Shown here one piece after another: positions 1-49,419 of a DNA stretch of 49,419 nucleotides; position 1 is the stretch's first letter, and each line of letters starts with the position of its first letter. The stretch covers positions 1 through 49,419 of the forward strand of contig JAUSJW010000112.1 of NCBI GenBank assembly GCA_030647105.1. The letters run 5' to 3'. Position numbers and translations under genes: made by a program. The notes beneath the pieces are model-generated. The model was given only the letters and a program-made list of their open reading frames with translations, was not told the DNA's origin and did not search any database. This DNA is from Nanobdellota archaeon. Its GTDB lineage: Archaea > Nanobdellota > Nanobdellia > Woesearchaeales > WJIZ01.

Positions 1-25
1 TAAACTGAAATTTGGCGATGTTATA

Positions 26-129
26 GAAATCGTCGCGGACAAGTAATTCTTGCCGGGCGGCTTTAGCCGTCCACTTTCGCCAGGCCTTTTGAAAAGGCTG
101 TTTGAGATCGTCGCGGACAAGTAACTCTT
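26..129 (+). repeat. 26-nt imperfect direct repeat (copies 26-51 and 104-129, 24/26 identical) separated by a 52-nt GC-rich hairpin-containing insert
   Basis: GAAATCGTCGCGGACAAGTAATTCTT vs GAGATCGTCGCGGACAAGTAACTCTT read directly. Both copies end the same reading frame as ...EIVADK-TAA (stops 44-46 and 122-124), so the 3' end of an ORF entering from the left edge is duplicated. Confidence 0.85.
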
Positions 130-132
130 ATA

Positions 133-206
133 GCAAAGAACATTAATAATTGGACTGTTCTTTGCTTATTACGAAAGAACAATTTTTGTACAATTATTTT
201 TGTTCT
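133..206. repeat. Two inverted repeats built on AGAACA/TGTTCT (possible bidirectional terminator or binding site)
   Basis: GCAAAGAACA 133-142 pairs with TGTTCTTTGC 156-165. AGAACAA 176-182 pairs with TTGTTCT 200-206. The region lies between the duplicated ORF end and the stop of the minus-strand CDS at 212. Confidence 0.6.
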
Positions 207-211
207 TGAGT

Positions 212-1105
212 CTAGTTTATCTCATGAATAACTTCGAAGGGCTTGGGGGACAAGGGAGATTGCGGACACCGGTTCATTCCAAAGTGGAAGATACTATAAG
301 CGAGGTTATCTCCAAGGCTTTCAAAAGCTTTTGTTTGCGAAGAGTAGAGGTTAATCCCTTCTATTTTCGCGCTAAACGCTCGCTCAGGAAGTGCTATTTC
401 ACGTTTAGTCAGATGTAACCCGTCATACCGTTCAGCAAGCAGAGTATCCAGTGTTATGTCACCGTCACCGAACCTTGTGTAGGTGTACGGCAAATCCTCA
501 TAGAAATAACCATGCGCGTTAGTATGGCTGGTAGTCGTTATAGCACGCACAAAAGATTGAGACACCAAGAGATGGTCAGCATGGGTGACTTTGTCGCCAA
601 AATAAGCGGGGCCAATAACAACCACAGGAGCGCCGTTTACTGAATCAATAATCTGAGTGATATCCCCTGTTATTGAGTTGATAAGGGAAGTGTTGTCTGA
701 ATCTGACCTTGTTTCATACTGATTATCCACATACCCCAGATTGATAGCGCGGGCTCCGAGCAGATTCGCGGCGTTGGCATTTTCTTGTTTGCGGGTTTCG
801 TTCGCTTCAGTGCTATTATTAAATCCTGACCGCACATCCCAGTTTGTCAGGTAGTGCACGGTGGTCGGCGGCGCGGCGAAAAACGTGACGATGTATTTTG
901 GCCCGTCAAATGCGGAGATGATGCCACCGACAGATAACACCGCGTCATCAAAATGAGGCGATAACACGATAAGCGTAGTTTCTTGTACTTCGGGGGTTGC
1001 GGCCTCCTTTTGAGAATATTCGGGCATCCCCGCTCCTTGAGTAGCGCATCCGCCAAGCGCTAGAAGTAGTCCATTCCTCACGATTCTAGCTAACTTGTTA
1101 CCCAT
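212..1105 (-). CDS. PIG-L/LmbE-family N-acetylglucosaminyl deacetylase, probable lipoprotein
   Basis: 297-aa ORF with a lipobox-like N-terminus (LLLALGGC). It carries the PIG-L signature LSPHFDDAVLSVGG and a later HADH motif. Two TTATAAAC boxes (1129-1136, 1142-1149) sit about 25-40 nt upstream of ATG 1105. The gene looks more AT-rich than its neighbours. Confidence 0.75.
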   Translation of the reverse strand: MGNKLARIVRNGLLLALGGCATQGAGMPEYSQKEAATPEVQETTLIVLSPHFDDAVLSVGGIISAFDGPKYIVTFFAAPPTTVHYLTNWDVRSGFNNSTEANETRKQENANAANLLGARAINLGYVDNQYETRSDSDNTSLINSITGDITQIIDSVNGAPVVVIGPAYFGDKVTHADHLLVSQSFVRAITTTSHTNAHGYFYEDLPYTYTRFGDGDITLDTLLAERYDGLHLTKREIALPERAFSAKIEGINLYSSQTKAFESLGDNLAYSIFHFGMNRCPQSPLSPKPFEVIHEIN

Positions 1106-1201
1106 GTTGGTTAGGAGGGGACCATAGCTTATAAACGCGTGTTATAAACACCGCGGAATGGCCTCTTCTCGTGGAGTTTTGGCATCGCTCATTTTTTCAA
1201 T

Positions 1202-2491
1202 TCATATCCGTTTTACGATTTCATAGAGTATGCTTACCTGGCGTTCTACCGATTGCTCATCAGGATGGAATGTTCCATGAAGAGCGCCAGCATCGTTCCC
1301 TCCAGAAGTAAAGAAGTGCAGGATGCGCTCTGCGCCCGGAGGGTAAAGCGAAGGGTCAGCCCAGGGCAAAGAGATAGGCCCGGCCCACGCCGTTTCATCT
1401 CTAAACTTTGCAGCTTCCGGTTTGACCGTTAATCCGAGCGCTGCTGCGGATTCGCGCGCAATCCTCACAAGGCCGCTGTCGTTGACAACAGGAGGCGCTT
1501 CAAGCTCAATGGTGGCGTCATGCGTTTCCATGAACTTGTGAAACATTCCTAACGCATATTCTCCAACAATGCGGCTGATGCCTGTCACGGTAGCATGCTC
1601 TGCCAAGCTATTTAATTCGCAAGGGGAGGTTTCAACCCTGCTCGCTTCGACGTGCCCATAGCTTCCGTCCGGCAGCCACGCGAACATTCTTTTGAGGAGC
1701 ATCAAATCATTACGGAAGTCAAGTTCAGCATTCAGGGGATTTTTTCCCTGCCAAGGGAGCGCTGCGTGCGCCGAAACGCCCTCACTCTTGTACGTAAACC
1801 GGTATGCCGCCGCCGTTCCAAACCCTTCGCTGATGCGCGCTTCTCCGTCTTTAAGGGACGTGTCGATATGGCACGACACAATGGCTGGAGCGTCATGATA
1901 AATCCCCTTTGCTCGCAAATATTGCCCGCCTCCGAACCCCTTCGGATGAACATACCCATCGTGCGCGTTGCCAGGGCCTTCCTCGGCGGGCTGGAAGATG
2001 AAGCCGACATCTTCGATTCCATTTTCCTTCAGGCGCCGAGCGAGTGTGAGCATGCTCGCCATGTTCACCGCATGCCCGCAATGATGGCCATAGAAACCAC
2101 TGCCTAGCGAGATAGCGTCGAGGTCGCAGCGGAGGTAGACTTTCGGAGAGTCTTTTCCAGCCATAACCAGTTCTGTTTCATGTGGTTTTTGCCCTGAGCG
2201 CGCGTCAAGCCGGAATCCAAGAGACAGCATCGCGTCTCCGATAAAACTTGCAGTGCCATACTCTCTATAAGAGGGTTCAGCGAGCCTTTGCAGAACTTCA
2301 ACGATATTCTGCGGGTGAACGGGCATCGCGTCTGAAAGCTCTTTCCGCCACGGTTCTTGGGTGGAGACGCGTTCACGTTGCACCTCGGCCCACAACTCAT
2401 GCTTCTCTTCAACTGCAGTCGTATAGGGAAACGAATACTGAATCGCGAATACGCGACTCGCGTGGACGGGTGCGGGATGTTCCTTGTTCAT
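1202..2491 (-). CDS. M20-family amidohydrolase/peptidase (aminoacylase/hippurate-hydrolase type)
   Basis: Motifs HCGHAVN and FIFQPAEEG are typical of M20D enzymes. The ORF-track start at 2497 is GTG; the first ATG is at 2491 (MNKEHPAP). Confidence 0.8.
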   Translation of the reverse strand: MNKEHPAPVHASRVFAIQYSFPYTTAVEEKHELWAEVQRERVSTQEPWRKELSDAMPVHPQNIVEVLQRLAEPSYREYGTASFIGDAMLSLGFRLDARSGQKPHETELVMAGKDSPKVYLRCDLDAISLGSGFYGHHCGHAVNMASMLTLARRLKENGIEDVGFIFQPAEEGPGNAHDGYVHPKGFGGGQYLRAKGIYHDAPAIVSCHIDTSLKDGEARISEGFGTAAAYRFTYKSEGVSAHAALPWQGKNPLNAELDFRNDLMLLKRMFAWLPDGSYGHVEASRVETSPCELNSLAEHATVTGISRIVGEYALGMFHKFMETHDATIELEAPPVVNDSGLVRIARESAAALGLTVKPEAAKFRDETAWAGPISLPWADPSLYPPGAERILHFFTSGGNDAGALHGTFHPDEQSVERQVSILYEIVKRI

Positions 2492-2528
2492 TCTCACTAG
2501 GTAGTAAACGAGAACCTAAGAATCTTTA

Positions 2529-2652
2529 TAGTCACAAAAGTGATTACAAAAGAAACCTTTTTATATCTCCCTTTCCTTTTTAGATAGGTAAACTCGATTC
2601 GATACTAAAAGAGTAGTCACAAAAGTGATTATAAAAGAAACCCTTTTATATC
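2529..2652 (+). promoter_or_regulatory. Tandem duplication of a 39-nt module (palindrome TCAC-N4-GTGA plus BRE/TATA box); the distal copy is 2529-2567 and the proximal copy is 2614-2652
   Basis: TAGTCACAAAAGTGATTACAAAAGAAACCTTTTTATATC vs TAGTCACAAAAGTGATTATAAAAGAAACCCTTTTATATC. The proximal TATA is centred about 26 nt upstream of ATG 2674. Palindromes are at 2532-2543 and 2617-2628. Confidence 0.7.
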
Positions 2653-2673
2653 CGCGAGCTATTTGAGCCTGCA

Positions 2674-3429
2674 ATGGACACCTCCATCCTTGAAGACCTC
2701 GGCCTCACAGGCGCGGAAATCAAGGTCTTCCTCGCGCTTTTAGAGCTGGGTTCGACGAACGCCGGAAGCGTAGTCGAGAAATCAGGCCTGCAGAACGCCG
2801 TTGTGCACCGCGCCTTCCACTCGCTCGCCGAAAAGGGCCTGGTGAGCTCGATTCTGGAGGGGAAAATCAGGCGCTACAGCGCCGCGAATCCCTCCCACCT
2901 TCTTGAGTTTGTCGACGAGAAAAAATCGCGGCTTCAGACCTTGCTCCCGGAATTGGAACTCAAGCGAAAAATGGCGAAAACAGCCCCCCAAGCCACGCTG
3001 TTCCAGGGCGTTCGCGGCACCAAGGAACTCTTGTACAGCCTGCTTGAGACAGGGGGAAAAGAATATGCCTCGTATGGCGGCCCCATACAATCAAATGAGG
3101 CGCTAGGCGAATATTTCTGGGAATCGTTCCATAATCGAAGAATCAAGAAAGGAGTAACAGCGAAACTGCTCTTCCACACTTCATTGAATTCTTGGGGGGT
3201 CCAGCTGAGCAAGAAAAAGAAAACCCAGGTCCGCCTCACTTCTCAAGCGCTGGAAGGCCTCACGGAAACGATTATTTGCGGCAATCGGGTCGGGATTGTT
3301 CTTTGGATGGAAAAGCCGTATGGATTTCTCATGGAAGATAAGGCAGTCGCGGACTCGTATCGCAAATTCTTCGATGTGCTCTGGAATTCAGCGCCCGAGA
3401 CGCGGTCCTTGAAGGAGGAAAAATGGTAA
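2674..3429 (+). CDS. TrmB-family transcriptional regulator
   Basis: The N-terminal winged HTH (LGLTGAEIKVFLALLELGSTNAGSVVEKSGLQNAVVHRAFHSLAEKGLV) followed by a coiled linker and C-terminal domain is the typical TrmB layout. Confidence 0.8.
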   Translation: MDTSILEDLGLTGAEIKVFLALLELGSTNAGSVVEKSGLQNAVVHRAFHSLAEKGLVSSILEGKIRRYSAANPSHLLEFVDEKKSRLQTLLPELELKRKMAKTAPQATLFQGVRGTKELLYSLLETGGKEYASYGGPIQSNEALGEYFWESFHNRRIKKGVTAKLLFHTSLNSWGVQLSKKKKTQVRLTSQALEGLTETIICGNRVGIVLWMEKPYGFLMEDKAVADSYRKFFDVLWNSAPETRSLKEEKW

Positions 3430-5075
3430 GGAAGAATGTAGTTAAGAGGCGCTCTCGTATGGGCAATGTCCGCGCGCAGGTGAGCGCCTTCCTTATCATC
3501 TCGATTCTGGCCGCAGCCATCATCGCCGGAGCGTACCTCCTCCGTGACTCCTCGTCTACAAACCAAGGCGAAACAGTTAGCGACACAGCCCTCTCTGAAC
3601 AGTTTGAGCGCCTGCCCATTCGCAACGCCATCGAAGCATGCGTCGATAAAACCGCGATGGACGGCATCGCGCTCCTAGGGGCGCAAGGCGGATACCTCCA
3701 GCTTGAGCCGATTTTGAGCGCTTATCAGACCGCGTATTGGTATCTCGACCAGGTCAATGTCCAGCCGACTCTTGAAGAGATGCGGCTCAGGCTAGAATCG
3801 TATCTGAACACACATCTTCCTTCCTGCGTCGATTTCAGCTCGTTCAGGGCGCAGGGATTTGGCATCGTCTCCGGCGCGGTTCAGAGCGCGGTCTCGTTCA
3901 ACAAGGAAGATGTCACCGTGGGCATTGTCTATCCTGTCCAGGTGGAAAACAATGTTCAACTGAGCCGCGAGGAGCGCTTCACCTCGACGCTCGACGTGCG
4001 CTTCAGAAGGATATTCGAAGCCGCCTCGACGCTGGTCAACATTCAGCTTGATCCTCGCTTTGACTTCACGCGGCCGCTCGCCCTGGCTCCACTCGGTAAA
4101 TTCCAGGTGGATGTGCGTCCCGAAACTGACACGCTAGTCTATACCTTAACAGACCCCCAACCGACAAGATGGGGGACCCATATGCAAATGCGCTTTGCCA
4201 GTCGATTTCAGAAATCTGAACTCGACAGGAGCCTGCGGCTCCACCCGGGAAGCAATACCCAGCAGTTGTTTTTCCCCCTCACGCTCTATTCTGTTGACCG
4301 GCTCGCGGAATTACACCTCTTGCCTGGAACGACGGTCTCCCTCAATTCAGGGCCCGTGCAAACACTGACCGTCGAACGGCAAGACCTCACAGAGATTACC
4401 AGACCCAATACTCCCTTCATCGAGCACGCCGACGATTCTGTCACGTATGGCGACCTCACCTGGCAGCTTACCTACCCACAATATAGTTTTGGTCCCGCGG
4501 GGACGCGTTTTAACCAGCCAGAGAATCTGCGTATCTATTGGGACGAGGAAAAGACGCCTCATGTTGGAAATATGGGCTTGTTATACCAGTCGGGCGATGT
4601 CCTGCGCCCGATTCCCTGCAAGGTGAACTATCAGGAGTACTATGTGGAGGCGCAAATTATCGGGTTTAGCGAATATGTCCCCATAGATTGCGGGGTGCTG
4701 GGGCCCAAAGCGGTGAGCGCAAAGGCTGAGAACAAGCCCAGTGTCCCTCTCTGTCTCGTTCTTTCTACCTTGGCTATAGTCTCAACGGTGCTGGATTTTA
4801 TCACTTTTGGTCTCATCGACCCTGATTTTCCGGCGAAGCTTGCCGGGTATCGCAGCGAAGAGAACTGCATCAACTTCGTCCCGGCTTGCGACCAGACAGT
4901 CAGTGTGTATGGAGACGAAAAAGACGGTGATGGTTCCTGCTCCCTCAAAGAAGGGGCTAACAATGTGAACGGGGGGAATGAAATCAAATTTTGCGCCAAG
5001 ATCAAGAAGTGTGACAGGATGAGCCGCCTCCTCTGCAAGAAATGCAGTATGGAATGCTCGACGAGTTACGTATGA
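3423..5075 (+). CDS. Envelope protein with candidate class III (prepilin-like) signal peptide, a second hydrophobic segment and a Cys-rich C-terminal tail
   Basis: The ATG overlaps the TrmB stop (ATGGTAA). A basic leader is followed by RA-QVSAFLIISILAAAIIAG. The C-terminus has a hydrophobic stretch PLCLVLSTLAIVSTVLDFITFGLI and then many Cys residues. I recognise no family. Confidence 0.55.
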   Translation: MVRKNVVKRRSRMGNVRAQVSAFLIISILAAAIIAGAYLLRDSSSTNQGETVSDTALSEQFERLPIRNAIEACVDKTAMDGIALLGAQGGYLQLEPILSAYQTAYWYLDQVNVQPTLEEMRLRLESYLNTHLPSCVDFSSFRAQGFGIVSGAVQSAVSFNKEDVTVGIVYPVQVENNVQLSREERFTSTLDVRFRRIFEAASTLVNIQLDPRFDFTRPLALAPLGKFQVDVRPETDTLVYTLTDPQPTRWGTHMQMRFASRFQKSELDRSLRLHPGSNTQQLFFPLTLYSVDRLAELHLLPGTTVSLNSGPVQTLTVERQDLTEITRPNTPFIEHADDSVTYGDLTWQLTYPQYSFGPAGTRFNQPENLRIYWDEEKTPHVGNMGLLYQSGDVLRPIPCKVNYQEYYVEAQIIGFSEYVPIDCGVLGPKAVSAKAENKPSVPLCLVLSTLAIVSTVLDFITFGLIDPDFPAKLAGYRSEENCINFVPACDQTVSVYGDEKDGDGSCSLKEGANNVNGGNEIKFCAKIKKCDRMSRLLCKKCSMECSTSYV

Positions 5076-6718
5076 AGACTGCAATCATGATTGGTTTAGG
5101 GGTGGTGCTCTTGGCGATAGCGCTGCTGAAGCCCTCAACCACTGGATTTGCCAGTGTCGACCCGGTAGGATGCTGTGCCACTGTCTGCCAGCAGACCCCC
5201 TCTTTGGGCTGTCCCGACGGGTTTTACGCGGGCAGGGACTGCAAGGAAGTGGCGGCGTGCGAAGTCGGATGCTGCATAGACCGCGAAGGGTATTGTTTGG
5301 GCAACTACTTGAGATCAAATTGCGCGAAGGCGGAAGGGGAGTTCATCTTGATTTCTGAATGTAAAGAGACCTTAGTCTGCCTCCAAGAAAAAGACGCCGC
5401 CTCTTTGCAAGGCCCCACAGGATACGTCGCTAAGTACCGCTCCTCTGACAAAGGCGCGGGTTTCACCTGGCCCAGCGCGGGGAAACGAGGGGACAGCGTC
5501 CTCATCGGGATGCAGGACTTCGGCACCGCGCAACAGGTCGAGGCAGAACTCTCCATAGGGGCCTACCAAGAACGATTTGCGCTCTATGACGACGGCTCGC
5601 ATGGGGATGGAGAGCCTCAAGACCAGCTCTGGGCGGCAGTCTGGCAGAGCGCAAGGGCGCCAGCACTGAGCGGGATATCGCCTGTGCAAATCAGCTTTCG
5701 AGTTGATGGCGAGCCCGGCAGTTCGGCGGTCTTTTTCCTCTCTTCAACTGATTGCGTTCCCTATCGCATGCCCTGGTCTGACCCGGGAGCGAGGAAAGAT
5801 ATTGTCCTTGTCGACGCTATCAACACTCCGCACTTCGCGGCGAGCGCTGACAGCCTGGTACGCCAGCTCGAAACAAGATACGGAACTGGCCTCGATCAGG
5901 CGAATGTCTATGCTCTGAAATTGCCAGCCACCACTTCAGACCGCGCTGAAATCAGGAGCGCTGTCTTGTCAGCCTGCCCCTTCTTTGACTCTGCGCAAGA
6001 TAGCGTCGTTGCGTTTTCGGCGATAGACGCGTGCGAGCAAGATGGGGAACTGGTCGTCGTGAATCCCCTTTTCGGGTTCAGGGAGGCGATAGCGCAGGAG
6101 TCCCTTTCAGACCTCCTCGCGCGGTTCTGCGACACCGCGGTCACGCAGTCGATGGTCGAGCAAGAGATTCAGGATTCACTTGAGGATATTCCCGTTCGGA
6201 TACTCGCTCCACTGCCGGGTTTGTTCACCTCCCAGCAGCTGCTCTTCTCGTTTATCGTTGACGAAGACAGTGATGCCTCTTTGTCTTATACAATCTATCT
6301 CGACACTTATGACCCCGCTATGGTACTGGCTCAGGGGAGCGCATCCGCCAACAGCCAAATTGATTCCGCGCTCACGGTCATCGATGGTACGCATGACCTC
6401 ATCTTAGAAGTGGAGGACTCCGAAGGCCGCAAAGGGTACGCGAGCGTGGAGGTCAACATGGATGAAGCGAATTTCATCGCGGATGCGCAATTCGAAGCAA
6501 CCTCGGCCACGCTCACCTTCACGCATCTCTCGGATTTTTCAGTCACCTACCAGATTCTTGGCGACGGAGAACTCATGAGTTCAGGCTCCGCGAACGTCGA
6601 AGCTCCAGAGTACGTCGCGCTCAATCTCGCGCAAGGAACGCACACGCTCCAGGTTGTCGCTGAGGACAGCGCGGGAAGAAAGGCGCTCACAATTCCGGAA
6701 GAGGTGGAGGTTCCATGA
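5072..6718 (+). CDS. Membrane-anchored/secreted Cys-rich protein with two Ig-like C-terminal repeats
   Basis: I place the start at ATG 5072, which overlaps the upstream stop (ATGA), giving MKTAIMIGLGVVLLAIALL. A Cys-rich block follows (GCCATVCQQ...CEVGCCIDREGYC). Two similar segments occur near the C-terminus (...GTHDLILEVEDSEGRK... and ...GTHTLQVVAEDSAGRK...). Confidence 0.55.
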   Translation: MKTAIMIGLGVVLLAIALLKPSTTGFASVDPVGCCATVCQQTPSLGCPDGFYAGRDCKEVAACEVGCCIDREGYCLGNYLRSNCAKAEGEFILISECKETLVCLQEKDAASLQGPTGYVAKYRSSDKGAGFTWPSAGKRGDSVLIGMQDFGTAQQVEAELSIGAYQERFALYDDGSHGDGEPQDQLWAAVWQSARAPALSGISPVQISFRVDGEPGSSAVFFLSSTDCVPYRMPWSDPGARKDIVLVDAINTPHFAASADSLVRQLETRYGTGLDQANVYALKLPATTSDRAEIRSAVLSACPFFDSAQDSVVAFSAIDACEQDGELVVVNPLFGFREAIAQESLSDLLARFCDTAVTQSMVEQEIQDSLEDIPVRILAPLPGLFTSQQLLFSFIVDEDSDASLSYTIYLDTYDPAMVLAQGSASANSQIDSALTVIDGTHDLILEVEDSEGRKGYASVEVNMDEANFIADAQFEATSATLTFTHLSDFSVTYQILGDGELMSSGSANVEAPEYVALNLAQGTHTLQVVAEDSAGRKALTIPEEVEVP

Positions 6719-7536
6719 ACAAACTATCCCTCCTTCCTTTGCTCGCCCTCCTCCTGATAGCGACAGCGTACGCTGACAAGGCGTACCAAGTGAATCTGGT
6801 CGTTTTCGACAGTGAGCTCGCGTTCAGTGGTGTGCGGCTCATCGAAGGGGAACCCTTTGCTCCTTCTACAGGCGATAAGACATTTACTGCGGAGGTCTGG
6901 GATCAGGCAGGGGTGGTACTTGCGACAACAGGGTTCTCTTCCTCGCTCAATGGCCCGCTTGAAGTCTTTATCCCCTACCAGCCCAGAGGCGCTACCATCG
7001 CGGTGCGTGATGAGGGGCAGAAAGAGCTCTTCAGATTCACGGTGCTTCCGTTCGCGGACACGTGCGGCGATACGCAATGCGACGCCCAGGAAAGCCGAGA
7101 AACCTGCCCCAGGGATTGCCCAGGCGGCGGAAAGGATGATTTTTGCGACAAAGAGCGTGATGGGGTTTGCGACCCGGACTGTGGCAGCCTTGATGAGGAC
7201 TGCGACGCGCGGCCTGTTGTGAGCACATCTCCTCTCGCCCCTCCGCCTGTCAAAACCCCTACCTTGAAAAAAGTCGTTTCGAAAACCCCGCCACAACAAA
7301 GCCCCGCCGGAAGCATGCTCGGAATGCTTGTCGGAGCCATCGCGCTCTCTATGGCGGTTCTCACCGCGGGCGGATGGGTCATCGTAAGAAAAAAAGGGCA
7401 GGAGAAGAAGATGCTCCGCTCCACCATCGCGAACTGGATGCGGGCGGGCTACGCGCCGATGCAAATACGGCAGGCGCTCGCGCAGAAGAACTATCCAGGA
7501 AAAGTTATTGATAGCCTTTTTGAGGAGCTGCGCTGA
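6715..7536 (+). CDS. Secreted protein with a Cys/Asp-rich module, Pro-rich stalk and C-terminal TM anchor
   Basis: ATGA overlap with the upstream stop. Signal peptide LLPLLALLLIATAYA. Module CGDTQCDAQESRETCPRDCPGGGKDDFCDKERDGVCDPDCGSLDEDCD. PPPVKTPT linker, then TM segment MLVGAIALSMAVLTAGGWVIV. Confidence 0.55.
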   Translation: MNKLSLLPLLALLLIATAYADKAYQVNLVVFDSELAFSGVRLIEGEPFAPSTGDKTFTAEVWDQAGVVLATTGFSSSLNGPLEVFIPYQPRGATIAVRDEGQKELFRFTVLPFADTCGDTQCDAQESRETCPRDCPGGGKDDFCDKERDGVCDPDCGSLDEDCDARPVVSTSPLAPPPVKTPTLKKVVSKTPPQQSPAGSMLGMLVGAIALSMAVLTAGGWVIVRKKGQEKKMLRSTIANWMRAGYAPMQIRQALAQKNYPGKVIDSLFEELR

Positions 7537-7630
7537 ACCTCTCTTGTTTTTCGCGGCTAATGGTTAACCACTCTAAAGGGGTTCTCAATTGGTGGCAAGC
7601 TTTATAAGACCCCAGAATCGCCATGTGGGC

Positions 7631-8569
7631 ATGCTCGAAATCTTCCAATATGACGGGGGCGTGAAGCGCATCCAGATAGGGGAAATCGACCGCTCAAAGA
7701 CGGTCTGGGTGGACATGACCGATGTCACCATAGAAGAGCTTGCTCAGGTCAAGGAGATGTTCCTCCTCCACCCCCTCACAGAAGAGGACATCCAGATGAT
7801 GGACGTCCGCATCAAGGTGGAAGAATTCCCCGATTATCTCTTCTGCGTTTTCTACGGTATCGCGAAGGCGGGCGAGAAAGTCCGAATGGTGGAGCTGGAC
7901 ACGGTCGTTGGAAAGAACTTTGTCATCACGAGCCACAAGCAGCCGCTGGTCGGGACGACAGAGCTCAAAAACAATACTCAGCGTCTGGAGAGCCTCTTTC
8001 AGAAGGGGCCGGACTTCATCTTCCACCGCATCCTCGACGTGGAGATCGACCACTATTTCCCCATTCTCGAGCAGATGGAAGATGAAATTGACCGTCTTGA
8101 GGAGGAAGTGACTCGCAAGGCCGAGCCGCCCCTGCTCTCAAAGATTCTCATGCTCAAAAGGGAACTGATTCCCATTCGCAAGTATGTCTTCCAGCAGAAG
8201 GACAAGCTCAGCTACATCGCCAAGAACGAGTACGCGTTCATCTCCCGCAGGGCAGTGCCCTATTTCAGGGACGTCCACGACCACACCATTCGTGTCCACG
8301 ACAGCATTGAGAACTACAAGGAAGCGCTCTCGGGAGCGTTCAAGGTGTACATGTCGATGATGTCGAACCACATGAATGAAATCATGAAAACGCTCACTAT
8401 CATGACAACACTCTCGCTCCCTATCATGGCGGTGTCGAGCATCTACGGCATGAATTTCGCGCACTTGCCGGGCGAGGAACAGCCCTGGGGATTCTGGTAT
8501 GTGGTGCTCGTCATGCTGGCGTGCCTCGTCATCACGCTCGTCTTCTTCAAGAAACGGAAATGGTTCTAG
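7631..8569 (+). CDS. corA: CorA-family magnesium/cobalt transporter
   Basis: YGMNF signature (SSIYGMNFAHLPG) and two C-terminal TM helices. TATA TTTATAAG at 7601-7608 lies 27 nt upstream of ATG 7631. The track start at 7589 is TTG and sits upstream of the TATA. Confidence 0.85.
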   Translation: MLEIFQYDGGVKRIQIGEIDRSKTVWVDMTDVTIEELAQVKEMFLLHPLTEEDIQMMDVRIKVEEFPDYLFCVFYGIAKAGEKVRMVELDTVVGKNFVITSHKQPLVGTTELKNNTQRLESLFQKGPDFIFHRILDVEIDHYFPILEQMEDEIDRLEEEVTRKAEPPLLSKILMLKRELIPIRKYVFQQKDKLSYIAKNEYAFISRRAVPYFRDVHDHTIRVHDSIENYKEALSGAFKVYMSMMSNHMNEIMKTLTIMTTLSLPIMAVSSIYGMNFAHLPGEEQPWGFWYVVLVMLACLVITLVFFKKRKWF

Positions 8570-8574
8570 AGGAG

Positions 8575-8591
8575 AACCTTTTTATATCTCC
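8575..8591 (+). promoter_or_regulatory. BRE/TATA promoter core AACCTTTTTATATCTCC
   Basis: The identical 17-mer also occurs at 2554-2570. It is centred about 25 nt upstream of ATG 8608. Confidence 0.65.
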
Positions 8592-8607
8592 AAGGCTCCC
8601 GCGAGGT

Positions 8608-9036
8608 ATGACTCTCAAAGAACTCTGCAAGAAGCTCGGGCTCGACTCTGGAAAGATAGAGACTGAGTTCGGCCTCTCTGAAGACGATTCGACCATCGGC
8701 GGAATCGCGCATAAGATCGCCGAAAAAACGGGGCGCTATGGCGAATTCATCGAGGGCTTCTTGAACCCCGACCACGCCTCTTACGCGGCGCTGTCAGAGG
8801 TCCACGTTCTCGACATGGAGAAAGTGAATGAGGTCTTCATCGCGCTCAACCTCATCAACAGGCAGTACTTGCTCGCCGATCTCAAAGGCACGGAAGAATC
8901 CTTCCAGCAGTTCATCAAGCTCAGTCTGGAGGAGTGGGAAGGCATCAAGCCGCTCCTCACGGCAATCATCGAGCAGGTCAAGAATTCCTGGAAAGAGTCC
9001 CTGCGCGGGAAAGAAGAGTTGGGGTACCTCGGGTGA
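8608..9036 (+). CDS. Hypothetical protein (142 aa)
   Basis: ORF with a leaderless-type promoter and a GTGA overlap with adk. No family recognised. Confidence 0.5.
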   Translation: MTLKELCKKLGLDSGKIETEFGLSEDDSTIGGIAHKIAEKTGRYGEFIEGFLNPDHASYAALSEVHVLDMEKVNEVFIALNLINRQYLLADLKGTEESFQQFIKLSLEEWEGIKPLLTAIIEQVKNSWKESLRGKEELGYLG

Positions 9037-9653
9037 CAAAACTCATCTTTCTTGGACCGCCCGGCGCGGGAAAGGGCACGATATCACAGCGCCTCGTGAA
9101 GCGCCAGGGCATGGTGCAGATTTCCGCTGGCGATTTGCTGCGCGAGGCGGTAAAGAAGCAGACGCCCCTTGGCATGAAGGCGAAGGCCTATATGGAGAAG
9201 GGCGAACTTGTCCCCGACCAGCTCGTCATCGATTTGATGGTCGAGCGCATCCGCCAGCCCGATTGCAAGCAGGGATTCATTCTCGATGGGTTTCCACGCA
9301 CCTTGGCGCAGGCCGAGGCCCTCAAAAAGAACAGAATTGAGGTGGACAAAGTCGTGAATTTCCTCGTGGCCGAGGACATCCTCATCAGGCGGCTCTCCGG
9401 CAGAAGGATGCACCGCATCACAGGCGAAATCTTCAACATCCACACGCTCCTTCCGCCGCCGGGCACCAAAGAAGCGGACCTCATCCAGCGCCCTGACGAC
9501 AAGCCGGAAGCGGTGAAAAAGCGCCTCGAAGTCTACAAGACGGATACAATGCCGCTCATCGATTTCTACAACCAAGAAGGCAGGCTCGTCAACGTGGACG
9601 GCGAGGGCGACTCAGAGGTCGTCCTTGGGCGTGTTCTCAAGGCGATGCAGTAG
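9033..9653 (+). CDS. adk: Adenylate kinase (bacterial-type Adk)
   Basis: P-loop KLIFLGPPGAGKGT, LID-like segment and DGFPRT motif. I place the start at in-frame GTG 9033, which overlaps the upstream stop (GTGA). Confidence 0.85.
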   Translation: MTKLIFLGPPGAGKGTISQRLVKRQGMVQISAGDLLREAVKKQTPLGMKAKAYMEKGELVPDQLVIDLMVERIRQPDCKQGFILDGFPRTLAQAEALKKNRIEVDKVVNFLVAEDILIRRLSGRRMHRITGEIFNIHTLLPPPGTKEADLIQRPDDKPEAVKKRLEVYKTDTMPLIDFYNQEGRLVNVDGEGDSEVVLGRVLKAMQ

Positions 9654-10577
9654 GAAAGCGATTGCGACCGTCGCGTAGCTTCCTTTCGGCAGGGAAAACG
9701 AGACGATAGCGAACGTTCCGCGGGCATCCTTGATTTCGAAGTCCTTGATTGCCACATAAGAAGCGCGCGTTCCGCCTTCGGACGTCAGTTCCGGCATCTT
9801 TCGATTGACAAAATCGCGTGTTGTGACGCCTTCTTTCCCTAAGACGGCGCTCACAAGCGGTGTTTCCTCAGTCCCGAATCCAATAAGGGGCAGTTCCTTC
9901 GATGTGGGGTTCGCGTCAAGCATCCGGTTCCACAAGAGGCTCTGGTACGCGTGTATGTACATCTTGAGCTGCTTTCGCGGCAATAACCGGAGCGCCTCGA
10001 TGAAATTCGTAGGCTGCTGGTCGAGGAACGGTTTGATAAGTTCCGACGCGTCCTTGTCCTGAGCGAGGATTTTTTCGATAGCTTCCTTGAACGCTCCTTT
10101 CACAAGAAGCTTCCCAATCTCAGTGTTGCCGCTTGAGAAGCGCTGCTCGCCGAAAGAGTTGGGCATCAGGAGCGGTTTGCCCTCGTGCGATTTCAGGCTC
10201 TCGGCCTCTTCCTTTTCGAGATTCCGTATCGTAATCTCAAAGAAGTTTCCATCCAACTCTCCGAGGGAAAGGTGATTCGTGAGATAGCCGACGAAGACGA
10301 GTTCGATGTCCTTGAGTTCAAGGTTCGAAACGTCCCGCTCGTTCGCGAACTTGATTGCGACATACTGTTCTGTCACAGCGTTCTTGTCCTTGAGCCCGGC
10401 GAAAGAAACGTATTTCACCGGCTTCCCCAGGGCGGCGGCGACCGAGGTTATCGCTCTCTGCGTCGTGTAATTGCGCTTCTTGAGGATGCACAGGGCGAAA
10501 GCGCCGCTCGGCTTGCATTCATGGCGCGCAATCTCGCGCACGATGAAGTCTTCCGGGGACTGCTTGAGGACATACAT
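9612..10577 (-). CDS. truD: tRNA pseudouridine synthase TruD/Pus7 family
   Basis: FAGLKDKNAVTEQ catalytic motif. ATG 10577 overlaps the TAA of the upstream gene (TAATG). Confidence 0.8.
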   Translation of the reverse strand: MYVLKQSPEDFIVREIARHECKPSGAFALCILKKRNYTTQRAITSVAAALGKPVKYVSFAGLKDKNAVTEQYVAIKFANERDVSNLELKDIELVFVGYLTNHLSLGELDGNFFEITIRNLEKEEAESLKSHEGKPLLMPNSFGEQRFSSGNTEIGKLLVKGAFKEAIEKILAQDKDASELIKPFLDQQPTNFIEALRLLPRKQLKMYIHAYQSLLWNRMLDANPTSKELPLIGFGTEETPLVSAVLGKEGVTTRDFVNRKMPELTSEGGTRASYVAIKDFEIKDARGTFAIVSFSLPKGSYATVAIAFLLHRLENTPKDDL

Positions 10578-11317
10578 TAGTCGAGAGAATCCCACAGGCA
10601 TTGAAAAAACTTCCTGTATCCATCGGCCAGCCTTCTGCTCTTCATGACAAATTGGAGGGGCTCCGCGTCGAGTTGGCCAGGCTTCACGCCGACGAACGTG
10701 ACGACATAGGGTCCGAAGATGTCGATGGCGGTCGAGCTTGAGTATTCTTTTGGCAGGAACTTGTAGGGTTTTCCGACAAGCTTGAGGATTTCCGGCTTTT
10801 GAGTTTTCACGTCATGGTCAAAGAGGTGCGTGAATTGAATTCCTGCCTTCTTTCGTTCCCTCTCAAATCTCGGAAGGAAATGTTTTAACCGTTCATCAAG
10901 CCAGAACGCCTTCGCGCCGATGAAGTAGACTGGCTCTTTCGTGTCTAAAATCATTTGCAGGTAATTCTTGAAGCCCTCGATGCCTCTGAACAGATACGCT
11001 TCTTCCTGCTCGTCTGTCGCCGCGTACAGCTTCTGCATTTGGGGGAGGAGCTGGTTGATTTTCTCCTCCTTTTCCTTTACAAGCGATAATAATCGAGTCG
11101 GAGGCACGGCCTTGAAATGCTTCTCATCTTTTATGAACACTTCGGAGGCAAGGCCCTTCTCGATGAGCTTACTGAGAGAATCATAGACGTTTCTCCTGTG
11201 GACTTTGGACCTATTGGAGAGCTTCTGGACCGAGGATTCCCCTAATTGGAGCAGCGATTCGTAAACGCGGGATTCGTTCGGGCTCAGGCCAACCTCTCGC
11301 AAGAGTTCTTCGTACAT
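10577..11317 (-). CDS. TrmB-family transcriptional regulator (second paralogue)
   Basis: HTH segment LSPNESRVYESLLQLGESSVQKLSNRSKVHRRNVYDSLSKLIEKGL. The first ATG is at 11317, with GATATAAG-type TATA about 26 nt upstream. The track start at 11338 is GTG. Confidence 0.75.
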   Translation of the reverse strand: MYEELLREVGLSPNESRVYESLLQLGESSVQKLSNRSKVHRRNVYDSLSKLIEKGLASEVFIKDEKHFKAVPPTRLLSLVKEKEEKINQLLPQMQKLYAATDEQEEAYLFRGIEGFKNYLQMILDTKEPVYFIGAKAFWLDERLKHFLPRFERERKKAGIQFTHLFDHDVKTQKPEILKLVGKPYKFLPKEYSSSTAIDIFGPYVVTFVGVKPGQLDAEPLQFVMKSRRLADGYRKFFQCLWDSLD

Positions 11318-11428
11318 ATACCTGCAAAGGCTTCCCACCTATATCAATCTTTTGGTGGTGATTGCCACCACAAGCATCTAAATAGTTTATACTACTACCT
11401 TATGGTAACAAAAATGAGGTGAAACACC

Positions 11429-12298
11429 ATGGAAAGATCAGAATTCGAAAAACAAATCGAGACGGAGTTGAAAGGACGCCCGGAATGGGAGTATGTGCCT
11501 CTCTTAGGAAGCGCCTCTGCCGGCAACGACAACCATCTTGGAGTTGTCGTGCGAAACGACCGCTCCATGCTTGTTCGCGTCAGTGTCCAGCCTGAATCCT
11601 TCGTGCCGTCGGATATCGGAAAAGTGGCAGGCAAAGACCTCATTGACTTCCTGGTGAATGCGCCGGTCAGGCGCTATCTCATCTCTGGCAGGACAGAATT
11701 CGGATTCCTTGACAACAAGGGAGAAACTGAAGACATGCATGAACACAACGAGACGGCATTTCAGCTCTCCCTCAAGGATGCGCGGCAGTTCAGTCCGTAT
11801 CTTGACGCTCTTGCGTATATCCACCTGAAGGGATTCTTCGGCCAGAGTGCGCGGCATAGCGAAGGGTTGTACGGTGAAAATGGTAGGGGAAAGAATTATA
11901 CATCACCCGAAGAAAATGAGTTGGCGGAAAGAATATTGAGGAATTTTGCTGGCGGTGAACGAGATGCTTCCTGTTATGGCCTTGCTAGCGGCGGCATCCG
12001 GTTTTTCAGTGCACAACTAACTGAGGATAGAAAACTTCCCGAAACTGCCAAGGAAGTACTCAGGGCGCAGGGGGGCTGTTATGGACTCAGGGGCCGAGAC
12101 GGCGGTTTCTTTTCGGCGCACCGCCCCCCTTCCGAGGCCTCCAGAGTGAACTATTTAGATGTTAACCTCTTCGCAACTCCAGAACTTGCCTATGCAGCAG
12201 TCAATCATCTCTGGACCTGCCGATGGAAAGAGACACGTGAACAATCCTTAACGTATAGGCCCATCCAGATGACGAATGAAGTCATCGCACGCCTCTAG
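11429..12298 (+). CDS. Hypothetical protein (289 aa)
   Basis: Long ORF with an AT-rich TATA region at 11378-11396. No family recognised. Confidence 0.5.
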   Translation: MERSEFEKQIETELKGRPEWEYVPLLGSASAGNDNHLGVVVRNDRSMLVRVSVQPESFVPSDIGKVAGKDLIDFLVNAPVRRYLISGRTEFGFLDNKGETEDMHEHNETAFQLSLKDARQFSPYLDALAYIHLKGFFGQSARHSEGLYGENGRGKNYTSPEENELAERILRNFAGGERDASCYGLASGGIRFFSAQLTEDRKLPETAKEVLRAQGGCYGLRGRDGGFFSAHRPPSEASRVNYLDVNLFATPELAYAAVNHLWTCRWKETREQSLTYRPIQMTNEVIARL

Positions 12299-12359
12299 TG
12301 GACGTGTGAGGCCAGAGGCTCAAAAGCTTTAAAAGAGCGCTTCGACTTCAACGAGCTAT

Positions 12360-12434
12360 GCGCCTATAGCTCAGCTTGGATAGAGCGAAGCACTCCTAAT
12401 GCTTAGGCCGTGAGTTCGAATCTCACTAGGCGCG
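12360..12434 (+). tRNA. tRNA-Arg (anticodon CCT), intron-less, no encoded CCA
   Basis: Cloverleaf folded by hand: acceptor GCGCCTA/TAGGCGC, D arm GCTC/GAGC, anticodon arm AAGCA-CTCCTAA-TGCTT, T arm GTGAG-TTCGAAT-CTCAC. TATA CTTTAAAAG at 12327-12335. Confidence 0.9.
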
Positions 12435-12498
12435 TTAGATTACGTCTGTGAATTTATAGCGATTGGAATTGCGGGCGGCTGGTGAGATTACGAACGAA

Positions 12499-12521
12499 GT
12501 GAGTTATTCTCACTAGGCGCG
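12499..12521 (+). repeat. Partial second copy of the tRNA-Arg 3' end (T-arm plus 3' acceptor strand)
   Basis: GTGAGTTATTCTCACTAGGCGCG vs tRNA 12410-12434 GTGAGTTCGAATCTCACTAGGCGCG. A 64-nt insert lies between the two copies. Confidence 0.85.
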
Positions 12522-12529
12522 TAACTTTT

Positions 12530-13507
12530 TTATTTCTTCAAATATATTCCCAGGTGACTGACAAATTCCCTAATCTCTCTCGCCCCAGTCATATGCAAGC
12601 GCACATACCTATCTCTCATCCCGATTTCAGGCCCCGCCATAATTGCGAATCCTTTCTCTTCCATAAACGTCCGAAGGTGATTCGCTGACTGTCCTTCAGG
12701 AAGCTGCAGCACAGCGTAGTTCGAGCGCGAGGGGAAATATCTCACGCCTGGCAGAGTCGCGGCTTCGTCCAGCGCTTCAAGACTTGCGCGGATGCGCTTC
12801 CTCACTTCTTCCGGCCGTGACGTGTCCCTGAGCGCTGCCATGCCGGCGCGAAGCCCGTCGACGTTGAATCCGAGGTTGAGTTTAGGTCGCACATAATCCG
12901 CGACTTCCTCGCTGTTTGTCACGGCGTAGCCGACCCGGGACGCTGAAAGGTGATGGCTCTTGGAAAAGGAATGCAGCACGATGACCTTCCCCTGATAGCC
13001 CAGCAACTCTTCTGTGGGAAGTTCTGAATCAAGATTAGTGAGCGTGCGGTCGATAAGAGCGACTGTCTCGTCAGGAAGCGCGCGCAGAATCGCGTCCAAG
13101 TCCGTATCCGGAATAGCTTTGCCCGTAGGGTTGTTCGGAGTCGTGAGCACAGCGAGCGTCGGCTTGCGCTCCAATGCAGCAAGGTACGCGGCAGCATCAA
13201 ATTCCAGTTCAGCATCCCTTGGAATTTCGATACGCTCATACTGGAACTGCCTTGCGATGTGAACCGTCCTGAAATACTGCGGGACATCGTAAACTATCGT
13301 TGGCTTCATACCTTCAGAGAGCGCCTTGACCGCATAGGCGGAAAGAATCGTGAGCAAAGAGCCGTTAGAGCCATTATTGGGAAGAACCAATCGAGCGTCA
13401 ACACCGTGAGTTTGAGCTACCGCTTCCGTGAACTCCTGTTTCACCCGCAGCACGAGCGGGTACTCTTCGCCATGCGTCAGGTCCGTCAAATTAGGGTCGA
13501 GGTTCAT
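12530..13507 (-). CDS. PLP-dependent class I/II aminotransferase (HisC/CobD-like)
   Basis: NNPTGK and HSFSKSHHLSASRVGY (PLP-lysine region) motifs. Confidence 0.8.
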   Translation of the reverse strand: MNLDPNLTDLTHGEEYPLVLRVKQEFTEAVAQTHGVDARLVLPNNGSNGSLLTILSAYAVKALSEGMKPTIVYDVPQYFRTVHIARQFQYERIEIPRDAELEFDAAAYLAALERKPTLAVLTTPNNPTGKAIPDTDLDAILRALPDETVALIDRTLTNLDSELPTEELLGYQGKVIVLHSFSKSHHLSASRVGYAVTNSEEVADYVRPKLNLGFNVDGLRAGMAALRDTSRPEEVRKRIRASLEALDEAATLPGVRYFPSRSNYAVLQLPEGQSANHLRTFMEEKGFAIMAGPEIGMRDRYVRLHMTGAREIREFVSHLGIYLKK

Positions 13508-13618
13508 GTTCTCAGTATTTTTACTATCCTAGGGTGATTACCAATAGATATAATTAATCTAAGAAATATTGCTCAAAATACGAAAAGCTTAAATAAAAAG
13601 TTCTATATTTTTAATTTT

Positions 13619-14587
13619 ATGCAGGAATTAGACCTCATCGATAGGAGAATTCTTTACGAGCTCGACCTGAACGCGCGCATTTCCGCTTCGCAATTGGCGC
13701 GTAAGATAAAAAAGAGCAAGGAAACCGTGAATTTCCGCGTCAACCGCCTGCTCAGTCAAGGCTACCTGAAAGGGTTCTACTCTGTCCTCAACACTTCCAA
13801 GATGGGGTGGTATTATTACAAGCTCTATCTCAAGTTCAAGAACTCAACGCCTGCCAAAGAGCAGGAAATCCTGGGCTATCTGAGCACGCATAAGCACATC
13901 GCGTATCTCGCGAGCGTCGAGGGCAACTATGACTGCCTCGCCCTTGTCATGATTCGCGGACCTGAAGAGATGGTGAGCGTTGTCGACGCGTTCATGGGCA
14001 AGTACGGGTCCTATGTCCAGGAAAAGGAAATCGTGACCGTGCTCGCGGCGCACCGCCTCAACCAAAGATTCCTCTATCCCGGCGAGCAGGCGAGCGACAC
14101 CACCTACCCTGTGAAACTGGGAGCTTATCCGCTCGATGAGACCGACAAGCGCATCCTCAACATCACCAATGCGAACGCGAGGATGCCGCTCACTGAAATC
14201 GCTTCGAAGGTCGGAGCCGATGCGAAAGTCGTCAAGTACCGCTTAAGGAAGCTCGAGCGCGATGGAATCATCCTCGGCTATGTCACTTCGCTCAATTTTG
14301 ACCGTATCGGGACCCAGTTCACCCAGCTCAACATCTCGCTCACTGACCCCACAAGGCGCCGGGCCGTCATCGAGTTCTTCAGCGGCACAAGGAAATGCCT
14401 CTTCGCCGTCGAGCTTTTGGGAAAGTACGATCTCACCATCGAACTGCACCTCGAGAACAACCAGGAGCTCAAGTCCATCATGAATCAGTTTAGGGAGACT
14501 TTCGCGGGAAGCTACCAGGATTATGATATCTGCGCCATCAACAAGGAGCACGTCATGGTCTGGAGTCCCTTCCTGGAAAAGAATTAA
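13619..14587 (+). CDS. Tandem two-module Lrp/AsnC-family transcriptional regulator
   Basis: Two HTH-AsnC modules: LIDRRILYELDLNARISASQLARKI... and ETDKRILNITNANARMPLTEIASKV... Each is followed by a RAM-like domain. Confidence 0.75.
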   Translation: MQELDLIDRRILYELDLNARISASQLARKIKKSKETVNFRVNRLLSQGYLKGFYSVLNTSKMGWYYYKLYLKFKNSTPAKEQEILGYLSTHKHIAYLASVEGNYDCLALVMIRGPEEMVSVVDAFMGKYGSYVQEKEIVTVLAAHRLNQRFLYPGEQASDTTYPVKLGAYPLDETDKRILNITNANARMPLTEIASKVGADAKVVKYRLRKLERDGIILGYVTSLNFDRIGTQFTQLNISLTDPTRRRAVIEFFSGTRKCLFAVELLGKYDLTIELHLENNQELKSIMNQFRETFAGSYQDYDICAINKEHVMVWSPFLEKN

Positions 14588-14721
14588 CTAATAGTTCCCC
14601 TTTTAGAAACTAGTATGGCGAGCAAGGAAGACGCAATCTTAGACTTCTTCTTCAACGGGTCCTCGAAGCACTGGCACTTCGAGGAGCTTCTCAGGAAGGC
14701 GAAAGTAATCAGAAGCAAGGC

Positions 14722-16149
14722 TCACATCGCCTTCTTGAGCGCTTCCATTGCCTTCTTGCCGTCGACTTTACCGCCGAAATGCTTCATAATCAGGCCCATG
14801 TACGCGCCAGGGTTGAGGCCTGGAGCCTTTTCGAGAATCTCCTTCACAGCCTTCTCTAATTCTGTATCAGAAACGCCCGCGTAATCGGACTCCTTGAACG
14901 TCCCGTTGACCAGCGCCGCGAGCGCCCGAGCCATCTGGTTCTTGGGAATCTTATCCTCGTTGGCGAGCGTGAGAACCTGGAGAAGGTGTTCTTCTTTCAC
15001 GTGGGCTTCCTCAATCCCGAAGTCCTTTTTCGCGGCTCCGGGAAGCGAATTAAACGTATCCACGATGAAAGACGCTTTTAGGTTCTTGAGCTTCCCTGCG
15101 AGATTCTTGAGCATCTCGGATTTCCCTTCCTTCACTAGGTTGATGGCGAGTTTCGAATCGATTCCAAGCGCTTCGAGTTCCTTGGCCTGGTCCTCTATCA
15201 GCTCAGGCACTTCGATAGAGGAGAGCATCTCCTTGGTAATCGGAATTGTCGGAACATCCGTTTCCGGATACATGCGCGCGGCTCCGGGCATCGGCCGAAG
15301 GTAAGAGCTCGTAAAATCAGGCTCAGCCTTGCGCACCTCCTTCTCAACCTTCTTACCTGCCTTCAGTTCCCTCAATTGCCGTTCAATTTCGCAGTCAATT
15401 ACTTTGGGAATCGAGCGCAAATCTTGAAATCCCTTAATCTCTACACGGTTCCCTCCTTGGATGGAGAGATTGACATCCTGTCGGATAGTTCCGATGCCTC
15501 GTTTCACTTTCCCCGTCGAGCGCAGAATCAACCCAATTTTCTCGGCGGCTTCCCTGGCGTGCTCAGCGTCTTTCAAGTCAGGCCCGGTCGCGACCTCTAT
15601 TAACGGGATGCCCAAGCGGTCGAGTCGGTACTTGGTGTATTCTTTAGTCGTTTCAATTTTCTTCGCCGATTCCTCTTCTAGGCAAATCGTAGGAATAGAA
15701 ACGCGGCCTTTGGAAGTATCAAGATACCCGTCGAGAGCAATCAGCGCCGTTCTCTGGAATCCAGACACGTTCGAACCGTCGAGGACGGTCTTGCGCATGA
15801 ATTGGATTTCGTCGACCACGTTTGCGTGGAACAGCAGCGCGGTCTGGAGGGCGGTTCGGAGCGCCTCGTCGTTAGGGAGCTTCACGGGCTCCTCGTCAAT
15901 CTCGACCAGACAGCATGATGTCGAGCAGGCGTCATAGAGAAACTCTTTCTCTTTCGCTTTCTCAAAAAGCGCGGCCTCGTCAATCTGCCCGGATTCTCCG
16001 GAAACCAGGCGCAGCTTTCTGTGGAGGTGGATATCTGGCTCAACATCATGCACAATCGAGGGGCAGTTGCAGAAGAGCTTGCGCGTATCCAGCTGCTGGT
16101 GAATCTCAACGCCAGCCTTGAAGCCCAAAGAAGCGTAGTCAATTGCCAT
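14722..16149 (-). CDS. gatE: Glutamyl-tRNA(Gln) amidotransferase subunit E (short form, 475 aa)
   Basis: MAIDYASLGFKAGVEIHQQLDTRKLFCNCPS, GIGTIRQDVNLSI and RVEIKGFQDL motifs, plus a YqeY-like tail. ATG 16149 lies 2 nt after the gatD stop. The track's N-terminal extension to 16374 overlaps gatD. Confidence 0.8.
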   Translation of the reverse strand: MAIDYASLGFKAGVEIHQQLDTRKLFCNCPSIVHDVEPDIHLHRKLRLVSGESGQIDEAALFEKAKEKEFLYDACSTSCCLVEIDEEPVKLPNDEALRTALQTALLFHANVVDEIQFMRKTVLDGSNVSGFQRTALIALDGYLDTSKGRVSIPTICLEEESAKKIETTKEYTKYRLDRLGIPLIEVATGPDLKDAEHAREAAEKIGLILRSTGKVKRGIGTIRQDVNLSIQGGNRVEIKGFQDLRSIPKVIDCEIERQLRELKAGKKVEKEVRKAEPDFTSSYLRPMPGAARMYPETDVPTIPITKEMLSSIEVPELIEDQAKELEALGIDSKLAINLVKEGKSEMLKNLAGKLKNLKASFIVDTFNSLPGAAKKDFGIEEAHVKEEHLLQVLTLANEDKIPKNQMARALAALVNGTFKESDYAGVSDTELEKAVKEILEKAPGLNPGAYMGLIMKHFGGKVDGKKAMEALKKAM

Positions 16150-16151
16150 AG

Positions 16152-17417
16152 TCACTCCATGAGCTCTTCCTGGTACGGGGAGCGGTCGGTAATCTCTCCG
16201 CGAAGATTCTTGGCGAGAAGCGATTGGGCGTCTTCTTTCTTGAAATTGCCGAGGAGCCAGGCCAGTTTGATGTACGCGGTCTCGGGCAGCATGTCCTCGC
16301 AGAAGACGCAGCCGATGTTGAGGAGCCTTCGCAAGTTGGTATAAGAAGTGCCGTGCACGCGGCCATTCAAACACTGAGACGCGATTCCCACGATGCCTCC
16401 TTTTTTGATATACTGTTCGAGCATGAGGTACTTGTCCTGGTTTCCTGGCGTGTTAGTGGGCATGTTTCCAAGGCCAGTCGCTTCAACGATGATGCCGTCA
16501 TAACGCTTCGTAGCGAACTCAAGCATCTCGGTATCAAAGTTAGGCGTCATCTTTAGGAGCGCTGCCTTAGGGGAAAACTTTTCTCTGACCCAAAGCTTGC
16601 CTTCGGGAGCGGCATGTGCCGAAATCCATTTGACCGTGCCTTTTTCGTCAACGAGCGCGAGGGGTTCGCTGTTGATAGCCTTGAAAGCGTCCCTTCGGGA
16701 AGTATGCATCTTGCGTGACTTCGTCGCTGGAAGGATAGCGCACACGTCATCGTTCGAAGAATGGTGCATACAAATAGCGACGCCCTTAAAATCCGTTTTC
16801 GCGATGAACTGCGAAGCACAGATGAGGTGCATTGCGGCGTCAGAACTCGCGCGGTCAGAGCTACGTTGCGAGCCGATGACCAGAATAGGGAGGTGGAGAT
16901 TCTCCAGAGCGAAAGCGAGCGCTGCCGCCGTATAGGTCAGCGTGTCCGTACCATGCCCGATAATAATGCCGTCCTTGTCAAGATGTTTTTGAATTCCCTG
17001 AATTATCTGCGCGTACTCCGCGAATGACATGTCTTCTGACATCACGTTGCAGACGCGGTCCGTAGTGACGTTGGCGATGTCTTTGAGCTCCGGAACGAAC
17101 TGCAAGAGCTCATCCGCCCCGCTTTGGGCCACGACCCCGCCCGTTGTGTAATCCACTTTCGAAGCGATGGTTCCGCCAGTGTAGAGAATCACGATGTTTT
17201 TGAGGCCCTTCCTGGGTTTGACGCTATGGGACTCTTTCCTGACGGGGGCAGTAGTCTTAATGGTCTTGACCTCCTTCACTTTTTTCTTGTCGATTCCGAG
17301 ATTGTAGCCGTTCTCCAGCTTGAGGAAGAGCGTCGTGTCGGACTTCGTGGGCATGAGCGTGCCCGAGAACTCTTTATCGGAAGTTACCACCTTGACAAGG
17401 TCGCCCGGGTTTGCCAT
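16152..17417 (-). CDS. gatD: Glutamyl-tRNA(Gln) amidotransferase subunit D
   Basis: Asparaginase-like core (ILYTGGTIAS, HGTDT). Adjacent to gatE. The first ATG is at 17417 (MANPGD). Confidence 0.85.
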   Translation of the reverse strand: MANPGDLVKVVTSDKEFSGTLMPTKSDTTLFLKLENGYNLGIDKKKVKEVKTIKTTAPVRKESHSVKPRKGLKNIVILYTGGTIASKVDYTTGGVVAQSGADELLQFVPELKDIANVTTDRVCNVMSEDMSFAEYAQIIQGIQKHLDKDGIIIGHGTDTLTYTAAALAFALENLHLPILVIGSQRSSDRASSDAAMHLICASQFIAKTDFKGVAICMHHSSNDDVCAILPATKSRKMHTSRRDAFKAINSEPLALVDEKGTVKWISAHAAPEGKLWVREKFSPKAALLKMTPNFDTEMLEFATKRYDGIIVEATGLGNMPTNTPGNQDKYLMLEQYIKKGGIVGIASQCLNGRVHGTSYTNLRRLLNIGCVFCEDMLPETAYIKLAWLLGNFKKEDAQSLLAKNLRGEITDRSPYQEELME

Positions 17418-17439
17418 AGGCCCCAAGGGCCGCAGGGCG

Positions 17440-17486
17440 TATAAAAAGGTTTTGCAAGTCTAATACTTGGAGCAATCTTTATATAG
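17440..17486. promoter_or_regulatory. Divergent promoter pair (gatD on the minus strand, envelope gene on the plus strand)
   Basis: The reverse complement of 17440-17453 reads AAAACCTTTTTATA, 23 nt upstream of ATG 17417. CTTTATATAG at 17477-17486 is centred about 26 nt upstream of ATG 17508. Confidence 0.65.
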
Positions 17487-17507
17487 CCTCTAAGGGCTAA
17501 GGGCCCC

Positions 17508-18515
17508 ATGAGAAAAAAAGGGTTTATGTATACATTTTTTATCATCCTTCTCATCGGCCTGCTCACCCTGAGTTTCCAGCTCCAGAACCGTTCAAACACT
17601 GTGCTCGACCAGGCGACTCTTCTGACCGCTCGGATGGAAAGCACCAACGATCTCCTTGATGACGTTCTCCTTGATTTTAATCGTGTAGTCGGAGTTTCTG
17701 CGGTGCACGCGTTTCTCTCGGCGATTGAGATAGCGAGGAGAACCGAGACGTACCTTGACGATGTGAATCTCCGCATACCTGAGCTTATGCGCAACGGCAC
17801 CGAAGGGGGTGTGGAAATCAACGGCAGCAGAGACACGAGCTTAGCAGTTTGGGGTGAGGCGGTATCTAACATCTCAGGAGAATTCGGCGTCAATATCAGC
17901 CTGAGCCCCGCCGCAATCACCCTCTCTGAAGAAGGGCCCTGGATTGTCAACATCACGGCTACCGTGAATATCACCCTGCAGGACACCCTGAGCGATAGTC
18001 TTTGGAATTTCACCTATGTTAGCACCTATCTCATGAACATTTCCCAGCACAATCTCACCGATCCCACCTTTATTATCGAGGGCAGGCGGAATTACAACCT
18101 AAATACAGGCACGCCCACGTCTCAAGACCTACCAAGCGTCTTCTCGCAGAACCCCTACACGAGCTGGTGGTGGAACGACACCTCCCAATTCTATCCCCTG
18201 AACGTCAATGTCTCAGATTTGCGAGCGCACATGCAGACGTTCAGGTATCGCAACGACACGGATGCTCCGAGCTTCCTCATGCGCTTCGAGGGCAATTTCA
18301 GCGCGAGCCCGAACGGCATCGAGAGCTTTGTGGATGTCCTCGCTTCGCCTTGGAGCACAGACTATGCCGTTTCACCAATTTACTGCCTCACGGATTTCCA
18401 GTTCCTCGTTTCAGGCTGCACGACGCAGCATAGAATCACCAACATGCCGCCCAACTTTTATATCGACGACGCGCACCTCGTCTCCTATAACCTGACGAAG
18501 ATTAACAGCACCTAA
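17508..18515 (+). CDS. Pilin-like (class III signal candidate) extracellular protein, very rich in N-glycosylation sequons
   Basis: N-terminus MRKKG-FMYTFFIILLIGLLTL. I count 16 N-X-S/T sequons in 335 aa. Confidence 0.5.
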   Translation: MRKKGFMYTFFIILLIGLLTLSFQLQNRSNTVLDQATLLTARMESTNDLLDDVLLDFNRVVGVSAVHAFLSAIEIARRTETYLDDVNLRIPELMRNGTEGGVEINGSRDTSLAVWGEAVSNISGEFGVNISLSPAAITLSEEGPWIVNITATVNITLQDTLSDSLWNFTYVSTYLMNISQHNLTDPTFIIEGRRNYNLNTGTPTSQDLPSVFSQNPYTSWWWNDTSQFYPLNVNVSDLRAHMQTFRYRNDTDAPSFLMRFEGNFSASPNGIESFVDVLASPWSTDYAVSPIYCLTDFQFLVSGCTTQHRITNMPPNFYIDDAHLVSYNLTKINST

Positions 18516-18643
18516 GGGTATTCTAATCTTTCTTCCAGAATAAATAACTAGAGAACAAGATAAAAAAGAGAAATAAAGAATCTAATGGCAGCAGCAACTG
18601 CAGCTCTTCTTCTTTTCCTTTTTCTTGGTTTTTTCCATGAGAA

Positions 18644-20266
18644 TCACATATCCATGTCGCCGGGGTTCGGCATTCTCGGAGCTTGCTTGCTGCCAGAGCC
18701 CGCGATCACGTCGTCAATGCGAAGAATCATCACTGCCACTTCAGAGGCGCTGCTCACGGCCTGGGTCTTGATTTTCAGGGGTTCAAGGACTCCGCGCTTC
18801 CAGGCGTCCATGGATTTTCCAGTGAACACGTCGATGCCTGCCCACTTGTTGCCCTTGTCGTGCTGCGCCTTGAGTTCAGTGAGCACGTCGATAGGGTCAA
18901 GTCCCGCGTTCTCAGCGAGCGTGCGGGGGATGATGTCCATCGCGTCTGCGAAGGCGTTCACCGCGAGCTGCTCTCGTCCAGACAAACCCTGCGCGTATTT
19001 TCGCAGTTCCCTTCCAAGTTCAATCTCAGAGGCTCCTGCTCCGGCTACGACCTTGCCGCTCGCCAGAGCCGCTGAAACATCTCCGATGGCGTCTTCCATG
19101 GCGCGTTTCACTTCATCAACAACGTGCTCGGTTCCGCCGCGCACGAGGATAGTCACCGCTTTGGGATTCTTGCATTCCCGCACATAGGTCATCTGCTCGC
19201 TGCCGACGCGCACGTCCTCGACCATGCCCGCATGACCCAAATCGCTTGCTGAGAGGTCCTTGAGGCTGGTCACAAGCTTCGCGCCTGTCGCCCGCGCGAG
19301 CGCTTCCATATCGCTCTTCTTGGCGCGGCGCACAGCGTACACTCCCGCCTTCGCAAGGAAATGCTGGGCGACATCGTCGATGCCCTTCTGGCAGATGAGC
19401 ACATTCGCGCCCGACTTCACGATGCGGTCCACCTTGTCCTTGATCATGCGCTCTTCCTGGTCGAGGAACGCTTGGAGCTGGCTCGGGTCGGTGATTTGGA
19501 TCTTGGCGTCGATTTCAGTGTTCTTGATTTCAATGGCGCTGTCGACAAGCGCTATCTTCGCGTTCTTGACGCTCTGGGGCATGCCTGAATGTACGCGCTC
19601 CTTGTCGAGGACGATGCCAGAAATGAGCTCAGAATCATCAACGCTTCCGCCGACTTTCTTTTCGAGCTTGATATTCTCCTTGTCAACAAACGCGCCCTGG
19701 GCGTTGCGCTCGACGACCGTCCGTACCGCGCGCACCGTCAGCTCGGCGAGCACGTCTTTCGCGTTCTCCGCGCCCTTCCCGGTCATGGCAGTGATGGCTA
19801 TCTTCTTGAGCGAAACTTCGTCCTTGTCAGAGATGTTCTCCGCGATTTTGAGCAGGATTTCCTGCGCTTTTTGCTCGGCGAGGCGGTAGCCGCGCGCGAT
19901 GACCGTCGGATGCACGTCCTGCTCGATGAGCGCCTCGGCGTTCTTGAGGAATTCTCCCGCGAGAACGACCGCGGTCGTGGTGCCGTCGCCCACCTCGTCT
20001 TCCTGAGTCTTGGCGATTTCCACCATCATCTTCGCGGCGGGGTGCTCAATCTGGATTTCCTTGAGAATCGTCACACCGTCGTTCGTCACGATGACATCCC
20101 CCATGGAATCGACAATCATCTTGTCCATCCCCTTGGGGCCAAGCGTCGTACGAACCGTCTCAGCGACGAGCTTCGCGGCCATGATATTGTTCTTCTGCGC
20201 GTTCCTTCCTGTGGTGCGCTGGGTGCCTTCCGGCAGGATATAAATAGGTTGTACTTGGTTGTTCAT
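18644..20266 (-). CDS. ths: Thermosome subunit (group II chaperonin)
   Basis: [26 protein letters not shown] and VAGAGA motifs; 540 aa. The TATA (reverse complement of 20309-20319) lies about 47 nt upstream, and a GGGGGT SD-like element precedes the ATG. Confidence 0.95.
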
Positions 20267-20327
20267 GTGAATCTACCCCCTTGTCTGGTAGGTTACGGGA
20301 AGGAAAAGTTGTTTATAAAGGTTGCTC

Positions 20328-20969
20328 CTATCTTTGGGAATCCATTCTCAAATACCTGCCGTTTGCATATCTTATCGCAGTTTCAATGCCCAGAGCAGCT
20401 TCAGCACTATTTCCCAAAACGACTCTCGCGCTATTCGAAGGCAACCCTCCAATGAATCCCCTAAGAGAAACAGCCATGCCTTCAACTTGGAGAGGGGGTA
20501 TGCCTTCATGATTGTAGTTGCTATTGATGAGATAAACATCCAATGGACCGCCAGCAGATTTTACTGCGAAAAGAAGGGCGTCTATCTCTCCAACATTAAA
20601 ATGAGTCCTTACTTCTCCTAGGGTAGGAAACTGATTTGCTCCCTGGCCGCTCGCTTGGGCAATTTTAGGCTTCCAATTTCCAGTAAGGTAAGTTTGCCCG
20701 CCATAATCTGCAGAAAATTTTCCGGGCGCTTCATTACTGACAAAAAAAGCGCGTAAACGATCATCAAGTACGCCTCCAACCCGAACGACAGGTCTTGAGA
20801 CCTGTTCAAGTCTGCTCAGGGGCCCTTCATACCAGACCTCCACCGGTTTACGGTAAGGGTCGATTCCAGCTAGTTTGAATCCGGGTCCCTTCAAATCTGC
20901 TCCAGCGACAAATCCAGTCAGCTCCACAACTATCAAAGAGCCTTCTTTCGCTTGGGTTGGGGAAGTCAT
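20328..20969 (-). CDS. Hypothetical protein (213 aa), AT-richer than flanks
   Basis: Only long ORF in this stretch. No family recognised. Confidence 0.45.
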   Translation of the reverse strand: MTSPTQAKEGSLIVVELTGFVAGADLKGPGFKLAGIDPYRKPVEVWYEGPLSRLEQVSRPVVRVGGVLDDRLRAFFVSNEAPGKFSADYGGQTYLTGNWKPKIAQASGQGANQFPTLGEVRTHFNVGEIDALLFAVKSAGGPLDVYLINSNYNHEGIPPLQVEGMAVSLRGFIGGLPSNSARVVLGNSAEAALGIETAIRYANGRYLRMDSQR

Positions 20970-21083
20970 GGAGTATCCGTTTCTATTTTGTTATCTCTAA
21001 GGAGTAACTACTTATTTATAAATCTACGCTCTTTATAGGCTAGGCGCAAAAGCTATTTATACTTGCGCACCTCGGCACCCCTT

Positions 21084-21554
21084 ATGCAAGACGACTGGCC
21101 CCGTATCACGAACAAGCAGGAAGAAGAGATGAATCGGGTAGCCAATATGCTCTTCAGCAAGGGCCTCGCTGCCTCGTTGTGGGACGCGAAAGAACGCGCC
21201 CGGGACATCGTCGGCCTCAATCCGCCGCAGAAGATGGGGCGCGCACCCCTGCCAGAGCCCAAAGTTGAAGTTGATTCAATTCTCAAAGGCGCAGGCATAA
21301 ACACCGAGCAGCTCATCGAGGCGGCGAAAAAGGAAGCTGAGCAGAATCAGCAAGTCATCGACGCCGCCATGAAACAGTACAAGGAGTCCGTCTTCACCGA
21401 CGCTCTGCCCATGGACAAGAAAGTCTCGGAACTCATGGAAGAGCCCCAGCCTACTACCGAGGCGCCAGAGCCCGTTCAGCAAGAAGAGACTCCCCAGGTC
21501 GTCAAGGTGAAGACCGACGAAGAAGAGAATCTCTACAAGGATTTCGAAGGCTAA
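21084..21554 (+). CDS. Hypothetical acidic protein (156 aa)
   Basis: TATA CTATTTATAC at 21053-21062 is about 25 nt upstream of ATG 21084. The C-terminal half is rich in E, P and Q. Confidence 0.45.
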   Translation: MQDDWPRITNKQEEEMNRVANMLFSKGLAASLWDAKERARDIVGLNPPQKMGRAPLPEPKVEVDSILKGAGINTEQLIEAAKKEAEQNQQVIDAAMKQYKESVFTDALPMDKKVSELMEEPQPTTEAPEPVQQEETPQVVKVKTDEEENLYKDFEG

Positions 21555-21646
21555 CTTTTTTAAATGCGTTCATATTCAAGAGTTCTATGAAGCAGGTCCT
21601 ACCGATTATTCGCGACGGTAGCACAAACGCAAAATAGGGGGAGACC

Positions 21647-22867
21647 ATGACAAAAATAGTACTCATCATTGCGGACGGGCTTGGAGACCGTCCCATTGCC
21701 GAACTGGGCTATCAGACACCTCTTGAGGCCGCAACCACTCCTCATCTTGACCGCATGGCTAAGGAAGGCATCTGCGGCCAGATGCACACAATCGATGTCG
21801 GCGTCCGCCCGGGATCTGATGTCGCGCACCTCCATATCTTCGGCTATCCTATGGGCGAAGCGTATTCCGGAAGAGGCGTATTCGAGGTCTTGGGGGTCGG
21901 CATGGACCTTCAGCGGGGGGATATCGCATTCAGGGGCAACTTGGCAACGATGGAGGGCGGAAAGCTCAAGGATCGTCGCGCAGGGAGAATGTCTTCAAGC
22001 CTGGTCATCGAACCCGGCATGAAGGTGCAAATAGAAGATGTCACGTTTCTCCTGAGTCCAGCAGTATCCCATCGTGTGGGTGTTATCATGCGAGGCCCAG
22101 GGCTCACCCATGACATCCTGGACGTAGATCCCCATAACACCGGTGAGGCGCCGCGCAGGAAACTCGCTAAAGATACTCGCAAGGAGAGCCAAAAAACCGA
22201 GCGAGTCATCAACGCCTTCGTTGACCATATGGCCGCGTACCTATGCAATCACCCTAAAATCAAGCAGCTGAAGGCAGAAGGGAAGCCCCACGGGAACTTC
22301 CTGAGCCTGCGCGGAGCTGGAGAGCACATACACTTGCTCTCATTTAAGGAAAAGTACGGCCTCACCGCGTGTTGCATCTCAGGAGCAGGACTGTACAAAG
22401 GAGTTGCCCGGGCCGTCGGCATGGACATCCTTAACGTTGAAGGAGCCACAGGGACACTAGACACGAATCTTGATGCAAAGGTAAAAGCCTGCGTCGAGCA
22501 GTTACCCAAGTATGACTTTGTTTTCGTGCACATGAAGTTCGCGGACTCCCTTGCCGAAGTAGGCGATTTCAAGGGAAAAAAGGTGTTCATCGAGCGAATC
22601 GATAAAAGTCTTGCGCCCCTCCTCAAGATGGAGGATACGGTCGTTTTCTTTTCCGGCGACCACAGCACCGCTTGCTCACTCAAGGCCCATTCCGGCGACC
22701 CGGTTCCTGCGGTTTTCTGGGGTCCTCGTACCGTCGTGCGGACAGATGCGTGCACCAGCTTTGGTGAACGGGCCTGCCAGCAGGGGGGGATGGGGCACTT
22801 CAAGGGGTTGGATGTGATGCAAGAACTGCTCAACCTTGCAGGAAAACAGCACCTCGTCGGGAACTAA
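21647..22867 (+). CDS. apgM: Cofactor-independent phosphoglycerate mutase, archaeal type
   Basis: The N-terminus IVLIIADGLGDRPIAELGYQTPLEAATTPHLDRMAKEG is typical of ApgM. An SD-like GGGGGAG sits 6-8 nt upstream. Confidence 0.85.
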   Translation: MTKIVLIIADGLGDRPIAELGYQTPLEAATTPHLDRMAKEGICGQMHTIDVGVRPGSDVAHLHIFGYPMGEAYSGRGVFEVLGVGMDLQRGDIAFRGNLATMEGGKLKDRRAGRMSSSLVIEPGMKVQIEDVTFLLSPAVSHRVGVIMRGPGLTHDILDVDPHNTGEAPRRKLAKDTRKESQKTERVINAFVDHMAAYLCNHPKIKQLKAEGKPHGNFLSLRGAGEHIHLLSFKEKYGLTACCISGAGLYKGVARAVGMDILNVEGATGTLDTNLDAKVKACVEQLPKYDFVFVHMKFADSLAEVGDFKGKKVFIERIDKSLAPLLKMEDTVVFFSGDHSTACSLKAHSGDPVPAVFWGPRTVVRTDACTSFGERACQQGGMGHFKGLDVMQELLNLAGKQHLVGN

Positions 22868-23589
22868 TCCGCGAGAAGAGCGGCGCCGACGATCCCAGCG
22901 TCTTCCAGCTTGCTCTGCTCAACCTTAACGGGAAACAGCGCGCGCTTCTTGATTTCAGCGAGCATCGGCTTCTGAAATGCAGAAAACGCTTTCGATTTCC
23001 CGCCAACAAGCACGACGATTTCAGGATGCAACAGGTTCACAAGATTAGCAACACCGATTCCAAGGAGCTTTCCAAACGTATCCATCTCCTCCTTTTTCGC
23101 ATGCTCAAGGTTCATCTTCAGAAGCGACTCCAGGCAGCCGTCATTCCAGCAGCAGTTTGATTTCTTTCCCTTGTAATCAATCGTCATGTGCCCAGCTTCC
23201 GCAGGACGAAGAACGCCGTCGAGAACCATCCCGGAACCGACGCCCGTACCCAGCGTCAAACAAACAAGATTCTGAGTCTTGCGCGCGTAAGCTTCCGCCC
23301 AGGCGGCGCACGCCGCGTCATTATGGACTACAACGTTTCCAAGCTCCTTGAAATCAAATCCAGAAAGCGGAAGATTCGGGCAGAACGTAACCCGAGTGCC
23401 TTCGATAACTCCCGGGCATCCAATCCCAACCGCGTCGGCGTGCGCGAACGAGATAATCGTGCGAAGCGCCCGGACAATCTCTTTTTGAGTCTTAGGGGTT
23501 GGCACTTCGACTTTTTCTTTGACCTCAAGTCCCGTAACCATCCCTGCTTTGATGGTCGTTCCGCCAATGTCGATACCGAGAAGAGTCAT
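22864..23589 (-). CDS. ROK-family sugar kinase (glucokinase-like)
   Basis: LLGIDIGGTTIKAG ATP-binding motif and Cys cluster CCWNDGCLE. ATG 23589 lies 23 nt downstream of the TATA. The track extension to 23727 is upstream of the promoter. Confidence 0.8.
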   Translation of the reverse strand: MTLLGIDIGGTTIKAGMVTGLEVKEKVEVPTPKTQKEIVRALRTIISFAHADAVGIGCPGVIEGTRVTFCPNLPLSGFDFKELGNVVVHNDAACAAWAEAYARKTQNLVCLTLGTGVGSGMVLDGVLRPAEAGHMTIDYKGKKSNCCWNDGCLESLLKMNLEHAKKEEMDTFGKLLGIGVANLVNLLHPEIVVLVGGKSKAFSAFQKPMLAEIKKRALFPVKVEQSKLEDAGIVGAALLAD

Positions 23590-23610
23590 ACACCGCTTCT
23601 GGAAAGAATC

Positions 23611-23642
23611 GTATAAAAAGGTTTCCACAACGCTTTTATAAG
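23611..23642. promoter_or_regulatory. Divergent promoter pair (ROK kinase on the minus strand, helicase fragment on the plus strand)
   Basis: The reverse complement of 23611-23626 reads GGAAACCTTTTTATAC. CTTTTATAAG at 23633-23642 is about 25 nt upstream of ATG 23663. Confidence 0.65.
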
Positions 23643-23662
23643 TTCCTACCTTCCTTGTTTCT

Positions 23663-24337
23663 ATGCATCTCTCCGAAATCTCAGCCAAGCTCCCCGAGAA
23701 ACTGCATGCGGTCCTCTCAAAAACCATCGAAGAGCTTCGCCCTTCTCAAGAGAAAGCAATCAACGCCGGTCTCCTCGACGGCAAGAGCCTCTTAGTCTGC
23801 ACTCCAACCGCCTCAGGCAAGACGCTCATCGCCGAATTAGCCGCCGTAAAGAACATCCTCGAAGGCAAGGGCAAAGCGATTTACATCGTCCCTCTAAAAG
23901 CGTTAGCATCTGAAAAATACAAGGAGTTCAGCAAAAAGTACGCGGGCCTCTTCACCATCGCTCTGTCAATAGGTGACTTGGACTCAGCGGAGCCAGGACT
24001 CGCGGAAAAAGACTTCCTGTTCGTAACAAGCGAGAAGCTCGACTCCTTAATCCGCCACAGCGCTCCCTGGTTAAAACAAGTGAGAACAGTGATTGTCGAC
24101 GAAATCCACTTGCTTAACGACCCCGACCGCGGCCCAACGCTAGAAGTCATCATCACGCTCCTAAAACAGCTCCTTCCAAAGATGCAGCTATTAGGGCTTT
24201 CAGCTACCATTGGCAACCCGCAAGAATTGGCAGATTGGCTCAAAGCGGAATTAGTCGAAGACGCCTGGCGTCCCGTAACCTTAGAAGAAGGTATCTATCT
24301 CGCGGGAAACCTCACGTTTCACGCTAGTACCAGGTGA
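23663..24337 (+). CDS. Ski2/Hel308-like SF2 helicase, RecA1 domain only (possible gene fragment)
   Basis: Motifs I (TPTASGKT), II (VDEIHLL) and III (LSATIGN) are present. The ORF stops after 224 aa with no RecA2 or later domains. The sequence downstream is antisense to the next gene. Confidence 0.6.
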   Translation: MHLSEISAKLPEKLHAVLSKTIEELRPSQEKAINAGLLDGKSLLVCTPTASGKTLIAELAAVKNILEGKGKAIYIVPLKALASEKYKEFSKKYAGLFTIALSIGDLDSAEPGLAEKDFLFVTSEKLDSLIRHSAPWLKQVRTVIVDEIHLLNDPDRGPTLEVIITLLKQLLPKMQLLGLSATIGNPQELADWLKAELVEDAWRPVTLEEGIYLAGNLTFHASTR

Positions 24338-24842
24338 GATTCGCAAGAGTCTCAAGGGTAATCAAAATCAATGTCAGAATCGCAATAGGGAGAATAACCG
24401 CTACCGCTGCCTTGACCGCTCCAAACTGCTCGGCTTCTTTGGTTACAAATACCAAGACCACGAGCATCCAAACTCCAAGGATGATTCCAATGGCTTTTCC
24501 AAAGAGCGGAATGCTCTCGAGCGGCGAAAGCCAGGTCAGGATGGATGCGTAGAAGATCGGCCTCATCATCTCTTTAAGCGTTCCCTTCCCGCGGAAAAGT
24601 TTGGCCGTGCCATGGATGAGCAGCGCGAAGAAAACGACACTCACAATCGCACTGAGAATTGAGAAGACAAGCGAGGCCGCGGTTTCAGTGCCCTTGAAGA
24701 GACCCCACAGGCCGTTCACTGCCCCTCCAATCGCCGCGATGAGCAAGCCACTCTTCAGAGCTTTCTGTTCCTTTGAAATCTGGCGTATTGCTGCAGTATC
24801 TAACTTTGCCACGCGCACTGCCAGAAGAATCTCGGAGTTCAT
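24324..24842 (-). CDS. Multi-pass membrane protein (Yip1-like topology, tentative)
   Basis: About 5 hydrophobic segments. ATGA overlap with the ftsY stop. Confidence 0.5.
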   Translation of the reverse strand: MNSEILLAVRVAKLDTAAIRQISKEQKALKSGLLIAAIGGAVNGLWGLFKGTETAASLVFSILSAIVSVVFFALLIHGTAKLFRGKGTLKEMMRPIFYASILTWLSPLESIPLFGKAIGIILGVWMLVVLVFVTKEAEQFGAVKAAVAVILPIAILTLILITLETLANLTWY

Positions 24843-26359
24843 GTCAGTCCCAGGCTCTGCAAGAATTCCTCCTTGTCGAACCGCTTCAAATCTGTATACT
24901 CCTGTCCCATCCCTAGGAAAAGAATCGGTTTCTGCGTCACGTAGCTGACAGACAGCGCCGCTCCGCCCTTCTCGTCGATATCCGCTTTCGCGAGGATAAT
25001 CCCGTCAATTCCAATTGCGGAATTGAACTGCTGGGCCTGTTCCACGCAATCATTGCCCGTGATGGCCTCGCCAACAAAGAGTTTCAGGTCCGGTTTCGCG
25101 ACGCGCATAATCTTCTTCATCTCATCAACCAGATTCGTATTCGAGTGCAATCTTCCGGCGGTATCAATCAACACGACGTCAGCGTCCTTCGCCTCGGCGT
25201 ACTTGACCGCGTCGAAAGCGACAGCCGCGGGGTCTGAGCCGTAATCGTGCTTAATCATCTTCACGCCTAAATTATCCGCATGAATCTGCAACTGGTCAAT
25301 CGCCGCCGCTCGGAAGGTGTCAGCGGCCGCCAGCACCACTTTTTTCTTGTGGTCAAGCAGGAATCTCGTAACCTTCGCGATGCTCGTCGTTTTCCCGGAG
25401 CCGTTGATGCCCACAAAGCAGATGACAAACGGCTTCTTCTTGGAAATGCGCTGAAGAAGGTCAATCGGCGGGACATCCAGTACGCCCGCAATGCTCTTGC
25501 GCAGCTCTTCTACGATGGTCTCCTCGACCTGGCCCCTTCGGATGGGAATATCAACAAGCGCGGTTTTCAGGTCCGCCTTCAGTTTCTCGATAACCTCAAC
25601 CGCGACGTTGTTCTCCAGGAGCCCGACTTCGAGGTCCCAGAACAACTCGTCGAACTTCTCGGAGCTGATTTTCTTTGTGACAATCTTCTCAGTGAGCTTC
25701 GCGAAGAACCCTTTCTTCTCAACAGCAGGCTCTACTTTCTGAGCAGTGATTTCCCTCGAACGCATAACCCTCTCTTCTTTCTTGGGTTCTTCATGGACCC
25801 TCTTTTGAATCGGATCTTCAGGTTCCTCTTCAATCTCGGGAGCCTCCTCAATCAGCTTCGCGATGTCAATTTTTTCAGAAACAACAACCTTCTGGACGGG
25901 CTGTTCGTTCAACTCCTTGTCCTCGCTGAAGGAAGTGACCGCCTCAAGGGGCGCTTCTGGAATATGTTCTTCTTCTTTCTCTTCAGGATACTCTTCTGCG
26001 ACTGGCGTTTCAACGGGAATTTCTTTTGGAGTAGGAACAGCCACATCTTCAACGTGTTCTTGGAGGGGGGGCTCTTCAATGGGCGCGGGAGGAGCAACTT
26101 CAACAGGAATCTCTTTCTTCCCAAAGAGCTTGCTGAAGAATCCGCGCTTCTCTTCTTTCGGTATGGGCGCAACCTTCTTCTCGACAAGAGGTTCTGCCGC
26201 TTTCGAGACTGAAGCGACCTCTGGAATACTAGTTTTCCCAGTCTCTTCAGAATTTTTCTTGACCGGAACCTCAACTATTTCTTCTGGCGCTTCCTCGTCT
26301 ATTTTTTTGGTGAGCGCCGAGATTCCCGCTTTGAGTTTTTCCTTGAGAAACTTAAACAT
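24839..26359 (-). CDS. ftsY: Signal recognition particle receptor FtsY with a long acidic N-terminal domain
   Basis: NG domain motifs GINGSGKTTSIAKV, DTAGR and AKADID. Start at ATG 26359 (MFKFLKEKLK), overlapping pfdA by 8 nt. Confidence 0.9.
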   Translation of the reverse strand: MFKFLKEKLKAGISALTKKIDEEAPEEIVEVPVKKNSEETGKTSIPEVASVSKAAEPLVEKKVAPIPKEEKRGFFSKLFGKKEIPVEVAPPAPIEEPPLQEHVEDVAVPTPKEIPVETPVAEEYPEEKEEEHIPEAPLEAVTSFSEDKELNEQPVQKVVVSEKIDIAKLIEEAPEIEEEPEDPIQKRVHEEPKKEERVMRSREITAQKVEPAVEKKGFFAKLTEKIVTKKISSEKFDELFWDLEVGLLENNVAVEVIEKLKADLKTALVDIPIRRGQVEETIVEELRKSIAGVLDVPPIDLLQRISKKKPFVICFVGINGSGKTTSIAKVTRFLLDHKKKVVLAAADTFRAAAIDQLQIHADNLGVKMIKHDYGSDPAAVAFDAVKYAEAKDADVVLIDTAGRLHSNTNLVDEMKKIMRVAKPDLKLFVGEAITGNDCVEQAQQFNSAIGIDGIILAKADIDEKGGAALSVSYVTQKPILFLGMGQEYTDLKRFDKEEFLQSLGLT

Positions 26360-26774
26360 CTGATAGCTCCTTCTCCAGTTCGGCCGCGCGCGACACGAGC
26401 TTGTCGATGTTCTGCGCGAGCGCGACACGGAATTCCTGCAGCTCGTCCTTCTGCTTCGCGACGAGCGCGCGGGCGTCCGCGACCGAGCGGTCGACAACAA
26501 CCCCTGCCCCCACATTCAACAGCAGCTTCTCCGGCCGATGCAGCGTGGCTTTCGCGAAAATTCCGTTGTTGAAGGGCACGAGCACTTCCTCGCCGCCCTC
26601 CAGCTTCGAAAACTCATCAAGGCTCTGCAGCGTCCCCATGGCGTCGACTAGCTGGGTGTCGGCCATCTCGAGTTGCTCTTTCAGCTGCTTGATATTGTGG
26701 TCGAGAAGCTGGTACTCAAGCATTTTCTTCTGTGTATTCTCGCTTGGAGACTTGCTCATGTTTTCCTCTGACAA
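26352..26774 (-). CDS. pfdA: Prefoldin alpha subunit
   Basis: Coiled coil, beta-hairpin region (VLVPFNNGIFAKATL), coiled coil. The start is uncertain: in-frame ATGs at 26774, 26759 and 26723, and the last gives only an 8-nt overlap with prs. Confidence 0.8.
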   Translation of the reverse strand: MSEENMSKSPSENTQKKMLEYQLLDHNIKQLKEQLEMADTQLVDAMGTLQSLDEFSKLEGGEEVLVPFNNGIFAKATLHRPEKLLLNVGAGVVVDRSVADARALVAKQKDELQEFRVALAQNIDKLVSRAAELEKELSDV

Positions 26775-27696
26775 TGACGCCCATAGGCGCGCCTTTGAAA
26801 ATGCTGGTAATCAGTTCCGCGGTGAACTGCGCGAGGCTCACGACCTTGATTTTAGGGAGCATCTTTTCCTTGGAGATGTGAATAGTGTCAGCGACAATGA
26901 CCTCTTTAATGGCCTTTTCCGATAGGTTCTGTTTTGCAGCCCCTGAAAGCACAGCATGGGTCGCGCACAGGATGATATCCTTCGCCCCGCGCTTCTTGAG
27001 CTCTCGAGCCGCGTTGGCCATGGTGCCGCCGGAATCAATGATATCATCAATAATGATACAATTCCTACCCTTCACATCACCGATGACGTTTACGGTCTCG
27101 ACTTTGCCGTGCGCGGGCCTGCGCTTGTCGATGAGCGCAATGGGCGCGTCGAGGTCTTTCGCCAGCCGGCGCGCGCGCTTGGCCCCGCCGACGTCAGGGG
27201 AGACAATCGTCAAGTCCTTAATCGCAGAAAGGGGCTTCGCGAGAATCGGCATCGCCTCGAGATTGTCCACTGGAATGTCAAAGAATCCCTGAATCTGGTC
27301 AACGTGCAAATCGAACGTAACGACGCGGTCCACGCCTGCCCTTTCAATTAGGCTCGCGACAAGCTTCGCCGTAATGGGTTCCCGCGACCTGGCTTTCCGG
27401 TCCTGTCTCGCGTAGCCGAAATAAGGAATGACTGCCGTAATCTCCTTCGCGGACGCTCTTTTCAGGGCGTCAACCACAATCAGGAGTTCCATTAGCGTGT
27501 CGTTGACCGGTGGCGACGTGGAATGGATGACAAAGACGTGGTGCCCGCGCACCGATTCCAGAATATGCGCGTAGGTCTCGCCGTCGTTGAATCGCTTGGT
27601 CTCGATGGGCGTCAAAGGCACGCCCAGGCATTCGGAGACTTTCTTCGCGAACTCCGGGTTAGAGGAGCCTGAAATGAGCGTGATGTTCTCGGTCAT
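26716..27696 (-). CDS. prs: Ribose-phosphate pyrophosphokinase
   Basis: DLHVDQIQGFF and IIIDDIIDSGGT motifs. TATA at 27721-27729 (minus sense) lies about 29 nt upstream. Confidence 0.9.
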   Translation of the reverse strand: MTENITLISGSSNPEFAKKVSECLGVPLTPIETKRFNDGETYAHILESVRGHHVFVIHSTSPPVNDTLMELLIVVDALKRASAKEITAVIPYFGYARQDRKARSREPITAKLVASLIERAGVDRVVTFDLHVDQIQGFFDIPVDNLEAMPILAKPLSAIKDLTIVSPDVGGAKRARRLAKDLDAPIALIDKRRPAHGKVETVNVIGDVKGRNCIIIDDIIDSGGTMANAARELKKRGAKDIILCATHAVLSGAAKQNLSEKAIKEVIVADTIHISKEKMLPKIKVVSLAQFTAELITSIFKGAPMGVIVRGKHEQVSKREYTEENA

Positions 27697-27800
27697 GCTG
27701 GTGATTCAGAACCCTGCCACCTTTATAAGATTTACTTTGTCGGGAGCGGGAAATCCCCACAGCAACCCTTATAAATGAGCCTCAATACTCAATTATCAAT

Positions 27801-27899
27801 AGCGGGGTAGGGCAGCCAGGAGTGCCCGGAGGGCTCATAACCCTCAGGTCGGTGGAAGCGGTGGATAGCCGCTGCCGAATTCAAATCCACTCCCCGCTA
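27801..27899 (+). tRNA. Initiator-type tRNA-Met (CAT) with about 24 extra nt (candidate non-canonical intron) in the T-arm
   Basis: Acceptor AGCGGGG/CCCCGCT (A1:U72), D arm GGGC/GCCC, anticodon arm GAGGG-CTCATAA-CCCTC with three G:C pairs next to the loop. T stem GGTGG 27851-55 / CCACT 27887-91 and T-loop TTCAAAT 27880-86 are separated by AAGCGGTGGATAGCCGCTGCCGAA. TATA at 27768-27777. Confidence 0.75.
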
Positions 27900-28634
27900 T
27901 TTTTCTTTCCATTTCCTTATTTTGTTGAGGTGCTTAGGGCTTTCAAATCCGATGGTCTCTTGCCATTTTCTTAGGTTGTCCTTTCCGTTCATCTCTATTC
28001 GATTTATGAACGTATATTCTCGGATTCCTCGTGGATTTTTCACAGGATAATCATAGATTTCAACCAATTGGAGTCCTCTTTTCCTAAGTTCTAATGCCAC
28101 TTCTCGTATGAGTTTCTTGCTTTGTGAGGCAAGGCTAATGACAGGATAATAAGGGATTTCTCGATATCGTTTTTTGAACGTAATACACCCATCCGTATCA
28201 AAAAGGCCGCGCAGAAAAGCGTCCATAAACTGAGGGTGCTTGCGAATTCCAGGAGGGATTTGCAAGGCATGATTTTTTCTGCCATGGTGGAGTCCAACTA
28301 TCTCAGTAAGAAATCGGAATAGTGTTTTGGAATGCAAGGCAAATCCGAAGGTTGTTCTGGAATCATGGTGCATGAACGAAGGAGTGAAGCCAAAATTCCG
28401 ATTGAATTTAGGACCGATGACATCAATATAGAGCTCCTGCTCATCTTTAGGGTTTCCGACGCATTTGATGACAAAATCATGCTTTTCTTTTCTAAGGTAA
28501 ATGCTGCCATCACCCACGAGAATACCGCAGAGATACGCAAGGTCTTCGGTAAGCTGCAATGGAAGGCAGAGTCCTCTCTTTTTATCAAGGGAACTAAGCG
28601 GGATGCGCACTTCAAGGAAGCTGTCTTGGTTCAT
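27897..28634 (-). CDS. Free-standing double-motif LAGLIDADG homing-endonuclease-like protein
   Basis: Two LAGLIDADG motifs (LCGILVGDGSI and FLRGLFDTDGCI). ATG 28634 lies 25 nt downstream of a TTTAAA-type TATA (28652-28666). The stop codon overlaps the last 3 nt of the tRNA-Met gene. The gene is visibly AT-rich. Confidence 0.75.
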   Translation of the reverse strand: MNQDSFLEVRIPLSSLDKKRGLCLPLQLTEDLAYLCGILVGDGSIYLRKEKHDFVIKCVGNPKDEQELYIDVIGPKFNRNFGFTPSFMHHDSRTTFGFALHSKTLFRFLTEIVGLHHGRKNHALQIPPGIRKHPQFMDAFLRGLFDTDGCITFKKRYREIPYYPVISLASQSKKLIREVALELRKRGLQLVEIYDYPVKNPRGIREYTFINRIEMNGKDNLRKWQETIGFESPKHLNKIRKWKEK

Positions 28635-28759
28635 ATGTCTCTTCTTTTCTTGGACTTTAAATTTGCGGCGCGCGCAGAAATGTCCAGTGTCTAGTGTGGA
28701 CAACGCTATTTTAGCCGCCCATGACAACACTTTAATACTTCTTCTTTCACGTCACCACT

Positions 28760-29398
28760 ATGAGAATCCTCGGCATAGACGAAGCGGGCAGGGGCCCCGT
28801 CATCGGCCCTCTGGTCATGGCGGGTGTCGTCGGCGATGAGAAGAAGCTCAAGGCCCTCGGCGCCAAGGACTCGAAGATGCTCACGCCCAAGCAACGGGAA
28901 GACTTGTTCGAGCAAATTAAATCGCTCGCTACCGATTACAAGATTGTTATTATCCCTCCAGCGGAAATCGATGCCGCCGTGCTCTCAAAGAATACCAATC
29001 TCAACTGGCTCGAAGCTGACCACGCTGCCGAAATCATCAACGCCCTCAAGCCCGACCGCGCGATAGTCGATTGCCCGAGCAACAACCTCAAAAAATACAC
29101 CGAGTACCTCGTGAAAAAGCTCACGTGCAAGCCGGAGATGGTCGTTGAGCACAAGGCGGACGCGAACTATCCGAGCTGTTCAGCCGCCTCCATCCTCGCG
29201 AAAGTTACGAGAGACCGGGAAATCGAGAAGCTGGAGAAGAAAGTCGGCCCGCTCGGCTCCGGCTACCCCAGCGACCCGACGACACAGGCCTTCCTTAAGC
29301 GTCATTACTTGGATTATCCAGGCATTTTCAGGAAGAGCTGGGAATCCTACAAGCGCCTCGTTGAAGTGAAGAAGCAGAGAAATTTAGGAGAGTTCTAA
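28760..29398 (+). CDS. rnhB: Ribonuclease HII
   Basis: MRILGIDEAGRGPVIGPLV catalytic N-terminus. Confidence 0.9.
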   Translation: MRILGIDEAGRGPVIGPLVMAGVVGDEKKLKALGAKDSKMLTPKQREDLFEQIKSLATDYKIVIIPPAEIDAAVLSKNTNLNWLEADHAAEIINALKPDRAIVDCPSNNLKKYTEYLVKKLTCKPEMVVEHKADANYPSCSAASILAKVTRDREIEKLEKKVGPLGSGYPSDPTTQAFLKRHYLDYPGIFRKSWESYKRLVEVKKQRNLGEF

Positions 29399-29770
29399 CT
29401 ACCTTTTGAGCGAAATTCGTTTACAATGCGCGCACGTCCCCGTCAATTCAATTTGGAAATGGCAGACATCGTCTTCAACGAGCGTATTGAGAAAATCAAC
29501 GTTCGCGATTGAAACGTGCTTGACCTTCCCACATTTCTCACAGTGGAAATGCGCGTGATTGGTCTGATGCAGCGAGTAAATCTTCTTGTTCTCGCAAACG
29601 AACGAATGGATACTCCCCTCTTCCTCCAGCGCGTTCAGGAAGCGGTAGATGGTAGCTAAGCTCAATCCTTTGGATGCGAGCCGAGCATGGAGCTCCGAAG
29701 CGTCAAAGAAAGCAGAGAACGACGCAATCTCATCATGCATCAGCCGCTTCTGTTTCGTCATCCTGCTCAT
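29399..29770 (-). CDS. Fur-family metal-responsive regulator (Zur-like by context)
   Basis: HAHFHCEKCG and C-terminal CAHC metal-site motifs plus a winged helix. Divergent from a ZIP transporter gene. ATG 29770 lies about 25 nt from the TATA. Confidence 0.8.
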   Translation of the reverse strand: MSRMTKQKRLMHDEIASFSAFFDASELHARLASKGLSLATIYRFLNALEEEGSIHSFVCENKKIYSLHQTNHAHFHCEKCGKVKHVSIANVDFLNTLVEDDVCHFQIELTGTCAHCKRISLKR

Positions 29771-29790
29771 AAGACAAGGGACCAGGCGTG

Positions 29791-29835
29791 TTATATAAAC
29801 CTTATTGAGAATGATTTGCAATAAACTTTATATAC
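29791..29835. promoter_or_regulatory. Divergent fur/zupT control region: two TATA boxes flanking the inverted repeat TTATTG-N11-CAATAA
   Basis: TTATATAA at 29791-29798, TTATTG at 29802-07, CAATAA at 29819-24, CTTTATATAC at 29826-35. The AT-rich spacer AGAATGATTTG resembles a Fur-box half-site. Confidence 0.55.
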
Positions 29836-29856
29836 TCAGAGCCGCGGAGAACAACC

Positions 29857-30606
29857 ATGGCGGGTGTATGGCTCTGGGCTCTCGGAAGTGTATTGGTAGT
29901 CAGCCTGCTCTCCTTGATTGGCGTCATCACTCTGCCGTTCAAGGCGAAGAAGCTTGAGGGCTTCCTCACTTTCGCCATCTCCTTTTCCGCGGGCGCTCTC
30001 TTTGGCGACGCGTTCCTCCACCTCTTGCCGGAAGTTGTCCAGAAGTCAGGCTTCGGCGTGCAAATCTCCCTCTATATTATCTGCGGCATCGCGGCGGGCC
30101 TTGTCATGGAGAAAATCATCCACTGGCGCCACTGCCATATGCCTATCACTAAAGGGCATATCCACCGCTTCGCGTGGATGAATCTTTGGGGCGACGCGGT
30201 GCACAATTTTATCGACGGCATCATCATCGCTTCCTCTTACATCATCAGCGCGCCGGTCGGAATCGCTACAACCCTCGCGGTCATTTTTCACGAGATTCCG
30301 CAGGAGATCGCGGACTTTGGCGTCCTCGTCCATGGCGGATTCAGCAAGGCTCGCGCCCTGTTCCTCAATTTTATCACCGCCTTGGCCTCGGTCATTGGCG
30401 CCGTGGTCGCGCTCCTCGCCAGCGCCTCCCTGCCCAACCTCACGCTCTTCCTTGTCCCCTTTTCCGCGGGAACCTTTATCTACATCGCGGGCTCCGACCT
30501 TATCCCGGAGATGCACCACGAGGAGAAGCTCTCAAAGAGCCTCGGCCAGTTCCTCGTCTTCGCGCTCGGCGTCGGCTTCATGGCTCTCCTTAAATTCTTA
30601 GGCTAA
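29857..30606 (+). CDS. zupT: ZIP-family zinc/divalent metal transporter
   Basis: HEIPQEIADFGVLV signature and multiple TM segments. Confidence 0.85.
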   Translation: MAGVWLWALGSVLVVSLLSLIGVITLPFKAKKLEGFLTFAISFSAGALFGDAFLHLLPEVVQKSGFGVQISLYIICGIAAGLVMEKIIHWRHCHMPITKGHIHRFAWMNLWGDAVHNFIDGIIIASSYIISAPVGIATTLAVIFHEIPQEIADFGVLVHGGFSKARALFLNFITALASVIGAVVALLASASLPNLTLFLVPFSAGTFIYIAGSDLIPEMHHEEKLSKSLGQFLVFALGVGFMALLKFLG

Positions 30607-30725
30607 CTCACTTCTATTTGCGTACCTCTCTATTTTTACCGAAACCTTTTTATAACCCTTTAATAAGTCTTAAAGAAATCCTTTAAAACCCGCATTAAAC
30701 CCTTAAAAAAGGGCAAAGAAGAACC

Positions 30726-30890
30726 ATGAAGGAAATCGTTTTCAAAAACAATATTCTGCAGAAGGACGGTCGCGTGAAAATCCCGTCCCCTATTATGGAA
30801 TCGCTCGGCATCAGGGAAGGCCATCAGATAGACATCATCCTCGACACCCAGAAAGACCACATCATTATCCGGAAACATGACAAAAATTAA
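30726..30890 (+). CDS. Small SpoVT/AbrB-domain protein (54 aa), absent from the ORF track
   Basis: My own translation: MKEIVFKNNILQKDGRVKIPSPIMESLGIREGHQIDIILDTQKDHIIIRKHDKN. The G-R-V-x-I-P...LGI..G core is AbrB/MazE-like. The ORF overlaps the smc start by 14 nt. Confidence 0.55.
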   Translation: MKEIVFKNNILQKDGRVKIPSPIMESLGIREGHQIDIILDTQKDHIIIRKHDKN

Positions 30891-33800
30891 CAAGCTCGTC
30901 CTGCACGGCTTCAAGTCGTTCGCGAAGTTCACGGAGATTCAGTTCGGCGACAAGTACAATTGTGTTATCGGGCCCAACGGTTCCGGGAAGAGCAACATCC
31001 TCGACGCGCTCACCTTCGTTCTGGGCAAGGCCGGCGCCAAGAGCATGCGCGCGGAAAAATCCTCCAACCTTATCTACAACGGCGGCAAGTCGAAGAAAGC
31101 CGGAGCGAAAGGCGAGGTCAGCATCTTCTTCGACAACAAGGACAAGACCTTCCCGACAGAGGAGCAGGAAGTGAAGGTCACAAGAATCATCCGCCAGAAC
31201 GGTCAGTCTATCTACAAAATCAACGACGAGGTCCGCACGCGCCAGCAGATTGTCGACCTCCTTCACATCGCGAGAATTGACCCCGACGGCTACAACCTTA
31301 TCCTTCAGGGAGACATCGTCAGGTTCTGCGAGATGTCAACGACAGAGCGCCGCCTCCTCATCGAGGAAATCGCGGGCATCTCGGTCTACGAGGAAAAGAA
31401 GCAGAAAGCCGTAGGCCAGCTCCAGAAGGTCGAGGAGCGCCTCAAGGAAGCGGAAATCATCCTCGCGGAAAGAAAAACCTACCTCAAAGAACTCCAAAAG
31501 GACCGCGACCAGGCCCTAAAATTCAAGGAACTCTCAGAGAACGTCAGAATATACAAAGCCTCTCTTATCAAGCTCCAGATGGACAAGCGCGAGGCGGAAG
31601 CCGGGGACCTGAAAAAGCGCGTCGACGAGCAGCTCGCGTTAGTCAAGGAAGCCGAAGAGCGCATCGCCAAGTTCCGGGAGCAGATTGCCAAGAAGAAGGG
31701 GGAAATCGAAGCCCTCACCAAGGAAGTCGAGGAGAAAGGCGAAACCGACCAGGTGAACCTCAACCGCGAAATCGAGGACATGAAAGTGGAGATGGCGAGA
31801 AGGACGAGCCGCCTCGAGCTCACCGAACAGGAAGTCAAGCGCGTCTCAGGGCGAGAAAAAGAAACCACCGGCACGTTAGAAGAACTCACAAAGAAAGTCG
31901 AGGATATCGGTGCCCAGAAAGCGGAGCTCGAGACGAGAAGAAAAGAGCGCCAGAAGGAGCGCGAGCTCATCGAGAAGAAAATCAAGGCCTTCCGGGAGAA
32001 GAACAACCTGGAGCAGGCCGGCGAGATTGAAAAGAACGTCGAGGAATCCGACAAGAAAATAGACGAGCTCGCGAAGGACATCAACCAGATGCGCGAGACT
32101 CAGCACAATCTCCTGAGGGAAAAGGACGCCGCGGACCGCGAGCTCGGCCTCATCGTGGACGCCATGGCGAAGGTCAGCCTCCTCGAGAAGGAGCACAAGC
32201 AGCAGCTCGATGGCATCAAGCAAAAGCGCGAGTCCTTCAAAGCCTCGGCGCTGGAGCTCAACAAGGTTCTCGACGAGGACTCGAAGCTCTCCGCGAAGAT
32301 TGGCGAATCGCGCCAGCTCCTCACGGAAAGCCAGGAGCAGCTAGCCAAGCTCCAGGCCCGTCAGGCGAGCATCAGGGAATTCTCACAAAGCGACCGCGCC
32401 ATCAAGGAAATTCTCGACAGAAAAACGAAGGGAGTCTATGGCACGGTTTCAGAGCTCGGCACCGTAGAGGCGAAGTACGCTCTCGCCCTGGAAGTCGCCG
32501 CGGGCATCAAAATCAAGAGTATCGTAGTCGATGACGAGAAACTCGCGCAGCAGCAAATCGAGCATCTCCGAAGGACGCAGTCCGGAATCGCGACTTTTGT
32601 CCCGCTCACGACCATTAGGTCCAAACATCTTTCAGATAGCGCGAAGAAGCTCATTACCGCGAAAGGATGCCTCGGCCCCGCGACGAAGTTCGTCAAGTTC
32701 GACCCGCAGTTCAGGCCCGTCTTCGAGTCCGTTTTCGGCGATGTCCTTGTCGTGGAAAGTCTAGATGTGGCGAGGCGCTTCGGCATCGGCGAGGCCAAGA
32801 TGGTCACGCTCGACGGGGATTTCGCCGATGTCTCCGGAACCATGAAAGGCGGCTACCACGCGAAGAAGCGCCAAGGCATGGGTTTCAAGGAGGCTCAGCT
32901 CGACAAGGAGCTCGAGGCCTTCACGGCCAGTGTCGCGGAAGCGGAAGGCGCCCTCTCTGTATTCCAGTCCAGGCGCGAGGAGCTCGAGAAGAAGATGACC
33001 GAGCTGCGCACCCGCAAGGCGGAGCTCGAGGGCGAAATCATCAGGGAAGAGAAGAGCCTCCACCTAGACGCAGGGGATGCCTCCCTCTCAAAATCCAAGG
33101 AGCAGGAAATTCAGGATCGCGCCAAGAACTTGGAGAAGAAAATCAACGAGCTTCAGGACTCCCTTCTGGAGAAGAATCGCGAGCTCGCGAAATACAAGAC
33201 TGAAAAGCAGATGCTCCGCGACCAGATATCTCATCTCAGGAGCCCGATGCTCATCGCGGAGCTCGCGGCCTACGAGGAAAAAGGCCGCCAGCTCGTCCAG
33301 GAAGTCACCCAGCTCGACGCCGAGCTCCGCAACGCCCAGGTGCAAGTCTCAGACCTCTTCGCCCCGGAGATGGAAAAGACCCGCTCCCAGCTCGTCCAGC
33401 TGAAGAAGGAGCAGCAAGGATTCGAGAAGGAGCAGCAGGAGCTTAAGAAAGACATCGACAAGCGCAAGGCCGTTCTCGCCAAGAAGGAGGAGGAAGCCCG
33501 CGCGTTCTACCAGAAGTTCAAGGAGCTCTTCAACCAGCGTTCCATCCTCGCGACAGACATTAACAAGCTGGATCTCGACATCGTCCGGCAGAACGAGAAA
33601 TCGAGGGAAGCCGAAATAAAAAACAACACGCTCTCCATCAAGAACGCTGAAATCCTGGCGGGTCTCGCGGGCCTCAGGGAGGAATTTTCCCAATACGAGG
33701 GCGTGACGCTCGACACCGAGAAGAGCGAAGAGCAGCTCAAGTACCAGCTTGTGCGCTTCGAGAAGATGAAAGAGGAGATTGGCAGCGTCAACATGCGCGC

Positions 33801-34368
33801 CCTGGAGATTTATGAGCAGATCGCGCAGGAGCACGCGAAGCTCGTCGAGAAGAAAGACACGCTCGCGAAAGAGAAAGCGGATGTCGAGGCGCTCATGGCC
33901 GAGATTGAGGGCCGCAAGAAGGAGCTCTTCATGAGGACCTTCGACAGCCTCAACCGGGAGTTCCAGAAGATTTTCTCGACTCTCTCAAAGAAAGGCCAGG
34001 CGGAATTGGAACTGGAAAACAAGGAGGACCCCTTCGCGGAAGGCGTCTGGATAAAAGTGCGCATCGCGGGGCAGAAATTCCTCGATATTCGTTCCCTCTC
34101 CGGTGGCGAGAAGACGATGACTGCCTTGGCCTTCATCTTCGCCATCCAGGAGCACGACCCCGCTTCTTTCTACATCCTCGACGAGGTCGACGCAGCCCTC
34201 GACAAGCACAACGCCGAGAAGCTCGCGAAGCTCATCCACGGCTATTCAGACCGCGCGCAGTACATCCTGATCTCCCATAATGACGGCGTCATCGGCGAGG
34301 CGCACAACCTCTACGGCATCTCGATGGATGAGGACGGCGTCTCGAAAGTTGTGAGCCTGAAGGTCTAA
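30877..34368 (+). CDS. smc: Structural maintenance of chromosomes ATPase
   Basis: Walker A GPNGSGKSN, long coiled coils, hinge, signature LSGGEKTMTALAF and Walker B FYILDEVDAALD. Confidence 0.95.
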   Translation: MTKINKLVLHGFKSFAKFTEIQFGDKYNCVIGPNGSGKSNILDALTFVLGKAGAKSMRAEKSSNLIYNGGKSKKAGAKGEVSIFFDNKDKTFPTEEQEVKVTRIIRQNGQSIYKINDEVRTRQQIVDLLHIARIDPDGYNLILQGDIVRFCEMSTTERRLLIEEIAGISVYEEKKQKAVGQLQKVEERLKEAEIILAERKTYLKELQKDRDQALKFKELSENVRIYKASLIKLQMDKREAEAGDLKKRVDEQLALVKEAEERIAKFREQIAKKKGEIEALTKEVEEKGETDQVNLNREIEDMKVEMARRTSRLELTEQEVKRVSGREKETTGTLEELTKKVEDIGAQKAELETRRKERQKERELIEKKIKAFREKNNLEQAGEIEKNVEESDKKIDELAKDINQMRETQHNLLREKDAADRELGLIVDAMAKVSLLEKEHKQQLDGIKQKRESFKASALELNKVLDEDSKLSAKIGESRQLLTESQEQLAKLQARQASIREFSQSDRAIKEILDRKTKGVYGTVSELGTVEAKYALALEVAAGIKIKSIVVDDEKLAQQQIEHLRRTQSGIATFVPLTTIRSKHLSDSAKKLITAKGCLGPATKFVKFDPQFRPVFESVFGDVLVVESLDVARRFGIGEAKMVTLDGDFADVSGTMKGGYHAKKRQGMGFKEAQLDKELEAFTASVAEAEGALSVFQSRREELEKKMTELRTRKAELEGEIIREEKSLHLDAGDASLSKSKEQEIQDRAKNLEKKINELQDSLLEKNRELAKYKTEKQMLRDQISHLRSPMLIAELAAYEEKGRQLVQEVTQLDAELRNAQVQVSDLFAPEMEKTRSQLVQLKKEQQGFEKEQQELKKDIDKRKAVLAKKEEEARAFYQKFKELFNQRSILATDINKLDLDIVRQNEKSREAEIKNNTLSIKNAEILAGLAGLREEFSQYEGVTLDTEKSEEQLKYQLVRFEKMKEEIGSVNMRALEIYEQIAQEHAKLVEKKDTLAKEKADVEALMAEIEGRKKELFMRTFDSLNREFQKIFSTLSKKGQAELELENKEDPFAEGVWIKVRIAGQKFLDIRSLSGGEKTMTALAFIFAIQEHDPASFYILDEVDAALDKHNAEKLAKLIHGYSDRAQYILISHNDGVIGEAHNLYGISMDEDGVSKVVSLKV

Positions 34369-34369
34369 A

Positions 34370-35641
34370 ATGAATATCGCGATTTTTTCCGACACGTATC
34401 TCCCTAAAATAGACGGCGTTGTCAAGTTCGTCACGACCGCCTCAGACTACTTGGTGGGGAAGGGTCATCGGGTCGCGATTTTCTGCCCGAAATATCCGGG
34501 GCACAAGGACGATATCTCAAACCACCTGCAGGTCTTTCGGTTTTCCTCATTCTCTCTTCCCAGTTATCGCGATGTCAAGGTCACGCTGATTGTTCCCAAG
34601 ACTGTTGAGCGTTTGCTTAGGGCGTTCCACCCGGATGTGGTGCACATCAATACGCCCGGACCCGTGGGGAAGGCGGGCGCGATAGCCGCGCACAAGCTGG
34701 GGATTCCGCTTATTGGAACCTATCACACTCTGGTTTCTGAGCAGATGAGCTACTTGACTCCGCGGCAGTTGTTAGGAATCAACCGGTTGATGGAGTGGAT
34801 GACCGGAACGAATTACAGCGCCGTAGAATTTCTCAAAAATGAAGGGAGCCTTCTCAAAAAATTAGGGTGGTGGATTTCCTGGATGGCGTACCGGCCGTGC
34901 GACCTTGTGCTAGCGCCCTCCCGCGCAATCTGCCGTCTGCTAAAAACTAAGTATCCCTCCGCGAATGTGCTGGCACATTCCAACGGCATTGACCTGAAAG
35001 GGTTCCCCCGGAAACGTCAGTATCCCACCGCCGGCCGCTTCCAGTTCATCTATGTCGGGCGCATCTCCTTTGAGAAGAGCGTAGACGTTGTTATTCAGGC
35101 GCTGGCGCAGGTTATCAAGAAGAAAGGGGTTCATCTCTATTTGGACATCGTGGGAGAAGGTCCAGCACGGCATTCCCTCGAGAGGATGGTGGCGAAGGAG
35201 GGTCTTGAGGCCTATGTCCGTTTCTTCGGGAGAATGAGTACAGAAGAGCTGAGCGCGAGGTACCGTTCGGCGGACGCGTTCATTACCGCTTCGGCGATGG
35301 AAACACAAGGGATTGTTCTCTTGGAGGCCATGGCTTCAGGCTTGCCTATAGTGGGCGTGCGAAAATACGCGATTCCTGACTTGGTCGAGGAGGGCGCGAA
35401 TGGGTTTTTGGCGGAGCCGTATGACTCAAATGCGCTCGCGAAGGCAATTTGGCGGCTTATTGAGAATAGGTCAAAAATAAAACAACTCGGAGACGCTTCG
35501 TATAGAAAAGTAAAAGGACATCGGTTAGAGCTCTGGATGGGCAAGCTTGAGCGCATCTACCGCGCTATGTCTTCTTCTTCTTCTTCTTCTTCTTCTTCTT
35601 CTTCTTCTTCTTCGGGCCGTATTCGCCAAATCGATAAGTGA
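34370..35641 (+). CDS. GT4-family (GT-B fold) glycosyltransferase with a C-terminal 15-Ser tail
   Basis: E-X7-E region ETQGIVLLEAMASGLPIV. Starts 1 nt after the smc stop. Ser401-Ser415 are encoded by the microsatellite. Confidence 0.8.
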   Translation: MNIAIFSDTYLPKIDGVVKFVTTASDYLVGKGHRVAIFCPKYPGHKDDISNHLQVFRFSSFSLPSYRDVKVTLIVPKTVERLLRAFHPDVVHINTPGPVGKAGAIAAHKLGIPLIGTYHTLVSEQMSYLTPRQLLGINRLMEWMTGTNYSAVEFLKNEGSLLKKLGWWISWMAYRPCDLVLAPSRAICRLLKTKYPSANVLAHSNGIDLKGFPRKRQYPTAGRFQFIYVGRISFEKSVDVVIQALAQVIKKKGVHLYLDIVGEGPARHSLERMVAKEGLEAYVRFFGRMSTEELSARYRSADAFITASAMETQGIVLLEAMASGLPIVGVRKYAIPDLVEEGANGFLAEPYDSNALAKAIWRLIENRSKIKQLGDASYRKVKGHRLELWMGKLERIYRAMSSSSSSSSSSSSSSSGRIRQIDK

Positions 35642-36329
35642 ATCGGTTTTTTCCGATTTCCCCTCTGAACAGGCGATAGAGAAATGCGCAAACATATTTC
35701 ACTCCTAGCTTGAGCCTTCCCTCTTTCTCGAATCTGCGGACGCTCACGTTCACGCTAAGAGGGAGCATCCGGTAACTCCCCGCTTTCCTGGAGCGTCGGG
35801 AGTAGTCAAAATCCTCGGCAAGCACCACTTCTCTGTCGAATCCGCCAATCCGCCGGTGGGCGCTCCGGGTTGAGGCCATGCAGCTGCCGACAGCAAGCGG
35901 GGAAACCCATTGGAACGCCCAAAGGAGGGCATTGAGCAGGGAATAGTAGGCCCAATCAATGGGATTTCTGCTGTCAGGCCAGATATACACGCCAGCGCAG
36001 GCGAGCTTCCTTTTGCCCATTTCTCGCGCGAACGCTTCCACGAAATCCGGCTTCACCAGCGTGTCGGCGTCAAAGAACAGCAGCCAGCGGCCGCTCGCCC
36101 GTTTCGCGCCCTCGTTCCGCGCCGCGGATACCGAGCGGAAGCGATGGATAAAAAAAGTGAATTGTTTGAACTTTTTCCTGAACGCTAGGGCAGCTTTCCG
36201 GGTGTTATCCGCACTATTACTATCGGAAACAATGACCTCGAAATCCTGGTAGGTTTGTCGCGCGAGGGCGTTGAGAAGGCGTGGAAGGTAATCTTCCTCA
36301 TTAAGGGTAATAATAATGATACTAATCAT
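35565..36329 (-). CDS. GT2-family glycosyltransferase with a C-terminal 14-Lys tail
   Basis: ISIIIITLNEEDYLPRLLNALARQTYQDFEVIVSDSNSADNT and a DAD motif region. ATG 36329 lies about 25 nt from the TATA (36351-58). The 3' end overlaps the GT4 gene by 77 nt. Confidence 0.8.
   Translation of the reverse strand: MISIIIITLNEEDYLPRLLNALARQTYQDFEVIVSDSNSADNTRKAALAFRKKFKQFTFFIHRFRSVSAARNEGAKRASGRWLLFFDADTLVKPDFVEAFAREMGKRKLACAGVYIWPDSRNPIDWAYYSLLNALLWAFQWVSPLAVGSCMASTRSAHRRIGGFDREVVLAEDFDYSRRSRKAGSYRMLPLSVNVSVRRFEKEGRLKLGVKYVCAFLYRLFRGEIGKNRFTYRFGEYGPKKKKKKKKKKKKKKT
35570..35613. repeat. Perfect trinucleotide microsatellite (CTT)n, 44 nt
   Basis: Uninterrupted period-3 run read directly. TCT codons on the plus strand give Ser; AAG codons on the minus strand give Lys. 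Confidence 0.97.
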
Positions 36330-36404
36330 ATCCCCCTCATCCACAATTCCTTATAAAAACCTTTCCGAAGCGCTTATATAGAACCGTCCTCCCTATTCCG
36401 CTCT

Positions 36405-36782
36405 ATGAATCGGGGCATGGCAAAAAAGAGAATCTTGATAATCGAGGACGAAAAGCCCATTCTGGAAGCGGAAGCGATGCTGCTCGAGTCCGACTACGAG
36501 GTCTTCAAGGCCTCAGACGGCAAGAGCGGCTTCGAACTCGCGAAGAAGCACAAGCCTGATCTTGTGGTGCTGGATCTCATGCTCCCCCACCGCGGCGGCT
36601 ATGACCTGTGCTTCAGTTTCCGTCAGGACCCTACGCTTAAGAAAGCGAAAATCCTGATGGTCACCGCACTCTCCCAGGATATCGACAAGGTCAAGGGGAA
36701 GATGGTGGGGATGGACGACTATCTCACCAAGCCCTACGAGCCGAGTCTCTTCCTCGAGAAAGTGCGCAAGCTGCTTTCCTAG
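36405..36782 (+). CDS. Stand-alone response regulator receiver domain (CheY-like)
   Basis: ILIIEDE, phospho-acceptor region DLVVLDLMLP, and DDYLTKP. Confidence 0.85.
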   Translation: MNRGMAKKRILIIEDEKPILEAEAMLLESDYEVFKASDGKSGFELAKKHKPDLVVLDLMLPHRGGYDLCFSFRQDPTLKKAKILMVTALSQDIDKVKGKMVGMDDYLTKPYEPSLFLEKVRKLLS

Positions 36783-36806
36783 CATGCTGCCCTGGTCGCG
36801 GTTCTG

Positions 36807-38288
36807 ATGGCCTGGCTCCCTCCCAGCATCGACCCTGCACTATTCTTGGACGTAATGAGCTTTCGCAGGCTCGCTTATTTTCTCGGAACTCCCGGCGGAG
36901 AGCTTCTCAAGCGCGCCGCGGAGATGGTGTTTTATCTGCTCATCGTCTGGATGATTCTCGCGGAGTACCGCCAGCGCAAGCGGCGCGATTACAAATATCT
37001 CGCGGCCGGCTTCTTCGCGCTGTTCGCGAGGAACGCCATCATGTCGCTTATTCTCTTCAGCGGCGTCTTCGGCACGGTGCCATTCACGCGCTTCTCTCTC
37101 GCGTTCCTCTTCCTCGACCAGGCATTAGAGAGCCTCGCCTTGCTCGCGATTGTGGGCGCGTTCCTTTTTCCAGTATTCAGGAAGTGCGCCCAGCGGTTCC
37201 AGGGCCTGGTTATGCTCTGGAGTGTTGGCGTGGGAATGGCGCACCTTGCAGTATACACGCTTGTCAAACAGTCTTTATGTTCCCAGCCGCTAGGGGAAGC
37301 GCTTGTCGACGCCATTCAAATCAGCGTTCTGCTTCTCCCCTTCTTCGTTATTCGGAAGGCATCGTATCAGCGGCCCCGCTTCGCCCGTTCGGTGCTGGTG
37401 GCGTTCGCCGTCTACATCGTATGGCCGCTCACGAACGTTATCAGCTATCTGCTCATTGGGTACGTCGACCCGCGCGTGCGTGTTATCGAGCATCCGCTCC
37501 CCTTTATCTCCATGTTCCTCTTGCTTCGCGCAGTCTACTTGGATATGGTGGACAAGGCAGGGCTTTACAGCAAACTCAGGCAGAGCGAAGCCACCATCCA
37601 GCATGAGAAGAAGCTCAATCAGCTGAAAGATAATTTTATCTCCATCGTCAGCCACGAGCTCCGCACTCCTTTGACGTCTATAAAGCTGTATCTCGCGTTG
37701 TTGCGGCAGGGGAAATTCGGAAAAATCCTGCCCAAACAGGAGAGCGCCATGAAGACGGTCTACGATGAGAGCACCCGTCTTTCTGACCTGATCACAGACC
37801 TCCTAACCCTAAAAAAGATGGAATCAGGAAAACTCGAACTGGAAAAAGTTCGGTTCTCCCTCCCTGAAATCATCGACGATCTCTATATTCATATCGCCCG
37901 CGAGAAAGGCATGAGCGTTGAGGCGAAATTGGCGCCGTGCGCCGTCCTAGGCGACAGGAACCGCCTCAAACAGGTCTTCATCAACCTCATGAACAACGCC
38001 ATCAAGTTCTCTGAGAAAGGAGGCACAATCACGTTGTCCTGCGGAAACAAAGGGAACCAATGCTTCTTCGCCGTCTCAGACACCGGCTCTGGAATCCCAA
38101 AAGAAGAGCTCCCCAAGATTTTCGATAAGTTCTACCAAGTCGAGGACGCGCTCACAAGAAAGAACCAGGGCATCGGCCTCGGCCTCTCCATCGTGAAGCA
38201 GATTGTCGAACTCCACGGAGGAACTGTCGATGTGAAATCTGAAGTGGGCAAGGGCTCGACGTTCACGGTTTGGATTCCTAAGAATTAA
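36807..38288 (+). CDS. Sensor histidine kinase with a multi-TM N-terminal domain
   Basis: H-box FISIVSHELRTPLTSI. N, G1 and G2 boxes (NLMNNAIKFS, DTGSGI, GIGLGLSIV). About 6-7 hydrophobic segments at the N-terminus. Confidence 0.85.
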   Translation: MAWLPPSIDPALFLDVMSFRRLAYFLGTPGGELLKRAAEMVFYLLIVWMILAEYRQRKRRDYKYLAAGFFALFARNAIMSLILFSGVFGTVPFTRFSLAFLFLDQALESLALLAIVGAFLFPVFRKCAQRFQGLVMLWSVGVGMAHLAVYTLVKQSLCSQPLGEALVDAIQISVLLLPFFVIRKASYQRPRFARSVLVAFAVYIVWPLTNVISYLLIGYVDPRVRVIEHPLPFISMFLLLRAVYLDMVDKAGLYSKLRQSEATIQHEKKLNQLKDNFISIVSHELRTPLTSIKLYLALLRQGKFGKILPKQESAMKTVYDESTRLSDLITDLLTLKKMESGKLELEKVRFSLPEIIDDLYIHIAREKGMSVEAKLAPCAVLGDRNRLKQVFINLMNNAIKFSEKGGTITLSCGNKGNQCFFAVSDTGSGIPKEELPKIFDKFYQVEDALTRKNQGIGLGLSIVKQIVELHGGTVDVKSEVGKGSTFTVWIPKN

Positions 38289-38291
38289 AGG

Positions 38292-38304
38292 ATGCGTCGG
38301 CCGG
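38292..38304. repeat. 13-nt second copy of the tRNA-Gly 3' end (ATGCGTCGGCCGG)
   Basis: Identical to 38389-38401. The 84-nt insert between the copies folds into a three-way junction. Confidence 0.8.
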
Positions 38305-38389
38305 CAGAGAACTCCAGAGCCCCCGATTCGCTTCATGCTCTGGCGTGCGGCTTTACGCCGCACTCCGTACTTAACTGCCGGAACAGTTA

Positions 38390-38505
38390 TGCGTCGGCCG
38401 GGATTCGAACCCGGATCAAAAGCTGTCTTTGCGTAAGCAAAGGCCCAGGAAGGCCGCTGCCTGACGTGTGGAAGGCTTCTATCCTAGCCGTTGGACTACC
38501 GACGC
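38390..38505 (-). tRNA. tRNA-Gly (anticodon TCC) with a 44-nt intron at the canonical 37/38 position
   Basis: Minus-strand cloverleaf: acceptor GCGTCGG/CCGACGC, D arm GTCC/GGAT, anticodon arm GAAGC-CTTCCA[intron]A-GCTTT, T arm CCGGG-TTCGAAT-CCCGG. The intron contains hairpins GGCC/GGCC and CTTTGC-TTAC-GCAAAG. The TATA (reverse complement of about 38530-38541) lies about 30 nt upstream. Confidence 0.8.
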
Positions 38506-38614
38506 GCAACACGTTGGATTGCGTAATGGTTTTTAAAGCTAACGTGAGGGGGGCGAGAAATCAGACTTCCAGCGCCCAGCAAGATATTTAAACCGCCCGA
38601 GGATTCAGCAAGCT

Positions 38615-41134
38615 ATGCCTAACGACAAGGACGTCAAGCGTGAATTCAAGCTCGAGGCATCAAAGAACTACGAGAAATTCTACGCCGTCAACGTCCTCAA
38701 GTCCGAGGGCTTCCAGAGGAAGAAGTGCGCCTGTGGCACTCAATTTTGGACCGTTAACGCGGACCAGACAACCTGCGGAGACCCTGCATGCTCAGGCGGA
38801 TTCAGATTCTTCAACGGCACTCCCGCCAAGCATAAAATGGATTACATCGAGCTCTGGCAGGAGTTCGCCAAGTTCTTCCAAGCGAGAGGATACACGCCCA
38901 TCAAGCGCTACCCTGTCGTCGCGAGGTGGCGCGATGATACTGATTTTGTCCAAGCGTCCATCTACGATTTCCAGCCGTATGTCGTCTCAGGGGAAGTCAA
39001 GCCGCCTGCCAATCCGCTCGTCGTCCCTCAGTTCTGCTTGAGATTCAATGACATCGACAATGTCGGCATCACTGGCGCGCATTACACTGGATTCGTCATG
39101 ATCGGTCAGCACGCCTTCATGCCGCCGGAAAAATGGAACCAGGAAAAATACTTCACAGACATTCACGAATGGCTCACAAAAGGGCTGATGCTCCCCAAGA
39201 AGGAAATCACCTACCATGAGGACGCGTGGGCGGGCGGAGGAAACCTCGGGCCGTGCATGGAATACTTCTCGCGGGGCCTGGAGCTCGGCAATCAGGTGTA
39301 CATGATGTACGAGCAGAGGGGAAACGTCAGAAAAGAGCTCAACCTCAAGGTGCTCGACATGGGCATGGGGCATGAGCGCAATGCCTGGTTCACGCAGGGC
39401 ACAAGCACAAGCTACGAGACCACCTTCCCCACCGTCTGCAAGAAGCTCTTTGAAAAAACCGGCGTCAAGGTCAATAAGAGTGTCATTCAAAAATTCCTCC
39501 CCTACTCTTCTTACCTCAATGTCGACGAGGTCGAAAGCATAGACAAGACGTGGCAGGAAGTCGCGAAAAAGATAGGGATGGACACCAAGGAACTGAAGGA
39601 ACAAATTCTCCCTCTTTCAGCGGTCTTCAGCGTCGGCGAGCATTTGCGCTCCTTGCTCTTCGCCTTGAGCGACGGCGCCCTGCCGAGCAACGTGGGAGGC
39701 GGCTACAATCTGCGCGTCATCCTCCGAAGAGCGTTAGGCTTCATCGATTCCTACGGCTGGGACGTCGATGTCAACGACCTATGCGACTGGCACGCGTCCT
39801 ATCTCAAGCCGCTGTTCCCCGAGCTCTCCGAAAATCTTGAGAACGTTAAGAAAATCCTCGACGTGGAAAAGCGCAAGCACGCCGCGACGAGAGAGAAGAC
39901 CCGGCAAATTGTCTCAAAGCTGCTCGATAAAGTGATTACGGAAGAGAAGCTCATTGAATTATACGACTCCAATGGTATCCTTCCGGATGTCGTAAAGGAA
40001 GAGGCGTCAAAAGCAGGGAAAACCGTAACTATCCCCGATGATTTCTACGCGAAAGTCGCCGAGCGCCACGAGCAGCAGGAGCAGGCGCACGCGACGAACA
40101 AGGCGGAGCAGTTGGACCTCAAAGGCATCCCTGGGACTAAAGCACTCTACTACGAAGATTATGCTCTTTTATGCTCCCATGGAAACGTGATAAAGATTAT
40201 TGGCAAGGATGTCGTCCTCGACCAGACCGTAGCCTATCCCACCTCAGGTGGCCAGGTCAACGATAAGGTGTGGCTCAACGGCCAGGAATCAGAAGCTATC
40301 TTCAAGCAGGGCGCGGTCATCGTGCACCGTCTCAAAGAAGCGCCGAAGTTCAAGGAAGGGGGTGCGGTAGAGGTCAAAGTCGATGCAGCGCTCCGCAAGC
40401 AACTTGCGCAGCATCACACCGCGACGCACGTCGTCGGCGCTGCGGCAAGGTCGGTTCTCGGCTCGCACATCAACCAGGCGGGCGCGAAGAAGACCGAGGA
40501 AAAGGCGCATCTCGACATTACTCATTTTGAAGCGCTTACCGAAGAAGAAGTTAAGCGCATAGAAGACTGCGCGAATGGGCTGGTCAAGAAAGATTACGCT
40601 ATCTCCAAGAAGTTCTATCCAAGAGACGAGGCAGAGAAGGAATTCGGCATGCGGCTCTACCAGGGCGGAGCTGTTCCCGGCAACACGATTCGTGTTGTTA
40701 ATATTTCAGGAATCGACGTGCAGGCCTGCGGCGGCACCCACCTGAACCGCACCGGCGAGATAGGCAAGGTCCGTATCCTCAAAGCGAGCAAAATTCAGGA
40801 CGGCATCGTACGACTCACATTTACGGCGGGAAAGGCAGCGGAGCAGACCAGCGCCGGCTCAGAAGAAATTATCAAGAAAGCCGCGGAGCTTTTAGGCGTT
40901 GACACCGATCAGGTGCCAGGCAGGGCCGCCGAGGTCTTCGAGCTCTGGAAGAAAGCGAAGAAGCTCCAGAAGAAGGGACAGAAGCCCGCACCGGGAGAGC
41001 TCGACTTCAAGAGTGCCGCCCGCTCAACAGGCGACCTTCTCGAAGAGACCGCGAAAGCGCTTCAGGCCCAAAAGGAGCATCTTCTCAATACCCTGTCCAG
41101 ATTCCTAAGGGAGATTGAAGAGACAAAGAGATAA
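38615..41134 (+). CDS. alaS: Alanyl-tRNA synthetase, archaeal type (839 aa)
   Basis: Archaeal N-terminal Zn-like segment KKCACGTQFW...CGDPACSG and editing-domain motif HHTATHVV...CGGTHL. TATA at 38583-38594. Confidence 0.95.
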   Translation: MPNDKDVKREFKLEASKNYEKFYAVNVLKSEGFQRKKCACGTQFWTVNADQTTCGDPACSGGFRFFNGTPAKHKMDYIELWQEFAKFFQARGYTPIKRYPVVARWRDDTDFVQASIYDFQPYVVSGEVKPPANPLVVPQFCLRFNDIDNVGITGAHYTGFVMIGQHAFMPPEKWNQEKYFTDIHEWLTKGLMLPKKEITYHEDAWAGGGNLGPCMEYFSRGLELGNQVYMMYEQRGNVRKELNLKVLDMGMGHERNAWFTQGTSTSYETTFPTVCKKLFEKTGVKVNKSVIQKFLPYSSYLNVDEVESIDKTWQEVAKKIGMDTKELKEQILPLSAVFSVGEHLRSLLFALSDGALPSNVGGGYNLRVILRRALGFIDSYGWDVDVNDLCDWHASYLKPLFPELSENLENVKKILDVEKRKHAATREKTRQIVSKLLDKVITEEKLIELYDSNGILPDVVKEEASKAGKTVTIPDDFYAKVAERHEQQEQAHATNKAEQLDLKGIPGTKALYYEDYALLCSHGNVIKIIGKDVVLDQTVAYPTSGGQVNDKVWLNGQESEAIFKQGAVIVHRLKEAPKFKEGGAVEVKVDAALRKQLAQHHTATHVVGAAARSVLGSHINQAGAKKTEEKAHLDITHFEALTEEEVKRIEDCANGLVKKDYAISKKFYPRDEAEKEFGMRLYQGGAVPGNTIRVVNISGIDVQACGGTHLNRTGEIGKVRILKASKIQDGIVRLTFTAGKAAEQTSAGSEEIIKKAAELLGVDTDQVPGRAAEVFELWKKAKKLQKKGQKPAPGELDFKSAARSTGDLLEETAKALQAQKEHLLNTLSRFLREIEETKR

Positions 41135-41165
41135 ATTTTTATAGGCACCTTCCAAAAATGAGGGT

Positions 41166-41588
41166 ATGGACGCAACCACGCTCGACCTCATCAAGCTTCT
41201 GGTGTCGGTTCTCATCGGCGCCTTCCTCGGCATCGAGCGCAGGAAGGCGGGAAAACCGGCGGGGCTCAGGACACTCTCCCTCGTCAGTTCGGGCGCAACG
41301 CTGGCTGTCATCACCATGCTCAACGCGTTTCCCAACGATACCTCTCGCGTCATCCAGGGCATTCTCACAGGCATCGGGTTTCTCGGCGCGGGCGCCATCA
41401 TCTCAAACCGGGAAGGGATTTCAGGCCTCACGACCGCGGCCAGCATCTGGGCCACTTCAATCATTGGCGTCGCCATCGGTCTGGGCGAGTTCGTCCTCGG
41501 TATCACCTTCGCGGTCATCGCCTACTTCGTGCTGGAGATGGGGCATGTCGAGGAACTGATTGTAGGCCGGAAAAAATCATCAAAATAA
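41166..41588 (+). CDS. mgtC: MgtC/SapB-family membrane protein
   Basis: LLVSVLIGAFLGIERRKAGKPAGLRT signature and 4 TM segments. Confidence 0.8.
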   Translation: MDATTLDLIKLLVSVLIGAFLGIERRKAGKPAGLRTLSLVSSGATLAVITMLNAFPNDTSRVIQGILTGIGFLGAGAIISNREGISGLTTAASIWATSIIGVAIGLGEFVLGITFAVIAYFVLEMGHVEELIVGRKKSSK

Positions 41589-42287
41589 TTTCTTGAGAAT
41601 ATCGACCGTATAAAGCATGATGGCGTGCGCCTGTTCCTCAGAAGGAGCGAACGGCTCTTTCTTGGTGTGCACGGAGTAGATGCGCACTTGGTTGATGAGG
41701 TGAATCTGCTGAGCAATGGCCGGGTCCACCAGGATGCCTTTCTCATGCAGCTTCGAAACAAGGTTGCCTAACCCTATTCCAGGGCTTTTCTCCAGCAGGT
41801 CGTTCTTGGTCACGTCATAATATTTGCGATGGAGTGCGGTCTCAAGGATGCGGCCGCATAAGATGACGCAGGAGCGGAAGCATTTGGCGTCAAAGCAGCG
41901 ATGCGTCTCGTCGATATCCGCCTGCAGCTCGCTCCTGATTTCAGGTGGCATCCCTTTCAGCGCGGGCCGCGCAGCTTTCTGCGGCGATTCGAGGGCGAGG
42001 GAAACCGCAACAAGCCGGTCGAGGAGGCGTTTAACTCCATTCTTCTCCTGTGTCGAAGAGAGCTCGCGCAAAAGCGATTCCATCTTGCTGACTAGGATGC
42101 GATTATCCTCCAGGGAGAGCATCTCCTGTTTTCCCGGGAAAGCTATGAGCGCGCGTTTCGCCGCCTCAAAATCTGTTAAGAGGTGGGAGTGGCGCTGCTC
42201 CACATACTGGCCTTTCAGGTGAGATGTTTTCTCGAGCCTTGCGGCTGCCTCTTCGCATCGCCTGAGCGCTGTAAGGAAGTCAGTCAT
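41580..42287 (-). CDS. Hypothetical protein with a DUF4145/HEPN-like C-terminal helical domain (235 aa)
   Basis: ATG 42287 lies about 25 nt from the TATA (42307-42320). The C-terminal pattern is ...CFDAKCFRSCVILCGRILETAL...LGNLVSKLHEKGIL...INQVRIYSVHTKK..., including an R-x4-H motif. The track extension to 42509 crosses the promoter. Confidence 0.5.
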   Translation of the reverse strand: MTDFLTALRRCEEAAARLEKTSHLKGQYVEQRHSHLLTDFEAAKRALIAFPGKQEMLSLEDNRILVSKMESLLRELSSTQEKNGVKRLLDRLVAVSLALESPQKAARPALKGMPPEIRSELQADIDETHRCFDAKCFRSCVILCGRILETALHRKYYDVTKNDLLEKSPGIGLGNLVSKLHEKGILVDPAIAQQIHLINQVRIYSVHTKKEPFAPSEEQAHAIMLYTVDILKKLF

Positions 42288-42360
42288 AGCCTCTTCTTGC
42301 GTCCCTAAGTTTTTATAAGTTGTGGCAACGCATAAATAGAGGAACAAACTCTCGCAAACT

Positions 42361-42690
42361 ATGATAACCTGGCAGGACTTCGAGAATGTAGGCATCCGCG
42401 TCGGAACCATTGTGGAAGTCAGTGATTTCCCCGAAGCGAGAAAACCTGCATACAAGCTGAAAGTCGACCTCGGAGAACTGGGAATCAAGAACTCCAGCGC
42501 CCAGCTCACAAAGCTCTATTCTAAGGAAGACCTGCTAGGAAAACAAGTCATCTGTGTCACAGGATTCGCGCCAAAGCAAATCGGCCCGTTCAGGTCAGAA
42601 GTGCTCACCACTGGCTTCATCCAGAAAGACGGCTCCGTCGTTCTGGTGATTCCGGAACGTCCCGTCGAGAATGGCGCGAAGCTCGCGTAA
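42361..42690 (+). CDS. csaA: CsaA/Trbp111-type tRNA-binding domain protein
   Basis: MITWQDFENVGIRVGTIVEVSDFPEARKPAYKLKVDLG is an OB-fold tRNA-binding signature. Confidence 0.8.
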   Translation: MITWQDFENVGIRVGTIVEVSDFPEARKPAYKLKVDLGELGIKNSSAQLTKLYSKEDLLGKQVICVTGFAPKQIGPFRSEVLTTGFIQKDGSVVLVIPERPVENGAKLA

Positions 42691-42920
42691 AAGCGAAAAT
42701 TTAAGTAAGGTGAGGCATTCTAGCTTTCTATGAACCCACAGAAGAGCCAGATGGTTGTTGTTTCTGTTAGCTCCGCTCCTCTCCCGCTTCCGGCACACTA
42801 GTGCATCAGTACTTTCTTTGATTCTGTAACCATGAGGCACAACGACCATGAAACTAGAAACACGTATAAACGACGGCATTGACAGACTCGGAGAGGGCTC
42901 TGCCCTGAGTACGACTCGTG

Positions 42921-43706
42921 ATGGCCTTCCGGACTAGAATTGGATTTCTCGGCGCTGGCAATATCGCGGAAGCGATGATTGGCCGGCTGTATACAGACTC
43001 CTCTTTTGACGTCGCGGCGAGCAGGAGGGACGCAGCAAAACTCGAGGAGCTTGGCAAAAAATATGGCGTGGAAACCTACTCTAGCAACCGCGGCCTTGTT
43101 GAGCGCTCGGATGTTGTCGTTCTGGGAATAGAGCCTTCTTCGCTTGCGGCTGTATTAAAAGAGGTGCATGGGCAGCAGGCGAAGCTCTGGATTTCGCTCG
43201 TCAACGGCGCGTCGCTTGCTTATTTGCAGCAGTCGCTAGGGAAGCAGGCGCTCGTGCGTGCCATGCCTCAGATAGGATTCAAGTACGGGCACAGCGTAAC
43301 GTGGTACGCGGCAAATGGAGATTGTGCGCAAGGCGATATCGCGCTGGCGGAGCGCGTCTTCGCGGCAGGCGGCATTTCGAGGCGCATAGGGGAAAGCCAG
43401 ATGAACGCGGCGACGGCTTTCTCGTGCGAGCCCGGCCTTCTTGTGCAGGACTTGATAGCGGACCAAAAAGCGCTGGATGGCGAAGGTCTTAAGGTAGACG
43501 CGCAGGCACTCGCTTATCTCCTGAGAGGCACCGCGTCCAAAATCGAGGAGCTTGGCATTAAGGGGGCGTCAGCCTCTGTCGCGACGAAAGGTGGCTCGAC
43601 AGAGGCCGCGCATCGCTTTGCTGAAGGGAAGGGGTTGTATGCCCTGCGAGAACAGCGAGTTTCAGCTTGCGTCAGGAAGAGCGAGGAACTCTCGAGAAAA
43701 ACATAG
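42921..43706 (+). CDS. proC: Pyrroline-5-carboxylate reductase
   Basis: Rossmann N-terminus IGFLGAGNIAEAMI and a C-terminal dimerisation-domain pattern. ATG at 42921 (GTG at 42918 is also possible). Confidence 0.8.
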   Translation: MAFRTRIGFLGAGNIAEAMIGRLYTDSSFDVAASRRDAAKLEELGKKYGVETYSSNRGLVERSDVVVLGIEPSSLAAVLKEVHGQQAKLWISLVNGASLAYLQQSLGKQALVRAMPQIGFKYGHSVTWYAANGDCAQGDIALAERVFAAGGISRRIGESQMNAATAFSCEPGLLVQDLIADQKALDGEGLKVDAQALAYLLRGTASKIEELGIKGASASVATKGGSTEAAHRFAEGKGLYALREQRVSACVRKSEELSRKT

Positions 43707-44886
43707 CCAATTTCGTCTGCCTCAATTGGCTGAGCAACTTGCTTTCGCGCAGCATCCCGTCCGGAAGGAAGCCAAACTCGCTTTGTATTTTTTTTCTTAT
43801 ATATTCCAGCATCAGCTCCTTGGAGCCGAACTGCAGCGGTTGTGAGCGCATCGCGTTCCGCGCCGCCTCCCGTGTGACCCAAACGCCGAGCGGTGCGGTA
43901 TACTCTTCCGTGATGACGCGAATCGCGAGCACAGACGCCTGCCGTTTCAACTCTCGCAATTTCTCTAAGATACCGAGCCTCACGGTATAATACCCGCCAG
44001 CAGTCTCTTCGGCATAGCTAGTCCTTCCCCGGTTCGCTTCGAAGTCTGTCGACCACGTCAGCTCCTGGTTCCGAGGCACGAACGTTTCGAAGAGCTCATA
44101 GCTCCATCTCTCCGGGAAGAGCAAGACAAAGTAGTAGTTCCCGAGATGTGACCCGGTGAAGAGCAAATAATCCGCTTCAGGATAATCCCGAATCTCCTTG
44201 ATGATGTGTTTCCCCAGCATGTCATCGGTCGCCGTAATCGACCATCGTGTGGGCACTAGCTTCCGATTCTCTCCAATCCCCAGCGTCCCGACAGAGAGCA
44301 GCTTGGACAGGAAGTTCTCGTCAAACCCTTTGTCGTAAAGGGAAGTCACCGCTCCCACCGCCTTGAGGTCAGTATCGTCCACTGCCTTATCAACGCGGAC
44401 GTCAATGTGCGGATTCGACGTGAGTTCCGCCTTCTTCAGCCGGGCGTTCGGCCCCATAGGGGCAAGATGGCTGTCAGGGGTCAGCGTAAACCGCGGCACG
44501 CTCTCAAGCGAGATGTCTACATCAGTCGGCCGGGAAGCCATCCCAATCTCCTGCGCCAAAGTCAGGAACTTATCCCGCTCATGAACGTTCACCTTCTTTG
44601 AGCTATTCACGAGCTCTGAGCGGAAATCGATGATGCGGGGAATGGCGTACTTTTGCGCTGCCCAGTGCTTTGGGGCGTCATACTCCCAAGCGTTCTCCTG
44701 CCGTTCGGGAGGCGAGAGGATACCCACATTGACGTCCGGATACCCAAACCGCCCAACAAAAGGGGCTGGGGAATTGGATTGAAACTCAGGCTTCAGCACC
44801 TGCTTCACCTTGAAGATAGACCTCTTCTTGGAGCACAGCGGACAAGTGCAATCTGGGCTGTCAGTATGGACATACGAGAGACGCAT
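43672..44886 (-). CDS. nreA: Nre-family (NreA-like) archaeal DNA repair protein
   Basis: N-terminal Cys motif CTCPLC, then SPAPFVGRFGYPDVNVGILSPP and LVPTRWSITATD, as I recall for Nre_N/Nre_C. ATG 44886 lies 27 nt from the TATA at 44909-18. Confidence 0.65.
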   Translation of the reverse strand: MRLSYVHTDSPDCTCPLCSKKRSIFKVKQVLKPEFQSNSPAPFVGRFGYPDVNVGILSPPERQENAWEYDAPKHWAAQKYAIPRIIDFRSELVNSSKKVNVHERDKFLTLAQEIGMASRPTDVDISLESVPRFTLTPDSHLAPMGPNARLKKAELTSNPHIDVRVDKAVDDTDLKAVGAVTSLYDKGFDENFLSKLLSVGTLGIGENRKLVPTRWSITATDDMLGKHIIKEIRDYPEADYLLFTGSHLGNYYFVLLFPERWSYELFETFVPRNQELTWSTDFEANRGRTSYAEETAGGYYTVRLGILEKLRELKRQASVLAIRVITEEYTAPLGVWVTREAARNAMRSQPLQFGSKELMLEYIRKKIQSEFGFLPDGMLRESKLLSQLRQTKLAMFFSRVPRSS

Positions 44887-44968
44887 AGCCAAACGGAGGG
44901 TAGGCGGGCATAAATAGCTTTGGGGGAGGCACTGGACACGTAACGCGGAGAGGTGGACAGCAGTCGTT

Positions 44969-45038
44969 GCGGCTGGTCAGCCGGGGGAAGCCCCCCTCGG
45001 GGTGGCTGACGAGGGCTGCGGAGCAGCCCGACAGCCGC
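44969..45038 (+). ncRNA. Structured three-way-junction element, copy A (unassigned family)
   Basis: P1 GCGGCTG/CAGCCGC; P2 GTCAGCC/GGCTGAC; GA; P3 GGGCTGC/GCAGCCC; GA. A paralogue at 46717-46795 carries compensatory P1 changes. The strand choice is tentative and based on the GA/GA junction. Confidence 0.45.
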
Positions 45039-45116
45039 CAAACACTCAAAACCGTCGTTTTCTTGTCTCCAATCGCTTTTGGGAAGCCTTATAAACGTCC
45101 TAACCTGCCTTTCCTT

Positions 45117-46163
45117 GTGAAAGGCCTGACCGAGGAGGAGCTGGAATCCATCCGCAAAGAATTGCGGCAGTGCAAGAAGCCCCTCTTTTTCTACGATGAT
45201 GACGCGGATGGCGTGACGAGCTTCCTTTTGCTCTACCGCTGGGTCAAGGAAGGCAAGGGCATCATCGTCAAGAGCAAGCCGACCGTGGACGAGAGCTTCG
45301 CGAGAAAAGTCGAAGAGCTCGATCCGGACAAGGTGTTTGTGCTCGACATGGCTGTCATGACTGAGGAGTTTGTCGCGGCCTGTCATCGCCCCATCATCTG
45401 GATTGACCACCACCAGCCCCTCCGGCTCGACAATGTCAAGTATTTCAACCCGCGAAAGCACGTTTCAGATATCGTCTATCCTACTTCCAACATCTGCTAC
45501 GACATCGTCCAGCAAGACCTGTGGCTCGCGATGGTCGGCTGTGTGGGCGATTGGCACCTTCCCTATTTCACAAAAGAGTTCTGCAAGCAGTACCCCGACC
45601 TGTTGAACGCGGATGTCAAGAACCCCGACGACGCCTTATTCGACTCCAAGATAGGAAAACTAGTGCATATCGTGAGCTTCCTGCTCAAAGGCGATACCAA
45701 GGAAGTGAAGAAGTGCGTCGAAATGCTCGGGAAAGTCCAGTCGCCCTACGAGATTCTCAATCAAGAGACAGATGCGGGCAAGTATCTGGTGAAGAAATAC
45801 GAAGCCCTCTCGCACGATTACCGCAAGCTCCTGCAGGAAGCGAAGAAGAAGGCGGGCAAGGGTAAGCTGCTTGTTTTCGCTTACAACGATGATAGGATGA
45901 GTTTCACGAGCGAGCTCTCGAATGAGCTCCTCCACATCCACCCCGATAAACTTGTTATCATCGCGCGCAAAAAGGACGGCTCGATGCGCATGAGCCTGCG
46001 CTGTTCCTGGGCCAATATTCCTCCGATGCTGGATAAGGCGCTTTCGGGTCTGCAGGGAAGGGGCGGCGGGCATGAGCACGCCTGCGGAGCCGATGTTGCC
46101 GCCGAACAGTTCGACGAGTTTCTCCAGCGGCTCGAGAAATTAGCGGATGAAGAGAAGAAGTAA
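45117..46163 (+). CDS. DHH/DHHA1-family phosphoesterase (RecJ/NrnA-like)
   Basis: FFYDDDADG, IWIDHHQP and GGGHEHACGA motifs. I place the start at in-frame GTG 45117, about 25 nt downstream of the TATA at 45089-45096. The track start at 44967 lies upstream of that TATA. Confidence 0.8.
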   Translation: MKGLTEEELESIRKELRQCKKPLFFYDDDADGVTSFLLLYRWVKEGKGIIVKSKPTVDESFARKVEELDPDKVFVLDMAVMTEEFVAACHRPIIWIDHHQPLRLDNVKYFNPRKHVSDIVYPTSNICYDIVQQDLWLAMVGCVGDWHLPYFTKEFCKQYPDLLNADVKNPDDALFDSKIGKLVHIVSFLLKGDTKEVKKCVEMLGKVQSPYEILNQETDAGKYLVKKYEALSHDYRKLLQEAKKKAGKGKLLVFAYNDDRMSFTSELSNELLHIHPDKLVIIARKKDGSMRMSLRCSWANIPPMLDKALSGLQGRGGGHEHACGADVAAEQFDEFLQRLEKLADEEKK

Positions 46164-46350
46164 CGTAAATTTTATATACTGGGTTCTGTCTTCTTCCTTC
46201 TATGACGTTTGCTTGCGACTTGATGCGTAAGATTCCGCTTGCCTAAAGGCTAGCGCATCGTCCCGATTTCTTCAACACGCGTTTCGCGACGTGGTGTCTT
46301 TTTATCGCCGTGTATGATGATTTCTAGAGGATGCGTGTGCCACCCCGACC

Positions 46351-46692
46351 ATGACAGAACTCGACGAACACGCGAAGGCGTTCCTGAACGCGCTTGATTT
46401 TTACGGCGAAGATACTGCCAAGGAGATTCGGGCGGCCCTCACCGAGTATCTGACTGCGATGGGCCTCTCGTCGCTCGCCGTCAGGTTCAGGCACGCGCAT
46501 CTCGAGCACCAGACCGCCCCCTTCGAGAATGTCGTCCGGATGCGCAATCCCCTCCCCCTCCTATGCCTCCAGCCCGGCTACCTGAAAGAAGGCAAATCTC
46601 CTGTCGGGTTAGTCGCCGCTCTCAAGGAAGCCTATTTCGAGAAAGGCAACGTCCCCGAAGAGATGAGATGGCCGGATACGATACACTATTAG
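46351..46692 (+). CDS. Hypothetical protein (113 aa)
   Basis: ORF only; no family recognised. Confidence 0.45.
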   Translation: MTELDEHAKAFLNALDFYGEDTAKEIRAALTEYLTAMGLSSLAVRFRHAHLEHQTAPFENVVRMRNPLPLLCLQPGYLKEGKSPVGLVAALKEAYFEKGNVPEEMRWPDTIHY

Positions 46693-46716
46693 GGGAGATG
46701 TGCTAACGTAAGTAGG

Positions 46717-46795
46717 AGCCAGTTGGCGCCGGTCAGCCAATTTTCTTGGCTGACGAGGGCTCGAAGAGCCCGACGGCGCCTTCCTCTAACTGGCT
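46717..46795 (+). ncRNA. Structured three-way-junction element, copy B (with an extra outer stem)
   Basis: Outer stem AGCCAGTT/AACTGGCT; P1 GGCGCCG/CGGCGCC; P2 GTCAGCC/GGCTGAC; GA; P3 GGGCTC/GAGCCC; GA. Lies between two convergent gene ends. Confidence 0.45.
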
Positions 46796-46804
46796 ATTTA
46801 GCAA

Positions 46805-46936
46805 TTAAATCGTTCGCTTCTTCATATCCTTAACTTTCTTCTCGCTCACCGGAATGTCCGAATTCTCGTCAATATCCATATCCCGCTCAGCCTCTTCCCA
46901 CGCTTGCCGCAATTTCCTATTGAGTTTGTTATCCAT
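46805..46936 (-). CDS. Candidate small ORF (43 aa), coupled to the HD gene
   Basis: My own translation: MDNKLNRKLRQAWEEAERDMDIDENSDIPVSEKKVKDMKKRTI. Its ATG overlaps the HD gene stop (ATGGATAA). Too short for the ORF track and supported by nothing else. Confidence 0.25.
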   Translation of the reverse strand: MDNKLNRKLRQAWEEAERDMDIDENSDIPVSEKKVKDMKKRTI

Positions 46937-47456
46937 GCGTCATCCCCTCCACTTCGTCTTTTAAAGCGATAAACCTATCAACTTGGTCAGGCAGTTCTTG
47001 AGTATACCGTTCCACAACCGCGGAGAACGGCTTTTCCACATGCCCGAAAACCAAATTGTCCGCGTGCGCGATGATTTTCTCTTCTTTTGAAACAGGAACG
47101 TACTCTTGAGGGGGCAAAGGCAGCTTCTTTGCGAGAATTTCCTTTTTTGTAATCCCTGCCCCGATATGTCGCTCAGCGATGAGCGCCAACGATTCAGGAA
47201 GCCCCTCTTTTCTCAAAATCTCCCCTCCAATGATTCCGTGCTTTATCCCTTCCTTTCCCAGTCCAGCTTTATACCTGCCAATATCATGCAATAAACTTCC
47301 AATCCGAATCAGCTCAAGGTCGACTCCAGGCACCTGTTTCCCAATCCTCAGCGCAATCTCCTTCACTTTCTGCACATGCGCGAGAATCTTGTGGAAAATC
47401 TCATCGCTAGTGATATGCTTCCGTAAGAGCGCGACAGCCTGTTCTTCGGTAATCAT
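46929..47456 (-). CDS. HD-domain metal-dependent phosphohydrolase
   Basis: LLHDIGR and the HxxxxxD pattern. TATA (47476-87, minus sense) lies 25 nt upstream. Confidence 0.8.
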   Translation of the reverse strand: MITEEQAVALLRKHITSDEIFHKILAHVQKVKEIALRIGKQVPGVDLELIRIGSLLHDIGRYKAGLGKEGIKHGIIGGEILRKEGLPESLALIAERHIGAGITKKEILAKKLPLPPQEYVPVSKEEKIIAHADNLVFGHVEKPFSAVVERYTQELPDQVDRFIALKDEVEGMTHG

Positions 47457-47756
47457 AATGTTGTTAGGAGAACCACTCTTTTAAGGGTTTCTAAAAGAGA
47501 AGCGATTCCAACGTATCCATAGGATTCTAAGTCATTCCTTTTCAAAAAGAAAGCCTTCGGCGGGGTACGATTATTTTTTAGGGCAGAACCCTGAACGGGA
47601 TTGCTTCAAGATTACATTCCCCTAAGCAAATCAAACAAATCAAGAATCACGTCAATCCCGTAGACCATCCGGAAGCGCAAGAGGACGTTGGAAGCGATAA
47701 TCAAGAGAATCAGGATCCAGACACTTCGTTTGGCCTTCTTGGAATACATAAGTAAG

Positions 47757-47948
47757 AGGGGGCCCGAAGGCCCCCTTAGGTTATTTCGTGAAAGATGGCT
47801 TGCGCCATCCGATGAGCGAAGGCAGGCAGGACTCCTGCCTGCCAAAATCCTCTTTTTCCCTAAGTCGTGGGAACGTAAGGTAGGAAAAGGAAAGGCTCCT
47901 GCCATTGTTTGTGGGGGGTGGTTAAGAACAAGGGGAGCAGGAGCCTTT
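47757..47948 (-). other. Cluster of three strong GC-rich hairpins in a 0.5-kb stretch without a convincing gene
   Basis: H1 at 47757-47776 has an 8-bp stem; on the minus strand the loop is a C(UUCG)G tetraloop. H2 at 47821-47843 has a 10-bp stem and 3-nt loop. H3 pairs 47891-47902 with 47937-47948 (12 bp, 34-nt loop). Confidence 0.6.
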
Positions 47949-47994
47949 GAATGGGAGGAGCGATGCCTGGCAACGCTTCATGCTAGCGCTCTAG

Positions 47995-48402
47995 CTATTT
48001 CGTCTTGAGGGGGGGCTGCTTCATCTCTTTCAGCCAGAGCAGGCCGATGTGGATGAGCTCCTTGTTGAACTTGTCGCTGAGCTTGTAGGTCTTCTTGTAC
48101 AGGTCGTAGTCGATAAGGCCCATGCTCTTCATGGGCGTGAGTATCCTGTCGTAAAACTGCCGCTTGTTGTACGACACCTTGACTTTCCTGCCTTGGTACG
48201 GCGGCTCCTGGATGATGTCGGTAATCAGCGTGCCTTCATGCAGTTGCGTCGCAAACATGCTCATCTCCGTTTTTCCAATTTCGTTGCCGTTTTCCTTGAT
48301 GTGCTCGATGAGCAGCTTCGCTACGATAATCTGCTGCTTGGTCGCGAAGACCACCTCGTACACATCCTCGGGCAGATTGAACCGGTCGAACAGGATGACC
48401 AT
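47995..48402 (-). CDS. Hypothetical protein (135 aa)
   Basis: ATG 48402 lies 26 nt downstream of the TATA (48421-34, minus sense). No family recognised. Confidence 0.5.
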   Translation of the reverse strand: MVILFDRFNLPEDVYEVVFATKQQIIVAKLLIEHIKENGNEIGKTEMSMFATQLHEGTLITDIIQEPPYQGRKVKVSYNKRQFYDRILTPMKSMGLIDYDLYKKTYKLSDKFNKELIHIGLLWLKEMKQPPLKTK

Positions 48403-48626
48403 TCTTTTCTCATAACTAAACTAGTATATAAATGTTTTCTTTTAAGGTACTAGTATACCTTTTACCATATCAGTTTGAAATGGGTATTTGAGACGACAAA
48501 TTATGCTTTTTCATGTCGGAGCGTGCCCACAGGGTTCCGCCCTATTGATTGTCAGTCACCTGCCGAAGGCTTAATTTGGTATTGGTTTTCCAAATCCTTT
48601 TATAGAGAACTCGAATCAAAGAGCAT

Positions 48627-49184
48627 ATGCAATCCTTCAATCCCCAAGGCATCCTCTATTTTCCGTATGCGTTCTTCAACAGGAAGCTCCTAACTCCTAA
48701 CGAGTCCGTCAAGAGTATCAACGACATCGATTTCAAGAAGCTAAAAACTCAAGGCTTCAAGGCAATCCTCATCGACAAGGACAACACCCTGACAGCGCCA
48801 TATCAAACGAAAATCTCCCCGCTCATCAAAAAGGGGTTTCAGGAGTGCAAAAAAACATTCGGTAAATCCGTCGCTATCTTCTCCAACCACGCAGGAACAG
48901 CCGACGACTTCGATTACGCGACTGCGAAAGCCATTGAGAAGTCATTAGGCATCGCAGTCATCCGCCACAAAAAGAAGAAGCCCGCGGGCATGGAGGAAGT
49001 CGAAGCGTTCTTCAACTGCCGGCCAGAAGAAATTATTGTCATTGGCGACCGCCTATTCACCGACATCGCCTTCGGCAACCGCTACGGCTGCCACACGATT
49101 CTCGTCAACCCCCTAACCAAGAGATATGAGAACGCGCTCTCCGCCTGGGTCGCTGGATGGGAAAGAAAATTGATACGCAATTAA
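48627..49184 (+). CDS. HAD-superfamily phosphatase, YqeG/PGP-phosphatase-like (subfamily IIIA)
   Basis: ILIDKDNTLT (DxDxT) and VIGDRLFTDIAFGN motifs. TATA at 48597-48607. Confidence 0.8.
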   Translation: MQSFNPQGILYFPYAFFNRKLLTPNESVKSINDIDFKKLKTQGFKAILIDKDNTLTAPYQTKISPLIKKGFQECKKTFGKSVAIFSNHAGTADDFDYATAKAIEKSLGIAVIRHKKKKPAGMEEVEAFFNCRPEEIIVIGDRLFTDIAFGNRYGCHTILVNPLTKRYENALSAWVAGWERKLIRN

Positions 49185-49419
49185 GCGAAAAAACTCCTCA
49201 CTCGTTCCGCCCATCGCTTCGTAATCTGCATCTTCCATTCTGGCGGGAAACATTTCGCGTAATGCTCCCAAGTATAGCGAGCATCCATGAAGACAACTAC
49301 CCCCCTGTCCGTCTCTGAGCGAATGCATCTTCCAGCGTTCTGCATGGTCTTGGTGATGGCGGGATAAATGTACCCGTAATTCATCCCCTCGCCATACTTG
49401 TCATCATAATAGGAAATCA
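49181..49419 (-). CDS. XPD/Rad3-type helicase, C-terminal end only (gene continues beyond the window)
   Basis: ...YPAITKTMQNAGRCIRSETDRGVVVFMDARY is the Helicase_C_2 motif VI region. The frame stays open to the window edge. Confidence 0.7.
   Translation of the reverse strand, partial: ISYYDDKYGEGMNYGYIYPAITKTMQNAGRCIRSETDRGVVVFMDARYTWEHYAKCFPPEWKMQITKRWAERVRSFFA

Follow-up and report, generated by a model that had tools for sequence, protein, structure and literature searches.

A length-variable CTT microsatellite in the overlapping 3' ends of two convergent glycosyltransferase genes of a Woesearchaeota-like archaeon

Variation driven by simple-sequence repeats (SSRs) is central to the adaptation of bacteria to their hosts, and to our knowledge no SSR-based variation system has been described experimentally in Archaea. 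The window analyzed here, the whole 49,419-nt stretch of DNA under study, holds a perfect trinucleotide tract in the overlapping ends of two convergent glycosyltransferase genes, one of family GT4 and one of family GT2 (Table 1). The question that this locus raises is whether one repeat tunes the products of two genes at once or is simply tolerated by both.

The initial annotation had described a 44-nt perfect period-3 run inside a 77-nt GT4/GT2 overlap, read as Ser401 to Ser415 on the plus strand and as 14 Lys on the minus strand. The ORF coordinates and translations and Tandem Repeats Finder (TRF) bore this out: positions 35570 to 35613 showed a period of 3, 14.7 copies, 100% matches, and zero indels, with the (CTT)14 proper, as read from the sequence, at 35571 to 35612. 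The tract is homopyrimidine on the plus strand and homopurine on the minus strand, and its six frames contain no stop codon.

Table 1. Coordinates of the features discussed, in window positions
Feature	Position	Strand	Basis
GT4-family glycosyltransferase gene, 423 aa	34370..35641	+	ORF, PF00534, PF13439
Ser401-Ser415 codons of GT4, 14 TCT + 1 TCG	35570..35614	+	ORF
GT2-family glycosyltransferase gene, 254 aa from the probable start ATG 36329	35565..36329	-	ORF, PF00535
14 consecutive Lys codons (AAG) of GT2	35571..35612	-	ORF
Antiparallel overlap of the two ORFs, 77 nt	35565..35641	.	ORF coordinates
Perfect (CTT)14/(AAG)14 microsatellite	35570..35613 (44 nt)	.	TRF, shuffles, other SSRs
Small hairpin GAAUCGG-U6-CCGAUUU	35640..35659	+	sequence, RNA fold

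A search of the window for (CTT)5 at up to 1 mismatch returned 10 overlapping matches, against 0.02 expected from shuffles. The runner-up perfect repeat (unit of 1 to 6 nt) in the 49 kb was 10 nt long, so that the tract exceeds it more than 4-fold, and (CTT)14 thus has the form expected of an SSR contingency locus, a long pure tract within or beside a gene. A "poly-Ser" ORF near position 8900 was rejected as a second SSR; it is a non-repetitive run, and by its frames it appears to be a shadow frame, not a gene.

Trinucleotide repeats, which preserve the frame, are the commonest class of short tandem repeats (STRs) in bacterial and archaeal coding DNA (PMC12699852; PMC3315296), and STR density is lowest in Archaea among all domains (PMC12699852). 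When we scanned species-representative genomes for (CTT)n of 12 units or more, we found at least 120 loci, with poly-Glu or poly-Ser readings predominating. The earlier description of such tracts as uncommon thus holds per genome but not overall. Among the matches listed, 65 (CTT/AAG) tracts of at least 12 units lay in long ORFs and were read as Glu in 32 cases and as Ser in 20; Leu or Phe readings accounted for only 6 of the 65, and poly-Lys readings were rare (4 of 65). Many (CTT)12 matches in public metagenome-assembled genomes (MAGs) were at contig ends.

Length variation, which the initial annotation had proposed, was observed directly. One contig of the Logan assemblies (L001) matched window positions 32054 to 36325 with 0 mismatches; the single gap, of 24 nt, falls in the tract, where L001 carries (CTT)6 in place of (CTT)14. 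The adjacent contig (L140) matched positions 36298 to 38424 at 100% identity. Together, these two contigs from run SRR13727527 cover 6.37 kb of the window without a mismatch, and the 24-nt gap in the tract is their sole difference from it; the length of the tract therefore shifts much faster than point mutations build up. The tract is actively unstable, with 14 and 6 units on otherwise identical DNA. Length differences among near-identical genomes or within a population, as in SSR contingency loci, are thus documented here by two alleles (n = 2), from assemblies that possibly derive from the same run, SRR13727527 being the organism's only record (a look-up of the response regulator included). 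The predicted tails of the (CTT)6 allele (P0001/L001) comprise 6 Lys on GT2 and 7 Ser on GT4, and both ORFs are intact in both alleles, as anticipated from the 3-nt unit, by which slippage preserves both frames. A left-flank 20-mer, for which about 1 chance match is expected in 596 Gb, recovered no further alleles: three genome or metagenome loci (L002 to L004) bore no resemblance to the window, and nothing matched in the viral collection. Exact-product look-ups of the window's 423-aa GT4 and of its GT2 (259 and 254 aa) likewise gave zero matches.

We considered whether assembly or library PCR could have produced either length or the junction, with no biological length variation behind it. Low-complexity repeats are well known for misassembly, both assemblies possibly stem from one run, and the (CTT)12 matches in public MAGs are often at contig ends. 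However, a 44-nt tract easily fits in a short read, and collapse of the assembly graph at the k = 31 of the Logan pipeline cannot yield a 20-nt tract: because collapse of a longer tract leaves at least 31 nt, the 20-nt (CTT)6 tract must occur in reads. PCR stutter typically adds or removes one unit and not eight. An independent assembler spans the junction with identical flanks, and the SMC-GT4 and GT2-histidine-kinase neighborhoods recur in relatives; on these grounds we also rejected a chimeric join at the tract. An artefact in either form appears highly improbable.

We then compared the position of the tract with the ends of the two catalytic folds. GT4 belongs to family 4 by its scores with PF00534 (132.6 bits; Pfam gathering cut-off, 26.4) and PF13439 (106.6 bits; cut-off, 28.5). 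Its C-terminus, as predicted from the ORF, reads ...YRAM-S15-GRIRQIDK*, with the fold ending at about Met400: the ends of NCBIfam profiles align to residues 399 to 400, and in the AlphaFold2 model (mean pLDDT, 84.1) the confidence falls from 95 at residues 391 to 400 to values of 56, 49, and 53 thereafter. Most GT4 homologs terminate 0 to 15 aa past Tyr397. GT2 was called as an ORF at 35565..36344 on the minus strand, starting with GTG at 36344 (259 aa); its true start is probably the ATG in Table 1, which we prefer because homologs begin MISIII.... Membership in family 2 is confirmed by PF00535 (108.9 bits; cut-off, 23.3). The predicted C-terminus has a core ending in ...YRFGEYGP, followed by K14, T, and the stop codon, and homologs end shortly past an FGxY motif. 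In the AlphaFold2 model of GT2 (mean pLDDT, 86.9; 259-aa numbering), the last helix spans residues 210 to 227 and pLDDT is below 50 at residues 236 to 253. Past the anchor Tyr, the tails measure 22 aa in GT2 and 26 aa in GT4, versus medians of 12 and 11 aa, respectively, in the homologs (120 for GT2 and 119 for GT4).

Alignments, NCBIfam profiles, and AlphaFold2 models thus agree in placing the ends of both glycosyltransferase domains before the tract, a point that the initial annotation had left for checking, and both tails are predicted to be disordered and to follow complete catalytic folds. C-terminal alignments with 20 homologs per gene stop at the tract, and the closest homologs (~50% identity) are without homopolymer tails; the poly-Ser/poly-Lys feature would therefore be young and lineage specific. 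Tail-less orthologs and an invariant repeat length had been named beforehand as signs of a neutral or artefactual tract; the first was found and points toward neutrality, while the second was contradicted by the two alleles.

The two enzymes had also been described as functionally related cell-surface enzymes, a description that our results do not sustain: GT4 scored far below the cut-offs of the lipid glucosyltransferase models, GT2 has a generic GT-A fold, and the convergent GT4/GT2 pairing was not kept in the relatives inspected. For GT4, the best-scoring model was alpha-monoglucosyldiacylglycerol synthase (NCBIfam equivalog NF049988), which was rejected as an assignment at 134 bits versus a curated cut-off of 400, leaving a lipid glucosyltransferase function as a lead only. 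The TIGR04283 family arsenosugar biosynthesis glycosyltransferase (NCBIfam) was likewise rejected, at 103.4 bits versus a curated cut-off of 182. The AlphaFold2 model of GT2 resembles the GT-A structures WrtF, TarS, TarP, and SpsA (E ~1e-13), which suggests a generic GT-A fold. The loci retrieved with GT4 were all too distant to inform synteny, being bacterial and archaeal GT4 genes at 22 to 29% identity. Among complete Woesearchaeota genomes, OY970338.1 encodes a thermosome at 75% identity.

The length of the overlap follows that of the tract: 77 nt with (CTT)14, 53 nt with (CTT)6, and 35 nt if the repeat is removed. The last 8 codons of GT4 are antisense to the conserved TYRFGEYG codons of GT2, and the Thr and stop codons of GT2 are antisense to the Ala-Met-Ser codons of GT4. 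According to Kingsford et al. 2007, as cited in PMC3887535, the lengths of convergent overlaps are accounted for by 3' ends that extend at random until a stop codon is reached. The present overlap is of this kind, in that the sequence past the cores is unconserved and each ORF stops at the first stop inside its partner; it differs from ordinary convergent overlaps in being lengthened by a stop-free microsatellite and in being polymorphic in length (77 versus 53 nt).

Taken together, the observations are probably, if by a modest measure of confidence, explained by a slippage-prone (CTT)n/(AAG)n microsatellite of a Woesearchaeota-like (DPANN) archaeon, placed exactly where the conserved parts of two convergent glycosyltransferase genes end and mostly tolerated there. 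The seed was probably a handful of Lys codons (AAG) in the basic C-terminus typical of this GT2 family, an idea that we base on the net-positive tails of 84/120 GT2 homologs, several of them Lys-rich (e.g., ...SKKKK and ...KHKKKK). Replication slippage adds or removes 3 nt per step, so that neither frame shifts, and CTT/AAG being stop-free in every frame, both ORFs run on to the stop on the far side. The overlap is unusually long because the stop-free tract lets both ORFs read through, which would make it a by-product. The added residues fall after both catalytic folds, in regions predicted to be disordered, and would be tolerated there; the frames in use give Ser and Lys, both hydrophilic, and the tally of codon readings among the 65 listed tracts suggests that hydrophilic residues are better tolerated. 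Each slip would alter the poly-Ser tail of GT4 and the poly-Lys tail of GT2 jointly. Consistent with this, SSR loci vary more at protein termini, which the authors of that survey credit to weaker selection against indels (PMC3315296). In our judgment, the changes in tail length are largely tolerated and close to neutral; any phenotypic effect would most likely act through the poly-Lys tail of GT2, by an electrostatic pull to anionic membrane lipids or by slower translation of the cationic tail. A pure 14-unit tract with an 8-unit difference between alleles would also fit selection for variability.

Such selection is the core of an adaptive alternative, in which the tract is an in-frame contingency locus kept long and pure so as to yield cells with varied tail lengths. 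The length of the poly-Lys tail would set either the adhesion of the peripheral GT2 to anionic archaeal lipids or its translation, the poly-Ser tail of GT4 would co-vary, and lipid or surface glycosylation would be diversified in an episymbiotic DPANN cell. A tuning role for the tails is plausible from the sequence: the tract is uninterrupted, the two alleles are very different while their flanks are identical, and basic or Lys-rich C-terminal tails recur across the GT2 family. Furthermore, helix 210-227 is the most amphipathic helix of GT2 and is basic (muH, 0.56; net charge, +5), and K14 starts ~17 residues downstream of it, a property of the sequence only; the nearness of the two, together with the recurrent basic tails, hints at function over neutrality. 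The terminal Lys run recalls polybasic membrane-targeting tails that adjoin amphipathic or lipid anchors, such as that of K-Ras4B; here the run follows a basic amphipathic helix by ~17 residues, the host is archaeal, and there is no lipid-modification motif, and the resemblance would be one of mechanism only. Cationic nascent peptides slow translation (PMC9207662), and in-frame changes of repeat number in Helicobacter pylori futA, futB, and beta-(1,3)galT have been considered as a cause of differences in activity (PMC2806470). Against a tuning role, however, the closest homologs do without homopolymer tails, the GT4/GT2 pairing is not conserved, the poly-Ser tail has no obvious role, and the C-termini of the GT4 set are also net-positive (82/119), which suggests that the charge bias may be generic. 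We regard selection for varied tail lengths as possible but doubtful. Its fuller form, a bidirectional in-frame contingency locus under selection, where a poly-Lys membrane-affinity tail on GT2 and a poly-Ser tail on a lipid-type GT4 co-vary to give a graded output of glycolipid or surface glycan in a clonal population, seems unlikely to us.

The glycosyltransferase contingency loci of bacteria (the tetranucleotide repeats of Haemophilus influenzae [PMC2651432], the Campylobacter phasome [PMC6321876], and the poly-C tracts of H. pylori fut/galT [PMC2806470]) likewise have hypermutable perfect simple repeats in glycosyltransferase genes and different lengths on otherwise identical DNA. In those loci, however, the units are 1, 2, 4, or 5 nt, lie near the 5' end or promoter, and switch genes on or off by frameshift, whereas here a 3-nt unit at the extreme 3' end costs neither frame, affects two genes, and occurs in an archaeal host. 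A length change that toggles expression, as in those loci, is not what we found, since both ORFs stay intact and the tract is not in a promoter. Also comparable are the heptad repeats (21-nt unit) of H. pylori FutA/FutB and beta-(1,3)GalT, for which PMC2806470, citing Nilsson et al. 2006, describes in-frame copy variation outside the catalytic core, proposed to modulate enzyme output and not to shut it off. The present repeat shares with this Fut "ruler" an in-frame variable repeat outside the glycosyltransferase domain. The heptad, by contrast, is a structured unit of 7 residues within the C-terminal part of one gene, whereas the present repeat encodes, on opposite strands, homopolymer tails of Ser and Lys for which disorder is predicted. 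A structured, coiled-coil-like stem before a membrane anchor is lacking by the pLDDT values (below 50 at residues 236 to 253 of GT2 and ~50 to 56 after residue 400 of GT4), and the homopolymers are at the extreme C-terminus.

A further alternative would place the function in the nucleic acid, with the tails incidental: an H-DNA triplex or barrier between the converging units, or an antisense overlap that couples the two mRNAs. At 44 nt of pyrimidine on one strand and purine on the other, the tract reads as a perfect mirror repeat of the GAA/TTC type and thus has the sequence form of H-DNA-forming repeats. From the Friedreich ataxia literature, mirror repeats of this type are known to be able to fold into triplexes and to hinder polymerases, but 14 units are short for a stable triplex. 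The (CTT)6 allele would forfeit most of the triplex potential and yet exists, and the GT4 and GT2 3' ends of relatives are without such a tract. A repeat with the same motif (GAA = AAG = CTT complement) and a similar range (6 to 12 or more units) governs, by its number, the transcription of vlhA in another prokaryote, Mycoplasma gallisepticum (PMC6258824). That repeat, however, lies outside coding sequence, ~40 nt ahead of the transcription start, whereas the present one is coding in both directions at 3' ends. As for coupling of the mRNAs, the hairpin listed in Table 1 begins in the GT4 stop codon, and its T6 run, which sits within the GT2 coding sequence, resembles an archaeal oligo-T terminator; because this candidate GT4 terminator lies past the tract and inside GT2, the convergent transcripts should overlap. 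RNA folding recovers the stem, but the predicted fold of the region is no more stable than those of shuffled sequences (z = 0.07), and a scan for bacterial-type terminators found one site only, not above shuffles, without picking this hairpin. We consider a DNA- or RNA-level element very unlikely.

The locus is a concrete example of a polymorphic SSR in an uncultured Woesearchaeota-like archaeon, situated in genes for glycosyl transfer, and shows how convergent genes can gain a longer overlap, together with a pair of homopolymer tails, from a microsatellite that has no stop codon. If the contingency reading were true, no earlier SSR-based system of phenotypic diversification would be on record from Archaea, nor any in which a single tract serves two antiparallel genes. 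If tail length affects membrane binding or expression of GT2, the tract would provide simple graded tuning in place of on/off switching; otherwise, it would still be a clean natural case of tolerance to C-terminal homopolymers in both glycosyltransferase folds, as well as a useful strain-level marker.

Tandem Repeats Finder detected a single array at 35570-35613 (period 3, 14.7 copies, 100% matches, 0 indels), which reads ATG-T(CTT)14-CGGGCC in the window. The initial annotation had described a 44-nt period-3 tract in the 77-nt overlap of the GT4 and GT2 genes, read as Ser401-Ser415 on the plus strand and as 14 Lys on the minus strand. The repeat call and the ORF coordinates confirmed the tract and the overlap, and codon reading confirmed the residues: the serines use TCT 14 times and TCG once, and all 14 lysines use AAG. 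When the window was scanned with a (CTT)5 probe (≤1 mismatch), the ten overlapping matches all fell in the tract, versus 0.02 in shuffles; the longest other perfect repeat with a unit of 1 to 6 nt in the whole 49.4 kb was 10 nt. Pfam assigned the GT4 ORF to its family through PF00534 (132.6 bits) and PF13439 (106.6 bits) and the GT2 ORF through PF00535 (108.9 bits). The longest GT2 ORF begins at a GTG at 36344 (259 aa); since all close homologues begin (MISIII...) at the position of the ATG at 36329, the true start is probably there, giving a product of 254 aa.

Features of the overlap region (window coordinates)
Feature	Position	Strand	Description
GT4 gene	34370..35641	+	ORF, 423 aa, C-terminus ...LERIYRAM-S15-GRIRQIDK*
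GT2 gene	35565..36344	-	ORF, C-terminus ...FTYRFGEYGP-K14-T*
Hairpin GAAUCGG-U6-CCGAUUU with T6 run	35640-35659		starts in GT4 stop codon, inside GT2 coding sequence
T-rich runs TTTTATTTTT and TTTTACTTTT	35473-35482, 35506-35515	-	50-92 nt downstream of GT2 stop, inside GT4 coding sequence

Next, we looked at whether repeat length varies, as the initial annotation had thought possible, and found two lengths, 14 and 6 units, on identical flanks, one per assembly. A homologue search returned a GT4 protein 98% identical to that of the window (P0001, 415 aa versus 423), the sole difference being 7 Ser instead of 15. It is encoded on a 4,248-bp Logan contig (L001, SRR13727527_215622) that aligns to window 32054-36325 with 0 mismatches and one 24-nt gap, (CTT)6 versus (CTT)14. 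L140, the adjoining contig of that run, matches 36298-38424 at 100% identity. Because the two contigs together show an 8-unit change amid 0 substitutions in 6.37 kb, these results indicate that tract length evolves far faster than flank substitutions accumulate. Logan contigs are assembled with k = 31, so a longer tract, if collapsed, would still leave a repeat of no less than 31 nt; the (CTT)6 tract, 20 nt long, requires k-mers reaching both flanks and must therefore occur in the reads. The 44-nt allele is well below read length, and we regard an artefact as highly unlikely. The two contigs end and overlap by 28 nt at 36298-36325, at the 5' end of GT2; this overlap is close to k-1, which suggests an assembly-graph branch, caused either by another variable site or by a k-mer that occurs more than once. 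Protein look-ups found the organism in no sample besides SRR13727527, and flank searches gave chance matches only.

The host is, judging by its genes, a Woesearchaeota-like DPANN archaeon, because its thermosome shares 70 to 75% identity with thermosomes from "Candidatus Woesearchaeota" MAGs, because the window also carries genes for a GatE-type subunit, SRP54/FtsY, AlaRS, and SMC, and because part of the nearest GT4 and GT2 homologues, themselves only ~50% identical, bear that name. GC content is 53%. Queries with a flank 20-mer, GT4, and the thermosome found no close relative in the species-representative genome collection, and two long consecutive ORFs of the window (3423-5075, 550 aa; 5042-6718, 558 aa) had no Pfam match at E ≤ 1e-5.

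We then asked where the tract lies relative to the protein folds. The GT domains end upstream of it in alignments and AlphaFold2 models and, for GT4, in NCBIfam profiles. Both conserved cores stop directly before the tract in alignments with 19 close homologues per gene, and profile ends fall at GT4 residues 399-400. Most GT2 homologues end 0 to 6 residues past the FGxY motif, and GT4 homologues end a few residues past the LExxY helix; the tail after the anchor Tyr is 22 aa in this GT2 versus a median of 12 aa (120 homologues) and 26 aa in this GT4 versus 11 aa (119 homologues). The GT2 model (mean pLDDT, 86.9) has its last helix at 210-227 and pLDDT of <50 for 236-253, while the GT4 model (mean pLDDT, 84.1) goes from 95 in block 391-400 to 56, 49, and 53 in the next blocks. 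GT4 residues 126-165 (window 34745-34864, N-terminal half), with a pLDDT of ~50, may form a flexible or membrane-interacting insertion. The codons for the conserved GT2 TYRFGEYG are antisense of the last eight GT4 codons (GRIRQIDK), and the GT4 Ala-Met-Ser codons are antisense of the GT2 Thr and stop codons. Because the end codons of each core thus lie antisense to the other gene's tail codons, the tract is in effect a spacer between two abutting cores, predicted to be translated both ways by happenstance.

CTT/AAG contains no stop in any of the six frames (Leu, Phe, Ser, Lys, Arg, and Glu), and therefore each expansion lengthens both ORFs and their overlap, which would measure 35 nt without the repeat and measures 53 nt with (CTT)6 and 77 nt with (CTT)14. 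In the accepted model, as summarized in PMC3887535 from Kingsford et al. 2007, convergent overlaps arise through 3' extension to the next stop; the read-through here is a microsatellite version of that model. On balance, we favor a microsatellite prone to slippage and tolerated on four counts: it keeps the frame, has no stop, falls beyond the two folds, and encodes hydrophilic residues on either strand. It would lengthen and shorten by slippage with the frames of both genes kept, and the long overlap and paired homopolymer tails would arise as by-products.

A tuning-knob role under selection is a weaker candidate, and the tails give hints of function. C-terminal tails are net positive in 84/120 GT2 homologues, and several are Lys-rich (...HYSKKKK, ...AAKHKKKKQSS), with K/R-rich tails of 41 and 43 residues as well, suggesting that a polybasic tail recurs in this small GT2 family; long or Lys-rich extensions, up to ~43 residues and K/R-rich, occur in P0126, P0165, P0145, P0209, and P0235. 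These tails suggest that the repeat grew from a few AAG codons and that a polybasic end does at least no harm in the family. GT4 tails are mostly net positive too (82/119), which may mean that the bias in charge is generic. Helix 210-227 is the most amphipathic 18-mer of GT2 (muH, 0.56; net charge, +5), and the poly-Lys, lying ~17 residues after it, would together with it suit interfacial membrane binding. Iterated AAG codons harm expression less than AAA codons in Escherichia coli (PMC4363877), and cationic nascent chains slow ribosomes (PMC9207662).

A search for (CTT)12 across 596 Gb, with each species represented by one genome, qualified the claim that such tracts are uncommon: they are rare per genome yet not unique, with at least 120 loci spread over highly diverse bacteria and also some archaea, many at contig ends. 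Among the matches listed, 65 of 94 internal tracts lie in a spanning ORF of ≥200 codons; the frame used gives Glu in 32, Ser in 20, Lys in 4, Phe in 4, Arg in 3, and Leu in 2, and only 7 of the 65 lie ≤15 codons from the stop. The predominance of hydrophilic readings fits a tolerance filter. None of the matches listed, judged by crude stop-to-stop ORFs in the per-locus table, joins two 3' ends; what is unusual here is that the tract encodes poly-Lys and that it is read at the 3' ends of two genes. A complete archaeal genome, Methanosarcina sp. Mfa9 (NZ_CP195119.1), has a further long repeat of the GAA/TTC type, (CTT)26 at 2898-2975 of locus L023, with no long ORF across it. STR density is lowest in archaea among the domains, and in the coding DNA of prokaryotes trinucleotide STRs prevail, since they leave the frame intact (PMC12699852). 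SSR loci are more variable at protein termini, which their authors ascribe to weaker selection against indels (PMC3315296). As for the proposed length-variation switch, length does vary. Among the closest known systems are the SSR contingency loci of bacterial glycosyltransferase genes, but frameshift is a defining feature of these, and the repeat here keeps the frame. The others are the variable heptad repeats in fucosyltransferases and GalT of Helicobacter pylori (PMC2806470), the (GAA)n tracts in vlhA promoters of Mycoplasma gallisepticum (PMC6258824), and generic coding trinucleotide STRs.

The idea that GT4 and GT2 form a functionally related pair was not borne out in relatives. One Woesearchaeota locus (L017) keeps SMC-(phosphatidylserine decarboxylase)-GT4 synteny with no GT2 after GT4; in another relative (L019), a histidine kinase is encoded close to GT2, as in the window, and the convergent neighbor of GT2 is not a GT4 and sits 18 nt away without overlap. 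The best NCBIfam models score below cut-off (GT4, alpha-monoglucosyldiacylglycerol synthase, 134 versus 400 bits; GT2, TIGR04283, 103 versus 182 bits), and the predicted GT2 structure has a generic GT-A fold. For these reasons "cell-surface glycosylation" is an assumption, and lipid glycosylation by GT4 is no more than a lead. The SMC stop and GT4 start are one base apart (34368-34370), an arrangement that looks operon-like, and the phosphatidylserine decarboxylase gene between SMC and the GT4 orthologue (L017 831-6194) loosely ties GT4 to membrane-lipid metabolism.

Finally, we considered a DNA- or RNA-level role of the tract, for example as an H-DNA barrier or through antisense coupling, which seems improbable to us. 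The hairpin at the GT4 stop resembles an archaeal oligo-T terminator, but its region folded no better than shuffles. The two T-rich runs are possible GT2 terminators; if they terminate transcription, the two mRNAs would run antisense to each other for well over 100 nt.

Follow-up and report, generated by a model that had tools for sequence, protein, structure and literature searches.

REP/BIME elements are short, GC-rich, extragenic palindromes that are scattered over bacterial genomes and differ between close relatives (Di Nocera et al. 2013, PMC3733652). They are found mostly 3' of genes or between convergent genes and occasionally within ORFs, they can work as RNA hairpins if transcribed, and both REPs within genes and REP dimers within short palindromes have been documented in bacteria (PMC3733652). 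The element analysed here, of which two copies (A and B) lie in a 49,419-nt stretch of DNA from a Nanobdellota archaeon (contig JAUSJW010000112.1, hereafter the window), resembles them in these respects, and a REP dimer nested in a short palindrome, being an outer palindrome with two hairpins, has the same three-way topology. It differs in being archaeal (DPANN), whereas REPs have been described in bacteria, in a copy number that appears low here, and in its fixed three-helix unit with GA/GA junction bases, as against a single hairpin of 20-40 bp. Nor does it carry the unpaired GTAG/CGTC terminal tag of REPs, the CGTC string of its minus strand being mostly paired. No RAYT, transposase, HUH or Y1 genes were seen in the window or in related loci.

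The element can also be compared to MITEs, since it is small, non-coding, bounded by inverted repeats, dispersed and insertion-polymorphic, and bears signs of nested insertion. A terminal inverted repeat is present, namely the helix P1, which is perfect over 7 bp and short for a MITE; unlike MITEs, the element is not accompanied by a target-site duplication, no parent IS is known, and the 7-bp terminal repeat varies between copies by compensated changes. IS200/IS605-type (PATE-like) derivatives have subterminal hairpins, insert 3' of a fixed short target and lack terminal repeats and target-site duplications; the TTG 5' of all three close copies, too few to define a target, and the missing duplication would be compatible with this, while neither the window nor the related loci showed a TnpA or TnpB. 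The integron attC site was considered and rejected, as the element ends in GGCGCCG/CGGCGCC or GCGGCTG/CAGCCGC and not in RYYYAAC ... GTTRRRY. At a smaller scale, the tip of the third helix reads GCGGAGC in copy A and in a copy from a related genome (L013), and C(GAA)G in copy B, which makes these tips GNA mini-hairpins, d(GCGNAGC), a motif that two papers (PMC13037366, PMC3201870) describe as exceptionally stable in DNA; here it is a motif inside the element and does not correspond to a genomic element family.

Architecture and setting of the two window copies

The features of both copies and their neighbours are as follows, L152 and L153 being loci of two related genomes described below.

44969-45038, plus strand: copy A, whole three-way-junction element, 70 nt, read directly; minimum-free-energy (MFE) fold as RNA and as DNA
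44969-75 and 45032-38: copy A P1, GCGGCTG / CAGCCGC
44976-82 and 45004-10: copy A P2, GTCAGCC / GGCTGAC, with a 21-nt interior
44983-45003, plus strand: interior of copy A P2, GGGGGAAGCCCCCCTCGGGGT, a 21-nt G/C-run missing from copy B
45013-19 and 45023-29: copy A P3, GGGCTGC / GCAGCCC, loop GGA
45011-12 and 45030-31: the unpaired GA dinucleotides of copy A
46725-46780, plus strand: copy B, whole three-way-junction element, 56 nt, read directly; MFE fold as RNA and as DNA
46725-31 and 46774-80: copy B P1, GGCGCCG / CGGCGCC
46732-38 and 46748-54: copy B P2, same 7-mers as in copy A, 9-nt loop AATTTTCTT
46757-62 and 46766-71: copy B P3, GGGCTC / GAGCCC, loop GAA
46755-56 and 46772-73: the unpaired GA dinucleotides of copy B
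46717-46795, plus strand: optional outer helix of copy B, AGCCAGTT (46717-24) pairing with AACTGGCT (46788-95) over a 7-nt bulge
44966-44968, plus strand: TTG directly 5' of P1, kept at copy A, copy B (46722-24) and the L013 copy
43672-44886, minus strand: nre (archaeal Nre_N/Nre_C; Pfam 2.3e-79, 2.2e-28), left neighbour of copy A
44909-18: TATA box of nre, conserved in L152
45089-96: TATA box of the DHH gene, conserved in L152
45117-46163, plus strand: DHH/DHHA1 phosphoesterase gene (Pfam) with GTG start, right neighbour of copy A
46351-46692, plus strand: ORF113, no Pfam match, orthologues in L152 and L153
46805-47456, minus strand: convergent genes on the right of copy B, a called 43-aa ORF (46805-46936) and an HD-domain protein (46929-47456)

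Copy A is thus ordered GCGGCTG / GTCAGCC / 21 nt / GGCTGAC / GA / GGGCTGC GGA GCAGCCC / GA / CAGCCGC, and its 21-nt interior can form two small hairpins that are mutually exclusive. Copy B has in common with it P2, both GA dinucleotides and the base of P3, and the two P1 helices differ at three pairs, each of them compensated on the partner strand. The initial annotation had reported these shared parts and the compensated P1 changes, and its coordinates and strings for the two copies, its TATA strings and its T-rich run (45057-65) are correct on direct reading. The fold that it proposed is likewise borne out: the three-way junction is both the MFE and the centroid structure of copy A (-46.9 kcal/mol, z -3.8) and of copy B (-38.4 kcal/mol, z -6.3), and none of 200 shuffles folded as well. 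The optional outer helix of copy B is an 8-nt perfect match that does not go beyond shuffles (52 of 200 were as good), and it has no equivalent at copy A or at the L013 copy. Within the window, the 14-mer GGCTGACGAGGGCT has exact matches in copies A and B only, its matches with three mismatches being at chance level, and a sequence-free descriptor of three-way junctions with 14 of 14 positions paired retrieved only these two copies from the roughly 0.25-1 Mb examined.

As a whole, the window is ordinary chromosomal sequence from a DPANN archaeon and encodes CorA, adenylate kinase, TruD, GatD/E, thermosome, FtsY, PRPP synthetase, RNase HII, SMC and glycosyltransferases. Because copy A is flanked by two conserved divergent TATA boxes, it probably belongs to neither of the adjacent mRNAs and is probably untranscribed; the start of the DHH gene was set by homologues of 345-354 aa. 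A near-symmetric TATA box lies 51 nt from copy A, and the copy is followed by GTTTTCTTG. Copy B starts 32 nt past the ORF113 stop codon. When the flanks of copies A, B and L013 are aligned, nothing is shared except the TTG, and their flanking bases hold no direct repeat that could be a target-site duplication. T-rich tracts of varying strength lie downstream of the three copies.

Other features of the window were noted in passing. The 190-nt spacer between the DHH gene and ORF113 (46164-46350) has its own TATA-like TTTTATATA (46170-78), and a weak C/D-box-like match (SNORD39, E = 5.4) spans 46309-46374, with AUGAUGA at 46314-20. From the HD gene to the next gene (47457-47994) there are about 540 nt without a credible ORF, and within them a perfect 11-bp palindrome, GGCAGGCAGGA T TCCTGCCTGCC (47821-47843). 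Farther away are a tRNA gene with a 46-nt intron on the minus strand (38390-38505; Rfam tRNA, 54.3 bits) and three successive large ORFs of 550, 558 and 273 aa (3423-7536), without a Pfam match at 1e-5.

Further copies, empty sites and a divergent relative

Genome scans were run with three exact DNA patterns on one genome per species (185,579 species) and were complemented by a protein-based locus search. They yielded one further copy, in the Woesearchaeota MAG RIFCSPLOWO2_01_FULL_53_31, which is the closest genome and congeneric (Nre 85% identical); this copy (L013) is identical in L088 and L177. All other pattern matches were rejected as chance, among them a 5'-half match on the Micrarchaeota contig L151, where the 3' half is absent and the same 17-mer occurs in many bacteria. 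No further copy was present among the 120 matches listed for the metagenome exact-pattern scan, nor in the viral pattern scan. A covariance model (R1) built from copies A, B and L013 scores copy A at 77 bits and copy B at 84 bits; with filters off it finds no divergent copies in the window, and none in addition over about 300 kb of loci from Woesearchaeota, Nanoarchaeia and Micrarchaeota. Another 5.6 kb of the sister species, reached through GatE, hold no copy. Copy B is carried identically by the Logan contig L139, and both L139 and L180 are identical to the window.

Two other conserved motifs were noted in other organisms. A family of about 110 nt, AAAGCGGATCTGAAGCGACCATGTGGAGGTCAGCCTGAGACGCCCGGCTGACGAGGGCAGCCGAAGGCCTCCGAGGACACAAGG...AACGAGGGAGCGAAGACCGCTTTGAAAG, is present in soil and sediment metagenomes (L028, L037, L046, L049, L071, L073, L074, L085, L092, L103); its ends pair mutually, it may hold an optional insert of about 110 nt, and it has no Rfam match. 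The conserved motif CCGTCAGCCCGTGGCCTGCGnnCCACGGGCTGACGAGGGCTGCGCCGTTnGAGGnAACGGCG, with two adjacent hairpins and again no Rfam match, is common to several Chloroflexota genomes (L010, L011, L012 and L086, from Chloroflexia / Limnocylindrales MAGs).

The L013 copy reads GGCGCCG / GTCAGCC / AAGTCTCTT / GGCTGAC / GA / GGGCTGC GGA GCAGACC / GA / CGGCGCC, so that it has the P1 and P2 of copy B and the P3 of copy A, except for a single uncompensated C-to-A change in P3. It occupies a non-orthologous locus, within the purL-x-purQ-purS cluster, about 29 nt past the purL stop codon and on the sense strand. It is nearly identical to copy B, even though intergenic DNA is otherwise unalignable between the two species. 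A called 176-aa lipoprotein-like ORF (L013:2432-2962, minus strand, equal to L177:12325-12855), whose start overlaps the purL stop as ATGA, reads in frame through the element (..GAGQPSLLADEGCGADRRR..), the 3' part of which codes the Arg-rich n-region of the signal peptide; only from residue 35 onwards is this ORF homologous to the L178 protein. About 17-25 nt ahead of the copy there is a TATA-like TTAAATTTT, and an oligo-T follows the copy.

The orthologous sites of related genomes are empty. In the nearest relative, L152, where DHH is 88% identical and the proC-nre-DHH synteny is kept, the nre-DHH spacer keeps both TATA boxes but has no element and is 90 nt long, the one of the window being 230 nt. 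What precedes the DHH orthologue of the RIFCS species (L140/L153) is a TrmB gene, then a TATA box and the start codon, without an element. After purL in L178 (purL 72% identical) the lipoprotein gene follows at 8 nt, without an element; this comparison uses L178 as the nearest retrievable relative and leaves out the purL orthologue P0122 (86% identity). Presence is thus documented at three loci in two species, and absence in L152, L140/L153 and L178. An element conserved in place does not agree with the lack of copy A in the orthologous spacer of L152 or with a third copy at an unrelated locus, itself missing from L178.

The same spacer invites some separate observations. In L152 (4402-4491) it contains GTCGGCGCCTCATCC, which is similar to the 3' terminus of copy B plus the adjoining flank (GACGGCGCC/TTCCTC). 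Being self-complementary, GGCGCC recurs as a direct repeat in the two P1 arms, and the resemblance could therefore be a deletion footprint or chance. In the Nanoarchaeota MAG Modern_marine.mb.241 (L142, about 2380-2560; Nre 57% identical) which is a distant relative, the nre-DHH spacer contains a palindromic element of 133 nt that has several stems and is unrelated in sequence; its outer stem has 16 bp (z -5.4), and a GGGCUUUAGCCC hairpin lies beside the 3' outer strand; in L143 and L152 this spacer is empty of such an element.

A divergent relative of copy A is also found in the RIFCS species, at L153:9469-9586, downstream of the ORF113 orthologue and co-oriented with it. Its first half reads GGCGCUGG / AUGCGAC / GGGGG...49 nt...CCCCCUUCGGGGU and its second half GGCGCAU / A / GGGCAACG CGUU CGUUGCCC / GU / CCAGCCGCC. 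It shares with copy A the 3' P1 strand and both ends of the P2 interior (GGGGG.. / ..CCCCCYTCGGGGT), between which an additional 49-nt hairpin insert is found. The alignment of the two scores 41.4 as compared to 28.7 +/- 4.4 for shuffles, 5 of 500 being as good, and the junction fold of the relative lies 3.5 kcal/mol above its MFE. Its P2 7-mers depart from those of copy A at four plus three positions, which amount to three double compensations and one A.G mismatch, and its P3 shows two double compensations; the junction bases are A and GU in place of GA/GA. Double substitutions thus total eight, three in P1 (copy A against copy B), three in P2 and two in P3 (copy A against the L153 relative). 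As the relative adds five compensated pairs, something maintains the helices, and the comparison of these sequences indicates that they are maintained over a longer divergence.

The relative lies in a 350-nt GC-rich non-coding spacer (L153:9317-9668, equal to L140 about 1000-1345, reverse strand) that separates the ORF113 orthologue from a response-regulator gene. This spacer is itself full of perfect hairpins, such as GGAAAUCU-A-AGAUUUCC and GGAAACC..GGUUUCC (fold z -2.65), and has no Rfam match.

Compensated substitutions and RNA-level explanations

Compensated substitutions can be produced by more than one process: the inverted repeats of mobile elements and palindrome-templated correction yield the same pattern, and palindromes may correct themselves by intrastrand templating. 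In the present element the helices are Watson-Crick throughout, without a single G.U among roughly 80 pairs, and for this reason the reverse strand folds just as well, at -45.8 kcal/mol for copy A and -38.2 kcal/mol for copy B as RNA, on par with the forward strand. Either strand as single-stranded DNA adopts the same junction (z -4.4 to -8.3). Since the arms are perfect Watson-Crick palindromes that fold as DNA and on both strands, compensation is no proof of RNA, and compensated changes are also expected of a DNA repeat, be it that a folded single strand is recognised or that the palindrome corrects itself. The argument of the initial annotation, that compensation reveals a selected structure, stands as far as the upkeep of the helices is concerned, which the five further double substitutions of the L153 relative reinforce; its extension to an RNA is not borne out.

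No known RNA family accounts for the element, which the initial annotation had not placed in one either. At the gathering threshold, Rfam 15 returned only two tRNAs over the whole window, both elsewhere; a permissive scan of 44600-47100 returned only a sub-threshold Hammerhead_II match in copy A, and ARAGORN found no tRNA or tmRNA gene in 44000-47500. The Hammerhead_II match (19.7 bits against a gathering score of 37, E = 0.93) has its CUGAUGA misaligned and does not recur in copy B, and the element remains under threshold for every Rfam hammerhead model. It is nevertheless true that the hammerhead core (Rfam clan CL00010) is also a three-way junction with CUGANGA, a G...C-closed helix, GA and an upstream GUC, and that the element offers as strings a CUGACGA, a G...C-closed helix and a GA corresponding to C3-A9, stem II and G12-A13, together with a GUC triplet after P1. 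As the DHH-ORF113 gene pair is flanked by two co-oriented copies, a degenerate or variant hammerhead-like motif could be thought to process its transcript by self-cleavage at both ends, but this is extremely improbable: A14 and A15.1 are absent, GAC and not GAAA follows P3 in all copies, and the CUGAC pairs with GUCAG in both the MFE and the centroid structures of the two copies, so that C3-A6 are base-paired and only GA is left free. Opening this pairing would give five unpaired bases for the single H17 and a shorter stem I; a single H17 cannot be put before stem I in any register, which leaves no proper cleavage-site geometry, and copy A lies upstream of the DHH promoter. A k-junction or k-turn bound by L7Ae, as the initial annotation had suggested, is a highly unlikely explanation too, although the host is archaeal, as its Nre domains indicate, and the element has, like the k-junctions of the TPP riboswitch and DUF-3268 (PMC4005666, PMC10573300), a three-way junction with 5'-GA-3' on both sides of one helix and a third helix leaving the would-be non-bulged strand. 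P3 would serve as NC helix, on which the G.A and A.G pairs could stack, P2 as C helix, and P1, which is contiguous with P2, as the third helix exiting the non-bulged strand. In the MFE and centroid folds, however, there is no 3-nt bulge (L1-L3) from the C helix P2 to the first G.A, and making one opens three P2 pairs; position 3b.3n would be a G-C Watson-Crick pair; there is no riboswitch or other conserved context; and the GA dinucleotides, which flank P3 in copies A, B and L013, give way to A and GU in the L153 relative. Moreover, k-junctions as known are not L7Ae ligands, the characterised ones not being folded by this protein (PMC10573300).

An RNA role outside these families has more in its favour. 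It could be argued that the element is a cis-acting RNA of 3' UTRs and intercistronic regions, which would block exonucleases, set 3' ends before oligo-T or bind a protein, its junction possibly having tandem sheared G.A pairs that extend P3. Each of the four copies has the orientation of its neighbouring gene, the L153 relative lying 3' of the ORF113 orthologue; copy B and the L013 copy begin at about 30 nt past a stop codon, the latter inside an operon; and T-rich tracts follow copies A, B and L013. Co-orientation, such post-stop starts and T-rich tracts are predicted by an RNA role and not by a strand-blind DNA element. The eight double substitutions that retain the helices and the unchanged GA/GA of the three close copies fit it as well. 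Against it speak the position of copy A between conserved divergent TATA boxes, where it is probably untranscribed, the empty orthologous sites of the nearest relatives, the lack of G.U with equally good antisense and DNA folds, the A and GU of the L153 relative and the absence of an Rfam match. The cis-acting RNA is accordingly a doubtful explanation but one with a real share of the probability, because of the co-orientation, the post-stop starts, the T-rich tracts, the constancy of GA/GA and TTG, and the fact that no target-site duplication was found, nor a transposase in the window and the related loci. A new DPANN-specific functional three-way-junction RNA, either with a G.A protein-binding junction or as a catalytic or processing motif with a hammerhead-related core, is improbable. 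Less probable still is a stand-alone gene for a small non-coding RNA with its own promoter: the structure is compact and very stable, and the L013 copy, with its TATA-like string upstream and oligo-T after it, and copy A, with the near-symmetric TATA box at one side and GTTTTCTTG after it, could each be read in that way, but no promoter-like element stands at a constant distance across the copies, their loci are not conserved, and several copies with variable P1 and P2 inserts are unlike a single conserved sRNA gene.

A proposed reading: the element as a dispersed palindromic repeat

The reading favoured here, which is held tentatively and falls somewhat short of being probable, is that of a rare, lineage-specific, dispersed nested palindrome of REP/MITE-like character, in which the fold and not the sequence is maintained. 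The element folds as a three-way junction, it is dispersed and polymorphic for insertion, its helices are kept by paired substitutions, and its distribution is narrow: it is confined to one Woesearchaeota genus, with a few copies to roughly 50 kb, at non-orthologous sites that are intergenic or at gene boundaries. A REP/MITE-like repeat is preferred to a conserved RNA because of this dispersal, the gain or loss between congeners, the strand-symmetric arms, the nested inserts and the restriction to one genus, and because copy A sits in a promoter spacer and the L013 copy inside an ORF, placements that are odd for a functional RNA. The nesting has support in the hairpin-forming insert of the copy A P2 loop and in the further 49-nt hairpin insert of the L153 relative. 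The GNA tips of P3, with their stability in DNA, also speak for this reading, as does the identity of P1 and P2 between copy B and the non-orthologous L013 copy. RNA function, if any, is probably secondary.

The proposed model is that the outer 7-bp inverted repeat (P1), by enclosing the P2 and P3 hairpins, would give a perfect three-way junction in any exposed single strand. The element would be propagated or maintained at the DNA level, as a non-autonomous unit, by an enzyme that may recognise the folded single strand; alternatively or additionally, its arms might be kept complementary through palindrome-templated correction. Where copies are transcribed, as copy B and the purL copy may be, the stable junction could act incidentally as a stabiliser of 3' ends or intercistronic regions, or as a roadblock, like bacterial REPs.

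Some of the evidence is at odds with a mobile repeat. There is no target-site duplication, the terminal repeat has just 7 bp, the window and the related loci showed no transposase, and the three close copies do not differ in their unpaired GA/GA or their 5' TTG. As there are only three close copies and one divergent one, the evidence base being four distinct element sequences (A, B, L013 and the L153 relative), mobility is deduced from presence and absence at 72-88% protein identity.

If the dispersed palindrome is confirmed, DPANN genomes would harbour a REP/MITE-like structured repeat with an unusual, fixed three-helix architecture; a limited literature search found no description of REP/MITE-like elements in reduced DPANN genomes. 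If a functional RNA motif were true instead, its dispersal would reflect recruitment at many transcript ends and not selfish spread, and the element would be a new archaeal cis-element. The case also calls for caution, as compensated changes between two copies of a perfect palindrome fit a selected RNA and a palindrome kept at the DNA level alike. Either way, the general impact of so tiny a family would be modest.

Follow-up and report, generated by a model that had tools for sequence, protein, structure and literature searches.

The window analysed here, by which we mean the whole 49-kb stretch of 49,419 nucleotides, is unremarkable chromosomal DNA from a Woesearchaeota/Nanoarchaeota (DPANN) archaeon. 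Its housekeeping content includes AlaRS, thermosome, GatD/E, FtsY, SMC and others, and the nearest named homologues of its DHH and HD proteins are found in Candidatus Woesearchaeota and Nanoarchaeota MAGs. As the initial annotation had described, two related hairpins, copy A and copy B, flank a DHH phosphoesterase gene and a 113-aa ORF (ORF113), in the following arrangement.

43672..44886, minus strand: Nre-family gene, divergent from DHH, ATG at 44886 (Pfam Nre_N/Nre_C seen on the orthologue of relative L109)
44942..45059, plus strand: copy A, full composite hairpin of 118 nt (from the fold)
45117..46163, plus strand: DHH/DHHA1 phosphoesterase gene, GTG start at 45117
46351..46692, plus strand: ORF113 (113 aa), stop at 46692
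46702..46802, plus strand: copy B, full composite hairpin of 101 nt (from the fold of 46693-46810)
46805..47456, minus strand: ORF43 (43 aa) and HD-domain gene, convergent on copy B, ORF43 stop at 46805

Copy A is positioned in the 224-bp spacer between the divergent Nre and DHH promoters, with the TATA-like box of the Nre gene at ~44908-44917 and that of DHH at ~45088-45096; promoter-like AACC-TTTTTATAT boxes are found repeatedly in the window. Both genes are apparently leaderless, a reading that for DHH follows from a TATA box only ~25 nt 5' of the GTG start. Because copy A lies upstream of the DHH promoter and the DHH mRNA appears to be leaderless, copy A is probably outside the DHH transcript, and inspection of its sequence revealed no recognisable archaeal BRE/TATA box belonging to copy A itself. 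Both points appear to weaken the earlier suggestion that the two copies act as paired processing or termination sites. Copy B nearly fills the 112-nt convergent gap between the ORF113 and ORF43 stops, beginning 10 nt after the ORF113 stop with its outer stem at 25 nt, and it probably falls within the 3' UTR of ORF113 and likewise in the 3' end of the ORF43/HD transcript.

When 30 proteins encoded in 1-35.6 kb of the window were scanned with Pfam, the genes proved to be of housekeeping type only, with no transposase or integrase. The sole mobile-type domain in that scan is carried by a free-standing 245-aa LAGLIDADG_3 homing-endonuclease-like protein (27900-28634, minus strand), which lies amid housekeeping genes 16 kb away from the elements. 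Elsewhere in the window, a tRNA gene with a 46-nt intron (38390-38505, minus strand) scores 54 bits with the Rfam tRNA model and is missed by ARAGORN.

Architecture of the two hairpins

Each copy is a composite hairpin whose apex is a three-way junction. The parts of copy B, all on the plus strand, are as follows.

46702-46706 / 46798-46802: basal stem, GCTAA / TTAGC (fold)
46712..46715: GTAG tetranucleotide, separated from the outer stem on its 3' side by 1 nt
46717-46724 / 46788-46795: outer stem, AGCCAGTT / AACTGGCT (sequence and fold)
46725-46780: core from P1 to P1', a three-way junction in the order P1-P2-GA-P3-GA-P1'
46725-46731 / 46774-46780: P1, GGCGCCG / CGGCGCC (fold)
46732..46754: P2 hairpin, GTCAGCC (46732-46738) / GGCTGAC (46748-46754), with a 9-nt loop AATTTTCTT
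46755..46756: junction GA between P2 and P3, same in copy A
46757..46771: P3 hairpin, GGGCTC (46757-46762) / GAGCCC (46766-46771), with a GAA loop
46772..46773: junction GA between P3 and the 3' strand of P1, same in copy A
46781..46787: 7-nt bulge TTCCTCT between P1 and the outer stem (sequence and fold)

The corresponding parts of copy A, again on the plus strand, are these.

44942-44948 / 45052-45059: basal stem, AACGCGG / CCGTCGTT (CCG(T)CGTT) (fold)
44953..44956: GTGG, counterpart of the GTAG of copy B
44962-44968 / 45040-45046: inner basal stem, AGT..TT / AA..ACT (fold)
44969..45038: three-way-junction core, same architecture and same orientation as copy B
44969-44975 / 45032-45038: P1, GCGGCTG / CAGCCGC
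44976-44983 / 45003-45010: P2, GTCAGCC(G) / (T)GGCTGAC, with an inserted GGGGG-AAGC-CCCCC hairpin
45011-45012 and 45030-45031: junction GAs
45013-45029: P3, GGGCTGC-GGA-GCAGCCC
45039: 1-nt bulge (C), against the 7-nt TTCCTCT of copy B

All helices that the initial annotation had proposed for copy B are present in the sequence at the coordinates it gave, and the minimum-free-energy fold of 46710-46800 (91 nt) is exactly that structure, at -50.0 kcal/mol (z = -6.9; 0 of 200 shuffles equally stable). Copy B is the top stability outlier over all 90-nt windows of the 49 kb (z = -5.4 after GC regression), and its P2 loop can be shrunk to 5 nt via two additional A-U pairs. For copy A, the junction is the minimum-energy fold of the 70-nt core and, with DNA parameters, of the 141-nt context; with RNA parameters, the plus strand in 101-nt and 141-nt contexts prefers a competing pairing of GGUGGCUG with CAGCCGCC, and the junction is then not the minimum-energy fold. 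Each copy is of nearly equal stability on its two strands and with RNA or DNA parameters, so that neither the strand nor the type of molecule can be identified from energetics.

The shared architecture and orientation of the two copies, likewise proposed at the outset, are borne out by a local alignment of the two intergenic regions that scores 43 against 17.0 +/- 2.4 for shuffles, and by a covariance model built from the two copies, which scores A at 93.6 bits and B at 72.4 bits, these being the same two sequences on which it was trained. With filters off, the next best match of the model in the window (14.7 bits) is the reverse strand of copy B, and a hand-written descriptor (P1 of at least 5, P2 of at least 5, GA, P3 of at least 4, GA) run over 942 kb found only minimal-length helix matches elsewhere. 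The junction-proximal bases are identical at 30 of 30 positions, a set comprising the last P1 G-C pair, the 7-bp P2 (GTCAGCC/GGCTGAC), both GAs and the proximal 5-bp P3 (GGGCT/AGCCC); conservation of the P3 side branch thus goes beyond a palindrome alone, as had been claimed. P1, on the other hand, differs in three of its seven pairs, each change being compensated (GCGGCUG/CAGCCGC in A vs GGCGCCG/CGGCGCC in B). Six of its 12 variable-position bases are changed, and all six differences fall within these 12 P1 positions out of 42 (hypergeometric p = 1.8e-4). A covariation statistic reached its observed value in 62 of 500 shuffles, two sequences being too few for significance.

Away from this core the copies diverge in sequence and retain their capacity to fold. 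The P2 loop is unrelated between them, with 9 nt in B and 21 nt in A that form a hairpin of their own, whereas the P3 apex in both is a GNA triloop with a C-G closing pair (GAA in B, GGA in A). The basal and outer stems differ between the copies yet remain self-complementary. Homology runs outward from P1 through ...AGC(C)AGT(CG)TTG to the GT(A/G)G tetranucleotide, which in each copy precedes the outer stem by 1-2 nt, a recurrence that with n = 2 may be due to chance. On the plus strand, one base pair takes the form G·U in A and A-U in B; read from the minus strand, it would be a C·A mismatch. From these comparisons, A and B are real, mutually related, structure-constrained elements. They lie within 1.8 kb, in gaps 1.7 kb apart, a closeness for which we roughly estimate p ~0.09 under random placement among the ~48 gaps.

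As a separate observation, the 8-mer TTTTCTTG occurs both at 45057-45064, just 3' of copy A, and at 46741-46748, in the P2 loop of copy B; this sharing may be a coincidence (rough chance ~0.15) or may reflect a common oligo-T signal.

Relatives, searches and neighbouring spacers

DHH has 1247 homologues at E<=1e-3 and is a core Woesearchaeota gene, and the surroundings of the elements can be followed in several relatives. An 88%-identical relative (L109) has the gene order of the window, MgtC-DUF4145-tRNA_bind-P5CR-Nre-DHH-ORF113, with the start of an ORF113 homologue present directly after DHH. Its Nre-DHH spacer of ~90 bp is without copy A, and the surplus of ~125 bp in the window spacer matches the copy A composite hairpin in size. 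In a 58% relative (L124), Nre and DHH are adjacent across an AT-rich spacer that is also without the element. Around copy B, a contig whose ORF113 is 80% identical (L122) has the ORF separated by 22 bp from a convergent gene that is not the one in the window, and copy B is missing. A 77-83% relative (L110-L118, L144-L153) has ORF43 followed by a 38-bp gap, the element being absent at the corresponding place in L144; here ~7 kb separate DHH-ORF111 from Nre, and the 350-nt spacer that comes after DHH-ORF111 is structured and gives no match to the covariance model. ORF113, termed an orphan in the initial annotation, is thus no singleton, with homologues following DHH in L109 and L110 and another on L122. 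Judged from these sequences, the genes stay while the elements come and go, and A and B are lineage-specific additions. Because four-fold-type sites of DHH are 46% identical between the window and L109, neutral sequence can be considered saturated at this distance, and the two spacers at site A are too diverged for a target-site duplication to be defined there.

The covariance model, with filters off, detected no further copy in the window or in ~200 kb of related Woesearchaeota contigs, which span 58-88% protein identity (L109-L119, L122, L124-L127, L144-L151). Searched with Rfam 15 at gathering thresholds, the whole window yields two tRNAs only and no family for A or B, and at E<=10 the interval 44900-46900 gives sub-threshold noise only. 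A GTDB scan of 185,579 species genomes for the exact pattern GGCTGACGAGGGC-N3-14-GCCCGAC returned 102 matches, all attributable to chance; they are mostly in GC-rich bacteria, lie in coding sequence where the context was read, and in no case have the GTCAGCC arm of P2 upstream. A stricter three-block pattern gave two matches in JGI metagenomes, both in a bacterial vWA-like gene and not hairpins, and two patterns gave 5 and 16 chance matches in IMG/VR, none of which passes the covariance model with intact helices. Such pattern scans demand exact matches to the conserved blocks and so miss diverged relatives. No match was obtained by blastn of 44930-46810 against phage and plasmid collections. 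Within the sequence searched, the element is known as these two copies only, and it does not behave as the generic many-locus repeat that had been considered at the outset.

Several known structures were considered and rejected. A tRNA, tRNA-like or split-tRNA identity is contradicted by wrong arm geometry and by the lack of detection with ARAGORN and the tRNA model, while for a BHB intron, H/ACA, C/D box, SECIS, attC or ORB the defining boxes or geometry are absent from the sequence.

The comparison with relatives also brought out features of the surrounding DNA that are of interest in their own right. Whereas the 77-83% relative has the ORF43-HD block upstream of AlaRS, the window has it in inverted orientation, directly beside ORF113; copy B therefore sits exactly at a lineage-specific rearrangement junction. 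The same relative (L144, L110) has ~7 kb with PPDK/PEP-utilizer, HD and TrmB genes between Nre and DHH. At the empty site A of L109 (4437-4453), GTCGGCGCCTCATCCCC resembles the 3' end of copy B, GACGGCGCCTTCCTCT, at 12 of 17 bases including the 8-mer CGGCGCCT; the likeness may be coincidental or may mark the residue of an element since lost. The structured spacer after the ORF113 homologue in L110 (9317-9668; 77% relative) is a 350-nt GC-rich, multi-branched region with a predicted fold of -150.6 kcal/mol (z = -3.6) and no Rfam match, and it may be an unannotated structured RNA gene.

Two further spacers of the window are distinctive. Between DHH and ORF113 (46164-46350; L109 5557-5714, L110 8818-8980, L122 1-162), a strong BRE/TATA-like AACGTAAATTTTATATA overlaps the DHH stop, and a block GGATTC...TGCCTAAAGGCTAG.GCATCGT.C(T/C)GATT is kept in four of four genomes (the window, L109, L110 and L122), followed in the window by a hairpin and T5 at 46278-46302. 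In L122, a perfect UGAUGAG box lies upstream and a CUGA lies downstream. The spacer has no Rfam match and is a candidate for a conserved ~100-nt small RNA or an ORF113 leader. The second most stable region of the window, 47457-47994, comprises 540 bp without a called gene or an Rfam match and contains several perfect GC hairpins, listed below. A 97-aa ORF within it (47612-47905, minus strand) may be real, since relatives have a 121-aa gene at that position.

47759-76: GC hairpin GGGGGCCCGAAGGCCCCC
47822-44: GC hairpin GGCAGGCAGGACTCCTGCCTGCC
~47893-47945: GC hairpin GGCTCCTGC...GCAGGAGCC

Origin and role of the hairpins

The reading that we rank first, and hold tentatively, is that A and B belong to a REP/PATE/MITE-like hairpin insertion module. 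On this view, a small non-coding DNA module that forms hairpins would have been inserted twice, long enough ago for the two insertions to have diverged, each insertion being a 100-118-bp imperfect palindrome with the conserved branched core (P2, GA, P3, GA) at its apex. Folded as a single strand, such a module could be recognised and copied by an enzyme specific for hairpins (an HUH/Y1-type transposase or similar) that acts in trans and is encoded elsewhere in the genome; alternatively, template switching could have duplicated it locally into a neighbouring gap. Being the recognised part, the apex would be retained, and either a requirement for folding or quasi-palindrome correction could keep the stems complementary. 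Insertions would be tolerated in the gaps where they landed, between divergent promoters for A and at convergent gene ends for B, and any effect on the flanking genes would be secondary; copy B, for instance, could block 3' exonucleases or read-through.

Empty orthologous sites in L109, L122, L124 and L144 support this insertion reading, as do the opposite transcriptional types of the two gaps (divergent for A, convergent for B) and the self-complementarity of the entire inserted unit, in which both strands and DNA parameters fold alike. Insertion also fits better than a cis-acting RNA signal because the gap types are opposite, copy A is probably outside a transcript and no TATA box accompanies it, and a young, lineage-restricted repeat would be expected to be absent from Rfam and from the ~200 kb of relatives' contigs. 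With REP/REPIN, PATE and MITE-like elements, A and B share a GC-rich imperfect palindrome restricted to intergenic gaps, presence and absence between close relatives, compensated stem differences and equal folding on both strands. The P3 apex (GCGGAGC in A, CGAAG in B) is a mini-hairpin of the d(GCGNAGC) class, which Hirao et al. reportedly described as unusually stable DNA mini-hairpins. REPs carry a conserved 5' tag, GTAG (PMC3733652) or CGTC, and the GT(A/G)G just 5' of the palindrome in A and B, although it may be due to chance, recalls REPs with the GTAG tag.

Several observations run counter to the insertion reading. Typical REPs and MITEs are dispersed and numerous, whereas only two copies are present here, with none in the other 47 kb of the window. 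No transposase or integrase, and no Y1 transposase in particular, was detected in the ~35.6 kb scanned with Pfam, and we know of no REP/RAYT systems in DPANN archaea. 

A and B measure 100-118 nt and have a branched apex, against the 20-40-nt simple hairpin of REP/REPIN elements, and they differ further in the two local copies, the lack of a RAYT/TnpA gene in the sequence seen, the DPANN host and an interior more conserved than the termini. This last pattern is the reverse of a TIR-type MITE, a class that A and B fail to join, their P1, outer and basal stems being the least conserved part. No convincing target-site duplication was found; a GTCGTT 6-mer at 44964 and 45054 could be due to chance. 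An invariant core beside a changed P1 is equally expected from host selection on a functional RNA core. Tandem GA/GA beside a helix is a classic RNA motif, and here it is specific to the plus strand, the sense strand of DHH and ORF113.

The last two points lead to a possible, if on balance unlikely, alternative in which the copies are a host-selected structured RNA, a small RNA or cis element read from the plus strand. In the model for such an RNA, P1 and P2 would be coaxial and P3 extended by tandem sheared G·A pairs, as in a k-junction or hammerhead domain 2, while the junction would be bound by protein or serve as a 3'-end protecting or processing signal, with P1 as a closing helix free to covary. 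Its appeal is that 30 invariant bases, compensated changes in three of seven P1 pairs and an unrelated P2 loop form a pattern typical of RNA families, that the GA/GA junction and the GNA loops make sense on the plus strand only, as does the G·U/A-U pair, and that copy B probably lies in the ORF113 3' UTR. The proximity of the copies (p ~0.09, as estimated above) points the same way. Against it stand the position of copy A, without BRE/TATA and upstream of an apparently leaderless DHH promoter, the preference of copy A as RNA for a competing fold in longer contexts, the non-significant covariation and the lack of an Rfam match; moreover, absence from the orthologous sites of every relative examined means that any function is not conserved with the genes.

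The likeness to k-junctions concerns topology. Known k-junctions, such as those of the TPP riboswitch and DUF-3268 RNA, sit within larger functional RNAs, and in k-turns the L1-L3 loop nucleotides supply the L1 O2' to A1n contact. A and B have no L1-L3 and no connecting nucleotides, the 3' strand of P2 being followed in both copies by the first GA with 0 unpaired nt in between. In a k-junction, the NC helix is flanked by tandem G·A/A·G pairs and a third helix, carried by the non-bulged strand, stacks coaxially on C (PMC10573300); the predicted secondary-structure topology of A and B satisfies this definition with C = P2, NC = P3 with G·A/A·G, and T = P1 coaxial. A more specific proposal, which we consider improbable, is that the conserved core (G-C pair, 7-bp P2, GA, 5-bp P3, GA, with a CUGANGA-stem-GA like half a hammerhead) would be an undescribed DPANN RNA junction motif, kept by selection at two loci and marking or processing transcripts around DHH-ORF113. 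Its variants could include a loop-less k-junction-like protein platform or a novel or vestigial catalytic core.

It is hard to credit that the copies cleave themselves as ribozymes, whether of a variant hammerhead type or of a new class, and so serve as paired RNA processing sites. The hammerhead consensus comprises C3-A9 CUGANGA, a stem II with G10.1-C11.1, and G12 A13, to which GGCUGACGA-[GGGCUC..GAGCCC]-GA corresponds; A and B share with hammerheads the CUGACGA string, a G-C-closed helix, the GA, potential tandem sheared G·A pairs and a three-way junction, and copy A gives a weak Hammerhead_II match (19.7 bits, E = 0.74). That match, however, is in a different register and far below the gathering score of 37, and no other ribozyme family appears at E<=10. 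A14, the A15.1-U16.1 pair and an unpaired H17 are lacking, the sequence reads GAC-stem instead of GAAA-stem, a perfect P2 pairs all of CUGAC with GUCAG and so leaves no single-stranded cleavage-site strand, and copy A is probably not in an mRNA. The hammerhead family (Rfam CL00010) was accordingly rejected, given the incomplete catalytic core and base-paired CUGAC of the copies and a sub-threshold match in copy A only.

At the level of DNA, operator-like or cruciform palindromes could insulate or co-regulate DHH-ORF113 with respect to its neighbours, an arrangement suggested by copies that flank one transcription unit, by the place of copy A exactly between two divergent promoters and by equal folding of both strands. 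We judge such a regulatory or architectural site improbable, as the P2 half-sites are separated by 9 bp in B and by 21 bp in A, a spacing unsuited to a single dimeric protein, the same genes occur in relatives without the element, and nothing ties the element to any regulator gene. Least credible, together with the ribozyme, is the proposal that A and B delimit a cassette or serve as recombination sites, of attC-like or IS200/IS605 LE/RE-like type, through which DHH and ORF113 would move together. The initial annotation had raised the cassette on the grounds of structured sites in direct orientation flanking two ORFs, and the stem-bulge-stem with a branched apex does resemble a folded attC. 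Synteny shows the opposite: L109 keeps the gene pair beside Nre without copy A, L124 keeps DHH beside Nre without it, and L122 has ORF113 without copy B. Because relatives keep the genes without the elements, the cassette reading is refuted. DHH is in any case a core gene, and the GC content of the A-to-B interval is ordinary.

Integron attC sites, including those reported in archaea, likewise fold as single strands, with an unpaired spacer or bulge separating the outer from the inner stem and an apex that varies and is sometimes branched, and they too follow ORFs in direct orientation. The arms here nevertheless read ...CAGTT / AACTG... and not RYYYAAC / GTTRRRY: in AGCCAGTT ... AACTGGCT the 5' arm contains GTT and the 3' arm AAC, with R''/R' polarity reversed. 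No integrase (~35.6 kb Pfam scan) and no attI accompany the copies, and the genes that they flank are core ones, syntenic in L109 without the site. With IS200/IS605 LE/RE ends, the copies share the arrangement of two similar same-strand hairpins flanking a segment, and recognition would be of folded ssDNA. The A-B segment, however, contains no tnpA/tnpB and is syntenic in relatives, no TnpA appears in the ~35.6 kb Pfam scan, P2 and P3 are mutually dissimilar, unlike LE and RE hairpins, and a HEARO match (16 bits, E = 1.9) is not significant.

In summary, the A/B pair consists of genuine, statistically solid, lineage-specific branched hairpins that are best filed with small palindromic intergenic repeats. 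The data leave the insertion module and the host-selected RNA undistinguished; we place the insertion module first, as a tentative choice, and the functional RNA second, as the less likely of the two. The practical outcome is negative, in that A and B are not the limits of a gene cassette, and two copies on one contig amount to a well-defined curiosity rather than a discovery. Small repeat elements and structured non-coding RNAs of DPANN archaea are almost undescribed, and the reduced genomes of these organisms are thought to be low in spare DNA. If the mobile hairpin module is the true reading, a single-strand-DNA mobilisation system in Woesearchaeota would be indicated; if the selected RNA is, a compact tandem-G·A three-way-junction motif without an Rfam relative would be added.
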